NCBI RefSeq assembly: GCF_964204645.1
Contig: NC_134030.1
Coordinates: forward strand, 4,320,778-4,384,777
DNA from: Tubulanus polymorphus
Lineage: Eukaryota > Animalia > Nemertea
DNA: 64,000 nt
Reading direction: 5' to 3'
Each line of letters starts with the position of its first letter. Positions within the stretch are counted from its first letter, which is position 1. Below, piece by piece: positions 1 to 64,000 of the stretch. The translations under genes and the position numbers were made by a program. The notes under the pieces are model-generated. The model was not told the DNA's origin, made no database searches, and saw nothing but the letters and a program-made list of their open reading frames with translations.

Positions 1-762
1 TGAATTTTAAAATTACGCGTATTTCAACGCACGATTGTATCATGATTCAACATTTAAAATTAAAATTCAAAATCAGATTTCTCTAAAACTAAAACCTGAG
101 GCTTTCTGAAAATTGAGTATATTATTTAGGAGACTCTATTCTTCAGGTCGATGTAATGCAGATGTCTGTGCATTGATTTGATCATAGTTAAAATACGCGT
201 CATTTCAAGAGAAGTTTGCACCATGGCGCGATATTTAAATATTAAAATTCAAAATCAAATTTCTCTAAAACTAAAAACTGAGGCTTCCTGGAAATCTAGT
301 ATTGTGAAGGACACTCTATCCTTTAAGTTGATTTAAGGCAGATGTCTGTGCATTGATTCATAGTAAAAACGCAATATTGCAATACACGATTGCATCATGG
401 CGCGGTGTTTAAAAATTAGAATTAAAAATCAAATTTTTCTAACACTAAAACCTGAAGCTTTCTGAAAATTTAGTATATTATTAAAGAAACCCTATTCTAT
501 GAGTTGATTTAAGGCAGATGTCTGTGCATTGATTTGATCATAGTTAAAAACGCGTCATTTCAATACACGATTACATCATGGCGGGTTATTTAAAGATTAA
601 AATTCAAAATTAAATTTCTCTTAAACTGAAACCTGAGGCTTTCTGAAAATCTAGTATATTATAAAGGAAACTATATTCTTTAATTTGATTTAAGGCAGAT
701 GTCCGTGCATTGATTTGATCATCTTACTTGGGGAACACAAAGTGTTGTCCCAAGTAGGCTAC
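1..762. repeat. ~179-bp tandem repeat (about 4 copies, truncated by window edge) ending in a subterminal palindrome; probably the internal array of a Helentron/HINE-type element
   Basis: GCAGATGTCTGTGCATTGAT recurs at ~158, 338, 515, 695; array ends at hairpin CTTGGGGAACAC-AAA-GTGTTGTCCCAAG (~727-755). Confidence 0.75.
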
Positions 763-2364
763 CTGTGTATTGATTTTACTTTTCGTCAAGAACGAATGAT
801 GTTATTGACACGATCTTGATATTTTGTTTATGGCATTGATTATGCCTGCTACGCAAGTGTATTGACATTCCTAAAATTGGATGAGGCGTTGATAATTTTA
901 TGAGATACCCACACGATTGATTGGGGGAAAACTTAGGTCATTTCTCAAACATTTGTTATTCATAATTTACAATTTGTCATGGTACTAGTTTTGGGAATTT
1001 TTTGAGACGGATTGGGAAAACATTCAGATAATGATTGAGAAAATTGACGACTCATGTAGGCCTAAGGCCTACGAATGGCTGTGAACGAAAAATATGGCCT
1101 TAGCTCGGCTGGGTCATATTTGTAAAATATGAAAAAATTTGTTAAAAGTTCATTTCTACAGCGACCGGGTCTGTAATGGTAAAATTGATCACGGTTTTAA
1201 AAAAAAAAGTCATGTACAGGGACAGGGTAGATAGGCGGCAGGCCGGGTCTACTTTAAAGCTCGGCAGAGCAGAGAAACAAGGTTCCAAATCAATTTTTTT
1301 TAGCCTTAAGACATGCTTGCAACTGCTGTGATGATGAGGTAAGCTATTTAAACGAAAAAGCACCTTTCACATTTTTCGGAAGGCATTAGAGAGGATGGCT
1401 AGCCACCCTAACCCCCTAGATCCGCCCCTGCTACAGTAAACCGGCCGCCCTACTGGAACTAGAGACCCGCTAGATTGGCACTAGTTGTGCAGTGAATATC
1501 CGAGTGAGGTTTACTGTAGTTTTCTATCACCTAATGTATCAATAAACTGGAAAATATAATCCCAGGGACTATCAAGTTTAAATGTGCATGAGTAGACCGA
1601 GTTCTAACTAAAATCTATTAAAACAAGTGAGTACAGGTGATTGTACAGACGATAGATTGAGTTTGAAAGTGTCTGAGTCCGAGTCAATACTATAATTGAT
1701 TAGTGTGATTCGAGTTAATTAAAGAGCCGAGAGCTGAGTCAACTGTAGATCACAGAAAAATAACACAAACAATTTGTAGTGAACAACTAAACCACGAATA
1801 GGTTTTTAGTTGTGATTAATAGTTCAATATGTATTTACATGCAAACAAAGGTCAACCAATTATCAAACACCAATCACAAAGCCCTTTAAATCAATTAAGC
1901 ACCACAAAATCAATATAATTCAGCAATGTAACAAATAAAAGACAACATAAACTGGTAACGTAAGTACTTTCCACCTCGTTTACTATTCTACAGCAAGTTG
2001 AGAATACAGCTCCTCTACGAATCGATCATGTCATTTCATAGAAATAAATATGGTATTCACAAAAACAAACTAGTTAAAATGTATTGTAATTAACCAAAAC
2101 CGACAGAAGTCAACACGAAGAAATCAAGGTCAGTCATCATGTCATGTCGATATTCAAACACACTACGGAACTGACTGCTGCATTTCATTTCGACCTCAAA
2201 ACAACATCAACAATTCTTTAGAAGCGATCAAAGATATTCTAACTGGTTTTATTTAAATCAAAATAAATAAATAAATAAAAAATCTCAAATTGAACACATA
2301 TGTTCATACACACGGTCAGTTGCACACACAAGAATTCTCAAAGTCTTAACACGCAGAAGAGTTG

Positions 2365-2670
2365 TCCAAGTTCCAGCAACGCATTAAGAGTTCTCCAAGT
2401 TCGAGCAACGCATTCGAGTTCTCCAAGTTCCAGCAACGCAATAGAGTTCTCGAAGTTCCAGCAACGCGTTAGAGTTCACCAAGTTCCAGCAACGCATTAG
2501 AGTTCTGGAAGTTCCAGCAACGCATCAGAGTTCTCCAAGTTCTAGCAACGCATAAGAGTTCTCCCAAGTTTCAGCAACGCATCTCGAAGTTCCAGCAACG
2601 CGTTAGAGTTCTCTTAGTTCCAGGAATGCATTAGAGTTCTCTAAGTTCCAGAAACGCATTAGAGTTCTCA
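2365..2670. repeat. 28-bp minisatellite (AGTTCCAGCAACGCATTAGAGTTCTCCA), about 11 copies
   Basis: Direct inspection of tandem units. Confidence 0.9.
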
Positions 2671-2784
2671 AATGATTAACAGGCGCCATCTTATTATTAA
2701 ATTAGATGTATCACACATTTTTTCACCTAGAAGACAAATCAAACAAACATTAAAGGATATTTTAAACAATCAATAAAACATTTC

Positions 2785-4150
2785 AAGTCGTTTTTCTATT
2801 ACAATATACCTGATTTATAGTCTGTTCAGATTCATGACTCATCCATTCTTTCATCCTTTCAACTTTGGAAGAATATTCATGTAAATCCCTGCAGGTATTT
2901 TTCCATCTTGTAGTAACATAACATCTTTAGATATTTCCTACTTACAACACAAAAACTCAAAATATGAATAATTTTTGAATAATGTCAGATATGAAAATTG
3001 ATTCATGTAATTTCAAAGTTATACCTGATTTAAAGTCAGTTCAGACTAATAATTCGACCTTCCTTTGCAACTGTTCACTTTGTGACACTACTTTGTTGTT
3101 GACTAAGGCAGATAACTCAGTACTACTGATCTCAGCAGTGACATTCATCTAACTGATGCCTGGTGATTATCTCATCTATAGTGACTCAGTTCTGTGGACC
3201 TCTCATTATTTGCTACAAGAAAACACAAAATATGAATACCGGCAATTTTCAATTTTTGAGATTTTTATATAAATTCAATATTATACCTGATTTATTGTCA
3301 GTTCAGACAAATGACTCGACGTTCGACTGGGACTGTTAACGTGTGACTCTTAATTGTTACTTCGTTCCTGACTTAGAGGCAGATACAGCACAGCGCCACT
3401 GATCTCATCTCACTTGTGATCCTCTTATCTCACTGGAGACGCCCAGATCTTACCACTTGGATAAACATAGTTCTGTACTGATCTCACTGGTGATATTCTC
3501 ATCTCTGGTGACACTCAGTTCTGTGGTAAACCTCTCAATATTAGCTAAAAGAAAACAAAATATGAATAAATTTAGATTTTGACACTTTGATCTATAGTCA
3601 GTTCAATGACTGATCCTTCCTCTGGTATTGCATGTCTAATGATTTGCTACAAGAAAACATGTAACAGACCATCATAACGTTTGAGACTTTCCTAACAACA
3701 AGAAATCCATGTCTATCTAACTTAATATACCTCATTTATAGTCAGTTCAGACGAATGACTCGACATTCCTCTGGAACTAAAAACCTTCCTTGCGACTCTG
3801 TAACTCTGTTGCTGACTTTGACGGAGATGAATCAGTACTACTTATCTCAGTGGTGACATTCATCTAACTGATGCCCGGTGATTGTCTCATCTCTGGTGAG
3901 ACTCAGTTCTGTGGTAAACCTCTCAATATTTGCTACAAGAAAACACAAAATATGAATACTTTTTTCAATTTTGAGACTTCGAAAATTGATTTATACAATT
4001 TTCAATATCCATACCTGATTTAAAGTCAGTTCAGACTCATGACTTGATGTTCCTCTGGAACTGTGAACTTTCCCTGTGACTCGTGTCACTTTGTTCCTGA
4101 CTTTGAGGGAGATAACTCAGTACAACTGATCTGGCTGATCTGACACTACA
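2785..4150 (-). ncRNA. Array of about 6 duplicated exon-intron cassettes, putative spliced non-coding transcript
   Basis: Minus-strand donors (C/G)AG|GTAT at 2810, 3025, 3287, 3731, 4015; polypyrimidine acceptors such as TTTTCTTGTAG| at 2940, 3212, 3544, 3646, 3932; exon 3025-3212 has stops in all 3 frames. Confidence 0.45.
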
Positions 4151-4829
4151 ATCTCTCTATAATCACTGCGACTTAATCTTCACTATATTATTTCAGACAT
4201 TGATAATTTCACATTTCATTTTTTTCCATTTTACAATTAATCATTAACCTTTTATATTTTTTTCTACAAAATGGGTATCTAAGATTATTTGTACAATTAA
4301 TGCTTTTCAATGACAAATACTGAAATATTATCACAAATTATTTCCACACACGAACAAAGAAAGATAGCACGCTACATGGACCCGCGGGTGTGCATGTGTA
4401 TACCCTGAAATATACATAAACACAATTTGTGTGTCTTTATGTATTTAGTGCCATTTCATGCAAGTGCGTTAGTGCATGGATGCATCAGTGCAAAATGAGA
4501 CGTCAGGTGCAAAGTGAGACGTCAGGTGCTTAGTGAGGAGACGTCAATTGTTTTCACCGGTGTTTATGATGATCGATCTTCACTTTATAGGCTATAATGG
4601 ATAAGAGTTGACTCCAATGTTTTGAAGTTTTATCAACTCAGGTTTAGAGTTTATCAGCATTCATAAAACGCTCTGACCCAGTTTAGCTGATTCAAGGGCT
4701 ATCTAACACCTAGGCTATCAAGGGCTATCAAGCAATAGCATCTTCGAATGTAACAATCTTAAAACGCAACTCCGTAATGTGATAATAAGTTGCTGATACA
4801 ATATATAAACAGTACTAACACCAGTGAAA

Positions 4830-7800
4830 TTTCAATGATACAACCACCACAAAGCTATCAATGGATAGCTGTGTTGAATATTTATAAATTTAAACGTAAA
4901 GTCGCGACAAGGGAGATCAGAAAACATAACAATCAATCCCAATTCACCGACTTAAATTAGAATTTATACACTGAACCAACACCAGCGACATTTCAATGAT
5001 ACAACCACCACAAAGCTATCGATGGATAGCTCTCCTTTCGATGGATAGCTCTCTTTTGAATATCTATACATTTAAATCGTTAAGTCATAATAAGGACGAT
5101 CAGGAAACAAAACTCACCAAAACTCAATATCACCCAAAAGCAGAGTGTATCAATTAACACCACCAGCGAGCAGGAGTATTAATGAGGTCATCAGTGATGT
5201 AAGACACTGAAAATTCAGTTTGTCACGTTTCTACATGACAGTTGAAGATGGAAGGAGAAGACTCCTGAACTCAATATCACGTTTTAATTAACAAGCACCA
5301 GCAAGCAGCAGTATTAAAGGTGGCCATCAGTGTTGTAACACACTGACAATGCAGTTTGTTTGTCACGTTTCTACATGACAGTTGAAGAAGGAAGGAGAAG
5401 ACTCCTTAACTCAATATCACCCCAAAACAGAGTGTTTTAATTAACACCACCAGCAAGCAGCAGTATTAAAGGAGGTCATCAGTGTTGTAACACACTGACA
5501 ATGCAGTTTGTTTGTCACGTTTCTACATGACAGTTGAAGAAGGAAGGAGGAGACTCCTGAACTCAATATCACCCCTAAAAAGGTGGAATAATTAACATGG
5601 AGAAGGAACTTGCCAGCTTTTTAGATGGCCATAATGTGTAATTTGATAATGTAATTATGTAACAATTCATGATGTAATAATGTTTAATGTAATAATCTTT
5701 ATTGTTATAATGTTTAATGTAATAATTCATGAAGGTAAGGGAAGGAGGTAAGAATTAACACCCAGCAGCAACGAGCAGTATTAAAGGAGCCCATCAGTGT
5801 TGTATCACACTGACAATTCAGTTTGCCACGTTTCTATGTGACAGTTGGAGAAGGAAGGAGGAGACTCCTGAACTCAATATCATCCCAAAACAGAGCGTTT
5901 TAATTTACACGCACCAGCAAGCAGCAGTATTAAAGGAGGTCATCAGGTAAGACACCAGGAGGACAATTCAGTTTGTCACATTTCTACATGACAGTGTTGA
6001 AGAAGGAAGGAGGAGACTCCTGAACTCAATATCACCCCAAAACAGAGTGTGTATCAGTGTTTTGTAGCACTTAACTTTCATCACCAACAATTGATTGAGC
6101 AGTAATTAACCCAGTGTTTTTGAACACTAAACAAGGAATTTCAATGATACAACCACCACAAAGCTATCGATGGATAGCTCCTTTGAATATCTATACATTT
6201 AAAACGTTGTCGCAATAATGACAATCAGGAAATATAAGAATCAATCCCAATTCATCGACATATATTACAATATATACACAAAACCAACACCAGCGACATT
6301 TCAATGATACAACCACCACAAAGCTATCGATGGATAGCTCCTTTGAATATTTATACATTTAAAACGTAAAGTCGCAATAAGGACGATCAGGAAACAACAA
6401 TCCCAATTCACTGACATATATTACAATATATACACAAAACCAACACCAGCAGCATTTCAATGATACAACCACCACAAAGCTATCGATGGATAACTCCTTT
6501 GAATATTTATACATTTAAAACATTAAGTCCCAATAAGGACGATGAGGAACATAAAAATCAATCCCAATTCACCAACATATTTTACAATATATACAAAAAA
6601 CCAACACCAGCGACATTTCAAAGTTTCAACCACCACAAAGCTATCGATGGATAGCTCCTTTGAACATTTATACATTTAAAACGTTAAGTCGCAATAAGGA
6701 TGATCAGGAAACATAACAATCAATCCCAATTCATTGACATATATTACAATATATACACAGAACCAACACCAGTGACATTTCAATGATACAACCACCACAA
6801 AGCTATCAATGGATAGCACCTTGAATATTTATACATTTAAAACGTTAAGTCGCAAAACTGAGTGTTTTAATTAACATGCACCAGCAAGGAGCAGTATTAA
6901 AGGCCCTCAGTGATGTAACGCACTGACAATTCAGTTCGTTTGTCACGTTTCTACATGACAGTTGAAGAAGGAAGGAGAAGACTCCTGAACTCAATATCAA
7001 CCCAAAACAGAGTGTATCAATCAACACCCAGCAGCAAGCAGCAGTATTTAAGGAGGATGATTCATGATGTTATAATGTTTAATGTAATAATTCTATTGTA
7101 ATAATGTTTAATGTAATAATTCAAGAAGGTAAGGGAAAGAGAAACAATTCTCAATATCACCTCTAAATCAATGAATTAACACCCAGCAGCAAGCAGCAGT
7201 ATTAAAGGAGGTCATCAGTGTTGTAACACACTGACAATTCAGTTTGTTTGTCACGTTTCTACATGACAGTTGAAGAAGGAAGGAGGAGACTCCTGATCTC
7301 AATATCACCCCAAGACAGAGCGTTTTAATTTACACCCAGCAGCAAGCAGCAGTATTAAAGGAGGTCATCAGTGTTGTAACACACTGACAATGCAGTTTGT
7401 TTGTCACGTTTCTACATGACAGTTGAAGAAGGAAGGAGGAGACTCCTGAACTCAATATATCACCCCAAAACAGAGTGTTTTAATTAACAAGCACCAGCAA
7501 GCAGCAGTATTAAAGGAGATCATCAGGTTGGACATCAGGATGACAATTCAGTTTGTTTGTCACATTTCTACATGACAGTTGAAGAAGGAAGGGGGAGACT
7601 CCTGAACTCAATATCACCCCTAAAAAGGTGGAATGATTAACATGGAGAAGGAACTAGCCAGCTTTTTAGATGGCCATAATGTGTAATTTGATAATGTAAT
7701 TATGTAACAATTCATGATGTAATAATGTTTAATGTAATAATTCTTATTGTGATAATGTTTAATGCAATAATTCAAGAAGGTAAGGGAAGGAGGTAAGAAT

Positions 7801-10800
7801 TAACACCCAGCAGTAACGAGCAGTATTAAAGGAGGCCATCAGTGTTGTATCACACTGACAATTCAGTTTGTCACGTTTCTACGTGACAGTTGAAGAAGGA
7901 AGGAGGAGACTCCTGAACGAAGGAAGGAAGGAGACTCCTGAACGAAGGAAGGAAGGAGACTGTTGAACTCAATATCATCCCAAAACAGAGTGTATTAAAT
8001 AACACCCAGCAGCAAGCAGCAGTATTAAAGGAGGTCATCAGTGTTGTAACACACTGACAAGTCAGTTTGTTTGTCGCATTTCTACATGACAGTGTTGAAG
8101 AAGGAAGGAGGAGACTCCTGACCTCAATATCACCCCAAAACAGAGTGTATCAGTGTTTTGTAACACTTAACTTTCATCACCACCAAATGATTTAGCAGTA
8201 ATTTACCCACAGTGTTGTGTAACACTTAAATTTTATCACCACCAATTTAGCAGTATTTCACCCACAGTGTTTTTGAACACTTAACGAGGAATTTCAATGA
8301 TACAACCACCACAAAGCTATCGATGGATAGCTCCTTTGAATATTTATACATTTAAAACGTAAAGTCGCAATAAGGACGATCAGGAAACAACAATCCCAAT
8401 TCACTGACATATATTACAATATATACACAAAACCAACACCAGCAGCATTTCAATGATACAACCACCACAAAGCTATCGATGGATAGCTCCTTTGAATATC
8501 TATACATTTAAAACGTTAAGTCGCAATAAGGACGATCAGGAAACATAACAATCAATCCCAATTCACCGACATATTTCACAATATATACACAAAACCATCA
8601 CCAGCGACATTTCAATGATACAACCACCACAAAGCTATCGATGGATAGCATCTTTGAATATTCATACGTTTAAAACGTTAAGTCGCAAAACTGAGTGTGC
8701 TAATTAACATGCACCAGCAAGCAGCAGTATTAAAGGAGGCCCTCAGTGATCTAACGCACTGACAATTCAGTTCGTTTGTCATGTTTCTTCATGACAGTTG
8801 AAGAAGGAAGGAGAAGACTCCTGAACTCAATATCAACCCAAAACCGAGTGTATCAATTAACACCACCAGCAAGCAGCAGTATTAAAGGAGGTTATCAGTG
8901 TTGTAACACACTGACAATTCAGTTCATTTGTCACGTTTCTACATGACAGTTGAAGAAGGAAGGAGAAGACTCCTTAACTCAATATCACCCCAAAACAGAG
9001 TGTATCAATTAACACCACCAGCAAGCAGCAGTATTAAAGGAGGTCATCAGTGTTGTAACACACTGACAATGCAGTTTGTTTGTCACGTTTCTACATGACA
9101 GTTAAAGAAGGAAGGAGGAGACTCCTTAACTCAATATCACCCCAAAACAGAGTGTATCAATTAACACCACCAGCAAGCAGCAGTATTAAAGGAGGTCATC
9201 AGTGTTATAACACACTGACAATGCAGTTTGTTTGTCATGTTTCTACATGACAGTTAAAGAAGGAAGGAGGAGACTCCTTAACTCAATATCACCCCAAAAC
9301 AGAGTTTATCAATTAACACCACCAGCAAGCAGCAGTATTAAAGGAGGTCATCAGTGTTGTAACACACTGACAATGCAGTTTGTTAGTCAGGTTTCTACAT
9401 GACAGTTGAAGAAGGAAGGAGGAGACTCCTTAACTCAATATCACCCCAAAACAGAGCGTTTTAATTTTCACCCACATCAAGCAGCAGTATTAAAGGAGGT
9501 AATCAGTGTTGTAACACACTGACAATGCAGTCTGTTTGTCATGTTTCTACATGAAAGATGAGGAAGGAAGGAGGAGACTCCTTAACTCAATATCACCCCA
9601 AAACAGAGTGTATCAATTAACACCACCAGCAAGCAGCATTATTAAAGGAGGTAATCAGTGTAGTAACACACTGACCATGCAGTTTGTTTGTCATGTTTCT
9701 ACATGACAGTTGAAGAAGGAAGGAGGAGACTCCTGAACTCAATATATCACCCAAAAATAGTGTTTTAATTAACATGCACTAGCAAGCAGCAGTATTAAAG
9801 GAGATCATCAGGTTCGACACCAGGAGGACAATTCAGTTTGTTTGTCACATTTCTACATGACAGTTGAAGAAGGAAGGAGGAGGCTCCTGAACTCAATATC
9901 ACCCCTTAAAAGTGGAATGATTAACATGGAGAAGGAACTTGCCAGCTTTTTAGATGGCCATAATGTGTAATTTGGTAACGTAATTATGTAACAATTCATG
10001 ATGTAATAATGTTTAATGTAATAATTTTTATTGTGATAATGTTTCATGTAATAATTCATGAAGGTAAGGGAAGAAGGTAAGAATTACTACCCAGCAGCAA
10101 CGAGCAGTATTAAAGGAGCCCATCAGTGTTGTTTCACACTGACAATTCAGTTTGTTTGTCACGTTTCTACGTGACAGTTGAAGAAGGAAGGAGGAGACTC
10201 CTGAACTCAATATCATCCCAAAACAGAGTGTATTAAATAACACCCAGCAGCAAGCAGCAGTATTAAAGGAGATCATCAGGTTGGACATCAGGAGGACAAT
10301 TCAGTTTGTTTGTCACATTTCTACATGACAGTGTTGAAGAAGGAAGGAGGAGACTCCTGACCTCAATATCACCCCAAAACAGAGTGTATCAGTGTTTTGT
10401 AACACTTAACTTTCATCACCACCAAATGATTTAGCAGTAATTCACCCACAGTGTTGTGTAACACTTAAATTTTATCACCACCAATTTAGCAGTATTTCAC
10501 CCACAGTGTTTTTGAACACGTAACGAGGAATTTCAATGATACAACCACCACAAAGCTATCGATGGATAGCTCCTTTGAATATTTATACATTTAAAACGTT
10601 AAGTCACAATAAGGACGATCAGGAAACATAACAATCAATCCCAATTCACCAACAGATATAACGATATATACACAGAACCAACACCAGCGACATTTCAATG
10701 ATACAACCACCACAAAGCTATCGATGGATAGCTGCTTTGAATATTTATACATTTAAAACGTTAAGTCGCAAAACTGAGTGTGCTAATTTTACATGCACCA

Positions 10801-11735
10801 GCAAGCAGCAGTATTAAAGGAGGCCCTCAGTGATCTAACGCACTGACAATTCAGTTCGTTTGTCACGTTTCTACATGACAGTTGAAGAAGGAAGGAGAAG
10901 GCTCCTGAACTCAATATCAACCCTAAACAGAGTGTATCAATTAACACCACCAGCAAGCAGCAGTATTAAAGGTGGTCATCAGTGTTGTAACACACTGACA
11001 ATGCAGTTTGTTTGTCACGTTTCTACATGACAGTTAAAGAAGGAAGGAAAAGGCTCCTGAACTCAATATCAACCCAAAACAGAGTGTATCAATTAACACC
11101 ACCAGCAAGCAGCAGTATTAAAGGTGGTCATCAGTGTTGTAACACACTGACAATGCAGTTTGTTTGTCACGTTTCTACATGACAGTTAAAGAAGGAAGGA
11201 GAAGGCTCCTGAACTCAATATCAACCCAAAACAGAGTGTATCAATTAACACCACCAGCAAGCAGCAGTATTAAAGGAGGCCATCAGTGTTGTAACACACT
11301 AACAATGCAGTTTGTTTGTCACGTTTCTATATGACAGTTGAAGAAGGAAGGAGGAGACTCCTTAACTCAATATCACCCCTTAAAAGTGGAATGATTAACA
11401 TGGAGAAGGAACTTGCCAGCTTTTTAGATGGCCATAATGTGTAATTTGATAATGTTATTATGTAACAATTCATGATGTAATAATGGTTAATGTAATAATT
11501 TTTATTGTGATAATGTTTCATGTAATAATTCAAGAAGTTAAGGGAAGAAGGTAAGAATTACCACCCAGCAGCAACGAGCAGTATTAAAGGAGGCCATCAG
11601 TGTTGTATCACACTGACAATTCAGTTTGTTTGTCACGTTTCTACGTGACAGTTGAAGAAGGAAGGAGACTCCTGAACTCAATATCACACCAAAACAGAGT
11701 GTGTCAGTGTTTTGTAAAAGTTAACTTTCATAAAG
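4830..11735. repeat. Composite satellite with higher-order organisation: ~160-bp A units, 152-bp B units, ~180-bp TAA-rich C spacer and D linker
   Basis: A marker ATTTCAATGATACAACCACCACAAAGCTATCGATGGATAGC (period 156-162 at 6138-6777); B marker AATTAACACCACCAGCAAGCAGCAGTATTAAAGG (period 152 at 8855, 9007, 9159, 9311); D linker at ~6055, 8150, 10390, 11705. Confidence 0.92.
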
Positions 11736-11736
11736 A

Positions 11737-12985
11737 GGCAGCAATCAGAGTTTTAAATCACTGACGACGATTAATGTCGACGATGATGCGAATTGGAAAT
11801 TCATTTCAGCAGTAATCAACAGTATTTGGAAGTGACAGCAATCAGTGTTTTGAGTCACTGACAATTAACGTCGATGATACTGCGAATTGGAAATTCATTT
11901 CAGCAGTAATCAACAGTATTTGGAAGTGACAGCAATCAGTGTTTTGAGTCACTGACAATTAACGTCGATGATACTGCGAATTGGAAATTCATTTCAGCAG
12001 TAATCAGCAGTATTTGGAAGAGGCAGCAATCAGTGTTTTGAGTCACTGACAATTAACGTCGATGATACTGCGAATTGGAAATTCATTTCAGCAGTAATCA
12101 GCAGTATTTGGAAGAGGCAGCAATCAGTGTTTTGAGTCACTGACAATTAACGTCGATGATACTGCGAATTGGAAATTCATTTCAGCAGTAATCAGCAGTA
12201 TTTGGAAGAGGCAGCAATCAGTGTTTTGAGTCACTGACAATTAACGTCGATGATACTGCGAATTGGAAATTCATTTCAGCAGTAATCAGCAGTATTTGGA
12301 AAAGGCAGCAATCAGTGTTTTGAGTCACTGACAATTAACGTCGATGATACCGCGAATTGGAAATTCATTTCAGCAGTAATCAGCAGTATTTGGAAGAGGC
12401 AGCAATCAGTGTTTTGAGTCACTGACAATTAACGTCGATGATACTGCGAATTGGAAATTCATTTCAGCAGTAATCAGCAGTATTTGGAAAAGGCAGCAAT
12501 CAGTGTTTTGAGTCACTGACAATTAACGTCGATGATACTGCGAATTGGAAATTCATTTCAGCAGTAATCAGCAGTATTTGGAAAAGGCAGCAATCAGTGT
12601 TTTGAGTCACTGACAATTAACGTCGATGATACTGCGAATTGGAAATTCATTTCAGCAGTAATCAGCAGTATTTGGAAGAGGCAGCAATCAGTGTTTTGAG
12701 TCACTGACAATTAACGTCGATGATACTGCGAATTGGAAATTCATTTCAGCAGTAATCAGCAGTATTTGGAAAAGGCGGCAATCAGTGTTTTGAGTCACTG
12801 ACAATTAACGTCGATGATACTGCAAATTGGAAATTCATTTCAGCAGTAATCAGCAGTATTTGGAAGTAGCAGCAATCAGTGTTTTGAGTCACTGACAATT
12901 AACGTCGATGATACTGCGAATTGGAAATTCATTTCAGCAGCAATCAACAGTATTTGGAAGTGGCAGCAATCAGTGTTTTGAGTCT
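11737..12985. repeat. 94-bp tandem repeat, about 13 near-identical copies
   Basis: TCGATGATAC at 11871, 11965, 12059... (period 94). Confidence 0.95.
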
Positions 12986-13231
12986 CTTGTACTTGAAATT
13001 TCAAGAACGAGTAGATAGGAGATCCCAAATCTCAACATCATCCCTAGGATGGAGGAGGAGGAGAAAATTCATAATTCTTTTAAGTATACCTTATTATTTC
13101 ATACCTACTATTCATTTAAAATATCTGTTAAAAGAGTGAAGAAGGTCATATCAACTAGCCAGTATCATAGTTATTGATTATTCGTCAACATCGGACAATA
13201 ATTGTAGGACAGGTAGTGATTTAAAAAGTTT

Positions 13232-13450
13232 ACAAGCGCCACCCGTACAGTGCCCCCTAGAGATCAAATTGGGAAAATGGCTCTGTAACTTTTTAGCCCT
13301 TGGCCCATAGAATCTACATACCAAGTTTCGTCAAGATCAGAAAAGAACTGTAGCACTAGTAGCAAATTGAAGCATAAGTTGACGGATGGACAGACCGACG
13401 GACGGACAGACGACGACGGGTAATCCCCTAACCCATCAAAACCCATAAAA
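13232..13450. mobile_element. HINE/DINE-1-like (Helentron-associated) non-autonomous fragment
   Basis: AAGTTTCGTCAAGATC motif followed by GGAC/AGAC microsatellite (13381-13419), an arrangement typical of HINE-type elements. Confidence 0.45.
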
Positions 13451-13929
13451 ACTCATTGGAAAGCGGGTTTCATTGAATATCCCTTCCCCAAATATACCAA
13501 TTTCAAATTTCAATGTAATACGGCTAGCATCAGGCTTAAAAATGTTTTTTGCGGCATAAATACCCACAAGAAAGCCATTTTGTTTCTGATCAAAAAATGT
13601 TTTTGAGATGGTGAAATAAAGGGTATTATAAATGTATAACCAAAAATCAAGACGAGAAAAAATATGCAAAATGTACTTATTTTGACCGAGAAACAACAAA
13701 GGCTGGCAGTCCGTTATCTTAATTCTGATAAGGGCCAATACTTAAGATTTGTTTACTGAATATTGAATTTCAACTAAAAAAACTATTCTGACAATTCTGA
13801 TTTCTCAATGTATCATTTTATTGAAGTATTCACAGAAACCAAAACCAATAGAAACCGAACAATCAACAATCAGCAGTTTGTAGAATAACCAGACAGCGCC
13901 TACAGTTAACAATAATAAGTACTGTGCGT

Positions 13930-14270
13930 GGATGCGCTGGTATCACTGGTACTGGCTTGATGCACTGGTATCACTGGTACTGGGATGATGTACTGGTATC
14001 ACTGGTACTGGGATGATGCACTGGTATCACTGGTACTGGGATGATGTACTGGTATCACTGGTACTGGGATGATGCACTGGTATCACTGGTACTGGGATGA
14101 TGCGCTGGTATCACTGGTACTGGGATGATGCACTGGTATCACTGGTACTGGGATGATGCGCTGGTATCACTGGTACTGAAATGATGTAGTGGTATTACTG
14201 GTACTGGGATGATGCGCTGGTATCATTGGTGCTGGCTTGATACGCTGGTATCACTGGTACTGGGATGATT
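13930..14270. repeat. 28-bp minisatellite (GATGCACTGGTATCACTGGTACTGGGAT), about 12 copies
   Basis: Direct inspection; unit length is not a multiple of 3. Confidence 0.92.
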
Positions 14271-15012
14271 ATACACTGCAACTGGGTTGGTGTGGGTTGA
14301 TAGTACTTAAACTGTAGTAATGAAGAAGGCGGCCAATCTCACTACTGACTACCTAGTATCAGGTGCTGAACTCAGAAGCGGTGCTGCGACGTAGCATAAC
14401 CAATTCATAGCCGGCTTCAAACAAATTCATTCTTAATAGAATAAACACATTTTCATCTACGTCGTCATAAAAAAACCAATATAAATCATTAAATAATGAA
14501 TAAATGAGAGATCGATTATACTTACATTTAGTACATTGTTATTGTACGTTGCGCAATTATTCAAACTTTCTCCCACAACCAGGTGACTTCATATAAATCA
14601 ATCAAATCCATTTACTACAGAATATCAAATATATTTTCATTCAATCATAAAACAAAACATCATTAAACAGTGAATAATGAATAATAATTGGAATCTAGGC
14701 CTATTTCACAAATACCGATATTTACAAGATATTTCAAATGAATCACTACTTACCCCTCGAATATTGAATCCATCACCGGAATAATTCACTGACACTGTCA
14801 ATATAATGACAGCTACTTCCCCGCAGGAAAAAATGCTCATAGGCTGGAAAAACACTAGGCTGGGGTTGCTAGGCTTATGAATGGATAAATATTTGGATCC
14901 GGTACCTACCGTAGCTTTTTAGGCCTAATTGAAAATAATTCTTTCAACAAAATAGAAACCTTTTCTAACTTGCAATATAATGAGTTTCATCAATTAAACA
15001 GTTTCAAACTGT

Positions 15013-15781
15013 TTATTTGCCGTTTTCTGAAAGGAATTAAACAGCATCAATGATACATGCTTGGAGCGCATGATGGAAATTCTTTACAAACGGCACGTCA
15101 AATTTGGACCCGGAAATAGGTTTTTACATCATTATAATAAATCCCATCCATCAGAGTCACATTCTATTAAATTCAATTCAATTTTGTTCCGTGAATATTT
15201 GTGTCGAGAGACGGAAAGGAAATTCTATGTCGAGACATCAAGGATAGTTTTATCGTTATTACTTCAGTTAATTTACTGTTTTAATGCAGATATAGAAATA
15301 ATTGTCTTTCCTTATTGAATGTTTCTAAATTTTTTACTTTTCAATAGAATAATTTAGATTCTACCTAGAATGAAATATTTAAGATCAGTAAAATTGAAAA
15401 AAAAATATATATTTGAGATATTGAAACGCCGATATTTTTGTGATCACTTTTGAGATTAAGAGTTGAAATAATTGAACTTTCAAAGTGACTGAGGTATTCA
15501 AATGAATAGAAAAATTATCTGAATAGAATTGGATAAGTCAGTTTAGATATTCTAGTTTAAGATTTCGGATTTGAGAAATATTTAAATGAAATTTCAGAGA
15601 TTTGTGCTAGATATGTTGTGTATTTGATATAACCAAGATAAGTATATTTGAGGCATACTAATTGAGATAAGGTAATGAGTAAAAACTTACTTAAATTGAG
15701 GAACAGGTCGAGTGCCCCGCCATTTTTCAGCACCTCGACCTGTACGGATTTCAGCACGTCGAATAAAAAGTTACATGACAT
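15013..15781 (-). CDS. Putative 34-aa micropeptide, copy A: MSCNFLFDVLKSVQVEVLKNGGALDLFLNLKNGK
   Basis: join(15781..15691, 15026..15013): A|GTAAGT donor and TTCCTTTCAG acceptor, both conserved in paralog at 61530-62410; non-coding exon 1 ends 16130, exon 2 starts ~16023. Confidence 0.55.
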
Positions 15782-15829
15782 GATTGTTGTAGTTTTTGTA
15801 GTAAGTTGTCGACGTTGTTGTAGGTTCCG

Positions 15830-15990
15830 TAGAAGGTTCTGTTGTAGAAGGTTCTGTTGTAGAAGGTTCTGTTGTAGAAGCTTCTCACGGTTGTCGAAGG
15901 TTCTGTTGTAGAAGGTTCTGTTGTCGAAGGTTCTGTTGTAGAATGTTCTGTTGTAGAAGGTTCTGTTGTAGACTGTTCTTCTTGTTGTAG
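15830..15990. repeat. 15-bp minisatellite (GAAGGTTCTGTTGTA) in the 5' UTR of micropeptide copy A
   Basis: About 10 tandem copies; absent from the paralogous exon at 61405-61529. Confidence 0.85.
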
Positions 15991-16129
15991 GTTCTCTGAT
16001 TGCTGCTGCTGCTGCTACTGCTGCTGCAATATTGATAAAAGAAAATAATTAATACCAAGATATCAAATCAAATCAATCAAGAAACATTTCATCGACAGGA
16101 AAAAATAAAATGGACGCAGTTAAGCATAC

Positions 16130-16400
16130 CGGAAAATGGCCGAACTGGAAAGAGTGACCCCGTGACCGGGCCTTATATACCGACACCGGTGTGACGTCAT
16201 ATTACACAATACTGACCAATGACAAGTAACTTGACATTCCCGCCGAGAAGTCAAAGAATGAAATTATTGCCACCGAATTGCCATTAGATTCGAATCCTGC
16301 AAACGGAACGATGGTTGATTTTCTATTAAGGGGTGCCTTCACGTTGGAAAGCGCCGATGCCCGGGCCACACCAGTCTACTTAGTTTTGTGGCCAATTTAA
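16130..16400 (-). promoter_or_regulatory. Pol II promoter of micropeptide copy A (E2F-like, CCAAT, C/EBP-like, CRE, TATA, YY1-like)
   Basis: TTCCCGCC 16237-16244, CCAAT 16216-16220, TGACGTCA 16192-16199, TATATAAG (minus) 16172-16179; same motifs, order and spacing at 61190-61260. Confidence 0.7.
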
Positions 16401-16402
16401 CA

Positions 16403-16610
16403 CACCGTAAATCGGGGTGACTTGAGACGCTTATTTATGATTTTTTCATATGCAGCTCGAGGACCTACTAACAATCTACCCAAATGATGATTATTTGAAC
16501 AACAATTGGTCCCTCTTCAGTTCTAGGCGTGATGAAAAAATGTGTCTAATGATTTTCTAATTTTTTTTATTCAGAAACAACTGTCTCATGTCACCCCAAA
16601 TTTGCTGTAA
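16403..16610. mobile_element. Degenerate MITE (Tc1/mariner-pogo-like termini)
   Basis: Imperfect TIRs ACCGTAAATCGGGGTGACTTGAGAC / GTCTCATGTCACCCCAAATTTGCTGT. Confidence 0.5.
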
Positions 16611-18858
16611 ATAAAAGTCTGTTTGATTTTACGCCGATAATTTGATTCTGTTTGTTCACCAGTTGCAGACTTTAAGCAGCTTATACAACTGTGGAAATAT
16701 TGGATTCAAAACTCAGTAGAACTGGATCCAGTGTAGAACTGAACCGCTGACTACGGCGTATTATTAGAAATCAAATAAGGCCAGAAAATTTGAAGGAACT
16801 CGCTGCTTTTGCTTTTGATGGCTGATCGGGTCTTATCTAAAGGTCGTACTCAAGCTGGTCAGGGATCGAGTTCAACTAATACACCTTTAACCTGTGGAAA
16901 CAGTAGGATATTATGTACAGCCTTGCGCCGATAATCAAGTCTTTTTACTTTGGATCATTTAACCAATCCGTGAAATTGATTGTCCGACAACTATTTCCTA
17001 AAAATGTTGAAAGTCTCTTAAACTCTCCCAAGACCGACTGATGTGCATGGAATGTATGGTGACATTTGAAATTACCACAGGCAGCCGTTATCAATATAAC
17101 TTTTTGAATTCATCGTGGGGAAAAAACCAAACTTTTTGAATTCTGGATCTTAGGTAGAGAGTCTAGATAATTCAAGATCCATAGCGTATTTGCTAAGGTC
17201 CAAATTTTGTTGAAAATAACCCCTCTCGCCTAAAACATCACGCTGGCCATGCTTAACAATGCAGGCCCAACTTAAAAGAATAGCTCTTAAGAAAGAGTTG
17301 CCTTATCAAAATACTCAATTTTGGAATAAGTCGAAATCATTTTTCAATGAATAGGCCTAATTCCAAAATATTCAGTATTAATGGAAATGGAAATTTATTC
17401 GAAGACTAATGTTTCAGTCCACTGGAAATCCACTGCCAAATTTTCCTTGAGATCTGAGAGTAGGGTATAGGCTAATATTTTCATTAGATAGAATAGGTTT
17501 GCGGATTTCTACTTCATCATATTTAGAAATATTCTGGGAAGGATTAGCCATGCATTTACATTATCTGATGCTGTACTATATATACATCATCGCTCCGTCA
17601 TGCCGAGTTATACATTTCACATCAACCAGTATGCAGCTGTTCAGTGTATACACTCTATATCTGAATACGAGGCTGGAATAACATGCTCACTTCACGTAGA
17701 CTGGACTCACTAGATAAGATTAGAATCAGAATGACAAAAATACAACTGAATACGAATTTCGACATCCTTTAATATCGCTATCTCTCAGAAGATAAATCAT
17801 TCATAGCGAACTACGGTCTCAACAGAATGTCAACACGAATTACAACAATCCTGTTCTTGGCAAAATGAGAGTTGAGAAAGTCTTGGCCTCCGTTAAACCA
17901 CAAAAGCAACGAAGACAATTTTGTTTTAAAAATCTGTATTTCCCAATGTGACTTTTGATATAATTTTTCGTTGTTATCGAAAAGAAACGACAAAATTTAC
18001 ACCATAAACAAAATTTGACACTAAGTTCCAAGATATGATTCAAAAGTAATAAAAAATAAACTACTAAGATTATATTAGCACATATTTTCCTCATTGAAAT
18101 ATGACCTACAAACCAATCAACCCAAACATTTCATTTTGCGAAAACTTTCGGTACATGTCCTTGATGCATGCAATACTTGGTTGAATTCATCAGTTCATCA
18201 GTAGAACACACTTGGATTTAAGTGAATAACGTTACAAAAAATAAAATTATACTGTGGAATACTTTAACAGCAGTCTTTATCAAAGCCTAAAGTTATTTAT
18301 AGCACACAAATAGATTCACAAAATACATTCGGAAAAATACACGAAATTCAGCATCTTAACAATTAGCAATGGGAAAACAGAACATTACTATACTTCATAC
18401 AGAACCAAGAATTTTGTAAGATTCCTCTGAAAAACATTGACACTAAACAAGATCGCTAATAACACCGGTAATAAGACGGTTGAAAATACTGACAATTTTT
18501 ACCATAACCTCTCATATCGGACAAGTGTAAGATTTTCAATTACAACATAACTTATCTACTCAATGCACAGAACACCTTACTACATAAAGAAAACACCTAC
18601 AATAGTCTAACTGGTTTTACTATCAGATACGGAACAGATACGGATGACCAGGAAGAACCACGGCAAGAAAACCTTGCTCATAATGCAGCCAAATGAAGAC
18701 ACAATATTCCACAAAAATCAACAGAAACATTTGAAACATTAGTATCATGTGAATTGGACGAGGTTTTGAAAAGCGAAACTACCGAACCATTAGTAAACTT
18801 ATTGATATATCTTAAGTGAACTCTGCCATCAGATCTTTTCATTTGTTGGTGTGTGATA

Positions 18859-23417
<4,559 letters not shown>

Positions 23418-23511
23418 GTCTTATCTGAAATATAAAACAATAATGCAGATTTTCAACAGGATATGTAAATTCACAATGAACTTAATTTGGCAAACAATGA
23501 CCACAATGAAT

Positions 23512-23579
23512 TATTTATTATTTGAGCAAATGCCAATAGGCTTATAGAAGCCTATTGGCATTTGCTCAAATAATAAATA
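23512..23579. repeat. Perfect 32-bp-arm palindrome with 4-nt loop, upstream of first CBS coding exon
   Basis: TATTTATTATTTGAGCAAATGCCAATAGGCTT-ATAG-AAGCCTATTGGCATTTGCTCAAATAATAAATA. Confidence 0.95.
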
Positions 23580-23913
23580 GTTCAGAAAACCAGATTTGAA
23601 ATCCCTTCAGATAGGTCATTTACGAGAAATTTTTGTTCACCAGAATGAATTTCCTATATGTGTGTGGTTCACGCATGAATGGATGAATGATTGGCGAAAG
23701 GTTAAAGGCCACAGCCTGCCTACACTTACAGCCAAGCAGAAAATAAAGCACTTGCATCAGGGTCGACAAAGTTAATGTAAATTTCAGAGGGCCACAAATT
23801 GACCGAGGTAGAGGTCGTGAACAGAAATAAAACGATAAGATTAAGAACGACCTCCAGACACAACAATCACAATTGCAAGGAAACACACGTCAAACACACG
23901 ACGACGACACGTC

Positions 23914-25069
23914 CACAGGGGCTCGTTACGATAGCTGGGGGTCCAAAATCAAAGATTTGACCCAGTATCCTAGGTACCACCTATAAAAAAAGAAAAGGGA
24001 GCTAACATTTTGACATACTAGAATTGACCTTCTCATTTCAATCGCTCATAACTTCGTAACCCATCGACCGATTCGCTCGAAATTGGTTTCGTTTCATTCC
24101 TAAGAGGTTACTTTTTCGTTTGAGACCTTCCGCGACAAAATCGGATAAGAGACACCCGAGAAATCACGACTCAAATCCGAAAAAACGAGTCAAAATGGCC
24201 AAAGCCGGAATTACTAGGACGTCTCGGAGTAGTCGATTCCCAACGAAAAACGATGAGTTGACGCGGTTCCCGGACGTTAATCTTCACATATCATACATCG
24301 CTGGAAAGCTTATGAACTGACCTTATTGAAAAATGCGTTTATTTGATAATCCGTTCCGAAACCGGCGACAAGCGAGGTGATAATACGCACCGAACCGATA
24401 AATACGCACTTTAAGCGTCACTGAACCGCCATTGAGGGTGTGACGTCACGGGCTCTGAGGACTGATAAATTCGCGATACGTGATTGGTCGACTGAATATG
24501 TCAATTATCTAGCGTTGCATGCTGGGATTTCTCATGACGTCACGCAGTTAATGGCGGCCGGAATACACTTGGAAATCGTATTTATCGCATCAATCTGGAT
24601 TATCAGCTCGCCAGTCGCGGGTATCGGAACGGATTATCAAATAAACGCGTCTGTCAATAAGGTCAGTTCATAAGCTTTCCAGCGATGTATGATATGTGAA
24701 GATTAACGTCCGGGAACCGCGTCAAATCATCGTTTTTCGTCGGAAATTGAGCACTTCAAGCCGTCCTAGTAATTCCGGCTTTGGATATTTTGACCCGTTT
24801 TTTCGGATTTGAGTCGTGATTTCTCGGGCGTCTCCGGTCCGATTTCATCGGGGAAGGTCTCAAACGAAAAAGTCACCTCTTGGGAATGAAACGAATCTAA
24901 TTTCGTGTAAATCGGTCGATCGGTTACGAAGTTATGAGGGGTTGAAATGAGAAGGTCAATTCTTGTATGTCAAAATGTTAGCTCCCTTTTCTTTTTTTAT
25001 AGGTGGTACCTAGGATACTGGGTCAAATCTTTGATTTTGGACCCCCAGCTATCGTAACGAGCCCCTGTG
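23914..25069. mobile_element. 1156-bp non-autonomous DNA transposon with ~415-bp TIRs and 8-bp TSD (CANRG termini, P-superfamily-like)
   Basis: TSD GACACGTC at 23906-23913 and 25070-25077; TIRs 23914-~24330 and ~24655-25069, outer ~100 bp identical; no transposase ORF. Confidence 0.92.
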
Positions 25070-25229
25070 GACACGTCAGTCAGTCAACTGAATTCATGTT
25101 TCGTGGTTGATTGACGGAATGTCATGGATACATTTTATAAATACGCAAGAACGAAATAAAGATTAGCATACAAAATAGATAATCAGCAAGTTCACTAACG
25201 TATTTAATGCATTTTTAGTGTATTTACAG

Positions 25230-25623
25230 AAGACAGACCTGTCGAATCGTGTTTACTCTTCCTGGTTCTGTTAAAAAGGGTCCATGGTCATGCCTAATCA
25301 TTGGACATCGGCTTCGGGCATCGGAGTAAGCACTCTTCCCCGATTCGGGTATTATCGGAGTCACCCATTTCTGGACAATTAAGTGTAGCAAATTAACTCC
25401 AGGCGGGGTTCGAGTCCCATTTAAACATTTTATCAGCTGTGACTAGCAATGGCACCCGGTCATCGACAATCTGTGTGATAACTCGAGTAAACCATGATAT
25501 TTTAAAAATATAATGGGTATTACCATGAGGATATCTAAAAAAAATCAATATACTGCGACAATTGGTGGTTTTGCAGTAATTTAAAAATTTCATTGAATTT
25601 GCATTGAGCTGTCAAATTTCAAA
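25230..25623. promoter_or_regulatory. Probable shared bidirectional promoter of CBS and PPP2R1A
   Basis: Head-to-head genes; candidate CBS non-coding exon donor CAG|GTCTGT at 25239 (minus); CAAAATGGCG (YY1-like) at the PPP2R1A ATG. Confidence 0.45.
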
Positions 25624-28600
25624 ATGGCGTCAACAGAAGCTGGTTCTGATGATTCCCTCTACCCGATCGCGGTGTTAATTGATGAATTGCGGAATGAAGA
25701 TGTTCAAGTAAGTTGATCTATCGCAAGTGCTCGTTTTAAAGCTCGTTCTGGCGAAGTAACGTAGCGTATCACCGCCTAGAACAGCTGTAATCAGTGTTTC
25801 GATTGAAAAATTACGCACTTGTCTTTCATTTTCACCTCTCTCGCGTCCTTGTCGATCTCGCTACGTTCCTCATTCCACGGGATGGCACTGGACAGTCAAA
25901 AGAAACAATTTTTTTTTCCAATTTCGTTGCAGCTGAGATTGAACAGTATCAAGAAGCTGTCAACTATAGCATTAGCCCTGGGAGTGGAGAGATCACGCAC
26001 TGAACTCATTCCATTTCTAACTGGTAAGGCATTTCTGTTTTTTTTTGTGATCTGTTGAATTAGGTTTGGCTGATATGTAGACTTGCCAGCTCTCATGATA
26101 GTGTTAATATAACAAGCAAAAAACCTGTGAAAATCATATTTTTTTAGCCCAGGCACTACAGAGCTTTGTGTTTGAATTTAATACATTTTCGCGATTTATT
26201 GAGTGATGCATTTATGTTTTCAACTAACAAAGCTAGTTCATCATATCCATGCATATAGCTACTATCAAGATACATACAGTAACCATTGACCTTTCTTGTT
26301 TTAGCTATTCATAAAGATTGATTGAGTTTGTTCTACTTTACCTCTCTTGACAAATGATAGTCTAACCGCAAAGTTCCACAATTCTAGGAATATTGTGCTT
26401 TATGCATTATCAATGTTATTATTTTTTTAATTCTCCGATATTCAGATACAATCTATGATGAAGATGAAGTGCTTTTGGCCTTGGCCGAACAACTCGGACA
26501 GTTCACGCCGCTGATCGGAGGACCTGAATATGTTCACTGCCTTCTCGTTAGTATTATTCTTGATTTCGAATCACCAAATCTGTGAATTTCAGGGTTTGTA
26601 CTAGTCAGTAGAAATTTGGATTAGTATTTCTCTAGGCTTGGAAAATTATGAACCACAGAATATGAAACACTGCAAATAGTACGGCGAACCCTGGGATTGA
26701 TTTAGTTTTAGGGGGTTGTGAGCTGCCTGGTCTTATAATGATTTATTTTCTAGCCACCGTTGGAAAGTTTGGCTATAGTTGAAGAGACAGTCGTGCGCGA
26801 TAAAGCCGTCGAATCATTACGGATCATCGCCGGACAGCATTCTCAGAGCGATCTCGAGACCCACGTCGTTCCGTTGATTAAACGATTATCGAGTGGAGAT
26901 TGGTTCACGTCGAGGACATCTGCTTGCGGACTTTATTCCGTCACTTATCCCAACGTTTCCTCAACTCTGAAAGCAGAACTCAGACAGTAAGTAACGCGCA
27001 CACACAGAGTGTGACATTACTTTGAATTTCAGATGAACTTGGGTCTTTCTTTCTAGGGTCCTCTTAACAGCATTTTCATGATTGGTAGACTGATATTAAT
27101 CTCATTATTTCAGAGCTGATGAGCAAAACCAACAGTTGATGATTTAACAAATTATCAAGTCATCATCTGTGGGTTTGCTCAGATTTTCATATTGAACATG
27201 ATATAAGTCAGGGAATTAAGAGAGTCTGAGAGTCTTGGAATTTTTTGTGAAAAACCAGGGAAAAGTCCTGGAAATTTGTTGAGATTGCTAGATCGCTCGT
27301 AAAATCGGACAGTTTCCTTGTATGTTTTATGAAATCGACAACTTTAATTAATTGGATTCTAAGTAGATCAAGTTAGGGAAATGACGCGCACGTCAGGGAA
27401 TAGCCAGGGAAAACCAAGTCAAATAAAGCAAGCAACCCTGATGAATAGATTGTTCACAATTACGTTTCATGTTTTCTTGTTTTAATCAGGATGTTTCATA
27501 CTCTGTGCGGAGATGATACGCCGATGGTTCGTCGCGCCGCTGCTGATCGACTCGGAGAACTCGCTAAAGTCGTTGAACCCGAATATCTCAAGTCGGATAT
27601 CGTGCCATTATTCGCTTCGTTGTCGCAGGATGAACAGGTAATAGAAATACTCCTATCACAATGAGGGGCTCTCTGTGCTGTATTTGCTATCCGACTAGAT
27701 GGTGTGCATGACAATAGGACAACTCGGTCAAAGATTAGTTAATTTTACATTGGACTTTCTACTTGAATTCAGTTGGCGGGTGGCGCATGTAACCTCTTGG
27801 TAACAAACAGCCCCCACTGAAAATATCTTAATATGATTTTATCAGGAAATTTTTGCTCAAGGTTTATGGAAAATCATGGACATATACATGTATCAGGATA
27901 TTTTAGGATACCCTGATTTGTACGAACCCCTGGACCTACTTCCACAGTTGTGAGTTAGAGAGTAGTATCTGTATCTGTTGTTTTCATTGATGAAACCACT
28001 TCTGATATTAGCTGTCAATGGCGGAGAGTTAACTCTTCAGTGAGTAGTTAAACTGAACTGAAGATCTGAATCCTGAAGATGTTATTTCTGTTTGTTACAG
28101 GATTCAGTGCGTTTATTAGCAGTGGAAGCATGTGTGCATATAGCGTCATTGTTATCACATGATGATATTGATCAGTTGGTAATGCCGACTTTACGACAAG
28201 CGGCTGATGATAAATCGTGGAGAGTGCGATACATGGTCGCTGATAAATTCACTCAGGTTCGTCGTAATCACAATTATCGTTTTCGCGTCTTGTCATCGGC
28301 TCGAAATATGACGTAATTTTCTTACGATTGCAGCTACAGAAGGCGGTCGGTTCTGAGATCACGAAGAACGATCTCGTCCCGGCATTCCAAGGTTTATTGA
28401 AAGATTGCGAGGCTGAGGTTCGCACCGCCGCGGCTGACAAGGTTAAAGGTGAGCCTGTCTTTCCATTTCAAGAGAAGTTGTTGGACATGTTAACCTGGGC
28501 TCGGTTTCCTTGCGCGTAGTCCTTGTATATGTATTAGTAGTGAAAGTTCATATCTTTGATAAAATCAAATTAACCTTCTGTGAACTACCAGTCTTCAAGT

Positions 28601-30752
28601 TTACTCATTTCAGTGACAACATTTTGATTTTGTGTGACATAGTAAAAAATCGATTGTTTTTGATGTTTGCAATTTTATTGCCAGATTTCTGTATGAATCT
28701 TGACGAGGCGTCGCGTGAGGCAACTATCATGACGAGCCTGCTGCCGTGCATTAAAGATTTAGTCACTGACCCCAATCAGCATGTCAAATCAGCATTAGCC
28801 TCGGTCATCATGGGACTATCGTTGCTCCTCGGAAAAGAAAAGTAAGGAAGCCTTGACTGCAATTGATCCCGTTATTTATTCTGAAAATGAAGTATATAAT
28901 GTTCTGCCATTTATTTCAGCACTGTTGAACATCTTCTGCCAATGTTCCTCGTTATGTTAAAAGATGAATGTCCCGAAGTTCGTTTGAATATCATATCAAA
29001 CCTGGACTGCGTCAATGAGGTTAGTTTCGAAACAACTGCACTGTCCTGAAACTCAAAAGAAATTACGGAGCTGTTCCTGATTTTCAGTATGTTGTCTTGA
29101 GAAATGTGTAAGATGCTAATGAAGGTCTTGCCATTATTGATTACGTTTTGATTAATTTGAATATTTTCTTTCATATCTCAATGAACAACTTGATGCTACT
29201 GATAGCGCTTTTCATAGGTCGGCAGCCCTGTAAATATTTTACTTTACCTTCTAGTTATCAATTTTTTGTTCAGGTTATTGGAATCAAGACGCTGTCGCAA
29301 AGTTTGCTGCCGGCGATTGTCGAGTTAGCGGAAGATTCGAAATGGCGCGTACGCTTGGCGATCATTGAATACATGCCGTTGTTGGCTGGTCAGCTGGGCA
29401 AGGATTTTTTCGACGAGAAGTTGAACTCGCTGTGTATGACGTGGCTTGTTGATCACGGTATATCGATTTTACTGAATAAAATGAGCACACAGGGTTCTTA
29501 GAGATCTAAGAAATCAGGAAATTCGGGATTTTTTTCTATGCACGGAAAATCAGGGAAATCTAGACATCTTGAAGATCAGGGAAAAGTCAGGGAATTTCGA
29601 ATTTCTGTTAGTTGTTGGTGATGACTAAGGAGCAGCTTGAGAAACACTTCCCTCTCAGGATATCTATTAATCTAATCATATTCTTGGAATCATTGGTCAA
29701 GGTTCAGGGAAATATCTCGGATATTTGGATTCCCTGATCAGTAAGAACTCTGATTTCATCACTCTTGTTTTGATAAAACCAAAATTTCAATTTCTGGATA
29801 TCTGTTTTCAGTTTACGCTATTAGAGAAGCCGCTACTTTGAATTTGAAGAAACTCGTTGAGAAATTCGGCAATGATTGGGCACTACAGCAAGCAATTCCG
29901 AAGGTTATCCTGATGTCATCGGATCATAATTATCTGCACCGATTGACCTGTTTGTTCTGTGTCAATGTAAGTTCTCATTATATGTTTCAACTGTTATTGA
30001 TAACATGATAGAAAACAGGACTCGGTTCCACAGTTGTAAGTTATGGAGTTTTAGGTCTATTAGTGCTTAAGATATGCCATGAATAACTCTTCAAAAGATT
30101 GATCGCTATAAATTGTTGTTTAGCTGTTAGCTGACGCGTGCGGCGCAGAAATGACCGTCAGAGATTTACTGCCGACCGTTCTACGAATGGCCACCGATTC
30201 TGTCGCCAACGTTCGTTTCAACGTGGCTAAAACATGTCAAAAACTCGGACCACGGTTCGATCAAAGGTGCGTATAATAATGGTTCGACTTTTCAAAGGAA
30301 TCTTTAAATAATGTAAACTATACCAGCCCCTGAGTAGAAAAATTCATTCAATGAACATTTGGTCGGTCTTGTGATAAATATATGGATTCGGTAGCCTAAA
30401 AATTCAAAGTCGATTGATATAAACCAATTTTGACAACCTGCTCATCTGGCCTTCAGGCGCGATAGCTAATGTTGCAGTTTCCCTTCGTATTTCAAAATCT
30501 AAATACACATAATATGTATATTACAGCGTAGTTGTACAACAAATAAAACCGGTTTTGGACAAGTTATCCAAAGATCCAGATGTTGATGTTCAATATTACG
30601 CATCAGAAGCTCTAGAAGGTAAAGGCCTCTGTTGTGACTAGTTTTCATTCTATGCTCGAGTTTCGTCATGACGCATAACCCGAAAATTACTGTAGTATTC
30701 TATTCGAATTCATGAAAATTTTATTTTTCTTACAGCTCTTAAATTAGTGTGA
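25624..30752 (+). CDS. PPP2R1A: Protein phosphatase 2A scaffold subunit A (PR65, HEAT repeats), 591 aa
   Basis: Exons 25624-25707, 25933-26023, 26446-26546, 26754-26986, 27490-27637, 28101-28256, 28334-28448, 28685-28841, 28920-29019, 29274-29457, 29812-29966, 30124-30266, 30527-30618, 30736-30752 (1776 nt). [58 protein letters not shown]. Likely co-ortholog of vertebrate PPP2R1A/B. Confidence 0.97.
29490..29752. mobile_element. hAT-like MITE with CAGGG termini and internal CAGGGAA repeats (related copies ~27050-27440, 55400-55495)
   Basis: CAGGGTTCTTA ... TAAGAACTCTG ends; multiple TCAGGGAA subterminal motifs. Confidence 0.55.
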
Positions 30753-31087
30753 TATGATGGCCCTAGCGCTCATTTAAAAGGTACCTTCGAAATTCTAACC
30801 GTTGATAACCTGAAAGAGCTACATATTTGATTTAACGAGAAATTATTCTGTTATATTTCCAGCTTGCTTGTGATGTTGCTTTTTGATGGCGAATAAATGA
30901 TCCCGATAATTCAGCCCTCTAAGATAATCTTTGCGCACGTAATTTTGCCGTAAGACTAATACACAGAGACATCCGATGTATCTAGAATTCACTTCATTCA
31001 TGGAATGTATTGTTAAATCAGTTTTAAATACTTTCAAGGACTGCCATGCCAGTATAAATATGAATTAATAGCAAGAATTGTCTTGAA

Positions 31088-31266
31088 GGAATCTGTTTTT
31101 GTACCGCTACAGTAGACTCCGCCTTACTTGGTCAACTCGGAAAACCGCTCAAGTCGGGGAATTTTCCAAAAATGTTGATTGGAAAACCTATTTCTTTTCA
31201 CACTGATTCTCAACTCGGTGAAATATTTCAGTCGGAACGGTACCGAGAAAGGTGCAGTTTACTGTA
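31088..31266. mobile_element. TA-flanked Tc1/mariner (pogo/Tigger-like) MITE in PPP2R1A 3' UTR; similar relic at ~1432-1518
   Basis: TACAGTAGACTCCGC ... GCAGTTTACTGTA. Confidence 0.55.
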
Positions 31267-32885
31267 TATACGCGTACGTACGGTATATGATGGAAGAAGT
31301 GATTGTATGAATTAAGTGTCAGTGATGAGAAATTTTATACCCATGACTATGAGGATGTATCTAGTGTTCTATAGTAGAGGAGCGACGTATATACAAATAT
31401 ATATAACTTGCGTATAGTAAATTTAGATAATTGATGAATCTAGAAATGATTTCACCGAAAATACGTAATACGTATACACGTCATGAACTGATTATTCATT
31501 GATTTAAACAAGAAATGTTAGTTTTTTCGTCGCTTTCAATAATGTAAGAATGATAAAGACTTGTTTTTATCGCTGGACTGAGTTTCTTAGCTGAAAAGTA
31601 TTCGATTAATTGGCGTCCATTTATTCAGATTTGACGGATAAGAGTTTATAGAACGATAGCTTGAAGAGCGTGATAAAGTGCTAAGCAGTGGTAATCGTAG
31701 AGCATTTAATGATAATTTTGCCTGAGAAATTATATAGACAAATTTAATGCGGTATTCTGCACTTCAGAAATCTTAATTTCTGACCTATACGGATGTCTCA
31801 CGTTCGTGCTATTATTGTTCAAATGCTCTCACTCGTTATTTTCAGTTTTTATGATTATTGATTCTTGGTTTTAACTCTTGTTTGTTAGTTGAATTTTTAT
31901 TGCTATGAACATAACGAATCTGATTGAGTCGTAATGGAAAATCTCTAGCCATTGTCCTTTGCCTTCGAATTCTTCAAATGTACATAGACTATTCGAAGCT
32001 TCGATTCGTGCGATTTTGCCGTGAAATTATTTGCAATATATCAAAAATCACCTCGTAGAAAACGTAGTAGAACTTGTTTTATGTAGATGATGTCTGCGTT
32101 CAGATGCAAGTTGAGGGAGATTCTTCGAAAGGATAATCTCTATTAATATGATCTGGACTAGCAGAACGGTCGCGTTTATGCTATCTTACTTTCTACTGTA
32201 CATTCCCAGCTATTATCTTTATATACAAAACCGTATTTATGAATAATACATGTATTTGAAATTAGATTTTTCGGAGGTGTATGTTCGCCTAAGGTATTAT
32301 TAGTATAATCTACTGATTGCACAACAATATTGAATGTAAAATTCATAGCCTGTTCTATAAATAATTATATGATTGGTGTACTGCATCAGCGTAACGGTGA
32401 ATTGCTATTTGTAAAAGTAAGCTGTCGGTATTTGTTGTCAGTGATGTATTTCTTCACAATCGCCAAACGTGATTTAGCTATTTCTCTCGCCGCTATGATG
32501 TGCTGTGTTCGGTTTGAATACTTTGTAAATTATATCACTTGTAAATATTCCTTTCAAAACATCGATGATATTTGACCAGTTAAATTCTAATTTCAAGCTA
32601 TGTCGATTTTTAAATCAAATGTAAGAGGGATTTCACTGAAATTTCAAAAAAAAAAGCTTCATGAAAGTTGTTTCAAAAAGGGATTCACTACAAAAATTAC
32701 GGTGAAAGATATTTCCTTCTAAGCTTTGATCAGAAATATTTCCCTGAGCAGAGACTATATAAGTTCGCCAGTATTTTGAGGCCAGTTCTGTGGTAATTTT
32801 TTAACCTGCTGGTTGATTCTAAATACTTCAACGCTTAGTAATTGCTAAGATATTCCCTATTCTCAATACTTACTAGAATCATGAA

Positions 32886-33098
32886 CAGGGGCGGATTTAG
32901 ATCGTCGCTGCAGATGCTTGAGCGACAATCAGATATTTCTGAACTTTTTTAAATGACACTATTTTGCAACTGCAAAAATAATTGTCTTGGAATGGAATGC
33001 CATAAAATGCTCTTAAAATTGCAAATCTTCATGGTGTAGGACCCCTCACCCTCCAGCACCTAGACATGACCTAGGATTGACCTCTGAATCCACCCCTG
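32886..33098. mobile_element. MITE with CAGGGGCGGAT termini (fragments also ~1415-1430, ~38482-38495)
   Basis: CAGGGGCGGATTTAGA / TCTGAATCCACCCCTG; ATGAA repeated on both flanks. Confidence 0.6.
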
Positions 33099-33637
33099 AT
33101 GAATGATGCCCCACTGAAAATGTTCCAATCGTCTGTATTTAGGAGAAAAGCATTTTTCAATTCTCTTAATCTCATATTTCTTGCATTCTAATGAAAACTT
33201 TACGAATTTTACCCAAGATAAATCTTTATATGTACATGAAATGTACTACATTTTAAATGATTGTTTTATCCGATGATTTTATTACCGCGTCATCTGTCTC
33301 AGAAACTGCTTTACACGACTAGATGTGTATTTTGTTTTATTGTGCCAAAACCTGTTATGAAATTCTGTTAATATCGAGAGCATCTCCCTTGTAAAGAATT
33401 AAGAGGGATACAGGTCCCACTAATAATTCAATAGTCGACTTATATAGGAATATTTTTGCTAATAAACGTATCAAATTTAATTTGCGTCATTAAAAAACTT
33501 GGACGATGTTTCTGTGCTTTAGTGTATTTTACTATCGGTACCAGCTTCTTCAATATATTATATTTTGTATTGCTACAGATTGTAAATGACATCTATGAAA
33601 GGATGGTGTTTTATTTTCAAAAAATTTATGCTGTTTC

Positions 33638-33685
33638 AATAAAAACGAATCTGTATTTGAAATTCTTTTTTTGTTGTTTGTTTTC
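33638..33685 (+). terminator. Candidate distal poly(A) signal of PPP2R1A (~2.9-kb 3' UTR)
   Basis: AATAAA 33638-33643 followed by U/GU-rich tract at ~33663-33684. Confidence 0.45.
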
Positions 33686-34643
33686 GCGCAGAACATCACT
33701 GCGTTTTAAGTTAATTCTTACATGAACGTTGAAATCTCAAGGCCAGAAAACCAAAAAATGCCACCAGATCGGGTATTAGTACATCTTACTGGAGGAGGTA
33801 GGGATTGATGATGTACAAGATTAAGCTGTGTGAGGATTGATGCCCAGTTTTGCCGACACAGTTCGAGTGTAGAATTTGTTCTCAATAGCAGTACTTCAAA
33901 TAATTAAATATGCATTAACGAAAGATTTAATTTCAAAAATTCCATTTGTTGATTTTATAAATCGCGTATTATTACAATATTTACAACAATATTCGCTTAA
34001 TCTTAATTCTTAAAGTCGCTTTCAAGCCAGTTACCTCTCCTTTAACAAATTATTCATGGCAACTGAGAATAAATATTAAGAGAATGAACATTTATGATTC
34101 GAAAAGTACAAGACATGAAATATAAGTAAGTAAAACATTACTCAGCACATTCACAATAACAACAAGTCAAAACCACGCAAATGTGAAAATTGGGCTCATC
34201 ATTATTTCACTAACAGATGCAATTTTCTTATGCACACAGGAATTAGAGCGAAAATCCATAAAATAACAGGCTTTCCAAAGTCACCTGGGGCCAGCTACGT
34301 AGTCATGGCTTAGATTTAAAACCAGTCTAGGACAAACTTAGTCAATCTAACAACCTCAGACTACCAGGTAGTCTATAGATCTAAGACCACTTTTGAACTG
34401 GGGTAAGACTGAAACTGGGCCCTGAATAGTAGCACATTTTAAGTATGAATTTTCGGGCAACAGTGATATAGATCATAATACAAATTCCCTGAATTTTTCA
34501 TTGTAAATGTAATTGTTTCCATGATACAAAAGCTTCAGTTGATCAGATTCAGAAATTGTTTCAATCAAATGTCCAGAAAAAGTTCCACAATCAGCGAGAC
34601 GTGTGCACACAAAATATCTCATCTTGATGCGTAACAGGAAAAA

Positions 34644-36460
34644 TTAGCCAGATTTTTCATCGAAGCTATTTTGCGGATTGTAAGGTTTGAATATGGCTTG
34701 TCGATAGTAATTCAGTTCCTTAATGCTCTCTCTGATATCCTGCATTGCTCGGTGCGCCATACTTTTTCTCGGGGTGCGTTCATATTCATCAGGATACCAG
34801 CGTCTGAAATATAAAACCCGAAACTATATCTAACGGCTACATAAGTTGCGAAGGAGAAAGTCCACCAAAAACATTTTAAACATAAACAAAATGAATTAGT
34901 TATTCTGAAACTAGTGATTCACCCCAGAATTTCATAGATCAATTTGATTTAACAAATTTATTATACCCCCGGTAGTCAATCACGCTTTGTTCGGATCATT
35001 TGGGACTATAGAAATTCATCCAATTTATCAGAAATCCAGATTAAATATACTTTTAGGAGGAGTTAAATAAATAATCCAATAGGGTTAGTCTTGGGAAACC
35101 AAGATCCAAGCGACGTAAAACCAAACAAACAAAACAAACAAACAACTATAGGCTACACATGATATGGGTATTATTTTCTACTGGTTTAAGATACTCACTT
35201 GCAAAGTTCTTTGATAGTGCTGACATCTATGATACGATAATGAAGATGATTCATGAATTGCGGCATGTATTTATCGAGGAATCGTTTATCGGCGTGAACT
35301 GAATTTCCGGCTAACGGACACTTTCCACGCGGTGTGTGTAGTCTGATGAATGAAAGCATTTCTATTTCAGCTTGTTGAAGAGAGATCTTACTTTTACGCA
35401 CGGCGTCTGTCAATCCAGACTGAAATAAAGGAACGCATAAACAAATTATTTGAATTCAGGGATTGTTTAATTTTCTAATTTCAATTTGGGACCCAGAATC
35501 CAGTTCCCCAGTTAGGCCTTTCGTGAGCACTCTTCAGTGAAAAGTTCGTTATGAATGAGTCTTAACAGTGGAGCTGGATGATTGACTTTACGTACCTCAC
35601 CATGATGCTCCTTACACCAATCATTCATGCGATCTAACACTGAATCTGGTTGATTAATGATCAAATTTGGTCCCTACAATTGACAAAATTCATCAACTCT
35701 AGGATCAATAATAATCTGGTCTAGGCCTATAACAAACAGAATTCACTCAGTTCGTTTAGTTAGTGAATTCTTACCTCAGCGATTACTTCCATATCAGGAT
35801 TCGTGATGAGACAAGCCATTTCAATGATGTGGTCAGTGTCCACATCCAATCCGGTCATCTGAAATTAAAAAAAAGGTCAAATGAAACGCAATCTAACTAT
35901 AATTACCATTTCAATTTATTATAATAATAATGTGGCATTTAGGCCTACGTACTACAGTGAAATAATACATGGTGCAGCAATATCATTGTCACAGTCCACA
36001 GAATCAAAACTGAATTGGTTTTAATAAGTAGGCTTTCAGTATTGAATTATTCAGGGTTTCGTACACCACAGGTTTCTTCGCAGTCTTATTTTCAATTCCC
36101 CATACCCAGATTATAAATTCTCAATACCCCTAAGTTACACGTCGCCAACCTAGAACAGGCAACATAGGCCCATTTAAAGTAAATACGTACGTAGTAAGTG
36201 CCAATTATCAATACCGTCTTTGGGAGACAAGTTTTTACAAATGCATTTGATTTGTATTGAATTCTAAGAAAAATGTAATTTCGTCTCAATAAGCCGGCAT
36301 GTCAGCCATTGATACATACCTCTAAATCAACCCATACCACTCTCTCGGTGTCTGGAACATTTCCAATGCAAAACTTTCTTTTCTTAACAACGGACATCGT
36401 TCGATAAAGGGCAAATTTTAAAATTTCCCGGAAATTTCTTCGCGGAACCAGGAAATGCAT
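34644..36460 (-). CDS. REXO2: Oligoribonuclease (DEDDh exonuclease), 227 aa
   Basis: Exons 36460-36320, 35858-35775, 35673-35596, 35419-35199, 34803-34644 (684 nt). [57 protein letters not shown]. Confidence 0.96.
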
Positions 36461-37454
36461 GCGGGCGTCTATTTCGCAACCGTCAGATCCAGAATGTCAA
36501 ATATTAGAAATAACATCCATTCACAAAAATCATTTGATTAAAAACAGAAAAGCATCTTGAAATGTATGCTAGTAACGTGCGAGAACTATCAATTAATTCA
36601 TGAAATGATATTTGATAATTATGAAACTAAATTTGATGGCAGCACCGTATAGTCCCCTCGGACAACAGCAGAATTTTTCAAACTAATAACAATATCAACA
36701 ATATTGCTAAAATTAGTATATCCATAGTGTAAAAACTTTTTTAAAATGAATTATTTATCAAATGTAATAATTTATTTTTATGGCCTTATTAAAGTTCCAC
36801 GATTGATCTGACAGTTTCGAGTGGTTAATGAGTGTTTCAAGTGCTTACAACGATGCTTATTACTTCGTGGTACATGGTGGTTTAAAAAAAAATTTCATAA
36901 TAATACGCTCACCGCGTGGGCTTCGTAGAAAGACCACTGCCTGTGGCCTTCCCAAATTTTAATTGTCCTGTCCGATTTGGTTTCGTCCAATTGAGAGACT
37001 GCCTTTTCCAGTTAGGGCATTTTTGGATCACATAACTCAGGAAATGACTTACGCTTTTGGGCCCATTCGTCGGTTCCACATGTTTCATTTGAGCTATAGA
37101 CCTAAATGGTGACACCATGATGGTCAGAAACTGACCAATTGAGATATCCCCGAGTCTGACCACTTGACTTCGAATTTCGGAAATTTTTCAAGTCATGTCT
37201 GTTTTCAAACTACTGAAGAATCATTGCAAATTCATAAACTGACCATCACTGACCACCACTGACAAATTCAAACTCCTTGAATTTGAAAACTATATACCGC
37301 GTTATGGTGTCAAACTAGAAATGATTCGCCATAAATATTGAGAATTCATAAATTGACCATCACTGACCACCACTGACGAATTCATGCTTCACGAATATGA
37401 GAACGATATACATGTACCACGTTACGGTGGTGTCAAACTAGAAAGGATTCGCCA

Positions 37455-38170
37455 TCAGGACACCCCTGTACATCCTCTATATATTCAGCATCAGGACCAC
37501 TCTGAATCAGCATCAGTAATTACTGGGTTCGACCCCGGTACATCCTCCATTAAGCATCAGGGCCACTCGTTCAAACCCAGTAATTGCTGATACTGATTCA
37601 GAGTGGTCCTGATGCTGAATGGAGGATGTACAGGGGTGTCCCGGGTTCGAACCCAGTAATTACTGATGCTGATTCAGAGTGGTCCTGATGCTGAATATAT
37701 AGAGGATGTACAGGGGTGTCCTGAATCTGTTATCAGTTATTACTTTTGTTAAGATATCAACATTTTACCGTACGGTGCTGTCTCTATGCTCATCGTTAGC
37801 GGGATTTTTATACACTAACGTTAGTCAACTCTGGCAAGCTAAGGTCACGGACTATAACTGGACAGCACGTCGATTGCCAGAGCTGACTTTAGTTAGTGTA
37901 TGAAAATCCCGCTAACGATGAGCATAGCGGCAGCACTGTACGGTCTGGACACCCCTGTACATCCTTTATTCAACATCAGGACAACTCTGAATCAGTATCA
38001 GTAATTACTGGGTTTGAACCCAGGACACCCCTGTACATCCTCTATTCAGCATCAGTACCACTCTGAACCAGTATCATTAATTACTGGGTTCGAACCTGGG
38101 ACACCCCTGTTCATCCTTTATCCATCACGACCACTCTGAACCAGTATCAGTAATAACTGGGTTCGAACCT
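37455..38170. repeat. ~75-bp unit arranged as an inverted pair (37455-37724) and direct tandem (37947-38170)
   Basis: GGACACCCCTGTACATCC...CAGTAATTACTGGGTTCGAACC in both orientations. Confidence 0.85.
37767..37944. mobile_element. ~178-bp MITE with ~70-bp TIRs; partial copy at ~62424-62490
   Basis: ACCGTACGGTGCTG..CATCGTTAGCGGGATTTT..CTCTGGCAA / TTGCCAGAG..AAAATCCCGCTAACGATG..CACTGTACGGT. Confidence 0.8.
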
Positions 38171-39989
38171 TAGAGACGATCAGGAGGTCATCGGCTACAT
38201 TTACCGAACGCATGAAGAAAATAAAAACAATGATTTTTACAAGAGAAACACAAATCTCATGTAATTAATCATGTAATGTTAACACCAAAAGAAGGATACT
38301 GGGTGTCACTTTTAAAGGCAAAGTTAACTATTCAGGACTCTGCTTCTGTATATAAAAATCAAACCGATCATCAGTGGATATATCAAATTAGCGGGTGGTG
38401 AAATATATATGCCGTCACCAAATATTGCCGAAGGGCACTTAAATTTTAGACCGTACGAACAATGTATTGGGCAATACGGTCTGGATCCGCCCCTGAGTGC
38501 TTTAGTGACAATCAAAAAGATTGCTAATTTCGTAATTACTCTTCGGCAGCTCAACACTCGCTTCTAACCGGTCAACAAGTGTTAGTGTCCGGGTTGAAGG
38601 TAAGCTGTATTGCCAATATTCGATTATCATGTTTTCCGGACATCCTCGTCTCCGCACAATGTTGGTGGGAATATTGGTTTGAAAAAAAGAGGTGGATTGC
38701 AAGATAACAAAAAAACCACTGACTGGTGAACTAACAAAGTTCAGACAGAGTAGCTAAACAGATAAAGAATTTCAATCATATTTATTCTCATACAGTGTAC
38801 AACAATCATACAAAATGCCAGGTTTGTGCTCGAGGAATTATAACGTAAGCTCCTCAAACACGTGAACTGTATTTCAAAAACAGTCCAAACATGGATGTAT
38901 AAACTATAAACTAGAGTTTATACATCCATGGTCCAACCATAGACTCTAAAACAGAAACGTCTATGGCCTACAACCATGGACTCTCGAGTCCATGGCTCCC
39001 CGCACTTAAACCAGAGATAAACCTGGCCAAATACTCTGGAAAGCGTAGGATTAAGTAATCAATCTGATTTACATTTTTACATCATTTTATTTTCACATAT
39101 CATATTATTAACTTTTAGCTTATTTTCTCAAATTTTAATAGTAATTTTATTTCTATTACTATGAATGAAATTGTAATAACTCTAAACCACAAAAGTAACA
39201 TGTAAAGTATTTCGAAGTTTTAATATACAATACATCTCCACCACTACTGATTTTATACAATTTGCATCAATAGGAAAATAACAAAAATACACAAAGAATT
39301 ATAAACTTATATCCATAAAACACAGAAAATTGGACTAGTCTGAAAGTCTAAGATTATGAATTTGACAATTCATGAGGTCAATATAACTGACACTTTGTTA
39401 TATTTCATGAAATATGAATCTACCGTGTCAACTTTTCAAATGACACTTAATAATCAAGAAAAAGCTCAACTAAAATCGATACGACCTTAATTCAGCGTTT
39501 GAAGAACAATTGACATTAACATTTCGTTTTTGATTTTAAACAGTCTTTGATTTAATTTTCAATAACATTATTCTAAAAGATAACTAGAGTTTTGCCACCT
39601 TTGCCTTGTCTTTAAGAGATTTTCAGACATGATCAAATTGGTTATTTTCTCAAATGTTACATTTAATGCAAAGTATTTTGGAGGCATTCTCTTCTATGCA
39701 TTCAGCAAGATAAATCGAGTATATAAATATTGTTCAACTGTCAATTTTAACACAGCTAGGTCAATTACTACATGTAATAACTTATTGCTTAGATATCTAC
39801 AATTAAGTTAGATTCAATAATTTTTTGAGGTGCTTCTCGTGCAGATATTTCAGGACCCATATAGACATATTTAAGCCATGGTTTTAGAGTCCATATATAG
39901 CAAGCACAATTTACTGATTAATACTGTTCATATATCCTCATTAATCAAGAGAATGCTCCTCTATTTTGCTCCTCCATTTTCCATAAGGA

Positions 39990-41040
39990 CCTTAATAAAA
40001 ATAGTATTTTATGAACCACTGAAAAGCACCACAGTGAAAAAGTTGCAATACACGTAACTGAACAATTGAAAAGTTTTAACATGAATGACGAACATGAGTT
40101 ATTTAAAAACAGTTGAGAATCAAAACATGAATACATTACACCTACAAATTCACTCACACTCTGGAGAGCGTAAGGTTAACTAATTAATCTTACTTATTAC
40201 AAGAAAACTAAAAACATTGCCAAATTTTCCTTGTCTTTAAGAGATTTCTTCAAACATTATCAACTAGCTTATTTCACAAATGTTACATTTGAAATAAAGC
40301 AGGGTCTGATCTAAGCACTAGTTCAATTGCCCGGGACAAGTATATTTTCATTAGGGCAAGTAGGTTATCATTATCGCTCATCCACCGGGCTTGTGTAATT
40401 CTATATCTCAAAGCTTTTATCCCACTCGATGCAAGGGATGATTGTGTCACAATCGGACTGCTCATGTAGGGCACGTTGAGGGGGCAAGCGATATTACATA
40501 TTATGCTTGCCCTGCGATCGAATGGCATTTATTCCTTAGATCAAACCCTGCAAACTATTATAAAGGAAATTCTTCTTGTCCAGACATTACAGGCCCCACA
40601 CAGACGCGGTTAAACCGATAATCAAAAACAAAGCTTGGACGATTGACCAATTAGCACTGCATCCACAAGTTATCCTCTATTTTCAACAGGGCCTTAATTA
40701 AATCAGTATTTTATGAACAACTGATAAGCACCAAAGTGAAATTGTTGCTACAAAACTTAACAACTGAAAAGGTTCAACATGAATGATGAAAATGTACATT
40801 GTTTTATTCACACAACAATAATATCTTAATCGAGGAATCATCATGTAAGTTCCTAATTTACAAACACGTGAACTGTATTACAATAACAGTCTCTAACATA
40901 AAGCGTTAAAACTAGAGATGAAACATACTGATTCACTCCAGAAATCTTGGAGTATCAATTTATCATTCTTAATTTCTTTTTCGTAAACATTACTTTCACT
41001 TGATTACTAGAATTTTGCCAACTTTGCCCCGACTTAAAGA
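39990..41040. repeat. Left arm of large inverted duplication (partner 48680-49870)
   Basis: Long collinear reverse-complement match, e.g. 40150-40560 vs 49250-49675 and 40700-41040 vs 48680-49010. Confidence 0.88.
40300..40550. mobile_element. ~250-bp hAT-like MITE (second copy inverted at ~49263-49518)
   Basis: TIRs CAGGGTCTGATCTAAG / CTTAGATCAAACCCTG; present in both arms of the inverted duplication. Confidence 0.65.
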
Positions 41041-43039
41041 TTTTCAAGCACCTTGGCATTAAATACTAACTATTCTGACGTTTTTTCTTCCAGTTTCGAA
41101 AACATCAACATAATTATACAATCGGTAACTAATCGATAACATCAATAACTTAAGTTTATAGCTGTTTTAAATTCTTTCTAAAAAGTAAAATGTATGTACA
41201 TGATTTTAGATAGTAAGTCTGCCCCGTAAGTCTACCCCAGTATCAACAACTATTTTCATACTCCATTCCACGCAATCAGGTAAATTTTTTAAACTATGTT
41301 ACCTATCAGACTGGTCTGAAAAAGGGTGATATTAGTAAAAAAATCAATACTTTACTACAGAGGTCTTTGCCGCTGCTAGATCTCAACCATTGTCTTTGCT
41401 GCTTCGGTGTTTATCCTGAATCAGATTTTATAAGATAATCCATTGTCTTTGCTGCGCGAATCAGTGTTTATAAGATACACTATCATCTCTGCTGCTCCTG
41501 ATAAAATGTTTTATAGAAATCAACCATCGATTGTAGAAGATTCCATCGTTGAGTGATTAATCCGTAGCTGGCTCCTAAACTTCTCATCTGGGCTTCTGCA
41601 GTTTTCATCAGCAAATGGGTCAATGGGTATTTGTCTACTTGTGTCTTCTTCAGGCCATTATTTCCGGGATGTAGTTTGACTGAAACAAAGTGAAGAAAGC
41701 AAAACATTTTAGACAGATTTATCATAACTTACATGTCATTTCAAATTACAAGCCACCGTGTTTTTCACTTAGTTAATATAGTTATTTCCAAAATCAGAAT
41801 TAGGTTCATTGACGTCAATTGCCGATTTAAACCCCAATAAATAATTGCAGTAGTAGGACTAGTTCATTAATGTTTAAGCTTGGAGTAATCATTTGAAAAA
41901 TTTATTACTCCAAGGTGCAAGACTAGTAAAGATAAAAGTTCTAAGATCAGCCATGTGGACAGGTAAATAGATTTCGATGATAATCACTTATCAAATGATA
42001 TTCATATGAGGCCTGAAATTTCTATATACCGGTAATTTCCATCTAATGAGTTTGATTCTTCTGTGGGTTGTTCAAATCCGTAGATTTCAGATGAGTAGTT
42101 GATTTTAAGCTGGTCTCTTTCTTATAGTTGAAACTTAGCTGCAATGAGTAAATAAATATATCCTGTAATCACGACATTTAGAAATCATCGTAATAACTCC
42201 ATGTATATCAAGTTACCTTTTATGATTGCTGGTTTCATCATCGACGAGGATCTCCTAAGTCGGTTGGTTTCTGTGCACTGTTTTCTCTAATTGTCAGATT
42301 TTTTATGAGTTGTTGACCTCAAGCTCTTGTTTGACTTTTCGAGTTGGTGTCCCTTACAAACCTACCACACCTGGCGGGAGCGATACGGCGGTTTTTTTCA
42401 AAATCGGAAATCGAAGTACAGATATAGTTGCGTGATCGGCGGTCGTTTTTACAGATCTTTTTTTTTTAAGTTCAAGAACATAATTGGTAATTCGGTTCCG
42501 GTTCATTCAAACAATCTTTTATTCTGCCCAATTCTGATTTTGGAAATAACTATATTGTTGAAGATAATTTTACAATATTTGGCCTTTTTTTAATGTAACT
42601 AGTCCGAAAGTTTACAATGTTTAATAATTTTGTCTATATTTTTTTGGTCGTTTTCACCGTTTAAATAGTCGAAGCACATATTAAGTGACTGATTGGGGTT
42701 AACTTTTTTTCTGCCTAATTTAATACATCGAGATTTAGGAAATAACTATATTTTACAATATTTGGTCTTTTTTTCATGTAACTAGTCCGAAAGTTTACAA
42801 GGTGGGAGAATTTTGTCTAACTTTAATTTTTTTGTCATTTTCACCGTTTAAATTTGTCTAATTTTTTAAAGTTTATTGTCGTTTTTCTCGAGTATGTCTG
42901 AAATCGAAGTACATAATTGGGAAATTCGATTCCGGTTCATTCAAACTATCTTCCAATCAGTCTGAAACGGCAAGCTGAAGAAAAGAGCAGAACCTTTTGA
43001 GCAGAAAATCCTTTGGAATATCACTGATCATAATTATCA

Positions 43040-45790
43040 TGTCAGTTCATATATAAGATCAGCAACGTGGATCGATACGTAGATTTTAATAATAGTCTTA
43101 GATGATATTTATGAAATTCAACTCATATAGTAATTCATCTATATTCTAAATATCTAAGCAATGGTTGATTATTATAGTTTAATAACAATTCAACTAAAGC
43201 ATCTATAGTCATCTCTAGGAATACCAGAGTTACAACAAATTAAGTAATGCATAATCAATCTTATCAAATCGTTTTTGAACTGTTTTCTCTTCTATCTTCT
43301 TGAAATTCTTGATGTGTCTTTTATTGAAACCCAGGCCCATCATACAGTGCAAACCTGCTAGTTATATTGGCCTATATATATTTCGATTGTCAGCTAAACC
43401 ATATTCGTATTATCAAATTTACTTCATCGTCAGTTAATAAACTTAAGATATGTTTTCTACCCACAGATGGCGACATCTGTACCCAGTGAATGGTATTCTA
43501 ATCCATTTCATTAATTCTAAATATTGCTCCTAATATATACAATGATTTTGTAATTATGATAATATAACTAACTGAAGAGTGAGTGCGCTGCCAGCATTGA
43601 GCACACTGATCCTATAAGTAACATGGTTCTACAGATTTAAGAAACCTCGAATCATTCCCACAACTTGGCAAATCCAGAATTCTGCAAAGCCTTAAAGATT
43701 CAATAAATCCCACGCACAAGAGACAGAGTTAAAACATACCCAGTATTTTTTATATATCAACCAATATTGAATTATACTTATCAACCCCTATGGTTTAGAT
43801 TTGAGCACTTTTACCTTATATGAAGATGCTGAATTAGATACCTAATCTATAAGTTAATTGATAATGTCCTAGCTATAATTGAAATTGTCTCGGACAATAT
43901 TTTATATGGGGCTTGAAATTTCTACACGAGAAGAATTTCAGATCCGGTACGAATTTGAATGAATCACTATTTGAACTGCTAATTTTGCATCAGAGCTTTT
44001 GATACCTAGCTTAACTAACCCAGAATCCCCCAAAACCTAACTGATTCAACAGATCCCACACACACATGTGGCCCAGTTAGACGCAGATGACATTGCGCGA
44101 TACAGTCGTCTCATCCACTGTGCAATTTTGAATAAGTTTCACTTATATTCATCACATTGAATTAATTTGAATTAAATTCTAGGTATCTAAGCGAACCATT
44201 AATTAGTAATCATACTAGCTATATTTTAATTGTCAGTTGAACAATATTTATATGGAGCCTGAAAATCTACATGAGTAGAATTTCAGATGTGGTGAATTCG
44301 TCACTATTTGAATTCATCAGAAATTAAAGATAAAAAAGCATATTTTTAGTGGTAAATTAGAAATTCCCTTAGCCGAATGGCTATATAATCTTTATTTCCC
44401 TTATATAGTACACTGTGTATAAGGACCAAAAGACCTTGTTATGACCGGACCTCCCTGGTGCGGTGCGAGTCATGATGCTAGAAAATAGTTTGAAGGAGAG
44501 GGGTTAGTAAAAGAGAGCTATTAGCAAGAGGAATAAGACCTAAGTTTAGGATATCCTGTCAGAATAAGGCTTTCAATCTGACATACACAGTGAAATTGAA
44601 ATATTCCCCCTTCCAAATCCAGGAATGTATTTGTGCACAGATTCGATCGGAAGTAAATCTGCGTTAAATGATTTTGCCAGTATGTATCAAAACTAATACA
44701 GCTGTGTGAAGACACCATAGGATCACTTAGATACAGATAAATAAATGTGCTCAGATACACATGTATCAGCTACATTTTAAATGTCCATGGAATTAGAAAT
44801 AATTTCACATAACAATTGAATTAACCTTAATCGATCTAAGTAATACGTTAATGAGTAATTCATCTTAGATTCTAATTTTCAGTTAAACTATATCTAATAT
44901 GCGTCACTTGACACACAGTATGGCTTTTAGATATTAATTGAATCAGTTAGGTTTGAGTAAATTTCGCCAATAATGAAAAGCATGGCTAGTCGTCGTAAGC
45001 GCGGCAGTTGGCGATACAGAACTGATCAGTCAATGAGACTGATTCACTTATAGATGTGCTCAAATATAATATATATTTCAGCTATATTTCAATAAATATT
45101 TATGATATAAAAAGTTTTTGATCTAACATCAAATATTGAATTCATCTTAATTGTGAATATCTAAGCCATTTTTCCTGGCTGTATGCTAATTGTCAGTCAA
45201 ACAACAATTATCATGCGTCGCCCAAAACAAGACGCAGTGTTTCAGGAATGAATTAAATCAATTAAAGCTTTGGTTTATTCTGGATTTATCAAAGTGTTGA
45301 GACCAAATCACTGTTTCATAAAGACCTGTAGTCCATAGTTTTCCCCATATAACACCAGACCTCGATCCCTAGACACTATCTTATGAAATTCATAACTGTT
45401 ATGTGTGAGGCAGCACATAATATATATCGTAAAGTATGGCCTCAATGGTAATAAATTTATCAATATATTATTTGTAAAGAAAAATCTATCAACCAACGAT
45501 AAAGTTTAATTGATATATCTTTTAGTAAAAATTGTCCTATCTAGATCTTGATTGTCAGTTAAACAATAGTCATATGAGGCCTGAAATATCTACGGTACAT
45601 TCGAATAATTTCAAATGTCACATAAGATATTGAATTTACCTTAATTGTACGTACTTACAAAATCTTTTAATCAATAACTGACCAATCTACATTTTAATTA
45701 TCAGACCAAAGAATATTTAAAGGACCTCACTCAATCATTTTGTCTAATATTGTAAATATTCAAGCAATCATTGCCTAGCTATATTTCAAT
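43040..45790. repeat. Highly degenerate tandem array (~300-bp scale)
   Basis: Recurrent ATTGTCAGTTAAAC / TATGAGGCCTGAAAT.TCTAC motifs near 43385, 43905, 44230-44270, 45190, 45550-45590 (also 42005). Confidence 0.5.
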
Positions 45791-46261
45791 TTACTACCGG
45801 CCACAGAGCCTCAATAAAGTAGTGTGGAGATGGTGAGCTTGACCAGTGCCTATGCATTCTACCCCAGATATGAAAAATCAACTTAGCTTTATGTATGTAT
45901 GTTTTCCTGTTGCCATGCAGGATGAGCCATGCAAGACTGCCAGGTTCGGTTGCGACAGGTCTTTGCGACAGGTGTTTGGTGGTACTTCAAGGTGGAGTCT
46001 TTTGTAGGCACTTCTGGTGGGCAGATTTTAGATGGGCCTTTCCGGATTAACCTGAAATGAGTGAAAGAACGATATTCTGTAGTTACACAATCCTTTCCGT
46101 ATCACGCATCGTAATTTACATGTGTATCAACTTAACTTTCAATATTGCTGAGTTCAGTGTTCTTTTTTGGCATCGTCTTCATTGTAGTCACCTTCAGCAT
46201 CTTCTTCAACTTCTTGGGAGTCCTGAAATGAAAAATAAAGAGAAGAGCGATGAAAACCTGG

Positions 46262-46445
46262 TACGGAACAAAACTAATGTTCGAAAGCTTTTCAGCTCTC
46301 CATCGCTGGTCACATGCCGAGAACACCAGACAATGAGCCAGCCAGGAATATACTGCCCTCTACACGCCCTCACACAGAACGCGAAAACCAGAATGACAAC
46401 GCCTCACATTCCCCATCTCACTGCAGGATGTACTGGGCGACGTCA
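46262..46445 (+). mobile_element. RTE-clade non-LTR retrotransposon 3' fragment (degenerate)
   Basis: QLSIAGHMPR..EPARNI / ALYTPSHRTRKP resembles the RTE C-terminal RQL..AGH..R...P..G.R..GRP motif; frameshift and stop. Confidence 0.6.
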
Positions 46446-46524
46446 GTAACTGACAAACCTGTAAAATTGCACGAAACACAAATAGCACAGTACAACCAGC
46501 TTGACCGGGTTGAGATTCAGGATC

Positions 46525-46800
46525 TCAACTAGCACTCAAAAGCGTGACAAGAGACTTCATCCACTGACCGAGGTTGTCACAAGGACACAATGAAACTAGC
46601 ACTCACAAGCCGACAAGAGACTTCATCCACTGACCGGGGTTGTCACAAGGACACAATGAAAACTAGCACTCAAACTAGAAATCAAAGAGCGTGACAGTAG
46701 AATCATCCCTCAGCCGACTCAGAATACCAGAAACAAAGAGCGTGACAGTAGAATCATCCCTCATCCGGGCGGTCACAAGGACCAATGAATGCTAGTAGCG
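46525..46800. repeat. Short tandem duplications (~66-bp and ~50-bp units)
   Basis: AACTAGCACTCA..GACAAGAGACTTCATCCACTGACC repeats; AAAGAGCGTGACAGTAGAATCATCCCTCA twice. Confidence 0.75.
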
Positions 46801-46861
46801 TGACAATCCAGTATAACCGCTCCATTTGTATCCCGCGCAATCCCGCAGATATGTCCGTCAT

Positions 46862-47043
46862 TGACATCACTCAGCACACTTTGTAGATAGGTGGGGGCAG
46901 TGAGGCCTCATCATCCTGGTTTTCGTGTTCCGTATGAGGGCGTGTAGAGGGCAGAATTTCCTGACCGACTCTTTGTCTGACATCCTCGACACATGACCGG
47001 CGAAGGAGAGCTGACGCTTTCGGACATTAGTTTTGTTCCAGCA
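46862..47043 (-). mobile_element. RTE-clade non-LTR retrotransposon 3' fragment, inverted paralog of 46262-46445
   Basis: VRKRQLSFAGHVSRMSDKESVRKF / ALYTPSYGTRKPG. Confidence 0.65.
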
Positions 47044-47989
47044 AACGTTGAAATTCGACAGAGAAATCGGCCCTGAAAAACAAAACGGGTTAATTGCTGA
47101 AAAATAGAACGGATTAATTAACACAGAACAGTACAGGACAGCACAGAGACAAACAGTAACACATAAAACATTAAGACGTCGTTCCTCAGGAAGCAGGAAC
47201 AGGAGCAGGAACGGGAGCGCAGCGAAAATCGCCAGGAGGAGAATCCACGGTAGCATGTTCACAGTGTGAGTAAGCTGAGGTGAATGGTCTATGCTTGTGT
47301 ACACCGTGGTCAGCCGGTGACGTATTCAATAGCGCGTGTCAGAATGATATCAACAACTCTGAAAACCCGCAATTGTGTCTCTATTGTTGAATGGATTTAC
47401 ATTATGAGGTTCCACCGCCGGGTTGAGTACGCGCCAGTAGTCAGCTGAACAATATAGTGGAGGAAGTTTAATAAGGCCATGAAATTACTTGATTCCCAAC
47501 AGCTACTTCCGAATTTATAAGCATCCGCCTGTTTTTTTTTTCTTAAATTCTAGAATAATTTATAAATTATACCGACCGATAGCACTTCCAGTTCAGATTC
47601 ACACCAACACAGGTCTTCCTATCATAGAAACCGCGTAAACATTTACTAATGAAATTAGTTTATTAGTCACGGATTCACCAAGAACCTTAGTGTCTGATGT
47701 AGGATCGTGTAGAGCGACGGAGATCACTGGTGGAGACAACCACTGCCAGTGCTGGGTGAAGTCACGGACAGTTCATGCACCCCGAGATAACTACCTCACA
47801 TCACAGGCACTTGAATATGGGCTTTGATAATGGATAAATATTTGATAATTTACCAGCGATACGTTAATCCTACTTTAATAGATCCGCCATGTTTTATAAT
47901 AAATTTACCCATTTAAAAATTAAATTTACCCATGATGCAACGCGCGCCGGTCGTTTAGCTATACTATACAGCTATACTAATAGGATTAT

Positions 47990-48680
47990 CGCATATAACC
48001 AAGCAATCATAAAAGGTAACTTGATATACATGAAATTATTTCGATAAATTCTAATTGAAATATTTTTTTATTACAAGATATCTTCTTTTAATCATTGCAG
48101 CTAAATTTCAACTATAAGAAAAAACCCAGCTTGAGATCAACTACTCGTCCAAAATCGACCAACTGGAACAGTGCACAGATGAGGCCAACTAGAATCAACG
48201 CATTAACTAACCAATTAATAAGATAATCGCCGATAATGAAAGGTCAACCAGCGATCATAAAAGGTAACTTGATATGTGTGGAATTATGTCGATAAATTCT
48301 AAATGAAATATTTTTTCATTACAGGATATCTTTGTTTGCTCATTTCAGCTAAATCCTATCTATATGAAACTGCCCAGCTTAAAATCAACGACTCATCAAA
48401 TATCTACAGATAAGCTCCGCCCACTGAACAATCCAAGCTTGAATCAAATGCATCAAACAATTGTTCTAACCGATACTGAACCCAGCAAACTTGAAATGTA
48501 AGTTGATTTTTTATGGAAATTATTATGTTAAATTCTAAATGAAATATTTTGTCATTACAGGATATCTTCTTTTAATCATTGCAGCTAAATTGCAACTTCA
48601 AGAAAAACTCAGCTTGAGATCAACAACTCGTCCAAAATCGACCAACTGGAACAGTGCACAGATGAGACCAACTAGAATCC
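47990..48680 (+). ncRNA. Three tandem ~245-bp exon-intron cassettes, putative spliced non-coding transcript; minus-strand paralog at ~42060-42260
   Basis: Donors AAAAG|GTAACT (48015, 48264) and AAT|GTAAGT (48497); acceptors TTACAG|GATATC (48324, 48560); no shared open frame apparent. Confidence 0.4.
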
Positions 48681-49870
48681 AACTTTAAGACAAGGCAAAA
48701 TTGGCAGAATTCTAGTTTTCTAGTGAAAGTAATGATTGATTGATACTAAGAGTTCCAGAGTGAATCTGAGTTTCTCATCTCCAGTTTTAATGCTTTTATG
48801 TTGGAGACGGTTATTGTAACACAGTTCCAGTGTGTGTAAATTAGGAACTTGCATGACGATTCCTCGGTTAAGATATTATTGTTGGGTGAATAAAACGATG
48901 TACATTTTCATCATTCATGTTGAAACTTTTCAGTTGTTAAGTTTTATAGCAAAAATTTCACTTTGGTGCTTTTCAGTGGTTCATAAAATACTGATCTAAT
49001 CAAGGCCCTGTCGAAAATAGCAGGAGCATAGAATAATTGACCTAGCTTTGTTTTGAATATCAGTTTAACCGCGTCTGTGTGGGGCCTGTAATATCGGGAC
49101 AATAAGAATTTCTGATCTTTATATAGAGTTGTATTTATATCTACTATCAAGTTGAATAATATAATTAAGAAGTTACCATAGCTTCGTCAGTCAAACCATA
49201 TTTGTTTGAAGATACTCGCTTTATCTTGAATTATCATGAAGAAAAACCTTTATGATAGTTTGCAGGGTTTGATCTAAGGAATAAATGCCACTTGACCTTG
49301 GGGCAAGCATATATGTTATATCACTTGCCCCCTCAAAAATCACCTTGTCCTACATGAATAGTCCGATTGTGACACAATAATCCCTTGCATCGAGTGGGAT
49401 AAAAGCTTTGAGACAGAATTACACAAGCCCGGTGGATGAGTGATGATGATAACCTTCATGCCCTAATGAAAATATACTTGTCCCGCGCAATTGGACTAGT
49501 GCTTAGATCAGACCCTGCTTTGTTTCAAATGTAAAATTTGTGAAAAAAGTAGTTGATAATGTTTGAAGAAATCTCTTAAGACAAGGAAAATTTGGCAATG
49601 TTTTTAGTTTTCTAGTAATAATTAAGATTAATTAGTTTACCTTACGCTTTCCAGAGTGTGAGTGAATTTGTAGGTTTAATGTTTTTATTTTGAACTATTT
49701 TGAAATAACTCATTAAGCCACCAGGGTATAATTGTTGTGCAAGAATAAAACGACAGGCATGTTCGTCATTCATGTTAAAACTGTTCAATTGTTTAGTTAC
49801 GTGTATTGCAACTTTTTTATTGTGGTGCTCATCAATGGTTCATAAAATACTATTTTCATTAAATGTTTTT
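48680..49870. repeat. Right arm of large inverted duplication (partner 39990-41040)
   Basis: Reverse-complement collinearity with the left arm. Confidence 0.88.
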
Positions 49871-50269
49871 CTTTCTATGGTGTCTTTACATACAAGGCGT
49901 TTTCTCTCATCCAATAGGAAATTGATAATTTTTGGTTCAAAGCTACATAATACATTTTCCAGAATTGGAAATGTTGCGGAAGTGTAAAAGGGGAAATATG
50001 AAAGAGTTGAAAGATGATAACCTTTTTTTACCGTGTAAAGTAATAATTAATAATAAAATGATAAGTAATAATTTAGTTTGGTGACAAAGATTTAGTAATC
50101 TAAAACGCTCAATTAATGATTTCGAATTCCTACGTATGTTGTTTATGTTTAAATATAAATAATAGTCTTCGAATGTAATATGGTTTACAGATTTTGATAA
50201 ATAAATAACTGAGCATCATTTCACATAATATATACGATTTGTTCATGCTTTAAGGGGACTCATACCGAT

Positions 50270-51365
50270 AGCCTCTCACGAGACAGTATTAAAAATCGGG
50301 TCTTCTCAAAGGAAAGTATTAGAAATCGGGTCCTTTCAAGGGGCAGTATGTTGAATCGGGTCCTCTCACGGGACAGTGTGTTGAGTCGGGTCCTCTCACG
50401 GGACAGTGTGTTGAACGGGGTCCTCTCACGGGACAGTATCAAAAATCGGGTGCTCTCAAAGGAAAGTATTAAAAATCGGGTCATCTCACGGGGCAGTAAG
50501 TTGAATCGGGTCCTCTCGCGAGTCCTCTCACGGGACAGTGTGTTGAGTCGGGTCCTCTCGCGGGACAGTGTGTTGAGTCGGGTCCTCTTACGGGACAGTG
50601 TGTCGAACGGGGCTCTCTCACGGGACATTGTGTTGAGTCGGGTCCTCTCACGGGACAGTGTGTTGAGTCTGGTCCTCACGGGACAGTGTGTTGAACCGGG
50701 TCCTCTCACGGGACAGTGTGTTGAGTCGGGTCCTCTCACGGGACAGTGTGTCGAACGGGGCTCTTTCACGGGACATTGTGTTGAGTCGGGTCCTCTCACG
50801 GGACAGTGTGTTGAGTCTGGTCCTCTCACGGGACAGTGTGTTGAGTCGGGTCCTCTCACGGGACAGTGTGTCGAACGGGGCTCTCTCACGGGACAGTGTG
50901 TTGAATCGGGTCCTCTCACGGGACATTGTGTTGAGTCGGGTCCTCTCACGCGACAGTGTGTTGAGTCGGGTCCTCTCACGGGACAGTGTGTTGAGTCGGG
51001 TCATCTCACGGGACAGTGTGTTGAGTCGGGTCTTCTCACGGGACAGTGTGTTGAGTCGGGTCCTCTCACGGGACAGTAAGTTGAATCGGGGTCCTCTCAC
51101 GGGACAGTGTGTCGAACGGGGCCTCTCACGGGACAGTGTGTTGAATCGGGTCATCTCACGGGACAGTGTGTTGAGTCGGGTCTTCTCACGGGACAGTGTG
51201 TTGAACCGGGTTCCCTCACACGAAACAATGTGTTGAATCGGGTCCTCTCACGGGACATTATTTAGAATCGGGTCCTCTCATGGGACAGTGTGTTCGAGTC
51301 GGGTCTTCTCACGGGACAGTAAGTTAAATCGGGTCCTAGTCTCACGGGACTGTCAATTGAATCGC
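50270..51365. repeat. 30-bp minisatellite (GGGTCCTCTCACGGGACAGTGTGTTGAGTC), about 36 copies, upstream of RBM7
   Basis: Direct inspection; inverted/degenerate units at 51615-51668. The long ORFs here are repeat artefacts. Confidence 0.95.
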
Positions 51366-51742
51366 CGGCGCGGGTCCAATACCTGCATGGTGAATTTTTT
51401 TTATCCCTATTGCCCCCCCTGGCCCTGCAGTAAATAAGAATTTATCGGTAGAGGCCTTTATCTATTTGTAGATGAAATCAAAATGGAAAATGTAATAATT
51501 ACAATTGATAGTTGAATTTATTTATTTATAATCGTACAAGTGCAGAATACATAAGAATATTGGGACTCGAAAACGCTAGCAGTGGAATCGACGTTTCATG
51601 TAAGAATTCTACATTTGTCCCGTGAGGACCCACGTCCCGTCACAGGCCCGTATCATCTCACGGGACGCTGCAGTTTAACTCATACGAGAAAAAGAAACTT
51701 GAAATAAATCATCTTGGGCATATAAATGTGTAACGAAAAATT

Positions 51743-52850
51743 ATGATGAATGAAAAAGAGAAGTGTTTGTTTGTTGGCAATGTTCCGGACGATACTACTG
51801 AAGAACTTTTATACGAATTGTTTCTACAGGTAGGTAAAAATAATTCAGACTCTATTAGTTAGTTACCTACTGTATTATTAGTATAGGCCTACTAATCGTT
51901 GGTGGTGGTAAGCTTTTTATAGTCGGATGGGCTTACCACCAACGGATGTGGTGGTTTGTGAAAATATCCGATCGTGAAACTAAACCACAGACAGGTTACT
52001 GACTAACTTACGAGGTAAACAACAGCTAAACTGAAACAAGCAATATACTGCGTTACATTTGTTTTTTTTTCACTTTCAGGCAGGGCCATTAGAAAAAGTC
52101 CACATTCCTATCGACAGAGAAAGTGGCAAAAAAAAGCGATTCGCATTCGTCAATTTCAAACACGCGGCGTCCGTGCCATACGCGATAAACATTTTAAAAG
52201 GTGTTAAACTGTTCGACAATCCTCTCGATCTGCGAACGAAAAGTGGAGCATCCCACAGCCAGCTGCACAGTCCGGGTTTGGGATTGTTGCCTCATCCGAA
52301 CGTCGGCACCGGTGTCATACCTCCTAAAGCCGTACGAGAACAGCAGTCGAATACGAACTCTAAACGAGGAAGTGTTCAAAATACGAACATTTCTATACCG
52401 GCGAGGGAAAACGGACATCAGGAAAAACTGAGGCTTCTCGAGCTACCACAACAACCGATCGTACAGATGATGGCGCCATCTGGGCAGCCGTATTCGAACT
52501 CGATGACGAATCGGTCTCTATCGTGCCCGGGATTACCGTTGAATATGTTATCTGCGGCTCCGGGTTTTCTGATTCCGAATAATTTCCCCGCGCAATTCCC
52601 GCCGTCGTACAACGGACAACCGTATTCTCCTCAACCGGTGCCGAATAGTTTCCTCGATAAACTACGCGTTTACGATCGAATTCAACCGATGCCGTCGAGA
52701 CACGGCGGTAATAACGAGTCACATCGGCGTAATCACGGTAATCATCGCGGGGGTAACGAACAGACGCCGTATAGTCGACACGAGCGATCGTCCTCATATT
52801 CAGCGTCGTCGAGCAGACGTTCACGAGATCATCGCAGCGCACGATACTGA
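51743..52850 (+). CDS. RBM7: RNA-binding protein 7 (RBM7/RBM11 family, NEXT complex RRM subunit), 285 aa
   Basis: join(51743..51829, 52080..52850): LFVGNV..EELLYELFLQ|AGPLEKVHIP..FAFVNFKHAASVPYAINILKGVKLF, then low-complexity P/Q/R/S tail. Confidence 0.92.
51856..52005. mobile_element. 150-bp internally deleted (or empty) copy of the 58908-59754 element in RBM7 intron 1
   Basis: Same TIRs TAGTTAGTTACCT / AGGTTACTGACTA and same two subterminal hairpins. Confidence 0.8.
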
Positions 52851-54821
52851 CGAGTAATTAACGAGTCTTATTTTGAAGCAATAATTAGTGTTCTTACAGC
52901 TTCAACCAACTTACGAGCAACTGGCCCCGATTTTCAAGAAATGCGTCTGGAGTCTCGATTCCCTTATTACCCCGAATAATTTATGATTCAGCTGGTTTTG
53001 ATTGAACGGATTTGCTTTTCAGGAATAATAGCAATTCATGAGGTGTAAAGGAAATCTGGATTAAAAACTTGCGACCGGCTTTTATGAAGTTATTCCGTAA
53101 TCGGAAACCTGTGTTACAGTCAGACACTGTGGAATAGAACAATAACCGCAATCTTCAAGATTTCTCTTTGTATGACTTCTTTCTATGGATTTTATTTTCT
53201 TGATTTGAAATATTTTTAGTCTACTCTTTGTGTTCATTTTAAGCTCTATTTTGGTTTTCTTCTCGTCTTATATAGAACCATAATGAGGACATTCAAACAT
53301 TTAGTATGGCGAGTTTAGTAGTTAGTTTATAGTTTATAGCGAGGAAAGTATTTTATCGTGCTTTTATGGAAAAATCTTAATGCATTATTTTTCAAGATTT
53401 ATATTGATTTCGTCTTGAAATGTGAAACTGGTGCTGGGCTCCAGTAGATGATGGCAGTGTCTAGACTTCAGAATCAGAATCAAAAACTGAGGAAGTTCAT
53501 GGACTCTGAAAAGTGTTAATATTAAATCAATACTTAGGAAGTGAAGACACTGATATCATCTACAATGTATATAATTGTGAATGCCTGTTAGTATTTAATT
53601 CAAGCTGCTGTTTTTGTAAATTATTTTAGTATTCACACAAACAAGCCATCACGCCTAGCGATCAAAACAAAATTTAGTTTTAGTTAAGTGTCGTGTTGAT
53701 GATTATTTCCTTCATATTCACCTCAATATTCATCGCTTCAGGAACCGAGGAGGCCGATTCTTACTTCGGAATCTCCACCATCTCCAATATCAGATGGAAC
53801 GCTTGTAATCTCCAGCTATCACTTATGTAAAAATCTTATTAACCTCATTAGCTATAATTAATACTATGAATAAGGTTTTGGAAATAGAACAATCCTGGAA
53901 TGTACTGTTTCTTTGGAATGAATTTCTGCTATCTTCGCATTTGTTACTTATTTGACTGAACTATTCAATTGTGGATCGCAATATTGTGTTCTCCAAAATT
54001 ATGAGTGAATTATTCTTGTTGCAGTGGAACCGTTTTTCCTGGCAGCTAATAACCAAATTTTGCAAATACTGGCAAAAATAGAATGAATGTACATAAATTG
54101 ATACATATGTTTAAAGTAGACTGAACAATGAATATATCTAATGATAGTTAATCTGTTTAATGATATTGTATAGTAGATATTATTTTGATCATTTTATTAC
54201 ACACATTGTAATTGTAATTCTTACAATGAAAGTTTTTATAATTTAGAACTTGTAATGAATGAATAAAATAGATGAAGAAATATGTACGACAATATTGTGG
54301 ACTTGGGTGAATTTCTATGGTTGTAGAATGGAATCTTGTTACAATGAACTTCAGGTGATGTAAAAATCAGTTACTAGATGAGGCAGATCATTTTCAACTG
54401 AAAGGCAACACCATTTTTCAGAGTCCTGTCTTTATTGCCTGGAAACCACGTCTCAAAGCAGTTAATTTTCTAGAAAGCACTTTGCACAGGAAATTGTACC
54501 AAAAAGCAGTAAATCTTTGAAACTTTCTGTGAGGGAAGACCCTCAGAAATCCCTTATTTGTCATGGATCATGCCCTTTTACGCAAAGTGTGCTACCCTCA
54601 ACAGTGGTCCCTGAACTGCAACCAGTGAGGGGGAATTATACCTCAAAGCGGTTGCTTGTAGTGATAGATTTAAACGAGATTCCACTGCAGCATCTAACAG
54701 TATGATTCCCTGCCACTGTATGCGAGGACAAGATGAACCATTTCCAAGTACACTTACATGAAAAAGAATATCGACTTAAGAAAATAAATCAATTTTATTG
54801 GAAAATTTCAAGATTAAAAAG

Positions 54822-57800
54822 CTACGTCAGATGATTGTAAGGTCGTCTGTTATGAATAGGTAAATGTGTTGATAGATTGACACCAGTTTCTGCTGCTAAT
54901 TGTTTCACTGATGTTCGCTTTAATTCGGGAATCTTCAGGTTCTTTATGTCGCGCTTGATTTGATTCTTGAAGGCTTTCCTGCAATAAATATCGACAAAAT
55001 TCTACAGCCTGGAACTCTGCTCATGGCCCGGTTTCATAGACATAAAGTCATTCGATGTTTTGCTCATTACCTTTTGATGCCATCATTTTTATTCCAAACC
55101 CTTTCTAACATCGGCATAAATGAGGGTTTATCGACACGAGGACAGGTTTTAGCATCATTCTTTTTACTTCTGTTTCTTTCAGCTAAAAGTTGAGTGAAAA
55201 ATGTGTACACATATCATAATAAAGGATTCATTCAGATAAGATCGTCACAAGTGTGCAGGAACGAGACACCAAAAATTAAAATACTTTTGACTTCTCAATG
55301 GTTCAGTTCCACAGTTCGGAGTTAAAATTTGACCCTGAGTTAACTCATTGAAAATGAACTAATTTTAACTCAGAGTTAACTCTAACTCACATCTGTGAAA
55401 CTGGGTCCATGATCTTTAGGGAAAGAGTCTTAATTTTCCTGATTCTCCCAGCAGGCAAGACTAAATCCGGAATTCCCTGATCTGTATAGAACCCTGTTTT
55501 ATAAGGTTAACAGTTCTCGGAAGTAACTCCCTATGACAGTCAAGAGATAGAAAATGTTTCCTCTAGTATGAAATTCTTATTTACCCTGCTCATAGTAGTC
55601 ATCAATATTTGGACGCATTTCAGTTGAGATTCCATCATCTACAGCTGCCGTCAATGAAAAACTAGATGAAGACGTGACACCATTCGAACAAGAAGGCTAA
55701 AATGTCAAACGATTGGTACATAAAATAGTTGGAATGAATACTCATTCAAATGAACAACTGCATCAGCTGGCCTCTTAGATTAGAAAATCCAAAATTCGTT
55801 GACTTGACCAGACATTCCTGATTAAATCCAGTAGGGGCTCTTTTTACAGCCATTCTTTGTACCCTGGACCCAGTTCCACAATTCTGAGTTAAATTCAACT
55901 CTAGAGTCAACTTATTGAAAATCAACTAACTTTTAACTCAGAGTAGAGTTAACTCTAACTCACATCTGTGGAACCTGCTTTTACCTAATTTTCAAGAAAG
56001 GAGTCGGAATTCCCTGCAGGGAAAAATAACTCGGGAATTCTCTGAATTGTAAGACGAATCCCGAGCCAGAACATCATAAGTACATACCTGTGGATTCGAA
56101 AAAGTCATCAGTCTTTCTTCCGTTCGACCATTCGGGATATTATTTTGTGACTAACAATTCAGGAAAAATCAACATAGTAACATGAAAAGTATACTGGCTA
56201 ATTCATGAATGATGTAGCCAACAAACATTTCACAAAATGGTAGAAAAATTATGTTTTACAAACGAAACAAAATTTTAAATGTTTTATCCCATAATTTTTG
56301 AAAGTTTGTTTAATAAAATATTTCTAGTATTCCAAATAAACTGTTAAAGACTTTCAATAACTGTGGGGTTTCATCACGGTTATTGTGATCTTACTGATTC
56401 TAGGCTCATGAAATTTAGTTCGGTATAAGATATGATAAGTATGAAATGATAAATTCATGAATTGAATTTCTGAGGTTGGATACATTTTTGAGACACGAAC
56501 CTCAGCAGCAGAAGCAGCAGTAGCAGCAGCAGCAACCTGTTGATGTAGAGCTGTATGAATCACTGATTGTTGATGCTGCTCTGTTTCGATTATTTTAGCC
56601 CCATCCTGAAAGGAAGCACTGATTGAATAAGGAAAACTCAAGGTATTATTACTCTGCAGACTGTATCATCAGATACAGGGTCATATTTAACAGAGGGAGT
56701 CATCTTTTTCAGAACAGTGCATATATGTCAATGTTTTCATTATCCACTGAAACCTACCTGTTGTAAACTTTGATATTTAGCTGTTTCATAACGCTGGACA
56801 GCTTTCATAGCGGCTACTTGAAAACTGGTGGAAAGAAATAATGTCCATCAAATAATCATAATCTTTCATCTGGGGCTTCTACGACTTGAAAAATGAAAAA
56901 TAAACCTACGATTCATATTCTTCTTCAGATAGTATGAAAATCTTTTTTTCGGTTACATGCAGCTTATTAGCGCCCCAGAATCCATCAGTAGAACTAACAT
57001 GACCTGAACTTCAAAATAGAAAGAAAATGTTCAATTCATTTTGACAAAATAAAACAAACAAAATGATCAGACTCGAATAAACCTTTAATACGTGAAGAGT
57101 GAAATACCTCTTCAGATGTTCCAGTAGGTTCCCGTATCTCACTGTCGATGTCAACATCTTCAAATGAACTTCAAATTCCTCCTGACAAAAGTAACACCAA
57201 AACTTGACGCCGTTCCCCCAACATAAATCCTCGATGATCGGTCTGTCCAGCGTCTTCAATGCTTCATTTACCTTAAAATATGCAATACATATACTATATG
57301 TAATCTGTCTTGAAGGATCGATTATCATTACGAGGTCACTTTCTTTGTCGCTCCACAGTTTTAGCTGCGCCTCTGACTCTGTTCTTGTCTTTCTCGTATT
57401 TGTAGTTTGGGGTGAAATGTTGCTTAGATCATCCAATATCCAAGGTACTATAAAAAAGATATATAAAGTACCTTGGATATTGGATGATCTAAGCTACAGT
57501 TCACCCCCAAACTTAAAACTTCAAATACAAGCCCCTGTGGCTGGCTGTCGTTTCACTCAGTCCTGGCAGTGTGGCTGTCTCCACAGTGTATCTACGTTGC
57601 TCTACGATCCTGTGTAACCACCCACCCAGACACGTTCATTCAAATTCGTATGACTTTTGCCGACAGAACTACTGTCAGCATTTTTGCCTGTGTTTAAACT
57701 GCGATATCTCAGCAAATAAACAACCGATTTTGATAAATAAACTATCTACACTAACCTTATGACGTTTTGTGTTTGTTCATTATATTTGTTTGAGGATAAA

Positions 57801-58598
57801 GCCGATTTTAGTACGATTACAAAAATGATGCGCTGTTTAGCGATGAGACACGCATCGCTCAAGTTGTCTTGTTGCTAACGAACTACGTGTTACAATGCCT
57901 AGTTTCAAAGTGAAAAAATGGAGTCATTTTTGCTATTTCTGTATTTATATCGCATCAAGCACAGACTATGATGAAGGAACCTCCGAATGAATATAATAAT
58001 AAGAAAACTGAATGTTTGAGGTTTGTAAAGAGAGTTTATTTTTCACAATCGGTTTAGTGAAACTGGATTTCTGGTGGTTTAAAGCTGCAGTGATCTAAAA
58101 GTATCGAGAAAATTTCGTTCGCATCTTAGTGTCTTTGGTGGTTAAAGTGCATATCCGCACCTCTCCGCGTAAACGGTTCAATCAATTATGTTCAATATCA
58201 TTGTTTCAGATTCAAAATGTCATCAGCAATTCAGTAGCCTACATTGCCATTGGTTAATTTTAAGATATCTTCACTTAGAGAGAGTAGAAAGATTTTAGAC
58301 AGGATTCTGTCAGTGTCATTCAGCAGATTGCGTCAATCACGAGAGGTGCGGATCTGCACTTTTACCTCTGTGGTACATCAGACACTAAGGTTCTTGGTGA
58401 AGCTGTCGTGTGCTTTCTTCGTTTTCAGACAGTTAGGTTACAGTTCAATACCTTTATTTCAAATTTTCTCAGCATTCTTTTCAATGTCTCCTGGTGGTGT
58501 TTCGAGTATACGTGCTTCTTGCCTTGATTGTGATTCCTACGACAGAGTACGCATCGCTGGAACTGCACAAAACTCGTATTTGAGCTGGATTTATCCAT
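54822..58598 (-). CDS. CENATAC: Centrosomal AT-AC splicing factor / CCDC84, 341 aa
   Basis: Exons 58598-58452, 57271-57108, 57008-56910, 56824-56758, 56605-56501, 56150-56088, 55696-55585, 55182-55071, 54978-54822 (1026 nt). Zn fingers QRCVLCRR..KKHVYSKHHQ and FWCYFC..YGNLLEHLKSSGH, FWGANK, C-terminal ERVWN; AATAAA (minus) at 54794-54799. Middle low-complexity exons less certain. Confidence 0.88.
55300..55408. mobile_element. Palindromic MITE family CAGTTCCACAGTT..GAGTTAACTC..TGTGGAACTGG (copies ~55866-55975, 27937-28055, 30022, 34286-34423, 35480-35578, 60920-61070)
   Basis: Shared termini and internal GAGTTAACTC palindromes across several introns. Confidence 0.6.
57398..57528. repeat. Long hairpin in CENATAC intron 1
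   Basis: GCTTAGATCATCCAATATCCAAGGTACT and its perfect reverse complement separated by a 17-nt A-rich loop, extended by imperfect outer arms. Confidence 0.9.
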
Positions 58599-58907
58599 TT
58601 TTTCAGAACCCGGAAATTAAAAATAAATCTTTACCGGTACGTGCTGCCTCGAGGTGGTGGTGTTGAGAATTAAACAACAGTATACGGAGACGTCATGTGT
58701 CCGCTAGTACCCAGTCCGTCTCTGTACCTGTCTCTCGTACCCACTCAAATTCTAATGAAGACTTTATTGAACATTTTATTGCTATCGATTTCGGCGATTA
58801 ATATTCATACGATTTCTATTTCTATTCTATATATATGGGTTCGGTACCCAGTTATAGAATAACCATGTTTTTCGCGACTGATGCCTCTAATCAGAATAGA
58901 TCTGGGT

Positions 58908-59754
58908 TAGTTAGTTACCTAATCGTTGGTGGTAAGCTTTTTATAATCGGATGGGCTTATACCAACGTTAGGGATGACAAGGACCAAAACACGGTTGAAA
59001 AAAGTAACACTTCAAAAATATACTTTCTATCCACTTCAGTCCACAATAAATGGCTTAATTCACAAACTAACACAGGTACCTTTCGAAATAATCCAATTCT
59101 ATGTATGTTTCGAGTGATTAATCAACATTATTTTGAGAAATTAATTAATTTCCTTACAAATTTCGCCATTGGCCGCCATTTCTCTGTATTGCACATGTGG
59201 CATGATAAGACAAGGGGACCTACAAGGATTTAGATAAAACTTTCAAGACGAAACGACAATTTTTATTTTTGATGGTTTTCCAACCTATATTTCAAATCTT
59301 CGTGTTTTCCATTATAAATAATGAAATAATAAATTCTGGTAAAAGAAAAATGTGAATAAGTGTTGATTTCTTAATATTTTTCAATTTCGTCGTTTCGCTT
59401 CGTTAGTTTGTGCTGTAGTCCTGGCCTCAGTCCACAGGTGCCAGCACCTCCAGTAATTTTCAAAATGGCAGCTGTTGACTCTACGGAAATTTACTCTCAC
59501 TTTACGGCCGATTTGCACATGGATTAAGATCGTCAGGTGAGGTGTTATAGGTATCAGACAAACTACGAATCTGTTGTGTGTCGATTACAACAAAAATTTG
59601 ACGGATATCTTAAGAGACAATGAAATGCCAGGCAAATTACTCGTCAGTCAAATTGGCTGACGAAGATTTCATACAAAAATGACCTTCCCATTCCTGACTG
59701 TGGTTTGTGAAAATATCCGATCGTGAAACTAAACCACAGACAGGTTACTGACTA
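58908..59754. mobile_element. 847-bp non-autonomous DNA transposon, TAG...CTA termini, 9-bp TSD (AcademH-like)
   Basis: GATCTGGGT at 58899-58907 and 59755-59763; TIR TAGTTAGTTACCT / AGGTTACTGACTA. Confidence 0.85.
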
Positions 59755-61009
59755 GATCTGGGTATACTATGACGCAGTACTTGAATCCCGGCCAACATCA
59801 ACCAAAATTGTTGCTTGTTTGATTTTACATTCTTCGGGAAACCCCGGAATCCCGTAACACTAAATCACACAACATGGAATTACAATGAATAAATCATGGA
59901 CATTGGACTCGGGAACTTGAGTCTCGCATCGCCGGCTCGTTTCACTGAGTCGCGCCGGTCCTTGGAAGGTATAAGAGGTGGCTGCCGTCCAGGACAGGCT
60001 TAGCCCATAGTCAAAACAATTTAAAACAAATTATTCATTGTTCATTTATTTTAGAAACAATTTGTATGTTGTAAAATAAGAGTGAGTTTCAGAAAAAGGC
60101 AAGGCTTGTCGGTGACTGACGAAAAAGGAATGTTAGAATAAATGTAGTAGTTGGTTAATAAAGAACTAAGTTAAAAATATAACTACGATAAATATTTGGA
60201 TTATGGAAATACAACACACTCAATATGCTACATGAATATGACAGTTTGGAATGGATTTCAAAGAGGATTATAAATTAATAAGTAAATAATGGCGTTTCAT
60301 CCTCGATTTGAAAATATTCAAACTTTAACTGTATTTTATAGTGTGACTAATTTGATTCCAAAGTTTAGGACCTCCTCTTCAAGCTCAAGTGTAGCCTGTT
60401 CATCGAAATTCGTATTATGGTCTCATTCAATAGATAACTAAACCCATATATGCCAGAACAAAAAGTTTAGGACCGTTTAAGATTTTATTACGTTAGTATT
60501 TCTATTAACGACAAAATGGCGATTAGTCCTCGATGGTGATGCATTGACCTCAAAAAGATCAGGCGAACGTGCAAGGTAGAAGGTTAAGTGAATGACAATG
60601 ATACATCTACCCGAGACGAATTATCAAAGAGCCAATGGGCAGGAAGGAGATGAATTCACCGAAGGTCCTATGTTATTCTAATAAGCCTGTTTTATGATTA
60701 GAAAAACGAATAACTACAATCAAAGTTTACACAGTTTACAATTTACCGACACAACTACAGTCGGAATGTCGGAATTTAAATGCTAATTTCCAATAAGATC
60801 ACACTGCATATTTTTCATCTCCAATGTATTACGTTTTGTCATCACTCAAGTTAAGCGTTGAACAAAAAATCGCTCCTGTCAAATTAGAAAATCCCTGTCC
60901 AATACAACGCTCAGTTTAAGGGCCAGCTGTATCAGTCGTTCTTAAGTCCATTAGTAATCTTACATTTTAAGACTATATAGTCTTAGTCAGTTGACCACAT
61001 ATAACGTTG

Positions 61010-61301
61010 GTAAATTGGCCACATAACTAAAGTCGGTTTTAGACTAGTGTTTAATGACTGTGCAACTGGCACATGGGCATCGGCGCTTTCCTACGTGGAG
61101 GCACCCCTAATAAGAAATAGTATCGCGAACCATTACAGGATTCGAATCTAACGGCATTTTGGTGGCAACAATCCCATTCATTACTTCTCGGCGGGAATAT
61201 CATTACTAGTCATTGGTCAGTCTTGTGCAATATGACGTCACGCCGGTGTCGGTATATAAGGCCGGTCACGGGGTCACTATTTCCAGTTCGGCCATTTTCA
61301 G
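61010..61301 (+). promoter_or_regulatory. Pol II promoter and non-coding exon 1 of micropeptide copy B
   Basis: GGCGGGAA 61190-61197, ATTGG 61212-61216, TTGTGCAAT 61223-61231, TGACGTCA 61233-61240, TATATAAG 61253-61260, GCCATTTT 61291-61298, donor CAG|GTAAGT at 61301. Confidence 0.72.
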
Positions 61302-61529
61302 GTAAGTTGTGCTACGTCCATTTGATTTTTTTGTTGTTGATGAAATGTTTCTTGATTGATTATCTAATATCTTGGTATTAATGATTCTTTTATTAATATT
61401 GCAGCAGCATCCATTACGCAACAGCAGCAGATATCAGTATCATCAACAGCAGCACCAGAAATCAAAATAACGACGACCAACAACACACATACAGCAGCAG
61501 AAGAAGAAGATTAAGATAGAATTTGAAAA

Positions 61530-62410
61530 ATGTCGTACACATTTGTTTTTGAAATCTTGCGGGCGGTACAGGTCGAGGCGGTGAAGAACAGCGGGTCCCT
61601 CGACCTGTTTTGTATCATCAGTAAGTTTTTATTCATTACCTTATCTCAGTTATTAAGCCTCAACTATCTCAATTACTTATCTCGGTTACCTCAAATATTC
61701 AATACACAACAATTTAGCACAAATCTCAAATATCTAAACTGCTAAATACTTACCCAATTCTATTCAGGTAATATCTTTATTCATTTGAATACACCAGTTA
61801 CTTGAAAGTTCAATTATTTTAATACTTAATCTCAAAAACTAATCACAAAAATATCGAGTTTTCAATACCTCAAATGTATAATTTTACTGATCTTAAATAT
61901 CTCAATCATTTGATTCAAGGTCAAATCTCAGTTCAATACCAAAATATCATTGATTTTTTCTTAAATCATTTATTTGTATTCTCAATTATATCATTTAATA
62001 TTCTTTTTATTAAATAACAACTCAATTATTCTTCATTGAAAAGTAAAATTTCATTTGATTCTGTAAATTCGTTCAAGCATCTACAAAATTGAATAAGGAA
62101 AGGAAATTATTTCTATTTCTGCATTAAAACAATCTAAGTTAAAAATTAACTGCAGTAATGACAAATATATATCTACCCTCGATGTCTCATAGAATTTCCA
62201 TTCCTTTGCTTCATTCGAGACTCGAAACAAATATTCATGAAACAAAATTGAATTGAATTTAATACAACTTGACTGACTCTGATGGATGGGATTAAATAAA
62301 ATGATGTAAAAACTTATTTTCGGGTTCAAATTTGACGTTTGTAAAGAATCATATCACTCCAAGCATGTATCATTGATGTTCTTTAATTCTTTTCAGAAAG
62401 CTGCAAATAA
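61530..62410 (+). CDS. Putative 34-aa micropeptide, copy B: MSYTFVFEILRAVQVEAVKNSGSLDLFCIIKSCK
   Basis: join(61530..61620, 62397..62410): AAAAATGT start context, A|GTAAGT donor, TTCTTTTCAG acceptor; same phase and stop position as copy A. Confidence 0.55.
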
Positions 62411-64000
62411 ACAGTTAACAGTTAACGTTAGTCAACTCTGGCAAGCAAGGATTACGGAGTATAATCCAACACTCACATGCCAGAGCAAGGAATATGCAAT
62501 AGTCAGTAACGTTACCGCTATCGTTATACGTAGGGGCAGCACTTACCGGTTAATGTCTGACAGGATTCCGGCGTCGGGCTACACGACGGGATAATGAATA
62601 GATTTTTGTCGAAATTATTTCATTAGTTCCGTATACAAAAATAACCGAATCGAAGAATGAAAGCCCTGCCCCGATTTGAAGCGACTCAGTCCCCGAAACA
62701 TCAGCCCTCTTTAATAAATCAGACTTCATCCTTGTCCCCCAAATTTATTAACTATATCTCACGGAGAGCTCGGTGGCATGGGTGGCCAATTGATGCATGC
62801 AAGGTGTGGCTTGTTTAATTCTTCTTATGCTGCATCACTTTAGGGACCCTACTAGAGCTTAAAAGCGCATTCGACAAATAAAGAACCCTTGAAAGTTGTT
62901 TTTACATCATCATTAATATAATCATATATAATTTTATTATACATTATTTTTCTCCAACATAAATTGCAGATAATTCTATACAAATTTTACATACTGAATT
63001 TAATATCATCATATACAATATAATAAATAGATATTCTATACATAAATGACATCATCTCAGTCAATAATACATTGATCACAGTTACAACATTTCACACAAT
63101 TCACTTACCAGGGTATATTGCAGATAACTTCAGATAAATACAACAGGATGATTAAACAATAGACCTAGTTCTACGAGAGATCACAGAACTGCGCATGCAA
63201 TGTTTCTTCAACATAAAAGAAACCGCTTATATTATTTGAATTTCTTATTGACTTATAAGCTGAATAGACTAGATAAGCATTTTGGTAGCATTTTACTTAT
63301 AATTAGCAGGTTGGCAGTAAATAAACGTATTAAATCATAAGTTAATATTTTAAGTCGAATACAATAACAACTACACTACACATTATATTCAGTACAACAC
63401 TATACATGTGCATGTTACCTACACGTCTATATGTATGACCCTAATAAGCATACCGGGTACGTTATAACATGCATCACAGGCCCACCAGGTTAAACCTTCA
63501 TTTTACTTTCCCCGCTGGTGAATATGCTTCATGGTAATCTTGACTTTTTAAGGACATAATAACAATATCTCGGGATAAACTAACATATATAATATATGTA
63601 TACATAATAATAACAATTTTATAAACTTAACTCCACCACAATTCCTCGTTTGGGATTTTTAAGTTTGGCATAATTTGTTCGCTAATATTTCTGCACCCAT
63701 TGAAGAGTAAACAATATAATCAGTAACAGTTTACAGACATTCCGTTATTTTCACTCGCAGAAGGTTATATCAATTCGTTCAATAGGTATATATAGTCGAC
63801 TGCTTTTGCCTCAGATCACAGGACCGAAAATTCTGGGGCAATCGAAGCAATGATCGTTCATCCTCAAATGAATCGAAGTATGATATGAGGTACCACTACT
63901 GCGGCGAGGATTCGCCAAATTCACCAGTGGTTACTAGGTGACCGCGCTTCAAATTCGTATCAACTATTCTTATCAGAAAATCAATTGAAAGAGAAATCTA

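Follow-up and report, generated by a model that had tools for sequence, protein, structure and literature searches.

Two homologous loci and their anatomy

The window, by which we mean the whole 64,000-nucleotide stretch of Tubulanus polymorphus DNA analysed here, contains two loci that are homologous by pairwise alignment, one on the forward strand (~61005 to 62420; copy A) and one on the reverse strand (16402 to 14990; copy B). The original prediction described them as homologous along their length and built alike, each with a TATA promoter, an exon 1, a short intron, an ATG followed by 91 nt up to A/GTAAGT, and a TTTCAG acceptor. The same layout was read at both loci and the alignment agrees with that description to the base; all the predicted junction coordinates were correct.

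In copy A, the promoter and upstream sequence that align with copy B (61005..61275, +) carry an inverted CCAAT motif (ATTGG, 61212-61216), a CRE (TGACGTCA, 61233-61240) and a TATA box (TATATAA, 61253-61259). In copy B the corresponding upstream stretch, including the promoter and the putative exon 1, spans 16130..16402 (-), with the CRE at 16199-16192 and the TATA box at 16179-16173. This pairing of CRE and TATA box occurs only twice in the window, against 0.03 expected. Transcription of copy A starting at the pyrimidine-rich initiator ~23-30 nt past the TATA box would give a non-coding exon 1 at 61276..61301 that ends in CAG/GTAAGT; the putative exon 1 of copy B ends at 16130. That this exon would be just ~25 nt long must be counted against the gene model.

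The proposed intron 1, GT..AG in both loci, occupies 61302..61404 in copy A (103 nt, with a pyrimidine tract) and 16024..16129 in copy B (106 nt), where the donor, GTATGC, is weaker. Exon 2 follows at 61405-61620 and 16023-15691, respectively. Its 5' leader in copy A (61405..61529) is rich in A and C, contains CAG runs and could not be aligned with that of copy B (15782..16023), which consists of (CAG)n and then a 15-nt minisatellite; neither contains an ATG. The coding part runs from the ATG at 61530 to 61620 in copy A, that is, 30 codons and 1 nt (91 coding nt) ending in A/GTAAGT, and from the ATG at 15781 to 15691 in copy B, and both window copies have an A at position -3 of the ATG. Within the coding part lies a stem-loop, at 61568..61608 in copy A (11-bp arms, 19-nt loop; z -2.3) and at 15703..15743 in copy B (10-bp arms; z -2.9).

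The proposed intron 2 is 0.66-0.78 kb long in the two loci, namely 61621..62396 in copy A (776 nt, GTAAGT..TTTCAG, donor GT at 61621) and 15027..15690 in copy B (664 nt, donor at 15690), where a derived 7-nt deletion lies near its start. The proposed exon 3 is short. In copy A (62397..62420) it would add 2 nt and 3 codons before the stop at 62408-62410, and homology runs out at ~62420; in copy B (14990..15026) the stop is at 15015-15013. The predicted overlap between the stop and an AATAAA was found at both loci (62406-62411 in copy A, 15017-15012 in copy B), and in copy B a 9-bp A/U stem in exon 3 takes in this poly(A) signal (z -3.2).

A family carried in repeated cassettes

The original prediction spoke of two paralogs. 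Their homology stands, but the number does not, since a search of the 268 Mb genome for further paralogs returned five intact A-type and nine intact B-type copies, at least 14 in total. Two more copies are decayed, with the acceptor or the promoter lost in addition to a frameshift or stop, and distant relatives were found on contig 8. Promoter, splice sites and poly(A) signal are retained in every intact copy, and the unit of ATG, 91 nt and GTAAGT is kept in 14 of 14. The peptide encoded by exon 2 is identical in all nine B copies. With exon 1 placed as above, no ATG occurs in exon 1 or the leader of any of the 14, over leader lengths of 100 to 478 nt. The leader does not stay in one frame with the ATG from copy to copy and has stops, so that the idea of a polyQ or TTEPS repeat protein encoded there was rejected. 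Processed copies of the gene were not seen in the genome searches.

The gene lies in repeated cassettes of 2.6 kb to >10 kb with transposon-like ends. Four A copies start at the same base (59763 in the window, a sharp shared end) and have unrelated flanks; the A-type-specific upstream part, 59763..61004 (+), is found at 8 places in the genome and is not homologous to the upstream part of B. The whole B-type cassette in the window spans 13181..17699 (-), with a sharp common end at 17699 and unique flanks, and its first 114 nt match >30 loci at 88% and represent a high-copy repeat. The other cassette end varies between copies, in A and B alike, and three copies on contig 2 share >10 kb. Downstream of the gene both types have a 28-nt minisatellite (13931..14269, -, in the window), and the window's B cassette ends in satellite units of ~146 nt (13181..13480, -) that are high-copy, with 135 matches in the genome. 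A second gene downstream, suggested by a signal-like exon ('MSIFSC...'), was rejected because two copies have lost its ATG and the indels are not multiples of three.

No sign of a target-site duplication was found, as comparing the two flanks of each window copy gave no common word of ≥6 nt, and neither inverted termini nor Helitron ends could be read at the cassette boundaries. A search for a transposase or other element protein also gave nothing. It is conceivable, yet distinctly improbable, that the cassette is itself a mobile element with the spliced 34-residue peptide as its sole product, the in-frame stem and the poly(A) hairpin being cis signals and A and B being lineages in which the peptide diverged fast and the promoter and introns were kept. 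If true, this would be a transposon-like element dependent on a micropeptide. We favour the view that the family grew because the gene travels inside these larger repeated cassettes.

Capture by cassettes could also have produced the family in a different manner. The frame may derive from a larger parent gene, whose first coding exon was captured or duplicated and then spread by the cassettes. The signs of selection would in that case go back to this parent, or to a small number of source copies, and the copies now dispersed would be functionless. Candidate parents are the contig-8 loci (near 15.006, 15.070 and 15.909 Mb), where a profile search gave five further matches, all open frames, three of them clustered within 620 nt and two also aligning as DNA, through the donor. 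The presence of the promoter and exon 1 module alone at ~25 other loci, among them an array of 32 kb period on contig 6 at 3.875-4.064 Mb, and the >10 kb common to the contig-2 copies, fit with such a history as well. However, each intact copy has kept a complete set of expression signals, and a profile search against 1.84 billion representatives found no longer protein with this motif. The two hits of that search were both tandem-repeat artefacts, one of which, P0001, comes from a metagenome contig that is unrelated and has no DNA similarity. Together with the most diverged A copy, considered below, these observations make the parent-gene explanation rather improbable.

Selection on the coding frame

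The original prediction inferred purifying selection on the peptide from the comparison of A with B. The recount agrees, in that 32 of 90 nt differ over the 30 codons without an indel, and the six identical residues with different codons are as listed there; 16 of 30 residues are identical. However, no other alignable segment differs as much between the two types as the coding part (34-35%, compared to 4-17% for promoter and introns, with 4% in promoter plus exon 1 and 9-11% in intron 1), and the A-B comparison is for this reason weak on its own. The wider family provides stronger indications. The 14 intact copies have no indel in the 91 nt, where ~5.9 would be expected from the non-coding rate (P~0.003). 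Changes within the subfamilies are 8-9 synonymous versus 3 non-synonymous against a neutral expectation of 22-29% synonymous (P~0.0004-0.002), a ratio drawn from ~12 substitutions of which 7 fall on one lineage. In the other sense frames 1-2 of 11 changes are synonymous. One antisense frame reaches 7 of 11, too, which must be counted against the coding interpretation; this frame was rejected as it has no conserved start and undergoes 3 residue changes in L005, the most diverged A copy.

L005 differs from the other A copies by 7 nucleotide changes in the coding exon and by no residue change, although its non-coding parts have diverged by 13-20%. This contrast points to selection after dispersal and is at odds with constraint inherited from a parent gene. 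The dN/dS ratio, proposed earlier as a check, is far from 1 in this exon (dN 0.014, dS 0.39; ~0.04). Continued in the same frame, the adjoining 36 codons of the intron evolve neutrally (dN 0.135, dS 0.17; ~0.8), and the constraint therefore stops at the proposed donor.

The same figures bear on the suggestion that the donor is unused and that the product is an unspliced frame of 64-74 residues running into the proposed intron 2. In favour of such a product, the read-through is open for 34-44 further codons in most copies and terminates at a common position in A and five B copies. Yet two B copies break it, at codon 39 or 47, and two more are frameshifted by 7 nt (4 of 9 B copies), and its neutral evolution includes 10 residue changes in L005. 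An exact look-up of the two unspliced frames gave no record. We regard the longer frame as close to refuted and hence extremely improbable.

Thus, purifying selection on the peptide, as originally proposed, is borne out by the synonymous excess, the 14 copies without an indel and the constraint that ends exactly at the GTAAGT donor. It must be noted that the copies sit in repeated cassettes, and the constraint could for that reason reflect a master copy or gene conversion instead of host function.

A stem within the frame

Part of the conservation is located at the nucleotide level. The stem in the coding part has 10-11 bp, or 17-19 bp with bulges in A, and its arms, which encode VQVE and LDLF in copy A, are invariant in all 14 intact copies. 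None of 7 third codon positions is changed in the stem, compared to 6 of 8 outside (Fisher 0.007), and 8 of the 16 residues shared by A and B are encoded by the arms. These frozen third positions are one reason to consider a non-coding transcript, or some internal part of a mobile element, in place of a peptide gene; what is conserved would then be nucleic-acid structure (the exon 2 stem, the promoter, the introns), and the frame would be incidental. The lower A-B divergence of promoter and introns relative to the frame, the sharp transposon-like cassette ends with the terminal 114 nt common to a high-copy repeat, and the several satellites within the unit are all in line with this explanation. 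It does not account for the changes outside the stem, which are still mostly synonymous and free of indels, nor for the constraint ending at the donor. Moreover, Rfam at gathering and relaxed thresholds matched no family, and ARAGORN found nothing. A microRNA precursor, or a structured long non-coding RNA, would share with the unit a conserved stem-loop in a modelled Pol II exon, but the arms of 10-11 bp are too short for a microRNA precursor, which has a stem of at least ~22 bp in a ~60-70 nt hairpin, and this identity was discarded. A snoRNA host gene was likewise rejected; Rfam up to E 5 gave just a chance match to SCARNA7 (11.6 bits), and intron 1 of copy A has a UGAUGA and no D box. We consider the non-coding explanation unlikely, though not negligible. 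If the unit is a peptide gene, the 10-11 bp stem-loop probably acts on the mRNA, in translation rate, stability or protein binding.

The proposed transcript and peptide

The explanation we find reasonably likely, as read from the sequence, is a lineage-specific family of small genes transcribed by RNA polymerase II, to which both loci belong and whose intact copies number at least 14 and fall into two subfamilies. Each gene would produce a three-exon mRNA for a ~34-residue peptide, with a kept stem in the frame and with cassettes as the vehicle of spread. That at least 14 intact copies have a 30-codon frame kept by selection makes the family probably a genuine small-peptide gene. The CCAAT-CRE-TATA promoter would drive the three-exon mRNA, and because the long repeat-rich leader is without an ATG, the first AUG would open the 34-codon frame, with 30 codons in exon 2, 4 in exon 3 and the stop within the poly(A) signal.

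The product would be a leaderless peptide of ~34 residues. Its suggested helix-turn-helix form agrees with the AlphaFold model, which predicts a helix at residues 3-19, a turn and a helix at 24-29 (pLDDT 73). An amphipathic helix was rejected, as shuffled sequences score as high. From the absence of a signal peptide and a membrane span, the peptide is most likely intracellular and would act by binding a partner. Pfam, PDB sequences and the ESM Atlas, queried with the 30 residues, contain no relative, and among 5.8 billion proteins a word search, its query being exon 2 extended by 10 intron codons, returned no candidate.

Discussion

Animal smORF or micropeptide genes such as tarsal-less/pri, sarcolamban and myoregulin reside on transcripts that were supposedly non-coding. 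The ribbon-worm family resembles them in having a frame of <100 codons at the first AUG of a modelled short, spliced and polyadenylated Pol II transcript, in lying below annotation cut-offs and in a coding signature visible only in comparisons. That signature is of the kind by which smORFs are recognized, in that dN/dS is below 1, frame-breaking indels are absent and constraint does not extend beyond the frame. The peptide has no sequence similarity to the three named examples and differs from them by lacking a membrane span and by the stem conserved within the frame. Furthermore, those examples are single-copy genes, whereas at least 14 near-identical copies exist here, known from sequence alone.

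The dispersal recalls the capture and spread of genes by DNA elements, as in Pack-MULEs and Helitron captures. Both involve dispersed cassettes that contain a gene with introns and a promoter of its own, that have one sharp end common to the copies and unique flanks, and that enclose satellites; terminal inverted repeats, target-site duplication, Helitron ends and an element protein were not found here, and the other end is variable.

Peptide-coding exons that diverge faster than their introns are well established in snake venom PLA2 and conotoxins. The A-B divergence, greatest in the coding part, follows that pattern. In contrast to these toxins, the ribbon-worm peptide has no signal peptide, propeptide or cysteine framework, and selection within each subfamily is purifying, not diversifying. 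Nemertean peptide toxins (nemertides, parborlysins, cytotoxin A-III) have a signal peptide together with a cysteine framework or cytolysin domain. Such an identity was rejected, since the 30 residues begin directly with the conserved helix and have no Pfam or PDB relative; cysteines in the exon 2 part number 0-1 in the A copies and 1 in B. Nothing connects the peptide with secretion, or with the nemertean toxins described in the abstracts of PMC9415933 and PMC10674772.

If transcribed and translated, these genes would make up a micropeptide family that is new and lineage-specific, in a phylum whose small genes have hardly been studied. Its comparative signature is unusually clean, because the 14 paralogues act as internal replicates, and a short frame and an RNA stem occupy the same nucleotides. 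The multiplication of a small gene inside repeated cassettes offers one way in which families of this kind could originate.

Results

Loci A (61010-62420, forward strand) and B (15000-16400, reverse strand) were originally predicted to be paralogs that splice to a 34-residue micropeptide. Alignment of both window stretches placed their homology at ~61005-62420 (+) versus 16402-14990 (−), and direct reading recovered every predicted landmark at its expected base in both. A CRE followed after 12 nt by TATATAA occurs at only two places in the window, the A and B promoters, where 0.03 would be expected. By sequence reading, a short putative exon 1 ending at a GT donor and a putative intron 1 of 103 or 106 nt precede exon 2, in which the ATG (61530 in A, 15781 in B) opens 91 nt ending in A at a GTAAGT donor. 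A putative intron 2 of 776 or 664 nt with a TTTCAG acceptor leads to a putative exon 3 of 2 nt and three codons, then a TAA overlapping AATAAA. In the genomic sequence of each copy this tail reads K, S or N, a variable residue, K and stop; the last codon and the stop are fixed because AATAAA forces both. The AAUAAA itself lies within an A/U hairpin (9-bp stem, 3-nt loop) at 14994-15019 (−) (−9.1 kcal/mol, z −3.2), which is found in the same place in most copies; the window's A copy terminates inside this stem.

The family is larger than the two paralogs first proposed. A DNA search of the assembly (268 Mb; the window lies on its contig 6) recovered 14 full units on six contigs. The five units L001-L005 are of A type and the nine units L006-L014 of B type; the ATG, the 91 nt and GTAAGT are intact in every one. 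Two extra copies at 30.39 Mb of contig 2 are decayed, one by a +3/−5 nt frameshift and loss of the exon 3 acceptor, the other by loss of the promoter and an internal duplication with a stop. On contig 8, five open-frame matches to the two-peptide profile (E 9e-5 and weaker) were located at 15070193-15070811 (−), where three lie within 620 nt, at 15006627 (+) and at 15909738 (−); two of the five are matched by their DNA as well, through the donor. They may belong to a parent gene of several modules or form a third subfamily. That the unit is a first exon captured from a larger gene is quite unlikely. About 25 other loci match only the promoter, exon 1 and the start of intron 1 (160 nt, 70-75% identity), seven of them arrayed ~32 kb apart on contig 6 (3875535-4064418) and ~18 elsewhere; they may have a promoter module in common or belong to a wider superfamily.

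The exon 2 leader varies from 100 to 478 nt across copies and consists of a 15-nt minisatellite and (CAG)n, the latter with ~80 units in three copies. No ATG occurs in the leader of any of the 14 copies, and its frame relative to the start codon is not conserved. The long (CAG)n tracts, of ~65-80 pure units directly after the intron 1 acceptor, belong to L006, L013 and L014 (contig 2 at 25.845 Mb; contig 1 at 7.53 and 24.47 Mb), and the remaining B copies have merely ~4-8 units. The tract is a strongly length-polymorphic triplet repeat in the putative 5′ leader.

Within subfamilies the 30-codon frame is under selection, as several comparisons show. The nine B copies are identical in all 30 residues and show two nucleotide differences, both synonymous. 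L005, the most diverged A copy (~80% identical overall), is set apart from the other A copies by seven nucleotide changes in the frame, none of which alters a residue, and the three non-synonymous changes of the A subfamily fall within L001 and L003. Altogether synonymous changes make up 8 of 11 single mutations, or 9 of 12 when counted in codon context, against an expectation of 22-29% (P 0.0004-0.002); the two alternative sense frames score 1/11 and 2/11. Non-coding parts of the copies carry ~5.9 distinct indel events per 91 nt and the frame none (P ~0.003). One antisense frame, 7/11 synonymous, was rejected: it has no conserved start, carries three residue changes in L005 and is opposed to the direction of the promoter, splice sites and poly(A) signal.

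When L005 is compared with L002, dN is 0.014 and dS 0.39 in the exon; in the following 36 codons, taken in frame from the proposed intron, dN is 0.135, dS 0.17 and ten residues differ. Constraint therefore ends at GTAAGT. A read-through frame of 64-74 codons does exist, and four of the nine B copies carry an interruption or a shift in it; an unspliced product is very improbable.

The 30 codons of A and B differ, as counted originally, at 32 of 90 positions without an indel, and 16 of 30 residues are identical. Purifying selection, which the original prediction drew from this comparison, is supported within subfamilies by the synonymous excess and the zero indels, but A versus B by itself is no proof of it, because the coding sequence has diverged more than any other part, synonymous sites are saturated and both branches have changed. 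Coding divergence is 34-35%, against 4% in promoter and exon 1, 9-11% in intron 1, 15-17% in intron 2 and 19-20% in the upstream 250 nt; coding dN is 0.32 and pS 0.69 (0.93 outside the stem in the frame). With a decayed copy as outgroup, A groups with B in the non-coding parts, and in the coding part the A-B distance equals the A-outgroup distance; 16 coding changes fall on A, 8 on B, and 7 are unresolved. This pattern suggests either that a burst of divergence accompanied the subfamily split or that the non-coding parts were homogenised afterwards.

The frame contains a perfect inverted repeat of 10-11 bp (61568-61608 in A, 15743-15703 in B), folding at −24 to −26 kcal/mol (z −2.3 and −2.9), and its arms encode VQVE and LDLF, 8 of the 16 residues common to A and B. 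Third codon positions are unchanged at 7/7 sites in the arms and changed at 6/8 shared residues outside them (Fisher 0.007), so the arms are also constrained at the nucleotide level; this suggests that the code is overlaid by a structure in the RNA (or DNA). A microRNA precursor was rejected since the stem is too short and an Rfam search gave no match for it. That the locus is a non-coding or element-internal structure in which the frame is incidental is unlikely: the stem and the cassettes described below are compatible with such a structure, and the synonymous excess and the indel-free frame speak for coding.

AlphaFold modelling of the 30 exon-2 residues (mean pLDDT 73) bears out the helix-turn-helix proposed earlier, with predicted helices at 3-19 and 24-29 and a four-residue turn. 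The peptide has neither a signal peptide nor an uninterrupted hydrophobic span, and its hydrophobic moment is no higher than that of shuffles. Searches with single exons or with uninterrupted genomic stretches yielded no relative, whether against Pfam, PDB sequences and the ESM Atlas or against sets of 1.84 billion representatives and 5.8 billion clustered proteins; two formal matches among the representatives are repeat artefacts. The papers found on nemertean toxins deal with secreted, cysteine-rich peptides; nothing similar occurs in this family.

Rather than standing alone as a 1.4 kb gene, the unit is embedded in larger repeated DNA. Homology among B copies extends past the gene by ~1.3 kb on the upstream side and by at least 1.8 kb on the downstream side (window 13181-17699). 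Upstream it stops at the same base in every copy, the flanks being unrelated, and the first 114 nt from this end match >30 other loci at 88%. The downstream end varies: one copy reaches 2.5 kb further, three contig-2 copies have >10 kb in common, and the window's copy stops within a ~146-nt satellite (13181-13480; at least 135 matches genome-wide, often arrayed). Within the >10 kb block, at ~5.5 kb downstream from the putative micropeptide gene, lies a frame of 217-219 codons (L032 2662-3315 (−); L031 1883-2542 (−)) that is rich in proline, carries a KRKRKR motif and gave no Pfam match. The A upstream end, at 59763, is equally sharp and different from that of B. Downstream extents vary here too; in the window the A copy runs to 62420, a little beyond AATAAA, and other A copies have a downstream region in common with B, including a 28-nt minisatellite (13931-14269). 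No target-site duplication, terminal repeats or element protein were found in the cassettes, which behave like mobile or element-mobilised DNA.

Two short A/B-conserved blocks at 14530-14850 (−), downstream of the proposed poly(A) site, follow TAG acceptors and end in GTAAGT donors. They were rejected as coding exons, the ATG being lost and indels not in threes, and may be alternative 3′ exons. The 5′ edge of the A/B shared core (61005-61140) carries a B-box-like GGATTCGAATC and matches a few other loci, one as an inverted pair on contig 3 (4013400-4013576); ARAGORN and Rfam found no tRNA there. Elsewhere in the window, a G+C-rich host gene segment at 50260-52850 (+) encodes a CCCH zinc finger (PF25427, below cut-off) and an RRM (PF00076), and its overlapping frames on both strands are due to low complexity.

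Discussion

The reading that we favour, with moderate confidence, is that the sequences represent a real lineage-specific micropeptide gene family that would have multiplied inside repeated cassettes, and whose in-frame stem would be under a second, nucleotide-level constraint.
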